Shown: positions 1 to 64,000 of the stretch, in pieces
Layout of the letters: the number at the start of each line of letters is the position of its first letter
Position numbering within the stretch: position 1 is the first letter of the stretch
Origin: an uncultured Gammaproteobacteria bacterium
GTDB lineage: Bacteria > Pseudomonadota > Gammaproteobacteria > JASBUN01
Direction of reading: 5' to 3'
NCBI GenBank assembly: GCA_963762165.1
Contig: CAVXJN010000003.1
Location: 288,694-352,693 of the forward strand
Length of the DNA stretch: 64,000 bases
Notes under the pieces: model-generated
What the model was told of the DNA's origin: nothing
The model's database searches: none
What the model saw: the letters and a program-made list of their open reading frames with translations, nothing else
Translations under genes and position numbers: made by a program

Positions 1-1447
1 CGGACGTCTGGCCCTGCGGCAATTGCTCGCCGAACATGCCAGCGCGCTTTGCCGGAACACGCGCCTGCCCGTCATTGCCGTCGACGATGCTCAGGCGCTG
101 ACCCAGCCGGCGTTGTCAGAACTCGCCGCCCTGGCCTCGCCAGCCGAAGGCTGGCATGTGCTACTTGCCGGTGAAGCTCGCGACGAACCCTGGCTGCAAC
201 AGGCCGGTTTTCCCGCTGCCGAGGTGCATGTGCTGGAATGGCCGCGCCTGTCCCAGGCGCAAACCGGCGCTTATCTGTCCCATCGACTCGCAACCGCGGG
301 GTGTAGCGGCCAGTTGCCCCTGACCCAGGAGCAACTGGCCAAGTTGCACCGGGACAGCCGCGGACTGCCGGCCGAAATCGATCGCCTGGCGCCTGAAATG
401 CTGAGCCACAAGAGAGCGGCCGCGTCGGTTATAGCGCCGCCGGCGCCGAAGCGGCGCGGATTGCCGCTGCGCAATACGGTACGCATCGTCGGCCTGGTGC
501 TGCTGATCGGCGCAGCCGCAGTAGTGCTGACGCAGCAGGACCGTATCAATGCACTGTTTGAACAACGCCCGGCCCCCGCGAGCGCCCCTGCAAGCCCCAT
601 TGCGCTGCCCAGCCGGCCGCCGCCGGCGCCGCCGTCAGGCGAGCCGGAGCAGGAAACACAGCCGCAACAGGCCGACAACGGTACGCCTGGAACCGCGCCG
701 GAGGGCGGACCCGGCACCGAGGTCAGCGGATCTCTGGCGTCATCCGAACCAGCCGTGGAGCCGGTCGCCCCGACGCCGGGCCCGCCTGCGGCCGCCACTA
801 TCCCGGATAGTTCGAGCCCGCAGGCGTCCGCGCCGACCCCGGCCGCGCCAACCCCTGACCCTGTGGCACCCGAGTCGCCGCCTGAGTCGGCAACCGCGGC
901 GCGCAGCGCCACGGCAAGCCCTGCAGAGCAGGCTCCGCAAGCGGCGGCCGACGCGGTAAGCGGCTCCGCCAGCGCGGGGGCTCCGGCTGGCGAGCGGAAA
1001 ACAGCGCCGCCCCTCCCCGCAGTGGCGCCGCCCAGGGCCGACTCGGAACCCGACGCCGCGACCGCAACTGTGCCATCGCCAGCCAGCGCGCCGTCAAAGC
1101 CGAGCGTCGACGAGGCCAAGCCCCCGGCGCCCGTATCCGACACCGCAACCGACAAGCAATGGCTGCTGACCCGACCGGCCAGCCATTACACGTTGCAATT
1201 GCTGGGCTCGCGGCAAGCACAGCCGCTGCAGGAGTGGATCGACCGCTATGCGCTGAAATCCGACACGGCCTCGTACAGGATTGAATATCAAGGCGCTGAC
1301 TGGTACGTCCTGGTACATGGCGATTTCGCCGACCTGGGCGCGGCGCGCGACGCCGTGGCCAAACTGCCCCCTGGGTTACGGCGTGCGGGCCCGTGGCCGC
1401 GGCCGTTTTCGGCAGTGCAACAGGAAGTTCGCCGCGGCCGGAAATAG
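1..1447 (+). CDS. AAA+ ATPase (ExeA/MshM-like; Walker B 'VIAVDDAQ') fused to a C-terminal SPOR peptidoglycan-binding domain (DamX-like). 5' end truncated by the window. Long Pro/Ala-rich low-complexity linker.
   Basis: Frame is open back to nt 2. DEAQ-type Walker B motif near the N-terminus. C-terminal ~80 aa fit a SPOR domain (YTLQLLGSRQ...YRIEYQGADWYVLVHGDFADLGAARDAV). Located upstream of hemE. Confidence 0.6.
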   Translation, partial: GRLALRQLLAEHASALCRNTRLPVIAVDDAQALTQPALSELAALASPAEGWHVLLAGEARDEPWLQQAGFPAAEVHVLEWPRLSQAQTGAYLSHRLATAGCSGQLPLTQEQLAKLHRDSRGLPAEIDRLAPEMLSHKRAAASVIAPPAPKRRGLPLRNTVRIVGLVLLIGAAAVVLTQQDRINALFEQRPAPASAPASPIALPSRPPPAPPSGEPEQETQPQQADNGTPGTAPEGGPGTEVSGSLASSEPAVEPVAPTPGPPAAATIPDSSSPQASAPTPAAPTPDPVAPESPPESATAARSATASPAEQAPQAAADAVSGSASAGAPAGERKTAPPLPAVAPPRADSEPDAATATVPSPASAPSKPSVDEAKPPAPVSDTATDKQWLLTRPASHYTLQLLGSRQAQPLQEWIDRYALKSDTASYRIEYQGADWYVLVHGDFADLGAARDAVAKLPPGLRRAGPWPRPFSAVQQEVRRGRK

Positions 1448-1658
1448 CGCCGCAGACATTTGAATCACGCTTCCGGCGCCGGGTATACTGCCCCATTGCT
1501 GGCGTCGCAGCGTGTTGCGCTGGCCGACGTTCGTTGTCACCAGATCGCTCACATAGCGTCCCCGACTGCAACCCGGACTGCGAATCTGTACCGCCCGCTG
1601 GCGCCGGGATCCGGCACCGCCAATGCAGACCACCGACCGCACCGCGACGACAAAAGAT

Positions 1659-2738
1659 ATGAATGAACTGAAGAACGACCGTTTGCTGCGCGCATTGATG
1701 CGCCAGCCGGTGGACCGCACGCCGATTTGGATCATGCGCCAGGCCGGACGCTATTTGCCGGAATACCGCGCCACCAGAGCCAAAGCCGGCAGCTTCATGG
1801 ACTTGTGCCGCAATCCGGAACTCGCCTGCGAAGTCACCATGCAGCCCATCGAGCGCTACGACCTAGATGCGGCGATCCTTTTCTCCGATATTCTCACCAT
1901 TCCCGACGCCATGGGACTGGGACTGTATTTCACCGAAGGCGAAGGGCCGAAATTCGAGCGCCCATTGCGCACCGAGGCCGACATCCGGAAGTTGTCCGCC
2001 CCGGATCCGGAACAGGAACTCGGCTACGTAATGGATGCCGTGCGCACCATTCGCGGCGCTCTTGGCGGCCGCGTGCCCCTGATCGGTTTTTCGGGCAGTC
2101 CCTGGACGTTGGCCACCTACATGGTGGAAGGCGGCGCGGCGAAGGTATTCCAAAACACCAAATCTCTGATGTTCGATCGCCCCGACCTGATGCACCGGCT
2201 ACTCAGTGTATTGGCGGACGCGGTAACGGACTATCTCAACGCGCAGGTCCGTGCCGGGGCCCAGGCGCTGATGGTCTTCGACACCTGGGGCGGCATGCTC
2301 ACCACCCGCGATTACCGCGCATTTTCCCTGGCCTACATGCGGCGCATAGTCGATCGCCTGATCCGCGACCACGAAGGCCGCCGGGTGCCGGTGACCCTGT
2401 TCACCAAGGGCGGTGCGCTGTGGCTGGAGGACATTGCCGATAGCGGTTGCGACGGCATCGGCCTCGACTGGACAATCGAACTGTCCGCTGCGCGGGCACG
2501 CGTCGGCGAGCGGGTCGCGCTGCAAGGCAATATGGACCCCTGCGCTCTCTATGCCTCGCCGGACTACATCCGCGCCGAAGTCGCCCGGGTGCTGGAAAGT
2601 TTCGGCAGCGGCAGTGGTCACGTATTCAACCTCGGCCATGGCATCCAGCCCACCGTCGACCCGGAACACACCGCCGCCCTGGTGGCTGCAGTGCACGAAC
2701 TGAGCCCCGCCTACCACGTTCAGGCTGCGGCATCCTAA
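1659..2738 (+). CDS. hemE: Uroporphyrinogen decarboxylase
   Basis: N-terminus [37 protein letters not shown] is the HemE signature. ~359 aa. ATG at 1659 lies inside track ORF 1623..2738. Confidence 0.92.
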
Positions 2739-2815
2739 AGGATCGAGCGCTCGCTGCCGTTAAGATGCCAGGAATGGGGAGCGGTGTCGGCTCCACCTCC
2801 GCGCAGAGCGGTTTC

Positions 2816-4045
2816 ATGAAACGAAAAATCGCCGTCTCGGATCTGAATTGCGGAATGTACGTGTGCGAACTCGACCGCCCGTGGCTCGAGTCTCAATGCC
2901 TGTTCCAGGGTTTTCGCATCGAAACTTCCGCGCAGCTACATGAATTTCAGAACGGTTGCCTGCGGGAGTGCCGTTACGTCGTCATCGATACGGTGAAAGG
3001 CGTCGATCTGGTTACCGCTCCATCGGCCCGAAGTACGTCCGATGCGCCAGCGGCAGCGCCTGGTAAAAGGGCCTATCCCCGCACGGTAGCCGTCGAGACC
3101 GAGTTCGCCAAGGCCGACTCGGCGCGCTCCAGCGCACGCGGCTTTATCGACCAAGTGTTCGCCGACGTTGCCGCCGGCCGGGCGCCGCGTCTCAACGACG
3201 TGCGCGTCGTGATCGAAAACCTGGTCGACAGCATCGTCCGCAATCCAGACGCACAGATGTGTCTCACCCAACTCAAGGAACGCGATCAGTATACGGCGCA
3301 ACACAGCGTCAACGTGTGCGTGTTGAGTCTGGCCTTCGGCCGTCATCTAGGCTTGCCGAAATCCGGCCTGCAACTGCTCGGCACCGGCGCGCTGCTGCAC
3401 GACATCGGCAAGCTCAAGACACCGCTCGAGATCCTCAACAAGCCAGGACGTCTCAGCGACCAAGAATTCACGATCATGAAACAGCATCCCGAGCGCGGTC
3501 GCGAGGTGTTGAGTGCGATTCCGGGCATGCCGAGCGAAGTGATCGATATCGCCCTCAGCCACCACGAACGCTTGCAGGGACATGGCTATCCGCGCGGACT
3601 GGAGTCGGACGCGATTTCGCCTTGGAGCAAAATGGTGGCAATCGTCGATGTCTACGACGCCATCACCAGCGATCGCGTCTATCATGACGGTATGGCGTCG
3701 ACCGAAGCGTTGACGCGCATGTACGAATGGCGGGAACGCGACTTCGATCCGCAACTGCTGGAACAGTTCATTCAGTGTATTGGAATTTACCCGATCGGCA
3801 GCCTGGTGGAGTTGAGCAGCGGAGAGGTGGGCGTGGTGATCAGCGTCAACCCGCGGTTGCGGCTGCGACCGAAGGCGATATTGGTACTCGACTGCGACAA
3901 GAATCCGTATTTCCCAACCCGGATCGTCGATCTTGCTCGCTATCTGGACAACGACTCCGGGCCCTACACCATTCGTCGCGTGTTGGAACCGGGCGCACAT
4001 AACATCGACGTGCGCGAACATCTGCGGCAACTGAAGGCTGGCTGA
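2816..4045 (+). CDS. HD-GYP domain c-di-GMP phosphodiesterase with N-terminal DUF3391-like domain
   Basis: Motifs HDIGK, HHERLQGHGYPRG (HD + GYP). N-terminus MKRKIAVSDLNCGMYVCELDRPWL is typical of DUF3391. The upstream part of track ORF 2447.. overlaps hemE in another frame and is rejected as the start. Confidence 0.85.
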   Translation: MKRKIAVSDLNCGMYVCELDRPWLESQCLFQGFRIETSAQLHEFQNGCLRECRYVVIDTVKGVDLVTAPSARSTSDAPAAAPGKRAYPRTVAVETEFAKADSARSSARGFIDQVFADVAAGRAPRLNDVRVVIENLVDSIVRNPDAQMCLTQLKERDQYTAQHSVNVCVLSLAFGRHLGLPKSGLQLLGTGALLHDIGKLKTPLEILNKPGRLSDQEFTIMKQHPERGREVLSAIPGMPSEVIDIALSHHERLQGHGYPRGLESDAISPWSKMVAIVDVYDAITSDRVYHDGMASTEALTRMYEWRERDFDPQLLEQFIQCIGIYPIGSLVELSSGEVGVVISVNPRLRLRPKAILVLDCDKNPYFPTRIVDLARYLDNDSGPYTIRRVLEPGAHNIDVREHLRQLKAG

Positions 4046-4540
4046 TTACGGCCGCGCTGCGGTCAACGTTGCCGCCGGGGTCTCGAACGCCTGCGCCGAC
4101 TCATAGGAAAGATCCCGCTGCGCGAGCACGCGGCCCGCTTCGTCGACCACACTGACCCGCCAGTGACCGTGCCATTCCGGGCGCAGGTTTTTACGGGACC
4201 ATACCCGCCACCGCCAACCGCCGACATCGAAGCTGACTTCCGCCATGACTTTGCCTTCGTATTCCCAGCGATGGGTAACGCGCTGTCCCGCCAGCCCTCG
4301 CAATTCTGTAAAACAATAAACGTGCGATTCGCCATTGCCCAGGGTCAGGATGCTATCCACCGGCTCCCGATCCACCACGGCGCTGGTGAATGCCGCGCGC
4401 ACCACCTCCCCCTCGGCGGGCTGCGCGGATTCGGCGCCGGCGGCGGGCGGATCCGAGCGAAGAGCGCCAGGCTCATCGGCGCTTGCCTGGATTTGCCACA
4501 ACAGCATGGCGGCTAGGAGTGCAAAAAAGTATCGCGTCAT
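4046..4540 (-). CDS. Exported DUF2914-family protein with signal peptide
   Basis: Signal peptide MTRYFFALLAAMLLWQIQASA. C-terminal domain resembles DUF2914 (W/H-rich beta region). Confidence 0.5.
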   Translation of the reverse strand: MTRYFFALLAAMLLWQIQASADEPGALRSDPPAAGAESAQPAEGEVVRAAFTSAVVDREPVDSILTLGNGESHVYCFTELRGLAGQRVTHRWEYEGKVMAEVSFDVGGWRWRVWSRKNLRPEWHGHWRVSVVDEAGRVLAQRDLSYESAQAFETPAATLTAARP

Positions 4541-4693
4541 TGGACTTCCCGGTGGCGGCAAGCGCGGCCCGAGACTCTACTATGGGCAGTGGAAGGCGCG
4601 ATTTCCGCGGCACCGGTCACGCCTGCGGCGTGCAACGGTTCCAAAACCGATGTCGCCTAGCCATTCAGGGTCCATGGCGCACGGTCGGCGCGG

Positions 4694-5314
4694 CTAATCC
4701 GCGGGTCGAAGCAGGGGCTCGAGAGCGGGCCAGACGTTGGCCAACATGCGCGCTTGGCCAGCCGCCTGCGGATGAATGCCGTCGTCCTGCATCAGCGCGG
4801 GGTTATCCGCGACGCCGGCCAGGAAGTGCGCCACCAGCGGCACCTGGTATTGCTCGGCAAGCTGCTGATAAACGTCGCGGAACCTTTTCAGGAATACGGG
4901 GCCATAGTTGGGTGGCAGGCGCACCCCAAGCAGCAAGACCTTGGTGCCCTCTTGGCGCAACCGTGCGAGGATCGCGCCCAGGTTGTCGTGCATGGCCGCC
5001 AGCGACAGGCCGCGCAGCCCGTCGTTGCCACCCAGCTCGACCACCGCGATGTCCGGTTGCTCGCGTTTTAGCACCGCCGGCAGCCGCGCAAGCGCACTGC
5101 TGGTGGTATCGCCGCTGATGCTCGCGTTGACGACCCGGTAGGTGGGCGCACGTTGACGCAGGCGCTGTTGCAACAGCGCGACCCAGCCGTCGCCTTGTTC
5201 GATCCCGTGCCCGGCGCTCAGGCTGTCGCCGAGCACCAGCAACACCGGTTGTTCGGCGAACGCCGGCGTGACCACTACCAGTAACCCCAATATCCACAGG
5301 ATTCGCAATATCAT
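4694..5314 (-). CDS. tesA: Periplasmic arylesterase / acyl-CoA thioesterase I / lysophospholipase L1 (SGNH/GDSL hydrolase)
   Basis: Signal peptide then LLVLGDSLSAG (GDS(L) motif), GGNDGLRG block, DDGIHP catalytic block. Divergent from ybbA, as in E. coli. Confidence 0.85.
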   Translation of the reverse strand: MILRILWILGLLVVVTPAFAEQPVLLVLGDSLSAGHGIEQGDGWVALLQQRLRQRAPTYRVVNASISGDTTSSALARLPAVLKREQPDIAVVELGGNDGLRGLSLAAMHDNLGAILARLRQEGTKVLLLGVRLPPNYGPVFLKRFRDVYQQLAEQYQVPLVAHFLAGVADNPALMQDDGIHPQAAGQARMLANVWPALEPLLRPAD

Positions 5315-6008
5315 GAACCGATCCACCTCTGCGGCGATTGTGCAGGCCCGTCGGTTGGGCAAGCAAGTCGCCAGTCCGAGCGGACCGCTGACCATTCTTG
5401 ACGACATCAGCCTGGACATCGAGACCGGAGAGCAAGTGGCGGTACTCGGCGCGTCCGGCTCCGGCAAATCCACCCTGTTGGGCTTGCTCGCCGGCCTGGA
5501 CACGCCCAGCTCGGGCGAGGTTTTCCTGCATGGCCGCTCGCTCGGCGCCATGTCCGAGGACGGGCGCGCGGCGTTGCGCGCCGGGCGGGTGGGGTTCGTA
5601 TTCCAGAACTTTCACTTGCTCGGCGGCCTCACGGCGCTGGAAAACGTCATGCTGCCGCTGGAACTGGCCGGCGACGACGACCCTGGCGGGCAAGCCGAAG
5701 CGGTGCTGCAACAAGTCGGACTCGGCGCGCGCATCGCCCATTATCCGAACCAGCTGTCCGGAGGCGAACAGCAGCGGGTGGCGTTGGCACGCGCATTCGC
5801 CTCCCAGCCGTCGGTGCTGTTCGCCGACGAACCCACCGGCAATCTCGATCAGCGCACCGGCGCTCAGGTCATCGATTTGTTGTTTTCGCTCAACGCCGAG
5901 CAACGCACGACGCTGATCCTCGTAACCCACGATGCAGCGCTCGCCGAGCGCTGCGGGCGGCGCCTGCAGCTCGAAGGCGGTCGGTTGTTGAGCACGGTTT
6001 CGACATGA
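5313..6008 (+). CDS. ybbA: ABC transporter ATP-binding protein YbbA (lipoprotein-release/MacB-like family)
   Basis: Walker [24 protein letters not shown] signature, Walker [15 protein letters not shown] at 5313; an alternative GTG lies at 5268. Confidence 0.85.
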
Positions 6009-8494
6009 GCGCGCTGGCGATGTCGCTGCGGTTGCTGCGCCGAGAATGGCGCAGCGGCGAAATGCGGGCGCTGGCCGGCGCGTTGATCGTCGCGGTGACG
6101 GCGATGACGGCGGTGGGCTTCTTTACCAGCCGGGTCGAGCGGGCGCTGGTGGGCCAGGCCAGCGAGCTGATGGCCGCCGATCTGGTGGTGAGTTCATCGG
6201 AAACCATTGACCCGCAGTTGCGTACTACGGCGTCCGAGTACCACTTGCGCACGGCCCGGACCCTGAGCTTCGCCAGTGTGGTGGTAGCCAACGACCGGGT
6301 GGTGTTGACGGCGATCAAAGCCGTCAGCGCCAGCTATCCGTTGCGGGGCACGTTGCGCATGGCCGAAAAACCGTATGGCGAAGGGCGTGTCGCCCGCGCC
6401 CTTCCGGAACCGGGCTCGGTGTGGCTGGAATCGCGGCTGGCCGCGGCTTTGGGCGTCGGCGTCGGCGACCGACTGGCGGTCGGCGAGCGCAAGCTGATGA
6501 TCAGCGGCATTCTCACCTATGAGCCCGATCGCGCAGGCGAGATTTTCAGCGTCGCGCCACGCCTGCTGATGCGGCTGCAGGACGTGCCGGGCACCGGGCT
6601 GCTGGCGCCGGGCAGCCGGGTCAAACACCGGCTGCTGTTGGCTGGCCAAGGAGACGACGTGCAGCGCTACCGGGCATGGACCGCGAGCCGGGTGCAGCCG
6701 CCCGCCGAGGTGGAGGGCGTAGGCGACTCGCGGCCGGAACTGCGTGCCGCGTTGGATCGCGGCCAGCGCTTCCTGGGTCTGGCCGCCCTGGTGGCGGTAT
6801 TGCTGGCGGCGGTCGCGATCGCCATCAGTGCCCAGCGTTTTGCCCAGCGGCACCTCGATCAAACCGCGATCATGCGCGCCCTGGGCGCGACACAGCGGCT
6901 GATCAACCGAACCTATTTGCTGCAATTGACCTGGCTCGGCCTGGGATGCGGCTTGCTCGGCACGCTCGCCGGGCTGCTTTCGCAGTCGATCCTTGCCCGA
7001 CTGCTGCGCGGACTGGCGGTGGTGCAACTGCCGGCCCCGGGGATATTGCCTGCCGTGGCCGGCGTCGCCGCCGGGCTGCTGATCCTGTACGCCTTTGCCG
7101 TACCGCCGCTGCTGGCGCTGGCGCGGGTGTCGCCGGCCCGCGTGCTGCGCCGCGACCTGGTACCGCCCTCGCCGAGCCAACGTGCGGTCTATGGCAGCGC
7201 GCTGCTGGCGGCAGTCGCTCTGGTATTGTGGCAGGCGCAGGACACCAAACTGGCGTTGCTGTTCCTGCTCGGCGCGTCCGTGACCCTGGCGCTATTGGGA
7301 ATCTTCGCCTGGCTGCTGGTACGGCTGCTGCAACCCTTGCGCAGACGGGTCGGGGTGTCCTGGCGCTTCGGGCTGGCCAACATCGTGCGCCGGTCCCGTA
7401 CCAGTACGGTTCAGGTGCTCGGTTTCGGCCTCGGCATCATGGCATTGCTGTTGTTGACCCTGGTGCGCGGCGATCTGCTCGGCGACTGGCGCGCCAGTCT
7501 GCCGGAGGATGCACCCAACCAATTCGCGATCAACATCCAAACCGAACAGCTGCCTGCGCTACGGCAATGGTTCGAAAGCCACCACCGCCAAGCGCCGCAA
7601 CTTTACCCGATGGTGCGCGGCCGGTTACTGAAGATCAACGATCACGTGGTGCACGAAAGCGACTATTCCGAACCCCGCGCGCAACGCCTGGCAACCCGGG
7701 AATTCAATCTTTCATGGAGCGAGCACCTGCACGCTGGCAACAAACTCGCAGCCGGTAACTGGTGGGGCAGCGCTCACTCCGCCACGGGGCAATGGTCGGT
7801 GGAACAAGGCATCGCCCAGACGCTGGGCATTCATGTCGGCGACCAGCTGACCTACCGAATCGCCGACCGGGAATTGACCGCGAGGGTCTCCAGCCTGCGT
7901 ACGGTGAATTGGGAATCCTTTCGGCCGAACTTTTTCGTCATCGCGCCGCCGGGGATGCTGGACGATTTTCCCGCCACCTGGATCAGCAGTTTTCGCTTGG
8001 CCGCCAACGATAAAGATCTGCTCACCGATTTGGTGGCGCGGTTTCCGAACGTGACCATCATCGATGTCGAAGCGGTCATGGCCCAGGTACGCGACATCAT
8101 GGACCAGGTGGCCTCGGCTGTGGAGTACGTGTTCGGCTTTACCCTGTTGGCCGGACTGGTGGTGCTCTACGCCGCTATCCAGGCCACCCAGGACGAACGT
8201 CTGCGGGAAGGGGCGATTCTGCGGACCTTGGGCGCATCGCGGCGACGCCTGGTAGTGGGCGTGGCGAGTGAATTCGTGATCATCGGCCTACTTGCCGGAC
8301 TGCTGGCTGCGTTCGGGGCGACGCTGGCCGCCTACATGGTCGCCACGCAACTGCTGGACCTGCCGTTCACGCTGCGACCGCTGTGGTGGCTGGCCGGAAT
8401 GTTGGGCGGCGGGCTCGGTGTCGGATTGGCGGGCATCATCGGGACGCGCCAGGTGCTGCGACAGCCGCCGTTGCAGACCCTGCGCAAGACCTGA
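6005..8494 (+). CDS. ybbP: ABC transporter permease YbbP (FtsX-like, two permease domains)
   Basis: 829 aa with many TM segments. Start overlaps the ybbA stop (ATGA). tesA-ybbA-ybbP synteny as in E. coli. Confidence 0.8.
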   Translation: MSALAMSLRLLRREWRSGEMRALAGALIVAVTAMTAVGFFTSRVERALVGQASELMAADLVVSSSETIDPQLRTTASEYHLRTARTLSFASVVVANDRVVLTAIKAVSASYPLRGTLRMAEKPYGEGRVARALPEPGSVWLESRLAAALGVGVGDRLAVGERKLMISGILTYEPDRAGEIFSVAPRLLMRLQDVPGTGLLAPGSRVKHRLLLAGQGDDVQRYRAWTASRVQPPAEVEGVGDSRPELRAALDRGQRFLGLAALVAVLLAAVAIAISAQRFAQRHLDQTAIMRALGATQRLINRTYLLQLTWLGLGCGLLGTLAGLLSQSILARLLRGLAVVQLPAPGILPAVAGVAAGLLILYAFAVPPLLALARVSPARVLRRDLVPPSPSQRAVYGSALLAAVALVLWQAQDTKLALLFLLGASVTLALLGIFAWLLVRLLQPLRRRVGVSWRFGLANIVRRSRTSTVQVLGFGLGIMALLLLTLVRGDLLGDWRASLPEDAPNQFAINIQTEQLPALRQWFESHHRQAPQLYPMVRGRLLKINDHVVHESDYSEPRAQRLATREFNLSWSEHLHAGNKLAAGNWWGSAHSATGQWSVEQGIAQTLGIHVGDQLTYRIADRELTARVSSLRTVNWESFRPNFFVIAPPGMLDDFPATWISSFRLAANDKDLLTDLVARFPNVTIIDVEAVMAQVRDIMDQVASAVEYVFGFTLLAGLVVLYAAIQATQDERLREGAILRTLGASRRRLVVGVASEFVIIGLLAGLLAAFGATLAAYMVATQLLDLPFTLRPLWWLAGMLGGGLGVGLAGIIGTRQVLRQPPLQTLRKT

Positions 8495-8501
8495 GCGCTT
8501 G

Positions 8502-9461
8502 TCAGGTCACCACGTTGCGCGGCCTTCCGGCGATAAAGGCGAGCACATTTGCGGCCACTTCCTCGATCATGCGCTGACGCGACTCCCGACTGGCCCAGGC
8601 CGTGTGCGGGGTGACGATCAGGTTCGGAATCGGCGGTTCGCGCAACAGCGGATTACCGTCGCGGGGCGGCTCGCGGCTCAGGACATCGAAGCCGGCACCG
8701 CCCAAGCGTCTGCTGCACAACGCATCGGCCAGCGCGGCCTCGTCGACAATGCCGCCGCGGGCGGTATTGATCAGCACCGCATCGGCTTTCATCATCGCCA
8801 GCTCGCGGGCACCGATCAGATTGCGGGTCTCGGCAGTCAAAGGACAATGCAGGCTCAGGACATCGACCCGCGGCAACAGCACGTCCAGGGGCACGCGGTC
8901 TGCCGCGGGCGCGTCGCTTCCGGGGCGCTGCGCCACCAGCACTTGCATTCCGAACGCCTGCGCAACACGGCCGACGGCGCGGCCGAGTTCACCGTAGCCG
9001 ACGATCCCCATCACCTTGCCGCTCAACTCCCGAATGGGGAAATCCAGACTGCAAAACTGTTCGCTGCGCTGCCAATTGCCTTCGTGCACCCAATGATCGT
9101 AATCGAGCAGGCGGGTCGAAAGGGCAAGCAACAGTCCGAACACGTGCTGGACGACGGCAGGCGTGGCATAACCGACGACGTTGCTGACCGTGACATGACG
9201 CTGCCGCGCCGCGTTCAGGTCGATGTTGTTGGTGCCGGTGGCGGCAACGCAGATAAACCGCAGCGCTTCGGCAGCGGCGACGGCATCCGCATCCAACACC
9301 ACCTTGTTGCTCACTACGACGTCGCAGCCTTCGATGCGCGAGGCTACCTGGTGCGGGTCGGTGGCCGGATGAAAATTCCAGTCCGGCAATGCGCGTTCAA
9401 GCGGCGAAAGCAGCAGATCGCCGGTACTCACCGATTCCAAGTCGAGAAACACGCCCCGCAT
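8502..9461 (-). CDS. D-isomer-specific 2-hydroxyacid dehydrogenase (glycerate/hydroxypyruvate reductase family)
   Basis: NAD-binding motif GIVGYGELGRAVGRVA. Catalytic R/E/H pattern (NTARGGIVDE ... TPHTAWAS). Confidence 0.8.
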   Translation of the reverse strand: MRGVFLDLESVSTGDLLLSPLERALPDWNFHPATDPHQVASRIEGCDVVVSNKVVLDADAVAAAEALRFICVAATGTNNIDLNAARQRHVTVSNVVGYATPAVVQHVFGLLLALSTRLLDYDHWVHEGNWQRSEQFCSLDFPIRELSGKVMGIVGYGELGRAVGRVAQAFGMQVLVAQRPGSDAPAADRVPLDVLLPRVDVLSLHCPLTAETRNLIGARELAMMKADAVLINTARGGIVDEAALADALCSRRLGGAGFDVLSREPPRDGNPLLREPPIPNLIVTPHTAWASRESRQRMIEEVAANVLAFIAGRPRNVVT

Positions 9462-9543
9462 GTGGTCTCCATATTTGAATCATGACTGACCCGGTTGGGC
9501 ACTGCCGGTATACTCGGGCGTGCCGTCCAACAGGGAGCCCGTG

Positions 9544-10563
9544 ATGCGCTACGAGCCAGAGTCCAGTCTAGCAGACCGACCTTCGTGCACTGGTGTATTG
9601 CTGACCAATCTCGGTACACCGGATGCGCCGACCAAACAAGCGCTGGTTCGCTATCTGGGTGAATTTCTCTGGGACCCGCGGGTGATCGAACAGTCCCGCT
9701 GGGTCTGGTGGCCTGCCCTGCACGGCGTCATCCTGCGGACGCGTCCCGCGAAAGCAGCGCGCGCGTATGCCAAGGTCTGGACCGACGCCGGCTCACCGTT
9801 ACTGGCGATTTCCAAGCGCCAGGCGAGTGCGTTGCAGGCAGCGCTGGACGATCGTGGCAGCGGCCCCGTCAAGGTGGCGCTTGCCATGCGCTACGGCAAT
9901 CCATCCATTCGCGACGGCCTCGAGACGCTGCGACAGCACAACGCCAGGCGCGTGCTGGTGTTGCCGTTGTATCCGCAGTATTCGGCAACGACCACCGCCT
10001 CAACCATCGACGCGGTCGGCGAGGTTCTGAAGCGCTGGCGGGTGATCCCCGAACTGCGCACCATAAATGAATACTGGCGCGAGTCCGGTTACATCGGCGC
10101 GCTGGCGCAAAGTATCCGGGACCACTGGCAGGTCAACGGCAAAGGCGACAAATTACTGTTCTCGTTCCACGGCTTGCCGAAGCGTTATGTCGACGCCGGC
10201 GACCCCTATCAGGCGCAATGCCAATGCACGGCGAGCCTGGTCGCGGACGAACTGGAACTCGACCCGGATCAGTGGCAACTGGCCTTCCAATCCCGCTTCG
10301 GGCCTCAGGAATGGCTCAAACCCTACACCGACGAAACGCTGAAAGCCTGGGGCAAACAAGGCCTGAAAAGCGTAGATGTATTGTCGCCGGGCTTTTCCGC
10401 CGATTGCCTGGAGACTCTGGAGGAGATCGATCAGGAAAACCGCGAACTGTTCCAGGCGGCCGGCGGCGGCTCCTATCGTTACATCCCGGCGCTCAACGAT
10501 ACGCCCGCCCATATCGCATTTCTCGTTGAGTTGGTGGCCAAGCATCTCCAGGGCTGGAACTGA
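9544..10563 (+). CDS. hemH: Ferrochelatase
   Basis: GVLLTNLGTPDAP, LPLYPQYS, FSFHGLP, SPGFSADCLETLEE ferrochelatase motifs. ~340 aa. Confidence 0.92.
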   Translation: MRYEPESSLADRPSCTGVLLTNLGTPDAPTKQALVRYLGEFLWDPRVIEQSRWVWWPALHGVILRTRPAKAARAYAKVWTDAGSPLLAISKRQASALQAALDDRGSGPVKVALAMRYGNPSIRDGLETLRQHNARRVLVLPLYPQYSATTTASTIDAVGEVLKRWRVIPELRTINEYWRESGYIGALAQSIRDHWQVNGKGDKLLFSFHGLPKRYVDAGDPYQAQCQCTASLVADELELDPDQWQLAFQSRFGPQEWLKPYTDETLKAWGKQGLKSVDVLSPGFSADCLETLEEIDQENRELFQAAGGGSYRYIPALNDTPAHIAFLVELVAKHLQGWN

Positions 10564-10771
10564 GGGTGGCTTTCATGAGCCGTCCGCGCGCGTGCCATCA
10601 GACCGGGCTGCACGGAATGGGCGGCACTCCAGTCGAAGTTGTGGCCGGGACGTCGCCTGCGGCCGGCGATTCATTTACAATAGATGCATTTTAAATACAT
10701 GTAATTTCTGCAGGCTTGTGCTGTTATCGACGTGACCCGTCGCTGCGCGCGAAGGCCCCCGGAACCGAGCT

Positions 10772-11404
10772 ATGACCAACGACACCGAATTCGACCCCAA
10801 AGCCCTGCACGCCACCGACGATGATGTCCCGGAACTGGAATTGACGGACGAGGACATTCTCGATGCCATGCAGCATATACCCGGCTATCTGGACATCAGC
10901 ACCGAAGACTTCCGCCTGGTGTACCACCTGGCGCACCGCCACGCGTTGGAGCGGGTGTTCAGCAACCTGCGCGCAGAGCAGATGATGCGCGTCGGTATCG
11001 AACCGCTTAATCCCGACCTGCCACTGGACAAGGCGGCGGCCAGCATGGCGCACCAAGGTCTGAAAAGCCTGCCGGTGGTAGACGCCGACCACCGCGTCAT
11101 CGGCATGCTTACGGAAACCGACTTCCTGCGGCGGTTGCAGGCCGACACTTTTCTGGAATTGCTGCTGCGACTGGTGAACGATGTCAACCGCTTCACCCAT
11201 CGCTGTCATGAGACGCCGGTCAGCACCGCGATGACTCCGAAGGTGATCACGCTTGCGGGCGACGCCAGCTTCACCGACATCATCAGCGCTTTTCATACCC
11301 ATGAAGGACGCAGCATGCCGGTGGTTGACGAACAGGGACGACTGCTGGGCTTGCTCTTACGTAAAGATTTTCTCGACGCTTGTCATCTGGAGGGTTTGCT
11401 GTGA
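10772..11404 (+). CDS. CBS domain pair protein
   Basis: Two CBS-like segments (LPVVDADHRVIGMLTETD ; MPVVDEQGRLLGLLLRKD). Confidence 0.7.
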   Translation: MTNDTEFDPKALHATDDDVPELELTDEDILDAMQHIPGYLDISTEDFRLVYHLAHRHALERVFSNLRAEQMMRVGIEPLNPDLPLDKAAASMAHQGLKSLPVVDADHRVIGMLTETDFLRRLQADTFLELLLRLVNDVNRFTHRCHETPVSTAMTPKVITLAGDASFTDIISAFHTHEGRSMPVVDEQGRLLGLLLRKDFLDACHLEGLL

Positions 11405-11949
11405 GCTTGCGCGAATATTTCAAAAAGATGCGCGGCACCACCCGCGGCAGTCCACCACGGGTCAACAACAGCGAAGTCTTCTGGTCCTGGGTCGGCGCCT
11501 TTTTGGGCATCGGCGCAGTGGCGACAATCAATCAGTACTGGTTGGCCGGCAGCGACCTGACCCTGGTGATCGGCTCGTTCGGCGCCTCGGCGGTGCTCGC
11601 CTATGGCGCGCCCCGCAGTCCGTTGGCGCAACCGCGCAATCTGGTAGGCGGCCATGTGGTCTCGGCCATTGTCGGTGTCATCGCCTGGAAGCTGTTGCAC
11701 CCTTTCCCGTGGGTTGCGGAAGCCACGGCAGTCGCAACTGCAATCGCACTGATGCATCTTACCCGCACCTTGCATCCTCCCGGCGGTGCCACAGCGTTGA
11801 TTGCGGTGATCGGCTCGCCGGTCATTCATCACCTCGGTTTCTGGTATGTGCTGATTCCGGCTACAGTGGGGCCTGTGATCATGCTGCTGGTAGCGCTGCT
11901 GGTGAACAATATTCCGGCGTCGCGGCGTTACCCTGAAATCTGGTATTAG
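11380..11949 (+). CDS. HPP family membrane protein
   Basis: Conserved HPPGGATALIAV motif and 4 TM helices. Start is ATG 11380 or GTG 11401; the GTG overlaps the CBS gene stop. Confidence 0.7.
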   Translation: MSSGGFAVSLREYFKKMRGTTRGSPPRVNNSEVFWSWVGAFLGIGAVATINQYWLAGSDLTLVIGSFGASAVLAYGAPRSPLAQPRNLVGGHVVSAIVGVIAWKLLHPFPWVAEATAVATAIALMHLTRTLHPPGGATALIAVIGSPVIHHLGFWYVLIPATVGPVIMLLVALLVNNIPASRRYPEIWY

Positions 11950-11990
11950 CGCTTATTTCCGGATCACACCTTCACGCGTCGAGCTTGGTA

Positions 11991-12020
11991 CGCCGCACCT
12001 GACCCGCATCAGGTGCGGCG
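11991..12020. terminator. Perfect 12-bp stem hairpin between convergent HPP gene and sdaA; possible bidirectional terminator (no U-tract)
   Basis: CGCCGCACCTGA-CCCGCA-TCAGGTGCGGCG seen directly in the sequence. Confidence 0.35.
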
Positions 12021-12024
12021 CGGT

Positions 12025-13404
12025 TCAACATTCCGTGAAACTCACCGCCAGGCCGCCCTGGGATGTTTCCTTGTACTTGTCCGACATCTCCTGGCCGGTC
12101 TGTTTCATTGCTGCGATGCAATTATCCAACGGCATGAAATGCTGGCCGCTGCCGCGGCGCGCAAGGGACGCAGCTGCATAAGCCTTGATGGCACCGAAAC
12201 CGTTACGTTCTATACACGGTACTTGCACCAGACCGCCGACCGGATCGCAGGTCATGCCCAGATGATGTTCGAGCGCGATCTCGGCCGCGTTTTCCACCTG
12301 CAATGGCGTACCGCCTTGCACGGCGCACAGTCCCGCTGCCGCCATCGCAGCGGCCGATCCCACTTCTCCCTGGCAACCCACTTCGGCGCCGGAAATCGAA
12401 CTGAGGTGTTTGATCAAGCCGCCGATCGCAGCCGCGGTGAGTAAAAACGTACGCACCTGTTCTTCGGTGCCGTGCTGGTGCTCGACCCAGTAATAAAGCA
12501 CCGCGGGAATCACGCCGGCGGCGCCGTTGGTCGGTGCGGTGACGACCATGTGACCGGCCGCATTTTCCTCGTTGACCGCCATCGCATAGGCGCACAACCA
12601 GTCGTTCATGTCCGCCTGCTCTGGATGCTCGCGCAGCTGAGCGTAGAGCGACATGGCGCGGCGCTGTACGTGCAGTCCACCCGGCAGCTCGCCCTTGGTA
12701 TCAAGGCCCCGTTCGATGCAGATGCGCATGGCGCGCCAAATGGAATCGAGACCTTGATTCGATTCCTGCACCGGGCGGCGTACCGCTTCGTTGCGCTGCT
12801 TCATCTGTGCAATGCCAAGGCCGCTCTCCCGGGCCATGGTCAACATGGTTTTTGCAGAGTCGAAGCCGAACGGTGCGTCGTCGCAGGTATGCAATCCGAG
12901 CGGCGCCTGCAGGTCTCCGATTTGCGCCAGCGTATTGATGAAGCCGCCGCCGATGGAGAAATAGGTTTCTGTCAGCAGCACGTTGTTATCGACGTCCAAC
13001 AACTCGAAGATGATGCCGTTGGGGTGTTGCGGCAAAGGCGGGCCGCGGTCGAAGATGATGTCGCGCTCGGCGTCGAACGCCAGCGCGCCTCCATCCGGTA
13101 AATCGATGCTTTGGCGACGCTGCAAGGACGTTAGCAGCGCATTGACGTCCACCTCGGCCAAGTCGGCCGGCGCGTAGCCATTCAATCCCAGGCTCACGGC
13201 ACGGTCCGTGGCGTGACCTTTGCCGGTGTAGGCCAGCGACCCCTTGAGGATGCAACGCAGGGCCGTCGCTTCAGCATTGGCTCCACTCGCGCGCCATCGT
13301 TCAATCCGATTGCGAAAGTCCGCTGCGGCCACCATGGGACCGATGGTATGGGAGCTTGAAGGCCCGATGCCGATCTTGAACAATTCGAGGACGCTGATGA
13401 ACAT
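12025..13404 (-). CDS. sdaA: L-serine dehydratase (iron-sulfur dependent, single chain)
   Basis: N-terminus MFISVLELFKIGIGPSSSHTIGPM. Motifs AVNEENAAG, TAPTNGAAGVIPAV, SGAEVGCQGEVG. ~459 aa. Confidence 0.9.
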   Translation of the reverse strand: MFISVLELFKIGIGPSSSHTIGPMVAAADFRNRIERWRASGANAEATALRCILKGSLAYTGKGHATDRAVSLGLNGYAPADLAEVDVNALLTSLQRRQSIDLPDGGALAFDAERDIIFDRGPPLPQHPNGIIFELLDVDNNVLLTETYFSIGGGFINTLAQIGDLQAPLGLHTCDDAPFGFDSAKTMLTMARESGLGIAQMKQRNEAVRRPVQESNQGLDSIWRAMRICIERGLDTKGELPGGLHVQRRAMSLYAQLREHPEQADMNDWLCAYAMAVNEENAAGHMVVTAPTNGAAGVIPAVLYYWVEHQHGTEEQVRTFLLTAAAIGGLIKHLSSISGAEVGCQGEVGSAAAMAAAGLCAVQGGTPLQVENAAEIALEHHLGMTCDPVGGLVQVPCIERNGFGAIKAYAAASLARRGSGQHFMPLDNCIAAMKQTGQEMSDKYKETSQGGLAVSFTEC

Positions 13405-13511
13405 GACCGCCTCCACAACGGCGCCGAGCCCGGGTCGCGCGCTCGATACAGCCTAGGGCGCCAAGCCGACAAATGCCAGCTGCCGCGAACGAGTATGAAT
13501 GGGACAACACC

Positions 13512-14407
13512 TTAGTGTACAGGTCGCCCTGCGGTGGTGACGCGCCAGATCGTGTTGCCGACATCGTCTGCAACCAGCAGGGCCCCCTGACTGTCTATGG
13601 CTACGCCTGCCGGCCGGCCCAGTGGATTGCCCTCTGCATCAACGAATCCGGACGTCCACGGGCTCGCCGACAGGTTTGGCATTGACGAAGGGCACGAATA
13701 CGACTTTATAGCCGCTGCGCGGTTTGCGATTCCCGGAGCCGTGCTGGCCAATGAACATGCCGTGGAAGCGCGCTGGTAACGTAGTGCCCAAGGAATCAGC
13801 GAGCCTGATGATTGATCGGACCGGCCGGCAGTTCCGTGACCTTGCTACCGGAAGCGGTGATCCGCAATTGCCCCTCCTGATAAGGGAAACGCAGAATCGC
13901 GTCGGTATCGGCGACGTAGAGCTTGTCGTCGATCAACGCCATACCGAACGGCGAATGCAGATGCTCGAGCAGCACCGAATGCAGGTCGGCGACACCATCG
14001 CCATCGGTGTCGCGCAACAGCGAAATGCGCTCAGCGCTGGGTATCGCGGCGCCGGCCCTGGCGTTTGCCATCGGCCGACCTTCAAGTCCGGGCGCATCTT
14101 CCGATCTTTCCGGGGCCTTGGTCTCGGCCACCAGCACGTCACCGTTGGGCAATACGTACAGCCAGCGCGGATGAGCCAGACCTGCGGCAAATGCCACCAC
14201 CGCGGTACCCGGCGCGCTTTCGGGCTTTTCGCCCGCGGGCCAGCCGGAGGCGGCAGCAATATTCGCGGTAGGCCGGAGGCTGTGCTCGGTGCCAGGCAAA
14301 GCCTGATTGGGGCCGGTCGCGGCGACTACGGGCAAATGCGCACTATCCCCACATGCTGCGATACCCACGGCAATCATGACTCCCAACAACCCACCTCGCA
14401 GCGACAT
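13512..14407 (-). pseudogene. PQQ-dependent sugar (sorbosone/glucose) dehydrogenase family lipoprotein. Pseudogene: central ~100-150 aa of the beta-propeller core missing, plus at least two frameshifts.
   Basis: N-terminal 203 aa (lipobox IAAC, ...LPAGPINH) stop at 13796. The C-terminal segments [27 protein letters not shown] (frame 3) and [36 protein letters not shown] (frame 2) follow within ~45 nt. Confidence 0.6.
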
Positions 14408-14673
14408 CCGGCACGCCCTTTTTGATTCCGTCTCTTCGGTACCCGTCTAGGGTGGTACAATTTCCACGCCCTGCCGATCCTGGGTGCATCTCTCCCGGAC
14501 TGAAAATGCATCAATTGCGTAACGGGTTGCACGCTGAGGCGCCGCACCGCAGACGCCAAGTGAAATCTCGGTTTTCCGATGCTGCCGGGACCGGTTAGGC
14601 TGGGCGTACAATGCCATGCAGGCGGACGGTGAAGAGAGAGGCCGCCGTACATCCCGATGCGCAGAGAACACTC

Positions 14674-15189
14674 ATGTTGAAAAAGCACGCAGCGGCGTTG
14701 TGGCTCGCCGGCTTGTGCATGCTGGCGGTATCGACTGCCCATCCGGCGGACGCCAATGAGCGCATCCGCGCTGCCGGCGCTCCGGCAGCCGATGCGCAAA
14801 CCTTGCGCGCCCTGTCCCAAGATCGGGATTGGCGGGTGCGCGCCGCAGTGGCGGAGAACCGCCGGGCGCCAGCCGATGTGCTCGCGGCGCTGGCGACCGA
14901 CCCGCGCCAGCAGGTAAAAATCAAAGTGGCAACCAACTTGAGCACGCCCGAGTCGGTGTTCATGGTCATGACCCGCGATGCCGATATCGCCGTGCGCAGC
15001 GTCGTCGCGCGCTTCGAATACGTACCGGCTGCGGTGCTGCGCACATTGGCATCGGACCCTGCCGCGGATATCCGCCTGGAGGTGGCGCGCGCCTACAACA
15101 CCGACCGGCAGACCCTGAAAAAACTGGCCAAAGACGAGTACGCCGAGATCCGCAATATGGCCGCCCGGCGCTTGGCCGAAGGTCAATAG
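14674..15189 (+). CDS. Secreted HEAT/PBS-lyase-like repeat protein
   Basis: Signal peptide MLKKHAAALWLAGLCMLAVSTAHPA. Repeated xxVRxAVAxN / DxDIAVRSVVA helical repeat units. Confidence 0.5.
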   Translation: MLKKHAAALWLAGLCMLAVSTAHPADANERIRAAGAPAADAQTLRALSQDRDWRVRAAVAENRRAPADVLAALATDPRQQVKIKVATNLSTPESVFMVMTRDADIAVRSVVARFEYVPAAVLRTLASDPAADIRLEVARAYNTDRQTLKKLAKDEYAEIRNMAARRLAEGQ

Positions 15190-15370
15190 CGTCGCGCTGC
15201 AAGCGCCGTGCAAACCGCCCCTGGATCAGCGAAGGACCGCGCGATGTGTCGGGCGCATGCGCGATCGCTCCTCGGGCGATTAAGCACCGAGTATCACGGT
15301 CGCACTTGCCACCATCGATACCGCGTTCAACGCCGCGGCCGGTGCTCGTTCATGCAGATTGCAGTCGCAC

Positions 15371-16913
15371 CTAAGGCAGGTCGGTAGCGCCCATCAGAAA
15401 GCGGTCGGTTTCCCGCGCCGCTTCCCGGCCTTCATTGATGGCCCACACCACCAGGGACTGGCCGCGGCGGCAATCGCCGGCGGCGAACACGCCGTCGACG
15501 CTGGTGGTATAGCGGCCGTACTCGGCCTGGTAGTTGCTGCGCGGGTCCAACTCCAGGCCGGCGGCTTCCGACACATAGTGCTCGGGTCCGAGAAAGCCCA
15601 GCGCCAGCAGCACCAGGTCCGCTTCCCAGACGTGCTCCGAACCGGGTATCTCCTGCATCTTCCATTGACCGCTGTCTTCGTCGCGGGTCCATTCCACCTG
15701 CACACTGCGCACGCCTTTGACGTTGCCGTTGCCGTCGTCGACGAATTCCTTGGTCAGGATGCAGTACTCGCGCGGATCCTTGCCGAACTTGGCGCTGGCT
15801 TCCTGGTGCCCGTAATCGACCCGGAAGATGCGCGGCCAGGTGGGCCACGGGTTGTCCGGCGCCCGCTGCGCCGGCGGCTTGGGCAACAGCTCGAAATTGA
15901 CCATGGAAGTACAGCCGTGGCGGATGGAGGTGCCGATACAATCGGTACCAGTGTCACCGCCGCCAATGACGATCACGCGCTTGCCCTTGGCGGAAATGTA
16001 CTTGCCATCCTCGAGCCCGGAGTCCAACAGGCTGCGGGTATTCTCAGTCAGGAACTCCATGGCGAAGTGCACGCCGTTGAGTGCCCGGCCAGGGATATCC
16101 AGATCGCGGGGCTTGGTGGCGCCGGTGGTCAGCAGCACGGCGTCGTGGTCCTTGCGCACCTGCTCGAGGGGCACGGAGTTACCGACATCGGCGTTGACCA
16201 CGAATTCCACGCCTTCCTGGCGCAACAGGGCGATGCGCCGTTCCACCAGCGTCTTGTCCAGCTTCATGTTGGGGATACCATACATGAGCAGGCCGCCGAT
16301 GCGGTCTTCGCGCTCGTACACCGTGACCTGATGACCGACCTTGTTGAGCTGCGCCGCGGCCGCAAGGCCGGCCGGCCCGGAACCGACCACCGCAACTTTC
16401 TTGCCGGTACGGCTCCGGGGCGGCTGCGCCTGCACCCAGCCCTGCTCGAAGCCGTGATCGATGATGGCGTGCTCGATATCCTTGATGGTCACGGCGCGGG
16501 TCGGTGATGCCGAGCACACAGGAACCTTCACAAGGCGCCGGGCAGACCCGGCCGGTGAACTCCGGGAAGTTGTTGGTCTTGTGCAGTCGGTCCAGGGCAT
16601 CGCGCCAACGCCCGTTGTAGACCAGATCGTTCCACTCCGGAATGAGATTGTCGATCGGGCAGCCGTTGTCGGACTGACAAAACGGCACACCGCAATCCAT
16701 GCAGCGGGCGCCCTGGGTCTGCAAATGCGCCCAATCGTGCTCGGAATAGATTTCGCCGAAATCCTGCAAACGTGCGATGGGGTCGCGATACGGTTCCGTC
16801 TGTCGCGGAAATTCCTTGAAGCCTGTTATTTTGCCCATGAAAAAGTCCAGCTGCTGAGAAAGCAGGGGCGGCTCAAGCCGCCGCCTGCTGCTTCTTGCGT
16901 TCGCGCAATACAC
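15371..16913 (-). CDS. gltD: Glutamate synthase (NADPH) small subunit GltD; reading frame interrupted by one 1-nt indel near 16495
   Basis: N-terminal part [10 protein letters not shown]...[12 protein letters not shown] (ORF 16179..16913) continues in another frame as [20 protein letters not shown]...[10 protein letters not shown]... (ORF 15371..16690). The junction sequence ccgcgccgtgacc has one extra base. Confidence 0.85.
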
Positions 16914-19900
16914 GCTTGTAATCGGTCGGCATCACTTTCACGAACTGCGACAACGCGGTATCCCAGTCGGCCAGCAGACGCTCGGCCACTGCGGACCCCG
17001 TGTAGCGCTGATGGCGTTCGATCAGATCGCGCAGTTCTTCGATGTCGGCTTCCGCTGCCATGGTTTCCAGTTCCACCATGGCGCGGTTGGCACGGGTGGC
17101 GAATTGGCCGTCGTGATCCCACACGTAGGCGATGCCGCCGCTCATGCCGGCGGCGAAGTTGCGTCCGGTGGGTCCGAGCACCACGACCCGGCCTCCGGTC
17201 ATGTATTCACAGGCATGATCCCCCACACCTTCCACCACCGCACGCGCGCCGCTGTTGCGCACCGCAAAGCGTTCGGCGGCAACGCCACGGAAAAAGGCTT
17301 CGCCGGCGGTGGCGCCGTAGAGCACCACATTGCCGATCAAGACGTTTTCCTCGGCAATGAAACTGCTCTCCTTGGGTGGATAAATCACCACCCGGCCACC
17401 GGAAAGGCCCTTGCCGACATAATCGTTGGCGTCGCCTTCCACTTCGATGGTGACGCCCTTGGCGAGGAACGCACCGCAGACTTTGCCCGGCGGACCCGCG
17501 CAACTTGATGTGAATGGTGTCGTCCGGCAGCAGATCCGCGCCCCACTTCTTGGCGATTTCATGGGACAGCATCGTGCCCACCACGCGGTTGGTGTTGATT
17601 ACCGGCAGCTCGATTCGCACCCGCTCACCCTTCTCCAGCGCCGGTCTGGCCAATTCGATGAGCTGGTTGTCGAGGGCAAACTCCAAGCCGTGATCCTGGG
17701 CCATGGTGGCGTGGGTCTGGACGTCCTCGTGGGGCTTTTGCGCCGGGTACAGAATGCGCGCTCAGGTCCAGGCCCTGGGCCTTCCAGTGTTCGACATCGC
17801 CCTCCATGTCCAGCACATCGACGCGGCCGATCATGTCGTCCATGGTGCGGAAACCAAGTTCAGCCATGATCCGGCGCAGGTCCTTGGCCACCATGAACAG
17901 ATAGTTGACCACGTGCTCGGGCTTGCCGCTGAACTTCTGGCGCAGCTCCGGATCCTGGGTGGCGATGCCCACCGGACAGGTGTTGAGATGACACTTGCGC
18001 ATCATGATGCAGCCCAAGGTCACCAGCGGCGCGGTGGAAAAACCGAACTCTTCGGCGCCCAGCAGCGCGGCGATGGCCACATCGCGGCCGGTCTTGAGCT
18101 GGCCGTCGGTCTGGATCACCACCCGCGAGCGCAGGTCGTTCATCACCAGGGTCTGGTGGGTTTCGGCTACGCCCAGCTCCCACGGCAGACCCGCATGCTT
18201 GATGGAGGTGAGCGGCGAAGCGCCCGTGCCGCCGTCGTGGCCGGCGATGACGATGTGATCGGCCTTGGCCTTGGTCACCCCCGATGCCACGGTGCCCACA
18301 CCCATTTCCGAGACCAGCTTGACGCTGATGCGAGCCTTGGGGTTGGCGTTTTTCAGATCGTGGATCAGCTGCGCCATGTCCTCGATGGAATAGATGTCGT
18401 GGTGCGGCGGCGGACTGATCAGCCCCACGCCCGGCGTCGAGTGCCGGATGCGGGCGATGGTTTCGTCCACTTTACGGCCGGGCAGTTCACCGCCTTCGCC
18501 AGGCTTGGCGCCCTGGGAAATCTTGATCTGGATTTCATCGGCATTGGCCAGGTACCAGATGGTGACGCCGAAGCGGCCCGAAGCCACCTGCTTGATGGCC
18601 GAGCGCTTGGAATCGCCGTTACCCAGCGGCTCAAAACGCAACGGGTCTTCGCCGCCTTCGCCGGTGTTGGACTTACCGCCCATGCGGTTCATGGCCACCG
18701 CCAACGTCTCGTGGCTCTCCGCCGAAATGGACCCGAAGCTCATCGCGCCGGTGGCGAAGCGCTTGAGGATTTCGCTCTCCGGCTGCACTTCTTCCAATGG
18801 AATGGGGCCGCCGTTGGCGCCTTCCTTGAATTTCATCAGGCCGCGCAAGGTGCAATGCCGCGCCTGGCCATTGGCGTGCTGGGCGAAGCGCCAGTAGGCG
18901 CCTTCGTCGTTGGTGCGCGCGGCCACCTGCAGATCGGCGATGGACACCGGATCCCACATATGGCGGTCGCCTTCGGCGCGCCAGTGAAAATCGCCCGGAT
19001 TGGGCAACACTGCGACCCGTACTTCTTCGCGGGTGGGGTAGCCCAGCTCGTGGCGACGCAATGCTTCTTCGGCGAGCACGTCGAATCCGGCGCCCTTGAC
19101 CCGGCTCGGCGTGCCGGTGAAGCAGCGCTCGATGACGTCCTCGGCCAGACCGACCGCTTCGAAAATCTGCGCGCCCTTGTAGGACTGCAGGGTGGAGATG
19201 CCCATCTTCGCCATCACCTTGAGCATGCCCTTGGCCACACCCTTGCGATAGGCGGCGACGATCTTGTCGTCATCGTCGTATTTGTCGCCGGACAGCAAAC
19301 CATCGCGCTGCGCCTGCCACAGGGCTTCGAAGGCCAGGTACGGGTTGATGGCGTCGGCGCCGTAACCGATCAGCAGGCAGTGCTGGTGCACTTCCCGGGC
19401 TTCGCCGGATTCGAGCACGATACCGATCTGGGTACGCTCGTGACGGCGCACCAGATGATGATGCACACCGCCCACCGCAAGCAGGGAACTGACCGCGACC
19501 CGTTCGGCATCGATCTCACGATCGCTCAACACCACCAGGCTGTAGCCATCGGCAATGGCTTGCGAGGCTTCGTCGCAGATGCGTTGCAACGCCCTGGTCA
19601 GACCGGCTTTGCCCTCGGACCTGGCGTAGGTGATATCGATGGTCTGCGCTTTCCAGCCGCGATGGTCGATATGCTTGAGTGCCGCCAGCTCTTCGTTGGT
19701 CAGAATCGGGTGCGGTAGCTGCAGGCGATGGGCGCGGCCTTCGCCGGTTTCAAGCAGATTGCCTTCCGGACCGATGAAGCATTCCAGGCTCATGACCACC
19801 TCTTCGCGAATGGAGTCGATGGCCGGATTGGTCACTTGCGCGAACAGTTGCTTGAAGTAGTCATAGAGCATGCGCGGCTTGTCGGACAAGCACGCCAGCG

Positions 19901-21446
19901 CCTGATCGTTGCCCATGGAACCCACCGGGTCGCGCAACTCACGCACCAACGGCAGCAGCATGAACTGCATGGTCTCGGTGGTGTAACCGAACGCCTGCAT
20001 CCGCGGCAGCAGGTTGTCGGGATCGAAGCCGTGGGGCTCTTCCTTCACCGGCAGCTGCGCCATCAGGATGCGCTGGTTTTCGAGCCACTGGCCGTAGGGC
20101 TGGCGGCTGGCGAAATCGTGCTTGAGCTCTTCGTCGGGAATCATGCGGCCCTGCTCGAAGTCGAGCAGGAACATCTTGCCCGGCTGCAAGCGGCCCTTGG
20201 CCTTGACGTTGGCGGGGTCCACTTCCAGCACCCCAACCTCCGAGGCCATGATCACTTTGTCGTCGTGGGTAAGGTAGTAGCGGCTCGGGCGCAGCCCGTT
20301 GCGATCCAGCACCGCGCCGATATAGTGGCCGTCGGTGAAGACGATGGACGCCGGGCCGTCCCAGGGTTCCATCAACGCCGAGTTGTATTCGTAGAAATTG
20401 CGCTTTTCCTCGGACATGCTGGTGTCATTCTGCCAGGCTTCCGGGATCATCATCATCACCGCTTCCTGCAACGAGCGGCCGTTCATGAGCAGGAATTCCA
20501 GGGTATTGTCGAAGGCGCCGGAATCGGAGGTCTCCGGCTCGATCACCGGGAACACCTTTTCCAACTCGTCACCGAACAAATTGCTCTTGGCCACCCCTTC
20601 CCGGGCATGCATCCAATTGATATTGCCCTGGCGGGTGTTGATTTCGCCGTTGTGGCTCATGAACCGATTCGGTTGGGCGCGATCCCAGGAAGGGAAGGTG
20701 TTGGTCGAAAAGCGCGCATGCACCATCGCCAGATGGGTTTCGTAGTCCGGATCGTTGAGATCGGCATAGAAACGCGTGACCTGATCCGGATTGAGCATGC
20801 CCTTGTACACCAGCACCTTGGTGGACAGGGTGCAGACGTAGAACATCTCGCGCTGGCTCAGGGACTCGTCATTGCGCAGCCGATGGGTGGCGCGCTTGCG
20901 GATCAGATACAGCTGGCGCTCCAGGGCATCGCCTTCCACGCCGTCGGCGGCGGCGACGAACAACTGTTCGATATACGGCATGGCGGCACGCGCCGTAGGG
21001 CCGATATCGGCATTGTCGGCATCCACCGGCACCACCCGCCAACCGAGCACCTGCAGTCCCTGCTCGGCCGCAAACTGCTCGACCGCTTCCCGGCACGGCG
21101 CCCGCTCGGATTCATCCATGGGCAGGAAAACGATGCCCGCGGCATAGCGGCCCGGCTCGGGCAGGGTCACACCCAGGTCCTGCTTGGCGACCTTGGCCAG
21201 GAACTTGTGCGGCAAGGTGGTCAACATGCCGGCGCCGTCGCCGGTGTTGGTTTCGCAGCCGCAGGCGCCACGATGGACCATGCGCCGGTTGATGTGGTCG
21301 GCGTCGCGCACGATCTGGTGGCTGGCGCGGCCCTTGATGTCGGCGACGAAACCGACACCGCAATTGTCCTTCTCGAAAGCGGGATCGTACAGACCTTGCT
21401 TTTGCGGCAGTCCGTAACGGTTCGGCTTGGAGATCTGGTTCGTCAT
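16873..21446 (-). CDS. gltB: Glutamate synthase large subunit GltB; frame interrupted by two 1-nt indels (~17757 and ~17477)
   Basis: N-terminus [37 protein letters not shown] (amidotransferase domain). FMN/Fe-S domains follow. C-terminal GXGXG domain is split across ORFs 17625..21446, 17207..17704 and 16873..17562. RILYPAQK...AQDHGLE and [30 protein letters not shown] connect the frames. Confidence 0.88.
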
Positions 21447-21560
21447 AAGCGCCTCTCGACTACTGCTCCGCGGCGCCCGGACGGGAGCCGCGAATTGGCT
21501 TTGTGCTGCGTTTCCCTCGCCTTCGCTGCCGACGGCTCCATCCCGGTCGCAGTCAAACCC

Positions 21561-21580
21561 GCGCGATCCCGGGATCGCGC
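21561..21580. promoter_or_regulatory. Perfect 20-bp palindrome GCGCGATCCCGGGATCGCGC in the gltB upstream/leader region
   Basis: Seen directly in the sequence, ~115 nt upstream of the gltB start (minus strand). Confidence 0.3.
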
Positions 21581-21811
21581 GCCGCTATCGGTCGGCAACG
21601 CTGCCGCGCCCCGAGCCGACTCGCAATTCCGTGCCGCGCCCACGCCAAATACCGGGGAGCTGTTTACGGTCGCAGCCCCGGTTTTCGGCATTCAACCCTG
21701 TGCGAAATCCGGCCGGCCATTGTAGCGGAACCCCCACGCTATGGAAAGGCCGGCTGCAGCGCCCGAATCCCTTTTGAATCAAGGCAGTTACCCGAACGTT
21801 TGGCGCCCCGG

Positions 21812-30889: not shown

Positions 30890-33091
30890 ATGCCATCCGG
30901 TCCCATTTTCCAGGTCGCGGTGCCGTCGCCACTGCGGCGTGTATTCGATTACTTGCCTTGCCCCGACGGACCGGCGGAGCTGCCTCCGGGCACTCGGGTG
31001 CGGGTACCGTTCGGGCGCAGCGAATCGATCGGCATTGTGCTGGGGACAAGCAGCCACTCGGAAATTCCACACCAGCGCCTGAAACCGATCCGCGCCGTAC
31101 TGGATCCTGGTCCGGTGCTCACGCCTGCCATGCTCGCGCTCGCACAATGGGCCAGCCAGTATTACCGCCATCCGCTGGGCGAGGTGCTGAGCGCGGCCTT
31201 GCCGGTGCTCCTGCGCCAAGGGCGTCCCTACCGCGGCGAAAGGCTCGGCCGCTGGCGGCTGACGCCCGAGGGCGCTGTGGTCGACCCCTCGTCCCTGGGC
31301 AGAAGCCCGCGCCAGGCCGCAGTCCTGAGCCGGCTGCGGAATCTGGGCGGCAGTGCGACCGCCGAACAGCTGCGTGAGTTGGAAGGCGATTGGCGTGGCG
31401 CCTTGCGGGCGCTCGGCGCCAAACGCTGGGTCGAATACTACGAACTCGACGCCGTGCCGGCCGCCGGGACCGGCACCGAGGCACCGCTGCCGTTGGCCGG
31501 CGCGCAGGCGGACGCGGTAGCCCAGGTCTGCGGCGCGCGCGGCTTCTCGCCGTTTCTGCTCTATGGCGTCACCGGTAGCGGCAAGACCGAAGTCTATTTG
31601 CAGATCATCAGTCAAGCGCTGGCGCACGACCGCCAGGCTTTGGTACTGGTGCCGGAGATCGGCCTCACACCGCAGCTGGTGCAGCGTTTCCGCGAACGCT
31701 TCGCAGTGCCGCTGGCGGTATTGCACTCGGGACGCAACGAACAGGAGCGGCTCAACGCCTGGGTCGCCGCCGCCCGCGGCGAAGCGCCGATCGTGCTTGG
31801 CACCCGCTCGGCGATTTTCACGCCCCTGGCGCGGCCCGGGATCTTGATCGTCGACGAGGAACACGACAACTCCTTCAAGCAACAGGACGGCCTGCGCTAT
31901 TCCGCCCGCGACCTGGCCCTGGTACGCGCGCGCCAGGAAGACATCCCGGTGGTGCTGGCCTCAGCCACGCCGGCGCTGGAAAGCCTGCACAACGCCTGGC
32001 AGGACCGATACCGATTGCTGCAACTGCCCGAGCGGGCCGGCAACGCTGTACATCCGCGCATGGAACTGCTGGACGTGCGCAGTCGTCCCATGCACGAGGG
32101 TCTGGCGGAAAATCTCCTGCAACGCATGGCGGCCCATGTCGCGCGCGGCGGCCAGGTGCTGCTGTTTCTCAATCGCCGCGGTTTTGCGCCCACGGTCCTG
32201 TGCCACGACTGCGGCTGGGTCGCGGAATGTCACCGCTGCGACGCCCACATGACCCTGCATCATGCCAGCGGGCGCCTGCGCTGCCACCATTGCGGCGCCG
32301 AACGGCCGGTGGATCCGGCTTGTCCCGCCTGCGGCAGCGTCGACCTGCGTCCCATCGGCCAGGGTACGGAACGGCTCGAGGGTTTCCTGCGCCAGCGCTT
32401 CACGGATCTGGGCGTGGTAAGGATCGACCGCGACAGCACCCGGCGCAAAGGCGCATTGGAAGAAAAGCTCGCCAGTGTACAGAGCGGTGCCAGCCGCATC
32501 CTGCTCGGCACCCAGATGCTCACCAAAGGACATCATTTCCCGGAGGTGACGCTCGTGGGCGTGGTGGATGCCGATCAGGGTTTGTTCAGCAGCGACTTTC
32601 GCGCCGGCGAGCGCATGGCGCAATTGGTCATTCAAGTCGCCGGCCGCGCCGGGCGTGCCCAGCAGCCCGGTGAAGTGGTGATCCAGACCCATCATCCGGA
32701 CCATCCGCTGTTGCAGGCGCTGGTACGCCAGGACTATCTGGCGTTCGCGCGCATGGCATTGGCGGAACGCCGGGAAACGCGACTGCCGCCGTTTGCAAGT
32801 CTGGCATTGATTCGCGCCGAAGCGCCCAATCGTGACGCACCCGCCCTGTTTTTGGATCAAGTGAGCGACTGCGCGCGCCAACTCGGACACGACGGTGTGG
32901 AAATTTTCGGGCCGGTGCCCGCGCCGATGGAACGCCGCCAGGGGCGCTACCGCGCCATGCTACTACTGCAGGCGGAGGAACGAGGTAGTTTGCAGCGCCT
33001 GCTGACGCCGCTGGCACCGGCCCTGGAAACGCTGCCCAAGGCACGCGCGGTGCGCTGGTCGCTGGACGTGGATCCGGTGGATACGTTCTAG
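30890..33091 (+). CDS. priA: Primosomal protein N' (replication restart helicase PriA)
   Basis: N-terminus MPSGPIFQVAVPSPLRRVFDY aligns with E. coli PriA MPVAHVALPVPLPRTFDY. Walker A GVTGSGKTE, DEEHD, Cys-rich zinc fingers CHDCGW...CHRCD...CHHCG...CPACGS. Confidence 0.92.
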   Translation: MPSGPIFQVAVPSPLRRVFDYLPCPDGPAELPPGTRVRVPFGRSESIGIVLGTSSHSEIPHQRLKPIRAVLDPGPVLTPAMLALAQWASQYYRHPLGEVLSAALPVLLRQGRPYRGERLGRWRLTPEGAVVDPSSLGRSPRQAAVLSRLRNLGGSATAEQLRELEGDWRGALRALGAKRWVEYYELDAVPAAGTGTEAPLPLAGAQADAVAQVCGARGFSPFLLYGVTGSGKTEVYLQIISQALAHDRQALVLVPEIGLTPQLVQRFRERFAVPLAVLHSGRNEQERLNAWVAAARGEAPIVLGTRSAIFTPLARPGILIVDEEHDNSFKQQDGLRYSARDLALVRARQEDIPVVLASATPALESLHNAWQDRYRLLQLPERAGNAVHPRMELLDVRSRPMHEGLAENLLQRMAAHVARGGQVLLFLNRRGFAPTVLCHDCGWVAECHRCDAHMTLHHASGRLRCHHCGAERPVDPACPACGSVDLRPIGQGTERLEGFLRQRFTDLGVVRIDRDSTRRKGALEEKLASVQSGASRILLGTQMLTKGHHFPEVTLVGVVDADQGLFSSDFRAGERMAQLVIQVAGRAGRAQQPGEVVIQTHHPDHPLLQALVRQDYLAFARMALAERRETRLPPFASLALIRAEAPNRDAPALFLDQVSDCARQLGHDGVEIFGPVPAPMERRQGRYRAMLLLQAEERGSLQRLLTPLAPALETLPKARAVRWSLDVDPVDTF

Positions 33092-33180
33092 GTTCGCGGT
33101 TGAAACCCGCCGGCGAGCGGCGATAATAGCGCGCTGCGTCCTGTTCCTGGCGCCCCCGATCCGGTATCTTTTGCACCCCT

Positions 33181-34941
33181 ATGAAACACTACCTCGAGCA
33201 ACTGGTCTCTCAGTCCCTGGCGGCCCTGCGCGACAGCGGCGGCTTGCCGGTGGACGCGCCGGATCAGATCCAGATCGAGCGCACCCGCGACAAATCCCAT
33301 GGCGATTTCGCCTGTAACATCGCCCTGACATTGGCCAAGATCGTAGGCCGCAAGCCCCGCGAACTGGCCCAGGAAATCGTCGCCGGGCTACCGCAATCGA
33401 ATCTGCTCGCCAAAGCCGAAGTGGCGGGGCCCGGGTTCGTGAATTTCTTTTTGACCCCCACCGCGTACCACAATGTCCTGGGCAATATCCTGGAATTGTC
33501 CGAGCGCTACGGGCGCAGCAACGTGGGCGCGGGCCAGCGGGTGCAGGTCGAATTCGTGTCCGCCAATCCCACCGGTCCGCTGCACGTGGGCCACGGCCGC
33601 GGTGCGGCGTACGGCGCCACCGTCGCCGATCTGCTGGCCGCGGTGGGATTCGACGTGCACCGGGAATACTACGTCAACGACGCGGGCCGGCAGATGGACA
33701 TTCTCGCCGCCAGCGTGTGGCTGCGGTATCTGGAGTTGAGCGGCGAAGAAATCCCGTTTCCGGCCAACGGCTACCGCGGCGACTATGTCTGGGACATCGC
33801 CGCCGAGCTGCATCGCAGCCGCGGTGATGCCTTGCGCCATGACGCACAGACGGTGTTCGCAGATTTGCCGGCGGACGAAGGCGGCGGCGGCGACAAAGAG
33901 GAATACATCGACGCAGTCATCGAGCGGGCGCGGAAACTGCTCGGCCCCCAGGGCTATCGCGAAGTGTTCGATCAGGGGCTGAATACCATTCTCGGCGACA
34001 TCCGCAAGGACTTGCATGAATTCGGCGTCGATTACGAGGAATGGTATTCGGAACGTTCCCTCACCGAATCCGATGCGGTGGATCGCGCTATCGAACGTTT
34101 GCGGCAGGCGGGGCACTTGTATGAGCGCGATGGCGCGCTGTGGTTTCGCAGCACCGAGTTCGGCGACGAAAAGGATCGGGTGGTTGTCCGCGAGAACGGC
34201 CAGCGCACCTACTTCGCGTCCGACATCGCTTATCACGCGGACAAGTTGGAACGGGGCTTCGACCGGGTGATCGACGTCTGGGGCGCGGATCACCATGGTT
34301 ACGTACCGCGGGTGCGCGCGGCGATGCGGGCCCTGGGCGATGACGACGGCAAGTTGGATGTGCTGTTGGTACAGTTCGCGATTCTCTACCGCGGCGGCGA
34401 AAAGGCGCAGATGTCCACTCGCTCCGGGGAATTCGTCACGTTGCGGGAACTGCGCGACGAAGTGGGCAACGACGCGGCGCGGTTTTTCTATGTCATGCGC
34501 AAATGCGAACAACACCTCGACTTCGACCTGGATCTGGCGAAGTCACAATCGGCGGACAATCCGGTCTATTACATCCAGTATGCCCATGCGCGTGTGTGCA
34601 GCGTGCTGCGACAACTGCAGGACAAAGGACTCAGTCGCAATGTCGAGCGCGGCCAGCGCAATCTGCACCTGCTGGGTGAATCCCACGAACTCGATCTGAT
34701 GACCACGCTGTCGCGGTTTCCCGAAGTCGTGGAGGCGGCAGCGCTCAATCACGAGCCCCATCAGCTGGCCCACTATCTGCGCGGCCTGGCAAACGATTTT
34801 CACACCTATTACAACGCCCACCAGTTTCTGGTCGATGACGACGCCTTGCGCGACGCGCGCCTGAACTTGATCGTGGCGGTGCGCCAAGTGATCGCAAACG
34901 GACTCGGATTGCTGGGCGTATCGGCACCGGAGTCCATGTAG
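33181..34941 (+). CDS. argS: Arginine--tRNA ligase
   Basis: Class I HIGH motif ([14 protein letters not shown]), KMSK-like block (QMSTRSG), DALRY-type anticodon-binding C-terminus. 586 aa. Confidence 0.95.
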
Positions 34942-34944
34942 ACG

Positions 34945-35541
34945 ATGGCACGGGATTACAAACACAGCGGCAAACGCAAGAGTAAGAAAAGCGCAGCGGC
35001 GCCCGGGTGGGCCTGGTTACTGGCCGGCTTCGGCCTGGGCCTGCTATCGATGGCGCTGGTGTATCTGTACCACTTGCAGCAACCGGCGGCGCCCACCGGT
35101 CAACGAAACACAGCAGCGGCCGTTGCGCAAAAGCCGGCGGCAAAAACCAAGCCCGCCAAACCTGCGGCGAAGGCCCAGGACAAAGCGGCTGAGAACCACG
35201 GCGTGCACTTCGAGTTCTACACCCTGCTACCGGAAAGCGAAGTCGTGATTCCGGAGAAGGACCTGGAACAAAAAGCGCAGCCTGGAAAAGCGCCCGAAAA
35301 ACCTCCTGCCAGCTACATGCTGCAGATCGGGTCGTTCCGCCAGCAACCCGAAGCCGAATCCCTCAAGGGTGAACTGGCGCTGATTGGCGTGGTGGCCCAC
35401 ATTCAAAGGGTCGACATCAAAGGCGACACCTGGTATCGGGTACGAGTGGGCCCATTCGATACCTATGACGAGATCACCCGCGCGCGGGCCCGGCTGCGCG
35501 ACAACAGCGTCAATGCCATTCCGGTGAAAGTGAAAGGCTGA
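34945..35541 (+). CDS. SPOR-domain protein (FtsN-like septal peptidoglycan-binding protein)
   Basis: N-terminal TM anchor, Lys/Ala/Pro-rich linker, C-terminal SPOR domain (SYMLQIGSFRQQPEAESLKGELALIGV...WYRVRVGPFD). priA-argS-SPOR order as in Pseudomonas. Confidence 0.7.
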   Translation: MARDYKHSGKRKSKKSAAAPGWAWLLAGFGLGLLSMALVYLYHLQQPAAPTGQRNTAAAVAQKPAAKTKPAKPAAKAQDKAAENHGVHFEFYTLLPESEVVIPEKDLEQKAQPGKAPEKPPASYMLQIGSFRQQPEAESLKGELALIGVVAHIQRVDIKGDTWYRVRVGPFDTYDEITRARARLRDNSVNAIPVKVKG

Positions 35542-35614
35542 AGGCCCGAATTCCGTCCGCCACGCTGAGACACGGCGATCACGTCGGGTCCGCCGCCGCG
35601 CGGTTCGATCCGAA

Positions 35615-36499
35615 CTACGGTCGGCGAAACAACTCCCGTTTTTGACGCAACAGCGCCGAGATGTCCTCGTCGCCATGGCCGGCTTCGATCAAACGCCGGT
35701 AATGCACCAGTGTCATTTCCAACACCGGCAGGCGGCTGTCGCCGTTGGACACTTGCTCCGCCATACGCCGGCAGATCTCGAGGTCCTTGCGATGCAGGGA
35801 CAGTTTGAAGCCCGCCGCAAATTGATCGCGGATCATGCTCGGGCCGCGGCGACTGAGAAACCAGCTTCCGGCCGCGCCGCCGGCGAGCGCGTCGACCAGC
35901 TTGTCCATGTCGAGCTGCAGTGCCTCAGCGAACGCCAGCGCTTCCGACACCGCTTGATTAATGCCCGCCGCCATCAGTTGATTTACGGCTTTGGCGGCCT
36001 GGCCGCTGCCCACGGCACCGATATGGACGATGCCCGAAGCCATCGACGAAAGTGCCGGGCGCACCCTTTCGAGAACGGCATCGTCGCCGCCGACCAGCGC
36101 CGTAAGCCGACCGTTGCGCGCGCCTTCCACGCCGCCGGTAACCGGTGCGTCCAAAAACCCGGCGCCCAGTGCCTGCAAACGCTGCGCCGCCTGCCGGGCG
36201 GTGTCGACGCTGACTGTGGAACAATCGACGATCGTCGCGCCGCCCGGCACGCCGGGCAGCAGCGCTTCAATCGATTCCAGCACCGCGGCGTCGTCGCTGA
36301 CACACAGGAATACGATGTCGCAATCGGCCGCCAGTGCAGCAGGAGTGTCCGCCGCTTGCACGCCCAGCTCGGCGGCCAGCGAACGGCTCTTGCCGGCGGT
36401 GCGATTCCATAGGCCGCACAAATGACCGGCGGCGGCCAGATTTCGCGCCATGGGAGCGCCCATGGCACCCAAACCCATAAATCCTGCACGCATGCTCAT
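35615..36499 (-). CDS. NAD(P)-dependent oxidoreductase, 3-hydroxyisobutyrate dehydrogenase/2-hydroxy-3-oxopropionate reductase (MmsB/GarR) family
   Basis: N-terminal GFMGLGAMGAPMARNL Rossmann motif, catalytic-Lys region GSGQAAKAVNQ. ~290 aa. Confidence 0.75.
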   Translation of the reverse strand: MSMRAGFMGLGAMGAPMARNLAAAGHLCGLWNRTAGKSRSLAAELGVQAADTPAALAADCDIVFLCVSDDAAVLESIEALLPGVPGGATIVDCSTVSVDTARQAAQRLQALGAGFLDAPVTGGVEGARNGRLTALVGGDDAVLERVRPALSSMASGIVHIGAVGSGQAAKAVNQLMAAGINQAVSEALAFAEALQLDMDKLVDALAGGAAGSWFLSRRGPSMIRDQFAAGFKLSLHRKDLEICRRMAEQVSNGDSRLPVLEMTLVHYRRLIEAGHGDEDISALLRQKRELFRRP

Positions 36500-36536
36500 G
36501 GCCGTTGTCGTCCGTAGCGGAGCGCCGAAGCGGGGA

Positions 36537-38438
36537 TCAATCCTCCAGGTAAGTGTATCCCTTGAGCCCGGCGGTGAGTTCCATCAAGTAGTGCTCCAGA
36601 TGTTCGCGGGCCAGCTTGGAGCCGGCAATCTTGCGCCGGAACGCCTGCAACAGATCGTTGGCAGCGAAGTGCACATAGGCGAGCACTTCCTCCACCGTGT
36701 CGCCATGCTCCGGCTGGCTCAGACGGTAACCGCCGTCAGCGGTCAATTCGACGTTCACAGAATCCGTGTCGCCGAACAGGTTATGCATGTCTCCCAGAAT
36801 CTCCTGATACGCACCGACCATGAAAATACCGAGCAGGTAATGTTCGCCGGCGTGCAGCTGATGTACGGGCAGGGTCGATTCGACGCCTTCGCGGTCGATG
36901 TATTGATCGATGCGGCCGTCGGAATCGCAAGTCAGATCCTGCAATACCGCGCAACGGTCGGGCACCTCGTCGAGGCGCTGCAAGGGCACGATGGGAAACA
37001 ACTGATCGATGGCCCAGACATCGGGAATGGATTGGAACACCGAGAAATTGCAGAACACCTTGTCCGCCAGCACCTCGTTGAGCTCTTCGATCAACTCGCG
37101 ATGGGAACGATTGGTGGCCGCGAGCAACGGCCGCACCCGCTGACAAGTGGCGAAGTAGAGCTGTTCGGCACGCGCACGCTGTTCGAGCGTCAACACGCCG
37201 TGGGTATACATGGCGCGGGCTTCAGTCAACCAATGGGCGGCATCGTGATAGGTTTCCAGTGCCGAGCGGCTGGACAGTTGCTGCACGCCCTGCCAGAGAT
37301 CGTGCAGGATCAAAGGATCCTCCTCGGCGGGCGCGGCGACGTCGGCGGCATCCTGCGGCCGCTCGATATCGATGACATTGGTAATCAACACCGCGTGGTG
37401 CGCCGTCATGGCGCGGCCGGATTCGGTGATGATAGCCGGGTAGGGCAGATCGTTGTCGGAACAAGTCTCCCACAATGCATGGACGACGTTGCGTGCATAC
37501 TCCTGGACGCTGTAATTCATCGAACAAAAGCTGCGTGAGCGTGTGCCTTCGTAGTCCACGCCCAGGCCGCCGCCCACATCGACGCAGCGCACATCCACGC
37601 CCATGCGGTGCAGTTCGGCATAATAGCGACCGGCCTCGCGCATGCCGCGCTGGATATCGCGGATATTGGCAATCTGCGAGCCCATGTGAAAATGCAGCAG
37701 TTGCAGACTGTCGAGCATATCCGCCTGCCGCAGCCGCTCGACCATGGCCAGCACCTGTTGCGCCGAGAGACCGAACTTGGCTTTTTCGCCGCCGGTGTTC
37801 TGCCATTTACCCGAACCCAGCGAGGCCAGACGCACGCGCATACCCAGCAGCGGCTTGATGCCCATGTCCCGGGCTTCGCGAATCACATGTTCGAGCTCGG
37901 ACAATTTTTCGACTACGATGTAGATCTCAAGCCCGAGCTGACGACCGATCAGAGCCAAGCGAATGTATTCGCGATCTTTGTAGCCGTTGCAGATGACCAC
38001 GCCGCCGTCATCGTCGGACAACGCCATCACTGCCATCAACTCGGGCTTGCTACCCGCCTCAAGGCCCACGCGCCCGGCACCGTGGCCGAGAATCTTCTCC
38101 ACCACGCTGCGCTGCTGGTTGACCTTGATGGGGTACACCGCGGTATAGCGCGCCTGGTAATCCTTTTCCGCCATGGCCGTGGCGAATGCGCCGCAAAGGG
38201 TATCGACCCGATCGTGGAGGATGTCGGCGAAGCGCACCAGCACCGGCAGGGTCAGGCCCGACTGCTGCACCTGGGCGCTGAGTTCGAACAGATCAATGCC
38301 GGCGGATTGATCATCGCGCGTCGGCCGCACGACAACGTGGCCGGCGTCATTGATATCGAAATACCCGCCGCCCCAGTGACGGATATTGTAGGTGTCGCGG
38401 GCGCGCTGAATGGTGGACTGGTCCATGGGAGGTGCCAC
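36537..38438 (-). CDS. speA: Biosynthetic arginine decarboxylase
   Basis: YNIRHWGGGYF, PIKVNQ (PLP lysine region), ~630 aa fold-III decarboxylase. Divergent from speE. Confidence 0.9.
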   Translation of the reverse strand: MAPPMDQSTIQRARDTYNIRHWGGGYFDINDAGHVVVRPTRDDQSAGIDLFELSAQVQQSGLTLPVLVRFADILHDRVDTLCGAFATAMAEKDYQARYTAVYPIKVNQQRSVVEKILGHGAGRVGLEAGSKPELMAVMALSDDDGGVVICNGYKDREYIRLALIGRQLGLEIYIVVEKLSELEHVIREARDMGIKPLLGMRVRLASLGSGKWQNTGGEKAKFGLSAQQVLAMVERLRQADMLDSLQLLHFHMGSQIANIRDIQRGMREAGRYYAELHRMGVDVRCVDVGGGLGVDYEGTRSRSFCSMNYSVQEYARNVVHALWETCSDNDLPYPAIITESGRAMTAHHAVLITNVIDIERPQDAADVAAPAEEDPLILHDLWQGVQQLSSRSALETYHDAAHWLTEARAMYTHGVLTLEQRARAEQLYFATCQRVRPLLAATNRSHRELIEELNEVLADKVFCNFSVFQSIPDVWAIDQLFPIVPLQRLDEVPDRCAVLQDLTCDSDGRIDQYIDREGVESTLPVHQLHAGEHYLLGIFMVGAYQEILGDMHNLFGDTDSVNVELTADGGYRLSQPEHGDTVEEVLAYVHFAANDLLQAFRRKIAGSKLAREHLEHYLMELTAGLKGYTYLED

Positions 38439-38581
38439 TTGCGTGATCCTGGTGAGAGGGCCCTGGATTATGGCGGATTCGGCGCCAGAATTGAATGCGT
38501 GGCGTGCGCTCCAGCCTTGTCACCCGCAAGTCCGTTCCGGTACTCTTTAGCGCCCCGTCCGCCTAACCCGAGGAGCATTCG

Positions 38582-39445
38582 ATGGCGCTCGACGAAACCT
38601 GGTTCAGCGAGCCCTGCGAAGAGTGCGGGTCTGCGTTTTCACTGCGGATCAACGAAAAATTGCACGACGAGCAAACGCCGTACCAACGGATCGAAGTGTA
38701 TTCGACCGCCAAGTTCGGCAATCTGATGGTGATCGACGGCTTCGTGATGCTCACGGACCGCGATAATTTCGTCTACCACGAAATGATGAGTCATCCGGCG
38801 CTGTTCACGCACAACGACCCGAAAAAAGTGGTCATTATCGGCGGTGGCGACTGCGGTACGCTGCGCGAAGTGCTCAAGCACAGTGGTGTCGTGGAAGCCT
38901 GGCAGGTGGAAATCGACGAACGCGTCACCCGCGTGTCGGAACAATATTTCCCAGCTTTGTGCGACGCCAATGACGATGCGCGTGCGAACTTCTACTTCGG
39001 CGACGGCATCCAATGGATGAAGGACGCCGAGCCCGGCAGTATTGATGTCATCATCATCGACAGCACCGATCCCATCGGTCCCGCCGAAGGACTGTTTTCG
39101 GAACCCTTTTATCGCGACTGCCACCGCGCCCTGCGCGACGGCGGCATCCTGGTGCAACAAAGTGAATCGCCGTTGTTCCACATGCGCATCATCAAGCCCA
39201 TGCACAAGGCGATGCGCGCCGCCGATTTCCAACACACACGAACACTCACCTATCCCCAGTGCAGCTATCCTTCCGGCTGGTGGAGTTCGACCATGGCGCG
39301 CAAGAACGCCGATCTGGAAAATTTTCGTGAACAGGACGCGAAGCGGCGCGACTTCGAAACCCACTACTACAACGCCGACATACACCGCGCGGCGTTTGCG
39401 GCGCCTGAATTCTTCAGGCGGGAACTCGCCGAATACCTGAAATGA
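38582..39445 (+). CDS. speE: Spermidine synthase (polyamine aminopropyltransferase)
   Basis: GGGDCGTLREVLKH, DIIIIDSTDPIGP motifs. 287 aa. Confidence 0.9.
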   Translation: MALDETWFSEPCEECGSAFSLRINEKLHDEQTPYQRIEVYSTAKFGNLMVIDGFVMLTDRDNFVYHEMMSHPALFTHNDPKKVVIIGGGDCGTLREVLKHSGVVEAWQVEIDERVTRVSEQYFPALCDANDDARANFYFGDGIQWMKDAEPGSIDVIIIDSTDPIGPAEGLFSEPFYRDCHRALRDGGILVQQSESPLFHMRIIKPMHKAMRAADFQHTRTLTYPQCSYPSGWWSSTMARKNADLENFREQDAKRRDFETHYYNADIHRAAFAAPEFFRRELAEYLK

Positions 39446-39448
39446 CGC

Positions 39449-40259
39449 TCACACCGGCGGCTTGCGCAAGCGTTCCAGGCGCAACCGCTGGCGCTCGTCG
39501 AACAATCGCCGCGAGGCGATATAAACCGCACTCAAGGTGCCGAAGCCGGTTCCCGCGGCGATCAGGAACATGATCATGATCTGGTACTTCACCGCTTCCA
39601 CCGGCGGTGCACCCGCCAGAATCTGACCGGTCATCATCCCCGGCAGACTGACCACGCCGGCCGCCGCCATGGCATTGATGATCGGCAACATACCGCTGCG
39701 CGCGCTGTCGCGGCGAATGTCCTCGATTGCCCGGTTCCAATCCTCCCCCAGGGTCAGCCGCGCTTCGATCACCCGTCGCTGTTGCCAAGCGGTCTGACTC
39801 AAACGGTCCAGGCCGAGGGAGACGCCGTTCATGGTGTTGCCCAGCAACATGCCCAGCAACGGTATCGCGTACTGCGGTTCGTACCAGGGCTGCACCCGTA
39901 TCACCACGGTCAACGCCAGCAGCGTCACACTGAATGAAGACACGAACATGGCCAGGGTGCCGACTCCGAACCCCCACCAGCCGGCCAGGCGATAGCGCTG
40001 GCGCACCATGACCTCGCGCGCCGGCGATCAACAGCATGGCCAGGGCGATGAGACTGATCCAAACCAATTCGACACGGGCGAACACCGCCGTGAGCACCAG
40101 TCCGATCAGGAGCAATTGCAATGTCGTGCGCAACGCAGCGATGAGCAGGGTGCGCTCGACACCGAGACGCAACCGCAGTGACAAAAGCGCCAACGCCAGC
40201 ACCAGTACCGCGGCCAGCGACAGGTCCCAGGCGGAAAGCTGTACCAGGCCCACCGTCAC
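39449..40259 (-). CDS. fetB: Iron export ABC transporter permease FetB (YbbM/UPF0014 family); frame interrupted by a 1-nt deletion near 40017
   Basis: N-terminal part (ORF 39414..40259) ...LIALAMLLIAGAR shifts frame to ...VMVRQRYRLAGWW...VSLPGMMTGQILAGAPPVEAVKYQIMIMF (ORF 39449..40009). Junction lies in a gcgcgcg repeat. ATGA overlap with upstream fetA. Confidence 0.7.
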
Positions 40260-40852
40260 GCAGCCTGCTCCAAGGCACCGTTGCGCATTTGCAAGCGCCG
40301 GGTGGCAACGCGCTTGATCTGTTCCGGATCATGGCTCACCCATAGCACCGCCGCGCCGGTGCGTTGCCGGTACGCGGTGACCAGGTCTTCCACTTGACGC
40401 GACGAACCCGGATCGAGGTTTGCAGTGGGTTCGTCCAGCAGCAGCGCTTTCGGACTGTTGCAGAGCAAGCGCAGCAATGCCAAACGTTGGCGCTCGCCAC
40501 TCGACAGGCGCTCCACCTCCCATTCCAACACCGCGCTGTCGAAGCCCAATTCGGCAATTCCATGGGGCGCGGCGGCACAGAAATGATCTCCCACCCGCGG
40601 CAGCCACCACGGACTGTCGGCTGGCAACAGCGCCACCTCGCGGCGCCATCTGGGCGCCTGAATGTCAGTGCAGGCCACGCCGTCGAGCAGCACCCGGCCG
40701 CCGTGCGGGTCCAGGTCGGCGATGGCCCGCAGCAGCAGACTCTTGCCGCTACCGGAGGCGCCGGACAAACACACGCACTCGCCGTCGCCAACCGTCAGGC
40801 TCACGGGCTGCAGATGATGGGTTTGTAGGGATTCCAGTTGCAGCGTGCTCAT
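40256..40852 (-). CDS. fetA: Iron export ABC transporter ATP-binding protein FetA (YbbL family)
   Basis: Walker [36 protein letters not shown]. ~198 aa. Confidence 0.75.
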   Translation of the reverse strand: MSTLQLESLQTHHLQPVSLTVGDGECVCLSGASGSGKSLLLRAIADLDPHGGRVLLDGVACTDIQAPRWRREVALLPADSPWWLPRVGDHFCAAAPHGIAELGFDSAVLEWEVERLSSGERQRLALLRLLCNSPKALLLDEPTANLDPGSSRQVEDLVTAYRQRTGAAVLWVSHDPEQIKRVATRRLQMRNGALEQAA

Positions 40853-40960
40853 GGGTCCGGCCGGTGACCCTGGAGCCGAGTGTTCGGTTCCAGTATCGTA
40901 ACGGGCTCGCTAATGGCCGCCGGGAACATGGCAGCGGATCGAATCGACACAGGGGGCATT

Positions 40961-41197
40961 ATGTCAGAACCGAGGATTGCACAGAAAGCACCGTATGTGG
41001 TGGAACTGGAACCGGGCACGTATTGGTGGTGCGCGTGCGGCCGCTCCAAAAACCAGCCCTTCTGTGACGGCTCACACAAGGGTACGGACCTCTCGCCGCA
41101 GAAATTCGAAATCACCGAAAAACGCAAATACGGGCTCTGCGGCTGCAAGCATTCGGCCAACATGCCGTTTTGCGACGGCACCCATAAATCCCTATAA
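40961..41197 (+). CDS. CDGSH iron-sulfur domain protein (two CDGSH-type motifs)
   Basis: CACGRSKNQPFCDGSHKG and CGCKHSANMPFCDGTHK. ATG at 40961 with AGGGGG RBS. Confidence 0.75.
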   Translation: MSEPRIAQKAPYVVELEPGTYWWCACGRSKNQPFCDGSHKGTDLSPQKFEITEKRKYGLCGCKHSANMPFCDGTHKSL

Positions 41198-41306
41198 CCG
41201 ATTGACCGCACCCCCAAGCGCTGCAGTCGGGGCTGCACTTCGCCACGGTGGGAGACGGTGCTCCAATTGATCCGGACTCCGGCTCGGCCTGCAAAGCCGA
41301 ACGGCC

Positions 41307-41336
41307 AAAAAAAGAGCGGGCGCATTGCGCCCGCTC
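41307..41336 (-). terminator. Rho-independent terminator downstream of amtB (10-bp GC stem GAGCGGGCGC/GCGCCCGCTC, 7-U tract on the minus strand)
   Basis: aaaaaaagagcgggcgcattgcgcccgctc read on the plus strand; on the minus strand the stem is followed by TTTTTTT. Confidence 0.65.
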
Positions 41337-41362
41337 CGTTTCCCAAGCTTGACTCGCTTGGC

Positions 41363-42670
41363 TTACAGGTTGTAACCGCGTTCGTCGTGAAGGGCAATAT
41401 CGAGGCCTTCGACTTCCGCTTCTTCCGAGACCCGCAGACCGATGATCACGTCGATGACTTTGAGTATGATCAGCGTCATGACAGCGGTGTAGATCAAGGT
41501 CGCCAGGATGCCGATGATCTGCACGCCGACCTGCTGGCCGATGCTGGTGATGTCGCCGCCAAAGCCGGCACCGCCGAGGCTCGGTGCACAGAACACACCG
41601 GTCAGCAGGGCGCCGATGATGCCGCCGACTGCGTGCACGCCAAAGGCGTCGAGGGAGTCGTCGTAACCGATGGCGCGTTTGACCTTGGTGGCGGCGATGA
41701 AACAGCCCACACCGGCAACGAGGCCAATGATCAACGCGCCCATTGGACCCGCAGTACCGGAAGCCGGGGTGATCGCGACCAATCCGGCAACCGCACCCGA
41801 TGCCACACCCAACACACTGGGCTTGCCGTGTGACAGCCATTCGCTGAACATCCACCCCAGCGCCGCAGCTGCGGTGGCGATCTGAGTCACAGCCATCGCC
41901 ATACCGGCGACACCGTCCGCAGCCAGTTCGGAACCGGCGTTGAAACCGAACCAACCGACCCACAGCATGGAAGCGCCGATGACGGTGAAATTCAGATTGT
42001 GCGGCATCATCGGCGTTTCCGGATAACCGCGGCGCTTGCCCAACACCAGGGCTGCAACCAAACCGGCGATACCCGCGTTGATATGCACCACCGTGCCGCC
42101 GGCGAAGTCGAGAATGCCTTTACCGCCGAGCCAGCCGCCACCGCCCCAGACCCAATGGGCGATAGGCGCGTACACCACAAGCAACCAGATACTGATGAAC
42201 CACAGCAACGATGAGAATTTCATGCGTTCGGCAAACGCGCCGACGATCAGCGCCGGGGTGATGATGGCGAAGGTCATCTGGAAGGTCATGAACACGGTTT
42301 CCGGAATCGTGCCACTGAGGGTATCGACCCCGACCCCTTTGAGGAACATTTTCGACAAACCGCCCCAATAGAGACCGTCACCGCCGAAGGCGATGCTGTA
42401 GCCGGCGATGGCCCACAGCACGGTGACCAGCGCGGTGATGCTGAAACATTGCATCATCACCGACAGCACGTTCTTCGAGCGCACCATGCCGGCGTAGAAC
42501 AGCGCGAGGCCAGGGATGGTCATCAACAGCACCAGCGCCGTTGCGGTCAGCATCCAGGCGGTATCACCGCTGCTAAGCGTCGGCGCGTCTTCCGCCAATG
42601 CCAGTGCCGGCACAGCGGCTGAGATTGCCCCGACTACGACCGGAACTGCGAAACGTTTGTAAAAACTCAT
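41363..42670 (-). CDS. amtB: Ammonium transporter AmtB
   Basis: Signal peptide, DTAWMLTATALVLLMTIPGLALFYAGMVRSKN, 11 TM helices, GxxAGxVA and twin-His regions. ATG ~16 codons inside track ORF 41363..42718. Confidence 0.9.
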   Translation of the reverse strand: MSFYKRFAVPVVVGAISAAVPALALAEDAPTLSSGDTAWMLTATALVLLMTIPGLALFYAGMVRSKNVLSVMMQCFSITALVTVLWAIAGYSIAFGGDGLYWGGLSKMFLKGVGVDTLSGTIPETVFMTFQMTFAIITPALIVGAFAERMKFSSLLWFISIWLLVVYAPIAHWVWGGGGWLGGKGILDFAGGTVVHINAGIAGLVAALVLGKRRGYPETPMMPHNLNFTVIGASMLWVGWFGFNAGSELAADGVAGMAMAVTQIATAAAALGWMFSEWLSHGKPSVLGVASGAVAGLVAITPASGTAGPMGALIIGLVAGVGCFIAATKVKRAIGYDDSLDAFGVHAVGGIIGALLTGVFCAPSLGGAGFGGDITSIGQQVGVQIIGILATLIYTAVMTLIILKVIDVIIGLRVSEEAEVEGLDIALHDERGYNL

Positions 42671-42692
42671 TTTGATTCTCCTCCCCACCCTG

Positions 42693-43043
<351 letters not shown>

Positions 43044-43056
43044 TCAATCCGGGAAC

Positions 43057-43072
43057 CGCCCAAGCGGGCGGA
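43057..43072 (-). terminator. Short GC hairpin (CCGCCC-AAGC-GGGCGG) between the TIGR02001-family gene and glnK; possible attenuator/terminator
   Basis: Seen in the sequence; only a modest U-tract. Confidence 0.3.
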
Positions 43073-43088
43073 CCCCGGCCCGTCGCCC

Positions 43089-43814
43089 TTAGAGTTCTTT
43101 CGATACCGTGAAGACCACGCGACTGTCGCAAAGATTGCTACCGCCGAAGCACTCCGATTTCGAAAGATCGGTGTCTACCCAGTCGAGCGCCAGACCGAAG
43201 CCTGCAATGTCCTTGGAGACGCCGACCTTGTAGTCGGTGTAGTCGGGCGTACCGAAGGTGGCGTTGTCGTCGATGGTCTGATGACCGACGTGAAAGTTGA
43301 CGCTGAATGCAGCCGGCAACGGTACCGCGAGGTCCGCGTAGTAATAGGTAGCTTTGTCCGACGAAGCAAAAAAGTCAGGCGAGTAGTACACACCTACCGT
43401 CACCGCCGCGGCGCCGAAGTCATAGGCCAGCGACCCGCCGATTTCGGTGTAGTCGTAGTTCAGAGAATTGCTTGCACCCGGATAGAGGTAACGCAGCACG
43501 CTGACGTCATACGACAGGGCGTCGTTGATTTTGCCCGCAAAACCGCCATAGATATCGAGCTCCATGGACGCCGGATCCACCATTGAGGAGTCCTCGCCAA
43601 ACTCCAGGCTCGAAGCCCAGGTCCCCACATAAAACCCGCTGTCGTGCACGTAGTCGAAACCACCCTGCACTGCGGGGTCTTCGTTGGTTTGGGAAATGCC
43701 CCGAAATATGTAATCGGACGTCAGCGCGACGTTGCCGCTGAACCCGGCCTGGGCCCCGGTGCCGGCACTCACCAGCACGACCCCCACTGCAACACTGGTC
43801 ATCAGCTTCTTCAT
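43089..43814 (-). CDS. TIGR02001-family outer-membrane beta-barrel protein (frequently linked to glnK-amtB)
   Basis: Signal peptide MKKLMTSVAVGVVLVSAGTGAQA. Alternating hydrophobic beta-strand pattern, C-terminal aromatic residue. Confidence 0.65.
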   Translation of the reverse strand: MKKLMTSVAVGVVLVSAGTGAQAGFSGNVALTSDYIFRGISQTNEDPAVQGGFDYVHDSGFYVGTWASSLEFGEDSSMVDPASMELDIYGGFAGKINDALSYDVSVLRYLYPGASNSLNYDYTEIGGSLAYDFGAAAVTVGVYYSPDFFASSDKATYYYADLAVPLPAAFSVNFHVGHQTIDDNATFGTPDYTDYKVGVSKDIAGFGLALDWVDTDLSKSECFGGSNLCDSRVVFTVSKEL

Positions 43815-44090
43815 CGTTCAACTCTCCTGTAGTCTTTGTTGTTGGCGGTCCGCCACTGTCATGAACCATTCGTGCACTTGCGTAGCGTGCCCGTTGCAGT
43901 TCCTATGCCATGTCATGAAATCTCAATATTTCAGGAGCTTGAAGAATCCATGCACGAGCCATGCACCAATTGCTTGCACCATTTGCGCGGCCGAATAAGT
44001 TGCGCGCACCAACGTAGTGCGATGCGACCCATGAACCGTGGCAGCAAATCCACTAAAATGAGTACTGACAGCAAGACACGGTGAGCAACC

Positions 44091-44354
44091 ATGGATCCGA
44101 AGATCTTTGACGATTTGGCACGTACCCTGGCAGACGCGGTACCGAAAGGCTTTCGTGATCTGCAGCAGGACGTGGAAAAGAACGTGCGCGGCGCGCTGGA
44201 GCGAGGCTTCGAACGCCTCAACCTGGTGAGCCGGGACGAATTCGAAATCCAGGCTGCGGTTTTGGCCCGCACCCGCAGCAAAGTGGACGCGTTGGAAAAA
44301 CGCGTCGCTGAGCTGGAAGCGCAGTTGCTCGAACCCAGCGAACACAAGACTTGA
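44091..44354 (+). CDS. ubiK: Ubiquinone biosynthesis accessory factor UbiK (YqiC/BMFP family)
   Basis: 87 aa, MDPKIFDDLARTL...coiled-coil C-terminus. Confidence 0.7.
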   Translation: MDPKIFDDLARTLADAVPKGFRDLQQDVEKNVRGALERGFERLNLVSRDEFEIQAAVLARTRSKVDALEKRVAELEAQLLEPSEHKT

Positions 44355-44407
44355 ACCGTAGCCGGCGACAGGATGTCGGCCGGCAGAAAACCTAAGGAAG
44401 GGAATCC

Positions 44408-45940
44408 ATGCCTCTAGCCGTGGTGTACTCACGCGCCTGCGTGGGCATCGAAGCACCGTTGGTCACGGTCGAAGTTCACCTCGCCAATGGTCTGCCGTCA
44501 CTGTCGATCGTCGGCCTGCCCGAAGCCGCGGTAAAAGAAAGCAAGGACCGCGTGCGCGGCGCTCTGTTGACCAGCGGCTTCGAATTTCCGCCTCGGCGGA
44601 TCACCATCAACCTCGCTCCCGCGGATCTGCCCAAGGAAGGCGGTCGTTTCGATCTGCCTATTGCCCTGGGCATCCTGGTCGCTTCCGGCCAACTGGCCGC
44701 CGAACAACTGGAGCGCTACGAATTCGTCGGCGAGCTTGCCCTCACCGGTGCCATCCGTCCGGTGCGCGGTGTGTTGCCGATGGCGGTGCGCACCCGCGAA
44801 TCGGAGCGCATCCTGGTCTGCCCGCCGGAGAATGCCGAAGAGGCCGGCTACGTATGCGCAGACCGCGGCCTTGCTCCGGAACATCTGCTTCAACTGTGCG
44901 CGCATTTGGGCGACGGCGACAAGCTACCGGCGCTGCCGGCCCCGCCGTTGCGCGTCGCTGCCGGCGACGGACTGGATTTGGGCGATGTCCGCGCCCAGGC
45001 TCACGCCAAGCGGGCACTGGAGATTGCCGCCGCCGGTGAACACAGCCTGCTGATGCTGGGGCCGCCCGGTACCGGCAAATCCATGTTGGCTGCGCGCCTG
45101 CCGGGCATCCTACCGCCGATGACGGAACAGGAAGCCTTGGAAGCCGCCGCCATCCGCTCGGTCGTCGGCGGCGAAGAACTGGTCGGCGCATGGATGCAGC
45201 GTCCCTTTCGCGCGCCCCATCACACCGCTTCCGCAGTCGCATTGGCAGGCGGCGGCTCGCAGCCGCGACCCGGGGAAATCTCGCTGGCCCACAACGGGGT
45301 GCTGTTTCTGGACGAATTGCCGGAGTTCGACCGGCGGGTACTCGAAGTGCTCCGCGAGCCCTTGGAGAGCGGCCGGGTGATGATCGCCCGGGCCGCGCGC
45401 CGGGCCGAGTTCCCGGCCCGGTTTCAGCTCATCGCCGCAATGAATCCGTGTCCCTGCGGCTACCTGGGGGATGCCGATGGCCGCTGCCGCTGCAGCGGCG
45501 AGCAGATCGCCCGCTATCGCCGGCGGCTGTCGGGCCCGTTGCTGGATCGTTTCGACATGCATGTGGAGGTGCCACGGCCGCCGCGCGCCGCATTGTCCGC
45601 AGGAACTGCCTCCGAGACCAGCGCCGCGGTGCGTGCGCGGGTGACAGCGGCACGGCACGCTCAGCTGCAGCGCGCCGGCGCGGCCAACGGCCGCATGCAT
45701 GTGCAGCAGGTGCAACAGCATTGCCGCCTGGGCGCCGATGCCCGGCAAGTGCTGGAATCCGCGATGGAGCGCCTCGGCCTCTCGGCTCGTGCCTATCACC
45801 GGGTGTTGAAACTGGCGCGCACCATCGCCGACCTCGGCAGCGGCGGCGACATCGGGCCGGAACACCTGCATGAAGCATTGAGCTACCGCAGACTGGACCG
45901 GGCACCCGGATCGGGTGGCGCCCGGCCAGGGGCGGCCTGA
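44408..45940 (+). CDS. yifB: Mg-chelatase-like AAA+ ATPase YifB/ComM
   Basis: N-terminal Lon-protease-like domain (PLVTVEVHLANGLPSLSIVGLPEAAVKESKDRV). Walker A GPPGTGKSMLA, GVLFLDELPEF Walker B. 510 aa. Confidence 0.85.
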   Translation: MPLAVVYSRACVGIEAPLVTVEVHLANGLPSLSIVGLPEAAVKESKDRVRGALLTSGFEFPPRRITINLAPADLPKEGGRFDLPIALGILVASGQLAAEQLERYEFVGELALTGAIRPVRGVLPMAVRTRESERILVCPPENAEEAGYVCADRGLAPEHLLQLCAHLGDGDKLPALPAPPLRVAAGDGLDLGDVRAQAHAKRALEIAAAGEHSLLMLGPPGTGKSMLAARLPGILPPMTEQEALEAAAIRSVVGGEELVGAWMQRPFRAPHHTASAVALAGGGSQPRPGEISLAHNGVLFLDELPEFDRRVLEVLREPLESGRVMIARAARRAEFPARFQLIAAMNPCPCGYLGDADGRCRCSGEQIARYRRRLSGPLLDRFDMHVEVPRPPRAALSAGTASETSAAVRARVTAARHAQLQRAGAANGRMHVQQVQQHCRLGADARQVLESAMERLGLSARAYHRVLKLARTIADLGSGGDIGPEHLHEALSYRRLDRAPGSGGARPGAA

Positions 45941-46455
45941 GGCGCGGATCGACTTTCGACGTTGTCCGGTATCCGACCCGCACCCAGTGCCGCGCCGACG
46001 ACGCCGAAGGCAATGCCGCAGCGCCGGCACCGACGTGGCGACCGGTCGACCACCGATTAACGGGTGAGCCAGGACTTGGCGCGCACCGTCAACACCGCGT
46101 AGGGAAAGATCCAGAACAGCAACAGCGTCGAGTAGTAGGCGCGCCGGCACGACCGGGGAGGACAACGCGTCGGGGACGCTCTCGCCAGACATAGCGGTTC
46201 TCTTCAAAGGTCAAAGGGGAGAGCCGGCGAAACAGGTCGCGCCGTGGGGTGGACTGCGCGGGGAACCGCCGGGCCATACGGCCGGTGAGACTAGCACCAC
46301 GCGGCGGTTTGCAAAGGGACTGTTGGGCGTTGCCGACAGAGAAAATTTTCAAGCCGCTGGGGAGGTGTCGAAGCGGGCGCCTGCAGCGGGTCGCCGACGG
46401 CCATTGCGCAGCGCGTGTGCAATGGCCGACAGATGCGACGGAATGGATTGGGCTG

Positions 46456-48468
46456 CTATGCCGCCCAGCCGAGGGCGTCGGCCCGTTCCCGGGCAAGCTT
46501 CGGGATGTCGGTCTCGACGAAACTGGCGTACATGATCTGCACCCCGAGCATATGGTTGATGACCGCGTCCAACTGCACCTGGGTCGAACTGCTGGTATCG
46601 GGATTGTCGTGCAGCGCGAACAACGCTTTCACGCCAGCGGGATCGAGCAGCCCCGCGTCCTGCAGTTTCTGATCGGACAGGTATTCGTCCGCCAGGGCTC
46701 GCATGGCGGCCCATTTTTTCGGATCGGTATGGGCCGGGGGCGCCATGAAGGCGAACTTTTCCCGTTCGTACAGCACCCGCGGCAGCACTCCCTTCATGGC
46801 TTCGCGCAGCACGTATTTTTCGGTGCGGCCCTTGATGCGCATGGACGGCGGCACCTGCGTGGCGTACTCGGCCAAGTGGTGATCGAGAAACGCCGGCCGC
46901 GCTTCCATGGAGTTGGCCATGTCGACCCGGTCACCGCCCCAGGTCAGGATCTGGCCTTCGAGCTGGGTCTTGATCCAGACGTACTGCGCCTTGTCGAGGG
47001 GATGACGGCCCTCGATCATGTCGCCGTCCATGGCCTCGGCGATCGCCCGTCCCGGTTCGTAATCCTGCAACGCCTTACGATGGCGCTCTGCCAGCAGGCC
47101 AGGAACGTGGGTCGCCGAGGCGAGCCAGGGCTGCAGGCAGGAAGGCGTAAAGCCGACCAGACTGTCCAGTGCCGGGTCGTGCAATTCGTTCTCGGCCAGC
47201 ATGGCGCCGCGGAACAGCTTGTTGGATTCCGCCAGCATCTGTTCCCAGGTGGCACGCTCGCCCTCGGACAAGGTATCCAGACCGTGCAGGAACATGTCGC
47301 GCCGGAACGCCGGATAGCCGGCGAACAGTTCGTCGGAGCCTTCGCCCGTAACCACCACTTTGTAGCCGGCCTTGTTGACGTGGCGGCTCATCAGCATCTT
47401 GGCGACGCCGAGGGTGTTGTAGATGGTGCGCTCGGCGTGCCAGATGGTTTCGACGAAATTGTCGTACAGGTGGCTGGCGTTGAGCATCATGATGTCCTGA
47501 TCGGCGCCTACCGATTCGGCCATCTCGCGGGCAATGGCCGTTTCATCGTAGTCGGCGTCGTCGAAGCCGATGGTGAACGCCTTGACCGGCGACTGCTGGG
47601 CCGCCGCCGACAAGCCGAGAATGGAACAGGAGTCGATGCCGCCGGACAAGTAACACGCCACCGGCACGTCGGCTTCGAGGCGCAGGTGCACAGCCCGCAT
47701 CAACCGCTCGCGCACCTGTTCGATGTAATGCTCTTCGGGTTGGCTTTCGTCGCGCTCGTTCATGAGCGGAAAATCCATGTCCCAGTATTTGACTTCTCGG
47801 ATTTGAAACTTGCCGTGGGCGCGCTCGACGATCAGTGCGTTGCCCGGCTGCACCTGGTGCACGCCTTCGAAAGGCGTACTGCCCGGGACGATGGTTTGCA
47901 TCAACTGGTGATACACACCTTGGGGCGAGAACTTGCGCGGCACATCGGGATTGGCGAACAGGACCTTGAGTTCCGAACCGAACACCAACGTGCCGTTCGC
48001 TTCCGCCCAATACAGCGGTTTGATGCCGAAGCGGTCGCGGATCAGCATCAACCGGTCATGCTGCTTGTCGTACAGTGCGAACGCGAACTCGCCTCGCAGG
48101 TGGGTCATCATGTCTTCAAGACCGAACTTGGGATACAGATGCATCACCAGCTCGGAATCGCTCTTGGTGCGAAAGCGCGCGCCGGCCAACGTCAGCTCGG
48201 TGCGCAGTCGCTTGTAGTCGTAGAACTCGCCATTGTGCGCCAGCATCAGATTGCCGTCTGGAGACATAAAAGGCTGCTTCGCGCGCTCTTCGTTGAGGTC
48301 GATGATCGACAGCCGCGCATGGCTGAAGCCGATGCCGCGCTCGTCGATGGTTTTGTAGCCGAAACCGTCAGGGCCGCGGTGATACTGAATGGCCGCCATG
48401 GCCACCAGCGTTTGCGGGTCCACCGCGCGTGACGCGTCGGCGTGGATGACACCTGCGATACCACACAT
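46456..48468 (-). CDS. Asparagine synthetase B-family glutamine amidotransferase (class II GATase + adenylating Asn_synthase domain), 670 aa with C-terminal extension
   Basis: N-terminus MCGIAGVIH (Cys2 nucleophile). CYLSGGIDSCSILGLSA PP-loop SGGxDS. Confidence 0.8.
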   Translation of the reverse strand: MCGIAGVIHADASRAVDPQTLVAMAAIQYHRGPDGFGYKTIDERGIGFSHARLSIIDLNEERAKQPFMSPDGNLMLAHNGEFYDYKRLRTELTLAGARFRTKSDSELVMHLYPKFGLEDMMTHLRGEFAFALYDKQHDRLMLIRDRFGIKPLYWAEANGTLVFGSELKVLFANPDVPRKFSPQGVYHQLMQTIVPGSTPFEGVHQVQPGNALIVERAHGKFQIREVKYWDMDFPLMNERDESQPEEHYIEQVRERLMRAVHLRLEADVPVACYLSGGIDSCSILGLSAAAQQSPVKAFTIGFDDADYDETAIAREMAESVGADQDIMMLNASHLYDNFVETIWHAERTIYNTLGVAKMLMSRHVNKAGYKVVVTGEGSDELFAGYPAFRRDMFLHGLDTLSEGERATWEQMLAESNKLFRGAMLAENELHDPALDSLVGFTPSCLQPWLASATHVPGLLAERHRKALQDYEPGRAIAEAMDGDMIEGRHPLDKAQYVWIKTQLEGQILTWGGDRVDMANSMEARPAFLDHHLAEYATQVPPSMRIKGRTEKYVLREAMKGVLPRVLYEREKFAFMAPPAHTDPKKWAAMRALADEYLSDQKLQDAGLLDPAGVKALFALHDNPDTSSSTQVQLDAVINHMLGVQIMYASFVETDIPKLARERADALGWAA

Positions 48469-48537
48469 ATCGGTCTATTAACCTCTCTTCGTGATTAGGA
48501 GTTGGCCCGGTTGCGTCGCGCGCGCCGGACGTAGCGC

Positions 48538-49639
48538 TCAGCCGCCGTTGGGGGTGTCCATCACTTGATGGATGCGCTGAGTAAGGGTCGTTAGCAATGC
48601 CATGCGCACGAACACCGCACCGCGGGCCTGGGCGAAGTACCAGTTGTGTTCGGTCTGGTCCAGATCCGTGGACAATTCCTGCGCCCCGCGCCAGCGGATG
48701 CAGAATGATGGCGCCTTTCTTGAACGGCGATGACGCGGACAATCGCAACCGTTCCCCGAGTTTGACGTAGGTATCGCCGACCCAGGCAATGGAATTGATA
48801 TAGGCCACGTCCAGCCCCGGCAGCTCGTCGTCCAGGTTGGCGCTGATCCGCATACGCAGTCCGGCCTGCTCCAGTTCCTCGCGCTGACCCGGATCGAAGT
48901 TTTCCTCGGCTTCGCTGATGAGCACCACCTCGTCGATGGAATTGGCAAACAGCGCCAGGAACATCAAAAGACTGCGCACGGTACGCATGCGGCTGGGTAC
49001 CCCGATGATGCCGACCCGGGCACGCTTTGCGGGCTCAAGGTCTTGCTGCAGCAGTTCGGGGCGCCATTTGAAGATGGTGTACATGTCCGCCAGTGCCTGG
49101 GTCGGATGTTCGTCGATACCGTTGCCGGCATTGATGATCGGGATGCGCAGCTGCTCGAGCATTTCGTAGACGGCACTTTCGCTCGAGTCGCGCAGCACCA
49201 CCAGGTCGCCGTAGTTGTTGAACATCTCCGCCACATCGCCCATGGACTCGCCTTTGGCGATACCTGTACTGGACGGATCGGTGATGGACATGATGTCGCC
49301 GCCGAGCCGGTGCCAGGCGCTTTCAAATGACAGCCTGGTGCGCGTGCTCGGCTCATAGAACGCGCTGATCAGGATTTTGCCGGTGAGCGGCAGCTGAATC
49401 AGCGCCGGCGTGGTTTCATACAATGCCGCCAAACGACACAACTGCATGGTCTTGTCGCGATCGAATTGCCGGGCCGAGACGATGGGCCGGTGCGCCAGGT
49501 CCACCAGCGGCTCCGGATCTTCGGCGATGTGTTCGAGCAGTTGCTTGGGCCGCTCGAGACCGGCAGTCCAGTCTTTGGGCTGCACGGGTTCCTTCAATAG
49601 GGGATCGAGGTCTTTCACCAGAGTGTTCCTTGTCGCCAA
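48538..49639 (-). CDS. Aspartate carbamoyltransferase (PyrB)-like paralog with ~45-50 aa N-terminal extension; frame interrupted by a 1-nt deletion near 48683
   Basis: RPIVSARQFDRDKTMQLCRLAALYE aligns with the PyrB N-terminus ([24 protein letters not shown]). STRTRLSFE, HPTQALAD, ILHPLARGA|QELSTDLDQTEHNWYFAQARGAVFVRMALL motifs. C-terminus is encoded in ORF 48538..48948. TTG start at 49639 is uncertain. Confidence 0.65.
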
Positions 49640-49743
49640 TCGCGCAATACCAGCCAGAGCAGCACGATGGGGCTCAAAATCGTGAAACCGACCATCACGG
49701 TTACAAGGGTAGTCAGAAAACCAATGGATGCTGTCATGATCAT
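49615..49743 (-). CDS. 42-aa small membrane protein ATGA-coupled to the SSF transporter (DUF3311/DUF4212-like symporter small subunit)
   Basis: MIMTASIGFLTTLVTVMVGFTILSPIVLLWLVLRDWRQGTLW has one TM helix. GGAGG RBS. ATG overlaps the SSF stop codon. Confidence 0.45.
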   Translation of the reverse strand: MIMTASIGFLTTLVTVMVGFTILSPIVLLWLVLRDWRQGTLW

Positions 49744-51176
49744 TCCTCCCGGGGCGCTTCGCAGAGCATCGCCCAGTCGAAATCGCGGGGCCAGATCCAG
49801 GTCACCAGCAGCAGCACCCCCATCGAAACCGTGGCGCCGGTCAATGCGGCCGCATAGAAGCCGACGGTGAAATACGCCGTCAGACCGCTGGCCGTGCCCA
49901 GCACCATGCCCAGCCATGCGCCGGCGGGATTTACCTTGCGCCAATACAAGCCGGCGGCGATGGGCCAGATGGTGCTGGAGACGAATGCACCCATGAAATA
50001 CAAAAGCGCGCCCAGCGTGCTCACCCGCGGATAGCAGATCAGCCAGGTCAGTACGCCCAGAGACAGCGTGATCAGCTTGGCAGCGATACTCAGTTCGCGG
50101 TTGCTGGCATCGGGCCGGAAGTGGCCGCGATAAATGTCCTGGGTCACCAGATCGCCGGTGGCGGCCAACAGCGAATCGAGACTGGAGGCCAACGCGGAAA
50201 ACACGACGATGAACACCAGTACAGCGCCGGTGACACCGAGCAGATGCGCGGCCACCAACGGTCCCACCATGTCCGCAGCCGGCACGTTCAGATGCAACGC
50301 CGGTGCCGCCAGGGCAACGAAGCCGGCGACGATGGGAATCGGAATCCACATCAGTCCGGCGGTCATGTAGGCTTTGAATCCAACACCTTTTCGAAAAGCG
50401 AACGCACGGCTCCACCAGACGTTGGAATGAAAAATCTCGCCGACGCCGAACAAAAGATTGTTGAACAGGAACATGATCGCTGCCGGCATCAGAAGATTGA
50501 GCAACTCCGGCCGGCGCTGGATCACCGTGTCGTGCATTTGGTCGAACCCGACCTTGTCGATGGTCAACCAGGCCAGTACCGCAACGCCCACCAAGATCAG
50601 AACGGTCTGAATGAAGTCGGTGCCGATTACCGCGCGCAGGCCGCCGAGCAGCGTGTAGGCGACGCAGATCACCAGAATGACGGTCATGCCGATGTGATAG
50701 TCGATGCCGGTGAGGGCGTTGATCAGCACACCGCCGGCCATGCCGAGACTGATCAGCCAACCGAAGGCGTAACAAAGCGAGATCAAAAGAAAGACGCGCC
50801 AGGCAGTGTTGCCGTAGCGAATGCGGATGAAATCGCCACTGGTATAGCCGCTGGGCATCAGGTCGTGGATGCGCCGCGCCAAGGGCGCGAACAACATCAG
50901 GCCCACCGACCCTAGCGAAAATCCGACCATTCCCCAGATGCCCAGTTGCAGCGCCATTTGCGGCGCCACCATGGTGGTGTTGCTGGTCACCCAGGTGGCC
51001 ATGGAGGTGGCGACCGCCAGGGCGATGCCGACGTTGCGGCCGGCCAGCATGTAGTCGTCCAGGCCGCTGGCACGCCGCCCCCAGTACCAACCCAGAAATA
51101 CCCACAGGACGCTGAAGATTGCGAGTATGGTCCAGCCGATATTCGGGTTCAGGATGGCGTCGTTGACGCCATTCAT
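49740..51176 (-). CDS. Sodium:solute symporter family (SSF, PutP/PanF/ActP-like) transporter
   Basis: ~479 aa, 13 predicted TM helices, SSF signature regions (GRNVGIAL..., ...GLRAVIGTDFIQ). ATGA overlap with the upstream hydrolase gene. Confidence 0.8.
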   Translation of the reverse strand: MNGVNDAILNPNIGWTILAIFSVLWVFLGWYWGRRASGLDDYMLAGRNVGIALAVATSMATWVTSNTTMVAPQMALQLGIWGMVGFSLGSVGLMLFAPLARRIHDLMPSGYTSGDFIRIRYGNTAWRVFLLISLCYAFGWLISLGMAGGVLINALTGIDYHIGMTVILVICVAYTLLGGLRAVIGTDFIQTVLILVGVAVLAWLTIDKVGFDQMHDTVIQRRPELLNLLMPAAIMFLFNNLLFGVGEIFHSNVWWSRAFAFRKGVGFKAYMTAGLMWIPIPIVAGFVALAAPALHLNVPAADMVGPLVAAHLLGVTGAVLVFIVVFSALASSLDSLLAATGDLVTQDIYRGHFRPDASNRELSIAAKLITLSLGVLTWLICYPRVSTLGALLYFMGAFVSSTIWPIAAGLYWRKVNPAGAWLGMVLGTASGLTAYFTVGFYAAALTGATVSMGVLLLVTWIWPRDFDWAMLCEAPREE

Positions 51177-51910
51177 GCCGCCACCACTCGGGTGATCTCC
51201 TGTATGGCTTCGTCGGCGCTCAATACCCGCGCATAACGATCGCGAATGGTGTTGATGGTGGCGTTGTGCAGCGCCGGCGTCACCGTCGCGCAGGCGTCGT
51301 CGATCAGCGTGGTGTGGAAGCCGAGATCGCAGGCATCGCGGATGGCGGTATCGACGCACTCGTTGGTGTAGACACCGCAGATGAACAAACCAGTGACACC
51401 GAGATTGCGCAGCACATATTCCAGGTTGGTCGAATTGAATACGCCGCTGGCGGTTTTGTTGATGACGATTTCATCGCCCACGGGTGCTACGGCCTCGATG
51501 AATTCGGCCTCTTTGGAACCGGGCGGCGCATGCAGGTTCAAGCGCTTGTGGCCTGGGCCGCGGTCACGGCCGTCGCGGGTCATGGACTGAATGCGGGTGT
51601 GGATCACTTCCAGATCATTGGCCCGGAACGCGTCCTGCAGCTTGCGGATATTGGGGAACACGAAATGGTCCAGGCGATCGAAATAGTATTCGACCGCTTC
51701 CGGGGGTACGCCGGATTTTTCCACGTCCGCAAAAACGCCGTGGCCGCGCGCGGCGTCGAGATATTGCACATCGATCACCAGCAGCGCCGTGTGATGAGTC
51801 TTGAGGGATTTGACCACCTTCGGATGTTCGGCGATCGCGCCCCGGTAACTCTCGCGCAGCGGGTCGACGTTGAGATAAGCGGGCTCCAACGGCTTGCGGT
51901 CTTCAGTCAT
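51173..51910 (-). CDS. Isochorismatase-family cysteine hydrolase (N-carbamoylsarcosine amidase / RutB / biuret hydrolase-like)
   Basis: TALLVIDVQ (Asp), K at INKTASG, and nucleophile Cys in GLFICGVYTNECV fit the isochorismatase catalytic triad. Confidence 0.75.
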   Translation of the reverse strand: MTEDRKPLEPAYLNVDPLRESYRGAIAEHPKVVKSLKTHHTALLVIDVQYLDAARGHGVFADVEKSGVPPEAVEYYFDRLDHFVFPNIRKLQDAFRANDLEVIHTRIQSMTRDGRDRGPGHKRLNLHAPPGSKEAEFIEAVAPVGDEIVINKTASGVFNSTNLEYVLRNLGVTGLFICGVYTNECVDTAIRDACDLGFHTTLIDDACATVTPALHNATINTIRDRYARVLSADEAIQEITRVVAA

Positions 51911-51922
51911 GGATGCTTCTCA

Positions 51923-53164
51923 CTAGCTGGCCAATCGATAAAGCGTGTTGAGCAATACATTGGCGCCGTTCTCGATGTCTTCCCACGGCGTCCATTCCGC
52001 TGGAGAGTGACTGCGGCCATCCTTGCTCGGAACGAACACCATGCCGGCCCGGGTCAGCGACGCCATCATCTGGGTATCGTGGGCAGCACCGCTCGGCATC
52101 ACCAGGCTCTCGGCATTCAGGCTGCGCGCCGATTCCTGGATGATCTGGACGATGCCCGGATCGCATTTGACCGGCGCGATTTCCGACAGCACTTCGAATT
52201 CGAACATCAGGCCGCGGCGGCGGCCGATCGCGGAAATGGCCTTGCGAAAAGCGTGAGACAACTGCTCCAGCACTTGCGGGTCAGTGTCGCGCACTTCCAG
52301 GGAAAACTCGGCGCGACCGGGAACGACGTTGGCGGCACCGGGTTTCAGCGCCACGCGACCGATGGTGGCGACGCTGCGGGCACTGCCGTCTTCTTCCAAA
52401 ATGCGCGGAATTTCGCCGCCCAGTTCCGCCAGGCCCTGAAACGCGTCGTTGCGCATGTCCATGGGCGTGGTGCCGGCGTGGTTGGCAGTACCGATCAGAT
52501 GCACGTCCCACTTGAACAGACCGGCGATGCCCTCGACCACACCGATGGGCAGGTGCTTGCGGTCCAAAACCGGCCCCTGCTCGATGTGCAGTTCGACAAA
52601 CGCGTGCACGCTCTCCGGAGTGCGCCGCGCCCGTAACGCGTCGATGGCGTTCAGACCGCGCTCGGCCATGGCGTCCACCAGGGTGACGCCGTTCAGATCG
52701 CGGGCGTTATAGATCTTTTCCGGCGTCAGTTTGCCGGCGATGGCCTGTGAACCGACCATACCGCCGAAGCGGCCCTCCTCATCAGTGAACGCCACCGACT
52801 CCAAAGGATAGCGCAATGGCAATTGCAGTTCCTTGAGCCGGCGCACGCACTCCAGGCCGACCACCACGCCGAGCGCGCCGTCCAGGTGCCCGGCGCCGGG
52901 AACGCTGTCGAGATGGGAGCCGGTCATGACGCTGGGACGCTCGCCGTCCCAACCCAAGCGGCCGTAGATATTGGCGGCGCCGTCCACATGCAGGTCCAGC
53001 CCTGCCTCCTCGATCCGCGCCCGGAACCATTCGCGACCGGCCATGTCGCCGTCGCTGAAGGCCATGCGATAGACGCCGTGATCTTCGCGCCGGCCGATAT
53101 TGCCGAGGGCCTCGACATCACGTTGCAACCGGTCGAAATCGACTTTTAAAGGTCCTTCGGTCAT
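51923..53164 (-). CDS. M20-family Zn-dependent amidohydrolase (N-carbamoyl-L-amino-acid hydrolase / allantoate amidohydrolase / beta-ureidopropionase family)
   Basis: GSHLDSVPGAGHLDGALGVVVGLE, FTDEEGRFG (metal-binding D/E), HAGTTPMDMRNDA. ~413 aa. Confidence 0.8.
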   Translation of the reverse strand: MTEGPLKVDFDRLQRDVEALGNIGRREDHGVYRMAFSDGDMAGREWFRARIEEAGLDLHVDGAANIYGRLGWDGERPSVMTGSHLDSVPGAGHLDGALGVVVGLECVRRLKELQLPLRYPLESVAFTDEEGRFGGMVGSQAIAGKLTPEKIYNARDLNGVTLVDAMAERGLNAIDALRARRTPESVHAFVELHIEQGPVLDRKHLPIGVVEGIAGLFKWDVHLIGTANHAGTTPMDMRNDAFQGLAELGGEIPRILEEDGSARSVATIGRVALKPGAANVVPGRAEFSLEVRDTDPQVLEQLSHAFRKAISAIGRRRGLMFEFEVLSEIAPVKCDPGIVQIIQESARSLNAESLVMPSGAAHDTQMMASLTRAGMVFVPSKDGRSHSPAEWTPWEDIENGANVLLNTLYRLAS

Positions 53165-53658
53165 CCATTCCCCTTGTGATTCGACTTCAGATTGCCGCCG
53201 ACCACCAGCCCGAGGGTTGCCAGAAACACGCCGGCACCGACACCGAAAAAGGTCCATGCGCGGCCCAGGCTGTGGTGTTCGACGGCGATTTGGACGCTGT
53301 CGCTCCAGGGTCCGGGCTGGCCGTTCTCCGGATTCAGGCGCACCCGGTAGTAGTACTGGCCGTCGGTCCGGCCACTTAACAGGGAGGCGCGGTCGGGACC
53401 CTGATACAAGGTCCGCGGCGCGGTGAAGTCCGCGTTCTGCGCTTCCTGGAGTTCGAAACGACGGTTGTCCGACTGCGGCCAGTCCCAGGTGAGGCGGTAA
53501 TATCCCGCAGTTGCTACGGTGGTATCGGTGTGCAGGGTCGGTACATCCGCGCTCGCAGCCAGCGGCCAGCCCCCGAAAAAGAGCAGCAACAAGAGCACAT
53601 TCCGGTGTCGGACGCGAGCCTTTGACGCGCGCCGCCGGACTGAATTCGGTTCGCCCAT
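53161..53658 (-). CDS. Exported fibronectin type III-like domain protein with signal peptide and C-terminal TM anchor; first gene of the operon
   Basis: Signal peptide ...LLLLLFFGGWPLAASA. FN3-like strands GYYRLTW...YYYRVRL. C-terminal helix AWTFFGVGAGVFLATLGLVVGG. ATGA overlap with the M20 gene. Confidence 0.5.
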   Translation of the reverse strand: MGEPNSVRRRASKARVRHRNVLLLLLFFGGWPLAASADVPTLHTDTTVATAGYYRLTWDWPQSDNRRFELQEAQNADFTAPRTLYQGPDRASLLSGRTDGQYYYRVRLNPENGQPGPWSDSVQIAVEHHSLGRAWTFFGVGAGVFLATLGLVVGGNLKSNHKGNG

Positions 53659-53868
53659 GGCACGATACTTTTGTGACAAACGATTTTGTACAATAACATT
53701 TCCACGCTGCCGTTTCACCCCGGCAATGGCTCTGCCGACACCGCGCTTCGTGCCTAAGCTCTTGCTTAATAGGCAAAACTTTCCGGCGTCTCGGGTGGTT
53801 CGCGAGATGACCGGGGTGCCCTTACGCTGCTACAATGACCGACCTTCGCACTACCCGAATCGAATTCC

Positions 53869-55866
53869 GTGTCCAAACTCAATGCACGCCAGGCGGCCGC
53901 GGTCGAACATGTGGACAGCCCGCTACTGGTGCTGGCCGGCGCCGGCAGCGGCAAAACCCGTGTCATCGCCCAAAAGATAGCCCATCTGATCCGCACCCGG
54001 CGCATGGAGCCCCGGCACATCGCGGCGGTGACCTTCACCAACAAGGCTGCCCGGGAAATGAAGCAGCGGGTCCAGGGCCTTTTGGGGGCGGATGCCAAAG
54101 CTGTGCGGATTTCGACCTTTCACACCCTGGGGCTGGAAATCATTCGACGCGAGCATCATCGGCTCGGTTACAAGCCCGGCTTCACGATCTTCGACAGCCA
54201 GGACAGCGCCGCGCTGCTGCATGAGCTGAGTCGCAAGGAAATGCCACTGCCGCAGGATCAGGAACAGCGCCTGCGCTGGCAGATTTCGCAATGGAAAAAT
54301 CAATTCCTGTCCCCGCAGCAAGCGCTGGCCGGCGCTGCCGACGGCCAGGAACACGGCGCCGCTAAGCTCTACGAGCGCTACAACCATTTTCTGAAAACCT
54401 ACAATGCGGTGGATTTCGACGATCTGATCTCGCTGCCGGCAGCCCTGTTCGCCGAAGACACCGAAGCGCTCGGCGCCTGGCGCGAACATATCCGCTATCT
54501 CCTGGTGGACGAATACCAGGACACCAACGCCGCACAGTACGAACTGGTGCGCATGCTGGTCGGTAAGCGGGACGGTTTGACGGTGGTCGGCGACGACGAT
54601 CAATCGATTTACGCTTGGCGCGGCGCGCGGCCCGAAAACCTGCGGCAATTGGCGGTGGACTTTGCCGGGCTCAAGGTCATCAAGCTGGAGCAGAACTACC
54701 GCTCGGCGGGGCGCATTTTGCGGGCGGCCAACACGCTGATCGCCAACAACGGCCATCTGTACGAAAAGCGGCTTTGGAGCGAGCTGGGGCCGGGGGATCC
54801 GATTCGCATTCTGGAATGCCGCGACGGCGACCACGAGGCCGAACGGGTGGTGGGTCAATTGCTCCACCACCACTATCGCCACAAGACGCAGTTCCATGAC
54901 TACGCCATCTTGTATCGCGGCAACCATCAGTCCCGCGTGTTCGAGCGCGCTTTACGCGAACACCGCATTCCCTATCACCTGAGCGGCGGCTCGTCGTTTT
55001 TCGACCGCACCGAGATCAAGGATCTGATGGCGTACCTGCGATTGTTGGTCAATCCCAAGGACGACGCCGCGTTTCTGCGGGCGGTCAACACGCCGCGCCG
55101 CGGGATCGGACCGGGCACCGTGGAAAAGCTCACCGCGGTGGCGAATCGGGCGGGCGGCAGTCTTTGCGATGCCTGCTCCGGCCTCGATCTCGGGACGACG
55201 CTCGGCACCCGCGCCGCCGCCAACTTGCGCCAATTCGGCGCTTGGATCCGCAGCCTGTCAGAGGCGGCGGAAGCGGGCGAAATCACGGCAACGGTGCGCA
55301 AGTTGATCGTCGACATCGATTACGAAGAGTGGTTGCGCCAGCAAAGTCCGGATCCTGAATCCGCGCGCCGGCGGTGGGAGAACGTCAACGAGCTGCGCGA
55401 ATGGCTGGACCGCTCGGTACGGCAGGCCGCAGCCGAGGCGTCTTTGGGAGAGGTGTTGGCGCAAATGGCGTTGCTCGACGCGCTGGACCGGGATCAGGAC
55501 GACGCGGGCAATGCGGTGCATTTGATGACTTTGCACGCCGCCAAGGGGCTGGAATTCGATCACGTGTTCCTCGCCGGCATGGAAGAGGAACTGCTGCCCC
55601 ACCGCAACAGCATCGAGGACAGCCTCGAGGAAGAGCGCCGCCTGGCCTACGTCGGCATTACCCGTGCACGCAGAACGTTGACCATGACCCTTGCCGCCAA
55701 ACGCAAACGCTACGGCGAATGGCACGGCTGCGAGCCGAGCCGCTTCCTGGCCGAATTGCCCGCGGGGGATCTGGAATGGGAGTCCAAAGTCCCGGACGAT
55801 CCCGAAGAACGCAAGCAACGCGGCCAATCCCACCTTGCCCATCTGCGCAGCCTGCTGGCGGAATGA
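53869..55866 (+). CDS. rep: ATP-dependent DNA helicase Rep (UvrD/Rep family, superfamily 1)
   Basis: Close alignment to E. coli Rep along the full 665 aa: LLVLAGAGSGKTRVI, VTFTNKAAREM, YLLVDEYQDTN, VVGDDDQSIYAWRGA, LEQNYRS, RRLAYVGITRA. Confidence 0.85.
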   Translation: MSKLNARQAAAVEHVDSPLLVLAGAGSGKTRVIAQKIAHLIRTRRMEPRHIAAVTFTNKAAREMKQRVQGLLGADAKAVRISTFHTLGLEIIRREHHRLGYKPGFTIFDSQDSAALLHELSRKEMPLPQDQEQRLRWQISQWKNQFLSPQQALAGAADGQEHGAAKLYERYNHFLKTYNAVDFDDLISLPAALFAEDTEALGAWREHIRYLLVDEYQDTNAAQYELVRMLVGKRDGLTVVGDDDQSIYAWRGARPENLRQLAVDFAGLKVIKLEQNYRSAGRILRAANTLIANNGHLYEKRLWSELGPGDPIRILECRDGDHEAERVVGQLLHHHYRHKTQFHDYAILYRGNHQSRVFERALREHRIPYHLSGGSSFFDRTEIKDLMAYLRLLVNPKDDAAFLRAVNTPRRGIGPGTVEKLTAVANRAGGSLCDACSGLDLGTTLGTRAAANLRQFGAWIRSLSEAAEAGEITATVRKLIVDIDYEEWLRQQSPDPESARRRWENVNELREWLDRSVRQAAAEASLGEVLAQMALLDALDRDQDDAGNAVHLMTLHAAKGLEFDHVFLAGMEEELLPHRNSIEDSLEEERRLAYVGITRARRTLTMTLAAKRKRYGEWHGCEPSRFLAELPAGDLEWESKVPDDPEERKQRGQSHLAHLRSLLAE

Positions 55867-55995
55867 GCGCACGGCGCACGATCCGCGAAGCGTCCGCCAA
55901 CCGAAACCGCGGTTTCCTCCGAAACCCGCCTTAGGGTTCGCCCGGACCTTGGCCCAGGCTGGATGACGTTTTCGAAGCTGACGCCGTAACGCAAA

Positions 55996-56015
55996 GAGCC
56001 GCCCGAAGGCGGCTC
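55996..56015 (-). terminator. Rho-independent-type hairpin (GAGCCGCC-CGAA-GGCGGCTC) downstream of the cytochrome c5 gene, convergent with rep
   Basis: 8-bp GC stem. On the minus strand it is followed by TTTGCGTT. Confidence 0.5.
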
Positions 56016-56040
56016 TCGATTGCTGCTCCAGGCGCTGCGT

Positions 56041-56880
56041 CTAGAAGCCGGTTTCCTTGAGCATGTAATGAACGGCATCGCTGATTTCTTCCTTGCTGTA
56101 ATCGCCGCCGCCTTTCGGAGGCATCGCGCCTTTGCCATTCATAGCGTTTTGCATCAAGGTATCCATGCCTTGGTCTACGCGCGGCTTCCACGCTTCCTTG
56201 TCGCCGATCTTGGGAGCGCCAGCAACGCCAGTGGCGTGACACGCGGCGCAGGTCTTCTGCACCACTTCCTTGCCTCGAGCGAGATCGGCCCCGGCTGATG
56301 CGCCACCCCCCGCCTTGGCTTCGGACCCGCCGTCGGATTTGGCTTCGCCCTTGCCAGGCGCAGCGGCACCCTTTTCGGCGCCGCCAGAATCACCGCCGGC
56401 GATTTCCACACCGGTTTCGTCCAACATATAGGTAATCGCCTTCTTGATTTCCGCGTCGGTCTCCTGACCACCGCCGCGGGGCGGCATTGCGCCCTTGCCG
56501 TTGATCGCCGACTGCATCAACGCGTCGATACCCTTGGCCGCGCGCGGTTTCCACGCCTCTTTATCGCCGATTTTCGGCGCGCCGGCAGCCCCGGTCTTGT
56601 GGCAGGCACCGCACACGGCGTCGACCACTTCCTTGCCCGAACGGCCGCCGCCTTCGTTGGCACCCGCCGCTGCCGTACTTTCGCCGCCGCCGGTTTCCAC
56701 GTGACCCACCGGTTGAATGCGCTCGTTGGTCGCCTTCTCGGCCATTTTCAAAGTTGCAGGACCGTTGTCGTTCATCTTCGACAACATTTGCGCTGCAAAG
56801 AAGAAAATCACGGCGAGGAGCACAAGCCCGATCAGCACCGCGACTGCAGTGCGGACAAAATCTCGATCTTGTTGAATCAC
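56041..56880 (-). CDS. Membrane-anchored diheme cytochrome c5-type protein (two class-I cytochrome c domains)
   Basis: Two CxxCH motifs (CGACH, CAACH), each followed by GAMPP(R/K)GGG Met-ligand region. N-terminal TM helix. Confidence 0.8.
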   Translation of the reverse strand: MIQQDRDFVRTAVAVLIGLVLLAVIFFFAAQMLSKMNDNGPATLKMAEKATNERIQPVGHVETGGGESTAAAGANEGGGRSGKEVVDAVCGACHKTGAAGAPKIGDKEAWKPRAAKGIDALMQSAINGKGAMPPRGGGQETDAEIKKAITYMLDETGVEIAGGDSGGAEKGAAAPGKGEAKSDGGSEAKAGGGASAGADLARGKEVVQKTCAACHATGVAGAPKIGDKEAWKPRVDQGMDTLMQNAMNGKGAMPPKGGGDYSKEEISDAVHYMLKETGF

Positions 56881-57204
56881 GATGGTCTCCGTGTTGTTAG
56901 TTCAAAACTGCGATCCGGGCATCGCGCCCCCAGCTACGGCACGATATACAGCCCGGCAGTATACTGGCATTCGCCGTACACGAAAACCGCGCCTATTCCT
57001 GCAACTGACCGCAGAATCCTCGCCCCTTCGCCGGTTCCTTCCGCCGGGATTTTGCAGCGGTTGGCCGCACATGCGCGGATCTTGAATATGCAATACCCCC
57101 ATACTTCTTATGATCAAGCCCGCCGTCCGCCCTGCTCCCGAAGCGTGTCGTGCTTCCACCTAAACTTGATTGCGCCAGCGTGACGTAAGGAATCTGGCCC
57201 GGCC

Positions 57205-57232
57205 TTGCAATAGCCTAAGTGGGACATATAAT
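57205..57232 (+). promoter_or_regulatory. Sigma70-type promoter for the emrR-like/emrA/emrB operon: -35 TTGCAA (57205-57210), 16-nt spacer, -10 TATAAT (57227-57232)
   Basis: Direct read. Lies 29 nt upstream of the regulator ATG at 57261. Confidence 0.45.
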
Positions 57233-57260
57233 AAGTACACCTTACCAATTAGGCACTCTC

Positions 57261-57731
57261 ATGCAACACGACGATCCAAGCCGCAACCTGGGCTTTCTGG
57301 TGCACGAAGTGGCACGTCTGATGCGCCGGCGCTTCGACCGTCGGGTGCAATCGCTCGGTCTGACCCAAGCGCAATGGCGCACCCTGGTGCATCTATCCCG
57401 CTGTCAGGGGATGAACCAAGCGGCCCTCGCGGAAATCCTCGAAATCCGCCCGATCACCCTGACCCGGCTGCTGGACAAACTGCAGCAGGCGGGTTGGATC
57501 GAACGTCGGCTGGATCCGACCGACCGGCGCGTGTTCCGGCTCTATATCACCGAGCAGGCACAACCGATGCTCGCGGAACTGGAAACCGCCGCCGCTGAGA
57601 CCCGCGCTGAAGCCACCCAGGGTCTGAGCAATGCCATGCGCAAGGAATTGATCGATTTGCTATGCGCCGTCAAAGGCAACCTCCTGGCTGCCGAACGCAG
57701 CCGCGAACCCGAGCAAGCCATCCATGAGTAA
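57261..57731 (+). CDS. MarR-family transcriptional regulator (EmrR/MprA-like repressor of the adjacent efflux operon)
   Basis: Winged-helix MarR signature (LTQAQWRTLVHLSRCQGMNQAALAEILEIRPITLTRLLDKLQQAGWIERRLDPTDRR). Confidence 0.8.
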   Translation: MQHDDPSRNLGFLVHEVARLMRRRFDRRVQSLGLTQAQWRTLVHLSRCQGMNQAALAEILEIRPITLTRLLDKLQQAGWIERRLDPTDRRVFRLYITEQAQPMLAELETAAAETRAEATQGLSNAMRKELIDLLCAVKGNLLAAERSREPEQAIHE

Positions 57732-58881
57732 CGATACCGGAACCAATGAAGCCCCCAAGCCGACGGCGCCGGCAGGCGCTGCCGAGGACGGCCCGCGGTC
57801 GCGCCGCCGCGTGCGGCGAATCCTGCTCTGGGCCGGACCCCTGGTGGTGGTACTGGTTGCCGGATTCTTCTATTTCACCAGCGGCCGCTACGTCAGCACC
57901 GACAATGCCTATGTCAAAGCCGACAAAGTCGCGGTCAGCCCGCAAGTCGAAGGCGCCGTTGTCGATGTGCAAGTAGCGGAAAATCAGCACGTGGACAAAG
58001 GTCAGGTGCTGTTCCAAATCGATCCGGCGCCGTTTCGGATCGCGCTGCAGCAGGCCGGAGCCCAGCTTGACAGCGTGCACGCCGACCTGATCGCGCTCAA
58101 AGCGCAGTACCGTCAAAGCCAGGAACAACTGCAACTGGCACAAAGCAACCGCAACTACGCGCAACGGGAGTTGCAGCGTCAGCTGGGGCTCGACAAGCGC
58201 AAGCTGACCTCGCAAGCAGCCGTCGACCAGGCGCGCCATACCGCGGAACAGGCCAAGCAGAGCATTGAAGTGAACCGCGAGCAAATGGCGCAGATCCAGG
58301 CCCAGCTCGGCGGCGACGTCACACTGCCCGTGGAGCAACATCCGCGTTATCGCGCAGCGCTGGCAGCCAAACAGCGGGCGGAGCTGGATTTGCAGCACAC
58401 CACCGTGCGGGCCCCGTTCTCCGGTATCGCCAGCAACACGCCCGAGCCCGGCGCCTACGTCAAACCCGGCAGTCCGGTGATGGCGGTGGTCGCCGAAGGT
58501 GACGTCTGGGTGGTGGCGAACTTCAAGGAAACCGATCTCACCCACGTGCATCCGGGGCAGCCGGTGACGATTCACGTCGATACCTATCCCGGCCGGGAAT
58601 GGCACGGCCGGGTGGCGAGCGTGAGCCAGGCCACCGGCTCGGAGTTCTCGGTACTGCCGGCACAGAACGCGACCGGCAACTGGGTCAAGGTGGTGCAGCG
58701 GATTCCGGTGCGCATCTCGGTGCAAGCCGCTGCCAACGACCAGGTGCTGCGTTCGGGTATGAGCACCGAAGTCGACATCGATACCGGCAGCTACCGCGCC
58801 ATCCCCGGCTTTGCCCGCACCATGCTCAATCGCATGGGTGTGCTCACTGCAAACGCCGCGGAGCCCCCGAACGGCTCATGA
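57724..58881 (+). CDS. emrA: Multidrug efflux membrane fusion protein (HlyD/EmrA family)
   Basis: N-terminal TM anchor, coiled-coil region, HlyD beta-barrel. Overlaps the regulator stop. Confidence 0.85.
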   Translation: MSNDTGTNEAPKPTAPAGAAEDGPRSRRRVRRILLWAGPLVVVLVAGFFYFTSGRYVSTDNAYVKADKVAVSPQVEGAVVDVQVAENQHVDKGQVLFQIDPAPFRIALQQAGAQLDSVHADLIALKAQYRQSQEQLQLAQSNRNYAQRELQRQLGLDKRKLTSQAAVDQARHTAEQAKQSIEVNREQMAQIQAQLGGDVTLPVEQHPRYRAALAAKQRAELDLQHTTVRAPFSGIASNTPEPGAYVKPGSPVMAVVAEGDVWVVANFKETDLTHVHPGQPVTIHVDTYPGREWHGRVASVSQATGSEFSVLPAQNATGNWVKVVQRIPVRISVQAAANDQVLRSGMSTEVDIDTGSYRAIPGFARTMLNRMGVLTANAAEPPNGS

Positions 58882-60401
58882 GCGCCGCCCGCCATCGCGG
58901 CCTGATCACCGCCTCCATCATGCTGGCGACGGTGATGCAGGCGCTGGATACCACCATTGCCAACGTCGCCCTGCCGCACATGCAGGGCGCGCTGTCGGCG
59001 ACGTTGGATCAGGTGGGCTGGGTACTCACCTCCTACATCATCGCCGCCGCGATCATGACGCCGCCGACCGGCTTTCTCGCTGCGCGCTTTGGCCGCAAGC
59101 GGGTGTTCATGGTGGCGGTAAGCGGTTTCACCATTGCCTCCATGTTATGCGGAGCGGCGACCTCCTTGAACGAAATGGTGGCGTTCCGATTGCTGCAAGG
59201 CGCCTTCGGCGCCGGCCTGGTGCCCCTGTCCCAGGCCGTGCTGCTGGATACCTATCCACGCGAACGCCACGCCTCGGCCATGGCCATGTGGGGCGTGGGT
59301 GTCATGGTCGGTCCGATTCTCGGGCCGACCCTGGGCGGGTACTTGACCGAGGTCTACAACTGGCGATGGGTATTCTATATCAATCTGCCCTTCGGCCTGC
59401 TTGCTCTGCTGGGTATCCTGACTTTCGTCCCGGAGACCAAGGCCGACCGCAGCCGGCCGTTCGACTGGTTTGGATTCACCCTGCTGAGCCTCGCCATCGG
59501 TGCGTTGCAGCTGATGCTCGACCGCGGCCAATCCCGGGATTGGTTCACCTCCACCGAGATCATCGTCGAAAGCGTACTGTCGGCGCTGTTCCTCTATATG
59601 TTCATCGTCCACATGCTCACCGACCGGCGTCCGTTCCTGGAGCCGGGGCTGTTCAAGGATCGCAACTTCTCTCTCGGCCTGGTGTTCATTTTCGTGGTCG
59701 GCATCATATTGCTCGCGACGCTGGCGCTGTTGCCGCCGTTTTTGCAGAACCTGATGGGTTACCCGGTGATCACCACCGGCTTCGTACTGGCGCCGCGCGG
59801 GGTAGGCACCATGATCGCCATGCTCATGGTGGGAAGGCTGGCAGGCAAAGTGGACCCGCGAGCCATGATTTTCGCCGGTCTGAGCCTGACCGCCCTGTCG
59901 CTTTGGGAAATGAGCCACTTCACACTACAGGTGGATACCTGGTCCATCGTCCGCACCGGCGTCACCCAGGGACTGGGCCTGGGCTTCATTTTCGTGCCCT
60001 TGAGCACCATCACGTTCGCTACGCTGAAGCCCCAGTGGCGCACCGAAGGTACCGCCATGTTCAGCCTCATGCGCAACATCGGCAGCAGCATCGGCATCTC
60101 GATCATGGTGACGCTGCTGGCCCGCAATACCCAAGCCAACCACGCTCTGCTGACGAGCGCGTTGACGCCGTTCAATAGCGCCTTGCAGGCAGCCGGACAG
60201 CTCTGGAACCCGAGCACTGCCGCAGGCGCCGCGGCCCTGAACGGCGAAGTGACCCGGCAGGCCGCCGCAATCGCCTACCTGGCAGACTTCCGCATAATGA
60301 TGTGGGTGACGTTACTGGCGATGCCGTTGCTGGTCTTGTTGCGCAGACCGAGCCACACTGCCCGCGAAACCGACCCGGGGGCGGTGGCCGGCGAGGCATG
60401 A
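58878..60401 (+). CDS. emrB: Multidrug efflux MFS transporter, DHA2 family (EmrB-like, 14 TM)
   Basis: LATVMQALDTTIANVALPHMQGAL N-terminus, MFS motifs. ATGA overlap with emrA. Confidence 0.85.
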   Translation: MSAARHRGLITASIMLATVMQALDTTIANVALPHMQGALSATLDQVGWVLTSYIIAAAIMTPPTGFLAARFGRKRVFMVAVSGFTIASMLCGAATSLNEMVAFRLLQGAFGAGLVPLSQAVLLDTYPRERHASAMAMWGVGVMVGPILGPTLGGYLTEVYNWRWVFYINLPFGLLALLGILTFVPETKADRSRPFDWFGFTLLSLAIGALQLMLDRGQSRDWFTSTEIIVESVLSALFLYMFIVHMLTDRRPFLEPGLFKDRNFSLGLVFIFVVGIILLATLALLPPFLQNLMGYPVITTGFVLAPRGVGTMIAMLMVGRLAGKVDPRAMIFAGLSLTALSLWEMSHFTLQVDTWSIVRTGVTQGLGLGFIFVPLSTITFATLKPQWRTEGTAMFSLMRNIGSSIGISIMVTLLARNTQANHALLTSALTPFNSALQAAGQLWNPSTAAGAAALNGEVTRQAAAIAYLADFRIMMWVTLLAMPLLVLLRRPSHTARETDPGAVAGEA

Positions 60402-60567
60402 CCTGAGGCCGGCGCTCCGAACCGCCGATAGACGCTGGCCTCGCGCTCCTTTATCCTATGCCTCCCCTGGCACCACCTGACCACGCCCAAGCGACAGGGT
60501 CATGCGCTAGTCGGCAGGCGCCGCGGTGCCGATGGCACTGCCGGTAGTAAGATGTACAGTGAAGGTT

Positions 60568-60720
60568 TGCGCCATAGTTTTTCTGCCCGCCAGGGTACAG
60601 CGGGATAGAGCGCTGCCCTGCGGAGACAGAGGCCAGAGGTTCGAGCCGAGTCTCCGGCACAGCCGCTACGGCGGACCCGAAGGGGTGAGGGCCGCAGGCC
60701 CGGATAATCCTCTCGGGCGG
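60568..60720 (+). pseudogene. Degenerate tandem copy of tRNA-Arg (pseudo-tRNA): D- and anticodon-arm and T-arm remnants interrupted by a ~60-nt insertion, plus a duplicated upstream leader
   Basis: CAGCGGGATAGAGCGCTGCCCTGCGGAGACAGAGGCCAGAGGTTCGAG...AATCCTCTCGGGCGG parallels the functional tRNA. Leader ccggtagtaagatgtacagtgaaggtttgcgcc parallels ccggtattagaatgtacagtgaagttttgcgcc. Confidence 0.45.
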
Positions 60721-60752
60721 GCTGCCGGTATTAGAATGTACAGTGAAGTTTT

Positions 60753-60829
<77 letters not shown>

Positions 60830-60837
60830 ATCTGAAA

Positions 60838-60860
60838 TGGTCCGCCACGCGCGGGCCTTT
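60838..60860 (+). terminator. Possible terminator after tRNA-Arg (GC-rich stem ggtccgccacgcgcgggcc followed by TTTTTTG)
   Basis: T6 run at ~60852-60857 after an imperfect GC stem. Confidence 0.35.
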
Positions 60861-61077
60861 TTTGTGGTTCCGGTCGAAAATCGCCGCATCGTCAGTGGGC
60901 CGCAATCCAGCGTGCCCGCGCCCCCGGCAGTCCCTCATCGACGACACCCCAGCGCATCGAGAACCGCCCCAGTGTGGTGCACTAGGCTCACAGTCGGCGG
61001 AAACACCTCGTACACTATACTTTTTGTTTCGACGACAACCGCCCCGTCAGGGGAAATGGAAAAGGGGACAATCCGGC

Positions 61078-62622
61078 ATGGTCATTGGCAGAGGAAGTAT
61101 CTGCATCATCGTTTTGAGTCTGCTGATAGGGGCCCGCCATGCCCTGGCGTTCGACTTCCAGGACGTAGTCAATCAGGCCCAGCAACTTTCGCAGAAGCCG
61201 TATGCGGCGCCGAAGAAGATTCCGAGTTTTCTTCAGGAATTATCGTTCGACCAATACCAGAGCATACGCTTCAAACCCGAAAACAGTCTCTGGAGGGGAG
61301 GCCCCTCGCCTTTCCAGGTCATGCTGATTTCGCCGGGTCTGTATTACACCCACGCCGTCAAGATCAACGTGGTCGACGCCCAGGGCACGCACAAGCTCGA
61401 CTATAAAAAGAACGACTTCAGCTATTCCGATGCCGAGATCGAAAAGCGGGTGCCTGCAGATCTGGGCTTCGCCGGTTTCAAACTCACTTATCCGTTCAAC
61501 GACCCCAAGGTTCAGAACCAATTCCTGGTATTTGCAGGCGCCAGCTATTTTCGCGGTGTGGGCAAAGACAACAGCTTCGGGATCTCTGCACGCGGCCTCG
61601 CGGTCAACACGGGCCTTTCAACCGGCGAAGACTTTCCGTCCTTTATCGAATACTGGCTGGTGCGGCCGGCGGCAAAAGCAAAACAAGTGGAGTTCTATGG
61701 CCTGCTGGACGGCAAAAATGTCGCCGGCGCATACCATTTCACCGTAACCCCTGGTCCCACCACCAAGTTGCAGGTCGAAGTAAAACTGTTCCCCCGCGAA
61801 GAAGTGTCGCTGTTGGGGGCCGCACCTCTTACCAGCATGTTCTATTACGGCGAGAACACGCCCCGTCCCCGCGGCGAATGGCGGCCTCAGGTTCACGACT
61901 CCGACGGTCTGCTGATCCACAACGGCGCTACCGGCGAATGGCTATGGCGCCCGCTGCTGAATCCGAAACACCTGCAAATGTATTACTTCGACACCGAAAA
62001 CGTGCGCGGTTTCGGACTGCTTCAGCGGCAAGTGGACTTTCACGATTACGAGGACTTCGGCGCCCGCTATGAAAAGCGTCCCAGCGCCTGGATCGCACCG
62101 ACCGGCGACTGGGGTCACGGCAAGGTGGTGCTGGTCGAACTGCCCACGGCCAATGAAACCAGTGACAATATCGTCGCGTTCTGGACTCCGGGCGACAAGG
62201 TAACCCCCGCCAAACCATTGGAACTGTCCTACACCTTGGGCTTCGGGACCCCGGATCTCGCCGGCGAGACCATCGGTAGCGCTCAGAGTACGTTCGTCGG
62301 TGACGGCAACGTCATCGGCGGGGGCACCAGTGAAGGCGCGTACCGGATCATCGTCGACTTCACCGGACCCGAACTTGCCAAGCTGCCGCCCGATGCGCCA
62401 ATCACCGGCGAGGTGACTGCACAATACGGGGGCAGCGTACTGGAGCATTTCATGGAGTACGTCGCTCCGACGCGGTCGTGGCGGCTTTCTATACTGGCGA
62501 AACCGGCCGATGGCAAGCCGCTGGCGTTGCGCGCTTTCCTGAAAAACGGCGACGAAACCGTGTCCGAGACCTGGACTTACGAATTGCCGGTGGGCAACCA
62601 ACTGAAGGTAAAAGGGGACTAA
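61078..62622 (+). CDS. opgG: Periplasmic glucan biosynthesis protein OpgG (MdoG)
   Basis: Signal peptide MVIGRGSICIIVLSLLIGARHALA. Conserved MdoG regions (FQVMLISPGLYY..., YFRGVGKDNSFGISARGLAVNTG, FPSFIEYWLVRP). Confidence 0.9.
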   Translation: MVIGRGSICIIVLSLLIGARHALAFDFQDVVNQAQQLSQKPYAAPKKIPSFLQELSFDQYQSIRFKPENSLWRGGPSPFQVMLISPGLYYTHAVKINVVDAQGTHKLDYKKNDFSYSDAEIEKRVPADLGFAGFKLTYPFNDPKVQNQFLVFAGASYFRGVGKDNSFGISARGLAVNTGLSTGEDFPSFIEYWLVRPAAKAKQVEFYGLLDGKNVAGAYHFTVTPGPTTKLQVEVKLFPREEVSLLGAAPLTSMFYYGENTPRPRGEWRPQVHDSDGLLIHNGATGEWLWRPLLNPKHLQMYYFDTENVRGFGLLQRQVDFHDYEDFGARYEKRPSAWIAPTGDWGHGKVVLVELPTANETSDNIVAFWTPGDKVTPAKPLELSYTLGFGTPDLAGETIGSAQSTFVGDGNVIGGGTSEGAYRIIVDFTGPELAKLPPDAPITGEVTAQYGGSVLEHFMEYVAPTRSWRLSILAKPADGKPLALRAFLKNGDETVSETWTYELPVGNQLKVKGD

Positions 62623-62625
62623 ACC

Positions 62626-62868
62626 ATGCCCTCGCAGTATGAACTGGTCGTCAAGCGCGCATTTCAATACTTGAACATGGCGGAATGCGAAATCAGCGCG
62701 GACGCGGCCCGCGAAACATTGCAGATCATCGACAGCGAGCTTGCCCGCGGCCCGGATGGCTTGTTGGCGCGCGTCCTCGATCGACTGGAACAGCGCTTCA
62801 ACCCATTGCCGGGCAGGGTGACAGGGTCCGCACCGCCGCTTTGCCGCGGCAGCATCGGCCATACTTGA
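62626..62868 (+). CDS. Small hypothetical protein (80 aa) between opgG and opgH
   Basis: ORF starts 4 nt after the opgG stop. No recognisable motif; coding status uncertain. Confidence 0.3.
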   Translation: MPSQYELVVKRAFQYLNMAECEISADAARETLQIIDSELARGPDGLLARVLDRLEQRFNPLPGRVTGSAPPLCRGSIGHT

Positions 62869-62942
62869 CGGATCGCCCGGATCGAGCGCGAGCCCAACAA
62901 GGGCAGCGCCATCGAAACCGGAAGCTCAGGGAGAATGAGTCA

Positions 62943-64000
62943 GTGAATACAGCAACGGAACATTTGTCTATCGCAGCACGGAGCGGGGCGCGCGAGTGGC
63001 GCCGCGCGGCACGCTGGCGCCGTTCGCTGATTGCCCTCATCGTCGTCGCCCAAACCGCGGTCGCCGTCTACTATATGCTCGCCACGCTGCCCTATCACGG
63101 CAGCACCGGGGTCGAGAAAACGATCGCGACCTTGTTCGCACTTCTGTTCGCGTGGATTTCGGCCGGATTCTGGGTGGCCGTGGTCGGGTTCCTGGTGCGC
63201 CGCATGGGCGGCGATCCTTACTCCCTGCTGCGACGGCACGACGCTGCCGAGCGCGCCGGCACGCCGCTTGCCCGAACCGCCATCGTCATGCCCATCTATC
63301 ACGAGCCGGTGGAGGAGAGCCTGCGAGCATTGCGCGCTGCCTATCGTTGTCTCGAACGTGCCGGGCAGCTCGAGCCGTTCGAATTCTTCATCCTGTCCGA
63401 CAGCCGCGATCCGAACGTATGGCTCGCCGAACAAGCTGCCTGGTTCAGACTCTGCCAAGAACTGAATGGTATTGGCCGCATTCACTATCGTCGCCGGCCG
63501 GTCAACCTCGACTACAAGAGTGGCAATGTCGCCGACTTCCTGCGCCGCTGGGGCCGGTCATTCGAATATATGATCGTGTTCGACAGCGACAGTGTAATGA
63601 GTGCCGACAGCATCATTCCGTTGGTCCAACTCATGGAACTGGAGCCGCGGGTCGGCATGATTCAAACCAAACCGACCATCGTCAACGGCCACTCTGCATT
63701 TGCGCGCTTTCAACAACTCGGCAACACCGTCTACGGCTCATTATTCGGTGCCGGACTCGCTGCGCTGCAAATGGGGGAAGCGGCCTACTGGGGCCACAAC
63801 GCCATTATCCGGATCCGGCCTTTCATGCGCGCTTGCGGCCTGAAAAAATTGCCCGGAATAGGCCTGTTCCGCGGACCGATCCTGAGTCACGATTTCGTCG
63901 AGGCGGCTTACATGGGCCGCGCTGGCTACGAAGTATGGCTGGAACCCGATCTGCCCAACAGCTACGAGACCTCGCCGCCCAGTCTGGTGGACGAACTGGC
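62943..64000 (+). CDS. opgH: Glucans biosynthesis glucosyltransferase H (OpgH/MdoH), 3' end truncated by the window; probable GTG start
   Basis: Open frame to the window end. GT2 motifs: PIYHEP, FILSDSRD, NLDYKSGNVADFL, MIVFDSDSVM, QTKPTIVN, AYWGHNAIIR. Confidence 0.85.
   Translation, partial: MNTATEHLSIAARSGAREWRRAARWRRSLIALIVVAQTAVAVYYMLATLPYHGSTGVEKTIATLFALLFAWISAGFWVAVVGFLVRRMGGDPYSLLRRHDAAERAGTPLARTAIVMPIYHEPVEESLRALRAAYRCLERAGQLEPFEFFILSDSRDPNVWLAEQAAWFRLCQELNGIGRIHYRRRPVNLDYKSGNVADFLRRWGRSFEYMIVFDSDSVMSADSIIPLVQLMELEPRVGMIQTKPTIVNGHSAFARFQQLGNTVYGSLFGAGLAALQMGEAAYWGHNAIIRIRPFMRACGLKKLPGIGLFRGPILSHDFVEAAYMGRAGYEVWLEPDLPNSYETSPPSLVDEL

Follow-up and report, generated by a model that had tools for sequence, protein, structure and literature searches.

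In the ectoine systems a compatible solute has dedicated genes for its synthesis (ectABC), degradation (doe) and recapture (Tea/Ehu uptake), usually in separate loci. The same logic is proposed here for an operon of an uncultured gammaproteobacterium, with all three functions in one operon and with enzyme families unrelated to those of the ectoine systems. The N-acetylglutaminylglutamine amide (NAGGN) operon consists of a MarR regulator (PA3458), an AsnB-like amidotransferase (asnO, PA3459), an N-capping enzyme (ngg, PA3460) and a metallopeptidase (the aminopeptidase PA3461), and is osmotically induced (PMC8070244). Carbamoyl-glutamine-amide (CGA) is a salt-protection solute, discovered in 1991 and isolated from E. 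marismortui. It is a minor solute that has been described from one organism only (PMC3857566), and no paper in the literature searched assigns genes to it.

Seven co-directional genes occupy positions 46456..53658 on the minus strand of the window, the whole stretch of 64,000 nucleotides analysed here (Table 1). Its gene products probably synthesise a carbamoylated, amidated amino acid, take it up again and degrade it. A sequence-only reading of the same DNA had described the unit as an uptake system and two C-N hydrolases of the ureido/carbamoyl type combined with two synthetic enzymes, and this description is supported. That reading did not recognise the combination as a described pathway, and no matching description was found in the literature searched. 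The genes lie where that reading had placed them, and recomputation returned its 4-nt overlaps at the FN3/M20, hydrolase/SSF and SSF/small ORF junctions and its gaps of 12 nt between M20 and hydrolase and 69 nt ahead of the AsnB gene. The exception is the PyrB-like gene, which it took as one open frame, overlooking a 1-nt insertion. The earlier observation of the cluster is therefore partly confirmed, and its interpretation is partly supported.

Table 1. Features of the operon and its upstream region, in window positions.
Feature	Position	Strand	Basis or assignment
AT-rich element, two dyads	53671..53693	-	candidate promoter and/or MarR-type operator
FN3-fold exported anchored protein, 165 aa	53161..53658	-	AF2 model + Foldseek
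M20 amidohydrolase, 413 aa	51923..53164	-	PF01546, TIGR01879, NF006771
Isochorismatase-like cysteine hydrolase, 245 aa	51173..51910	-	PF00857
SSF transporter, DUR3-like, 478 aa	49740..51176	-	PF00474
Small single-helix membrane protein, 42 or 40 aa	49615..49743	-	conserved in 41 loci
ATCase-branch carbamoyltransferase, 359 aa when repaired	48538..49618	-	PF02729; 1-nt insertion 48680
AsnB-type glutamine-dependent amidotransferase, 670 aa	46456..48468	-	PF00733 + GATase_6/7

As earlier given (49639 to 48538), the PyrB-like gene is 1102 nt long, which is no multiple of 3. Relative to loci L001, L002 and L003, in which the gene is intact, there is an extra base at 48680; the frame shifts after ...LHPLARGA, and the uninterrupted frame continues as nonsense until 48368. 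Intact homologues have 357-366 aa, the closest being 95% identical. An assembly error is plausible for the insertion, because a second split gene is present within the same window. The gene does overlap the small ORF, as had been claimed; however, GTG 49618, with a GTGA overlap with the small ORF stop, is the more likely start than TTG 49639, being favoured by the N-termini of homologues and by a -4 overlap in 29 of 41 loci.

The carbamoyltransferase is of the same fold family as ATCase (PyrB) and UGTCase, and its best PDB matches are ATCases (130-150 bits). In a Pfam search the PF02729 match is confined to the uninterrupted frame. Alignment shows that equivalents of the carbamoyl-phosphate site (STRTR, R105, HPTQ), of the alpha-carboxylate ligands (R167, K84) and of L267 are retained. 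However, the enzyme has a conserved N-terminal extension of approximately 45 residues, carries S/A-I-A-W-V-G in place of RxQxER and HPLAR in place of HPLPR, and when repaired falls under every ATCase equivalog cut-off in NCBIfam. The 24 aligned family members have Ser or Ala where ATCase has R229, and Ala at the Q231 position except for one with Cys. In ATCase, R229 and Q231 are ligands of the aspartate beta-carboxyl, and R167 and K84 of its alpha-carboxyl (PMC4581275). With the beta-carboxylate ligands replaced, aspartate is unlikely as a substrate, and the earlier view of the operon as centred on aspartate chemistry is not upheld. PyrB is rejected as an identity because the RxQxER aspartate motif is missing, in agreement with the previous judgement that this is not the housekeeping pyrB, and UGTCase because HPLA stands in place of its H(T/S)LP motif. 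By sequence, the enzyme is a distinct subfamily of the ATCase branch.

The M20 protein exceeds the cut-offs of TIGR01879 (379.5 versus 204 bits) and NF006771 (541.6 versus 399). Its best solved relative is the Geobacillus N-carbamoyl-L-amino acid hydrolase 3n5f (290 bits), with which metal- and substrate-binding motifs align. The top NCBIfam equivalog model is N-carbamyl-L-glutamate amidohydrolase ErtE, with a score under its cut-off. The protein is proposed to be an N-carbamoyl-L-amino-acid decarbamoylase of the hydantoinase/carbamoylase family. The L-carbamoylase/hyu and allantoate amidohydrolase systems use enzymes of the same amidase family, but no hydantoinase, racemase, NCS1 permease or allantoin-pathway gene lies near the operon M20, which is instead coupled with synthetic enzymes. 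The isochorismatase-like hydrolase (PF00857, 118 bits) has as its nearest solved relatives the cysteine hydrolases biuret hydrolase, N-carbamoylsarcosine amidase and RutB; its Asp, Lys and Cys positions align with theirs and are conserved, and its proposed role is that of an amidase for a terminal carboxamide or ureido group. The AsnB-like protein has an N-terminal MCGIAG and a PP-loop SGGIDS, passes TIGR01536 (417.8 bits against a cut-off of 267) and is a putative carboxamide-forming enzyme.

The remaining three genes appear to form a transporter module. The SSF transporter is closest among solved structures to the DUR3 urea-proton symporters (125 bits; SGLT1, 63 bits), a likeness that would fit a substrate with a ureido or amide group. 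At 478 aa it is shorter than DUR3 (704-773 aa) and, unlike DUR3, it always comes with two partners, the 40-aa membrane protein and the FN3-fold anchored one; its gene overlaps that of the hydrolase by 4 nt in 41 of 53 loci. The small ORF between SSF and carbamoyltransferase is conserved in 41 loci (38-100% identity). It probably starts at the second ATG (49737, 40 aa), given a GGAGG 6 nt upstream and relatives called as 40 aa, and its product is proposed to be a transporter subunit. The FN3 label given to the first gene has no Pfam or NCBIfam match behind it, but does agree with structure prediction: the confident AF2 model (pLDDT 84) has a beta-sandwich (residues 41-127) flanked by an N-terminal helix and a C-terminal one (131-162), and its top Foldseek PDB matches are FN3 domains. 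All 53 loci with SSF have this gene and none of the 12 without SSF does, and it adjoins the transporter gene even in rearranged Leptospirales. Such strict co-occurrence places it in the uptake module, so it is not the odd first gene it had been thought to be; from the model, it may be an exported, C-terminally membrane-anchored accessory subunit.

This carbamoyltransferase family is encoded at no fewer than 450 species-level genome loci, the best 80 of which were used for neighbourhood counts, 65 being assessable for gene content. The full gene set is found in the same order in 48 of these 65 and M20-ISO-CT-AsnB alone in 10. Two Leptospirales loci (L067, L077) keep all genes in shuffled order, and Ectothiorhodospira and other lineages have the four-enzyme core without the transporter. 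The cluster is conserved across several phyla, including taxa not known as halophiles (a Methylomonas MAG, Myxococcota). Dozens of species-level genomes show the same order, a recurrence far beyond chance, and the claim of a co-conserved unit is borne out. In 58 of 62 assessable loci the AsnB-like gene follows the carbamoyltransferase gene at a distance of no more than 600 nt; the junction overlaps in no relative and has a median gap of 82 nt, so the caution previously expressed about AsnB co-transcription was fair.

An AT-rich element with two dyads, TTGTACAA at 53693..53686 and TTGTCACAA at 53679..53671, ends 12 nt ahead of the operon's first ATG. In every Ectothiorhodospira locus the cluster begins with marR, and a near-identical element, ATGTTATTGTACAAAA-N4-TTTGTGCAAAAAG, immediately precedes that gene; Thioalkalivibrio retains a shorter core. 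Of 64 loci, 28 have two or more TTG-N2-3-CAA sites in the 900 nt upstream; the background is 6%. In about 39 loci marR lies in front of the cluster; the window has the element and no adjacent marR. We infer from sequence that the element is a candidate promoter and/or MarR-type operator. Of the other recurrent neighbours, sucrose synthase is encoded upstream in divergent orientation at 12 loci and a PfkB kinase downstream at 15; a BCCT transporter gene lies beside the cluster in 4, and in 6 loci, from several genera, the AsnB gene is immediately followed by a co-directional MscS channel gene. Osmolyte-related neighbours are present in only 19 of 88 loci, as a raw count. At the window operon there is no sucrose synthase, PfkB, BCCT or MscS neighbour. 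The genes amtB and glnK lie near the operon in the window and in its closest relative.

E. marismortui, the species that yielded CGA, has DSM 4180 as its type strain, and the genome of this strain carries the core cluster. The chances seem to us evenly balanced that CGA or a close analogue is what the locus makes, breaks down and takes up, in parallel to the MarR-controlled NAGGN operon. The ATCase-like enzyme would carbamoylate the alpha-amino group of L-glutamine from carbamoyl phosphate, and the AsnB-like enzyme would adenylate the free alpha-carboxylate and amidate it with glutamine-derived ammonia to give CGA, mirroring AsnO in NAGGN synthesis. In the reverse direction, the isochorismatase-like cysteine hydrolase would remove the 1-amide of CGA and the M20 L-carbamoylase would then strip the carbamoyl to leave glutamine. 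The DUR3-like symporter, with its 40-aa subunit and periplasmic FN3 anchor protein, would take up or recapture the ureido solute. We infer the chemistry of these steps from gene content and residues; in the scheme, the four enzymes supply every step around a single compound, two forward and two reverse.

Like the NAGGN operon, the cluster is predicted to combine, in one operon, an AsnB-type amidotransferase acting on an alpha-carboxylate, an enzyme capping the alpha-amino group and a metallohydrolase, and to yield an uncharged glutamine derivative; as with NAGGN, a MarR-type regulator adjoins it in some genomes and not in others. Here, however, capping would be by a carbamoyl-phosphate-dependent transcarbamylase instead of a GNAT/ATP-grasp enzyme, an M20 enzyme takes the place of the glutamyl aminopeptidase, and the operon adds a cysteine hydrolase and a transporter module of its own. 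At 313.8 bits the AsnB-like protein stays below the NAGGN amidotransferase cut-off of 570, and the NAGGN operon is osmotically induced, whereas the operon here is known from its genes.

It is possible, if rather doubtful, that the operon makes and turns over another carbamoylated, amidated small molecule that need not be an osmolyte, for instance a nitrogen store, a signalling compound or some other neutral amino acid in N-carbamoyl form. The enzyme logic goes no further than the product class, an amino acid with an N-alpha-carbamoyl group and an amidated carboxylate; the cluster's spread to Methylomonas and Myxococcota contrasts with the single organism known for CGA; and the proximity of amtB and glnK also counts in favour. 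The literature searched, however, names no other natural product of this class, the CGA producer carries the cluster, and the osmolyte-related neighbours recur across several genera.

It is improbable that the operon is instead a catabolic or scavenging one, using an imported ureido compound (urea-like, allantoate-like or N-carbamoyl amino acids) as nitrogen source, with a carbamoyltransferase that is phosphorolytic like UGTCase or catabolic OTCase and an ordinary asparagine synthetase re-assimilating ammonia. UGTCase is indeed an ATCase-branch enzyme of purine catabolism, the M20 passes an NCBIfam subfamily model named allantoate amidohydrolase, the transporter is DUR3-like, and nearly all loci have a gap ahead of the AsnB gene, whose product passes a generic asparagine synthase model. 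However, the UGTCase motif is replaced, and no carbamate kinase or other purine-catabolic gene is found in any annotated neighbourhood. AsnB also remains in the cluster despite the Leptospirales rearrangement, and an ATP-consuming amidotransferase is unexpected in such a route. Since the core persists without any transporter in Ectothiorhodospira, an endogenous metabolite is indicated; other lineages likewise have transporter-free four-enzyme loci. Very improbable indeed is a set of neighbours without a functional link, with the PyrB-like gene a housekeeping or decayed pyrB and AsnB a housekeeping asnB. The frameshift in the window and public annotations of homologues as aspartate carbamoyltransferase would agree with this, but it is contradicted by the conservation of order and content in dozens of genomes of several phyla, by the lost aspartate motif and failed ATCase cut-offs, and by homologues that are intact elsewhere.

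If the insertion at 48680 is real, the synthetic arm of the pathway would be inactive in the source organism. Synthetic and degradative enzymes in one tight operon would imply a futile cycle unless there is post-translational control. With CGA described from a single organism and no fewer than 450 species-level genomes carrying the cluster, CGA has been widely overlooked or else the product is another compound.

The locus is a widely conserved, undescribed operon of known enzyme families. ORF listing and translation bear out the sequence-only reading of seven co-directional minus-strand genes, and the junction geometry also stands: neighbouring genes overlap by 4 nt at three junctions and are 12 and 69 nt apart at two others. 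The family labels given in that reading are upheld by Pfam/NCBIfam except for the first and fifth products, for which there were zero matches. The better start of the PyrB-like carbamoyltransferase (CT) gene is the GTG at 49618, whose GTGA overlaps the small ORF; it agrees with homologue N-termini, and 29 of 41 related loci show the same overlap of -4. A gathering-threshold Rfam scan of the whole window for known RNAs and riboswitches returned a single tRNA and nothing else, and simple promoter and terminator scans gave the same counts as shuffles.

Features of the operon and of its upstream and downstream flanks (window coordinates unless a locus from another genome is named)
Feature	Position	Strand	Basis or remark
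Exported 165-aa protein (FN3)	53161..53658	minus	ORF listing and translation; without Pfam/NCBIfam match
M20 amidohydrolase	51923..53164	minus	ORF listing and translation; Pfam/NCBIfam
Isochorismatase-like hydrolase (ISO)	51173..51910	minus	ORF listing and translation; Pfam
SSF transporter	49740..51176	minus	ORF listing and translation; Pfam
Hydrophobic peptide, 42 aa (or 40 aa)	49615..49743	minus	ORF listing; without Pfam/NCBIfam match
ATCase-like CT	start 49639 or 49618, conserved C-terminus to 48538	minus	two frames
AsnB-like amidotransferase	46456..48468	minus	ORF listing and translation; Pfam/NCBIfam
Conserved AT-rich double dyad (ATGTTATTGTACAAAA-N4-TTTGTGCAAAAAG; TTGTACAA N7 TTGTGCAA)	53693..53671	minus	
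MscS orthologues	L018 11339+, L019 11226+, L035 7245+, L047 11491+, L086 14731+, L087 13475+		57-91% mutual identity

The ~515 nt between the AsnB stop and a convergent comM-like gene (45941..46455) contain no convincing ORF and are not alignable with the closest relatives; the flanking genes align at ~89% identity. Around 3 kb downstream of the operon, on the minus strand, are genes for an ammonium transporter (41363..42718), the P-II protein GlnK (42693..43031) and a putative porin of the Gcw_chp family (43089..43814). The porin segment is unmatched in one relative (L001) and aligns in an about equally distant one (L002).

A genome scan with one genome per species found at least 450 CT loci; the best 80 of 450 were fetched, and cluster content was scored by tblastn searches of the fetched loci, with the seven window proteins as queries. 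The full set is present in the same order, FN3-M20-ISO-SSF-(small)-CT-AsnB, in 48 of 65 assessable loci, and the neighbourhood check thus finds the genes co-conserved in relatives. In 58 of 62 assessable loci, CT is followed downstream by AsnB at a distance of at most 600 nt. Ten loci carry M20-ISO-CT-AsnB alone, including all eight Ectothiorhodospira loci that reach past AsnB (the sequence of a ninth, L038, stops just past the CT gene). The cluster is complete in Nitrosococcus oceani, and two Leptospirales loci (L067, L077) have every gene, arranged as FN3-SSF-small-CT-M20-ISO-AsnB. The FN3 gene is found in every SSF-bearing locus and in none without SSF, and adjoins SSF even where the order is rearranged. 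From this co-occurrence and the enzyme-only loci, the unit consists of a four-enzyme core plus a three-protein transport add-on. A lone CT homologue (67% identity) was seen in one locus only, in Thiorhodospira sibirica (L046, 8001..9056), where no other cluster genes occur within 8 kb of CT and the neighbours are patatin-like, lipid A acyltransferase and 2-oxoglutarate dehydrogenase genes. At a MAG locus (L007, 9098..12172), a protein of 1024 aa that carries an animal haem peroxidase domain takes the place of AsnB after CT.

The PyrB-like gene had been read as a single ORF; this requires an important correction, as it is divided between two frames. The start frame turns to nonsense past ...LHPLARGA and stays open as far as 48368, while the other frame encodes the conserved C-terminus (ELSTDLD...RMALL); alignment with three related loci places a single extra base at 48680. 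A UPF0014/FetB-like permease gene (39414..40259, minus) is also split, with a break near 40010; the two ORFs match Pfam profile positions 2-72 and 77-242, respectively, and the gene is intact (269 aa) in the closest relative. With a second split gene in the same 64 kb, indel errors of the assembly are a reasonable explanation for both frameshifts. Programmed frameshifting is unlikely, as the extra base is simply absent from the three relatives. A Logan contig from run ERR11594398 has 99.98% identity to window 53955..49239 and stops short of 48680, and neither the frameshifted CT product nor the AsnB product had a match in exact look-ups.

Homologues of the repaired CT number in the thousands, and they include a tight family (357-366 aa, 67-95% identity) from Thiohalobacter, N. 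oceani, Ectothiorhodospira, Thioalkalivibrio, Thiohalophilus and many MAGs. Across 24 members of the family, EPSTRTRLSFE and DEHPTQ do not vary. The carbamoyl-phosphate motifs STRTR and HPxQ correspond in the alignment to E. coli S52-T55, H134 and Q137, and R105 of the carbamoyl-phosphate site and the alpha-carboxylate ligands K84 and R167 are retained. The RxQxER motif of the 240s loop is reported for all known ATCases, where R229 and Q231 bind the aspartate beta-carboxylate (PMC4581275). In CT the segment is Y-I-N-S/A-I-A-W-V-G, with R229 replaced by Ser/Ala and Q231 by Ala, and HPLAR is found where ATCase has HPLPR. CT is below the cut-off of TIGR00670 (184.7 bits, cut-off 236.95), of NF002032 (177 bits, cut-off 263) and of all remaining NCBIfam ATCase equivalogs. 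Thus, the altered motifs and failed cut-offs together identify CT, at the level of sequence, as a distinct transcarbamylase forming a new subfamily in the ATCase branch, and its substrate is most likely the alpha-amino group of an amino acid with a side chain that is not aspartate-like. Because of the missing RxQxER and the equivalog cut-offs, the reading as housekeeping pyrB is rejected too, in agreement with the sequence-only reading. An N-terminal extension of ~45 residues is conserved in the family, with invariant positions such as P11, G20, E22, P24, L27 and L38; residues 1-45 of the repaired window protein fall outside the part aligned to solved ATCases.

The M20 protein scores above the cut-offs of TIGR01879, the family model for hydantoinases/carbamoylases (379.5 bits, cut-off 204), and of NF006771 (541.6 bits, cut-off 399). 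Its closest structure is the L-carbamoylase 3n5f (290 bits), with which the conserved metal and substrate ligands align (HLDSV, DEEG, HIEQG, NV.P, R.D and AAHD). It scores 393.8 bits with the equivalog model of ErtE, an N-carbamyl-L-glutamate amidohydrolase, below the cut-off of 520, and is a relative of ErtE, not an ortholog. ISO carries the PF00857 domain (118 bits) and an Asp-Lys-Cys triad (the Asp of VIDVQ, Lys of INK and Cys of TNECV) that aligns with YecD and 6xix. It is nearest to cysteine hydrolases of biuret-type, N-carbamoylsarcosine and ureidoacrylate substrates, and scores too low for the equivalog models of BiuH and RutB. With an N-terminal Cys nucleophile (MCGIAG) and the PP-loop LSGGIDS, the AsnB-like protein is a predicted amidotransferase of the class II glutamine amidotransferase/asparagine synthetase B family, and it passes the generic TIGR01536 (417.8 bits, cut-off 267). 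It falls below the cut-off for AsnO, the amidotransferase of N-acetylglutaminylglutamine amide (NAGGN) synthesis (TIGR03104, 313.8 bits, cut-off 570), and no ngg (GNAT/ATP-grasp) gene is found in the cluster.

The SSF transporter is predicted to be an unusual three-part system, in which the symporter is accompanied by the small membrane peptide and the FN3 protein. The PF00474 domain is present in SSF (112 bits), and its best solved relatives are the DUR3 urea symporters (125 bits, versus 63 for SGLT1). Pfam fn3 does not match the first-gene product of the window and matches weakly in 4 of 19 homologues. The structure model of this product (pLDDT 84) comprises a signal helix followed by an FN3 sandwich and, at the C-terminus, a transmembrane helix, and its best PDB matches are FN3 domains (target-normalised TM ~0.7).

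In ~39 loci the cluster is directly preceded by a same-strand marR gene; in the window none adjoins the cluster and none is found anywhere in the 64 kb. Only 10-13 nt separate the end of the conserved double dyad from the first gene's first ATG. The gene behind the element is FN3 in the window and marR in Ectothiorhodospira (upstream of marR in L014, L016, L018, L024, L028, L029, L032, L033 and L038). The element may be a MarR operator, or the sigma-70 promoter of a nearly leaderless transcript, with a candidate -35 (TTGTAC), 17-nt spacer and -10 (AAGTAT) within it. Gene callers sometimes read through it, producing a false conserved N-terminal extension (GNVIVQ..SQKY). Divergent upstream of the cluster in N. 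oceani (L081, 2130..5714) are three genes, for a histidine kinase, an uncharacterised protein of 252 aa and a response regulator dependent on sigma-54; among the loci examined, this arrangement is limited to that species. A GG-N10-GC site occurs at -79 in the window. Sigma-54 control as a general feature is rejected, with such sites in 6 of 64 upstream regions versus a background of 11.6%. A sucrose synthase gene is divergent upstream in 12 loci, a PfkB kinase gene is downstream in 15, a BCCT transporter gene is nearby in four Thioalkalivibrio loci, and in six loci of different genera the next gene after the AsnB-like one, in the same orientation, encodes an MscS-type channel, which is absent from the window; by raw count, osmolyte-related neighbours occur in a minority of the loci examined.

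The four enzymes would form a closed cycle, with carbamoyl on and off and amide on and off, around an N-alpha-carbamoyl amino-acid amide. CT would convert Gln and carbamoyl phosphate to N-carbamoyl-Gln, and the AsnB-like enzyme would amidate this, with ATP and Gln, to carbamoyl-glutamine amide (CGA). Deamidation by ISO followed by decarbamoylation by M20 would return glutamine, and the solute would be recaptured by the DUR3-like transporter and its two small partner proteins. Residues, homologies, co-occurrence and contexts are observed, and all substrate assignments are predictions. The general idea of the sequence-only reading, turnover or assembly of an N-carbamoyl amino-acid-type compound, is partly right; its emphasis on aspartate is not retained, as CT is without RxQxER. 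A catabolic role, scavenging of ureido compounds with a phosphorolytic transcarbamylase, appears less likely. CT has HPLA in place of the UGTCase hallmark H(T/S)LP (PMC4581275), and the purine-catabolic setting expected of a UGTCase, with ATP recovered from carbamoyl phosphate, is not seen, as no carbamate kinase or purine-catabolic genes accompany the cluster in six annotated neighbourhoods; on both grounds a UGTCase of purine catabolism is rejected. Moreover, the ATP-consuming amidotransferase is kept even where the order is rearranged, and versions of the cluster without the transporter occur, which also argues for an endogenous compound.

CGA was isolated from Ectothiorhodospira marismortui, and the core cluster M20-ISO-CT-AsnB is present in the genome of its type strain, DSM 4180 (L029); thus, a known producer carries it. 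Although CGA has been known since 1991, the searched literature assigns it no genes or pathway, and a 2020 survey of phototroph genomes treats it merely as a possible solute for species without betaine and ectoine genes. None of the characterised transcarbamylases in a 2015 review acts on glutamate or glutamine, and N-carbamylglutamate production is described there as an engineering goal (PMC4581275). A parallel architecture is seen in the osmotically induced, MarR-controlled NAGGN operon, which encodes an N-capping enzyme and a metallopeptidase besides its AsnB-like amidotransferase (PMC8070244), and in both NAGGN and CGA the alpha-amino and alpha-carboxyl charges of glutamine are masked. However, CGA has been reported from one organism only, as a minor solute (PMC3857566), which sits uneasily with a cluster in hundreds of species, and synthesis and degradation in the same operon would need post-translational control. 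In the searched literature, salt-stress expression of the cluster genes is not described for Thioalkalivibrio or Nitrosococcus. The operon is a concrete, testable candidate for an orphan osmolyte pathway. It is quite possible, if short of probable, that it is the CGA locus, encoding the first natural glutamine N-alpha-carbamoyltransferase and a three-part DUR3-like/FN3 uptake system, and that CGA is widespread; the product could instead be a related compound.

If the operon is the CGA locus, the pathway is directly testable with four enzymes. The transcarbamylase family would gain a new substrate class, as a new specificity in the ATCase branch, and homologues annotated as aspartate carbamoyltransferase would need correction. 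Carbamoylated glutamine amides would be predicted for many soda-lake and marine autotrophs, and a 'single-organism' solute would actually be widespread, in at least 450 species-level genomes including haloalkaliphilic sulfur oxidisers, purple sulfur bacteria, Nitrosococcus and some Leptospirales and Myxococcota. Even with a different product, the locus represents a conserved pathway not described before, in which the SSF transporter, of three components, is unusual.
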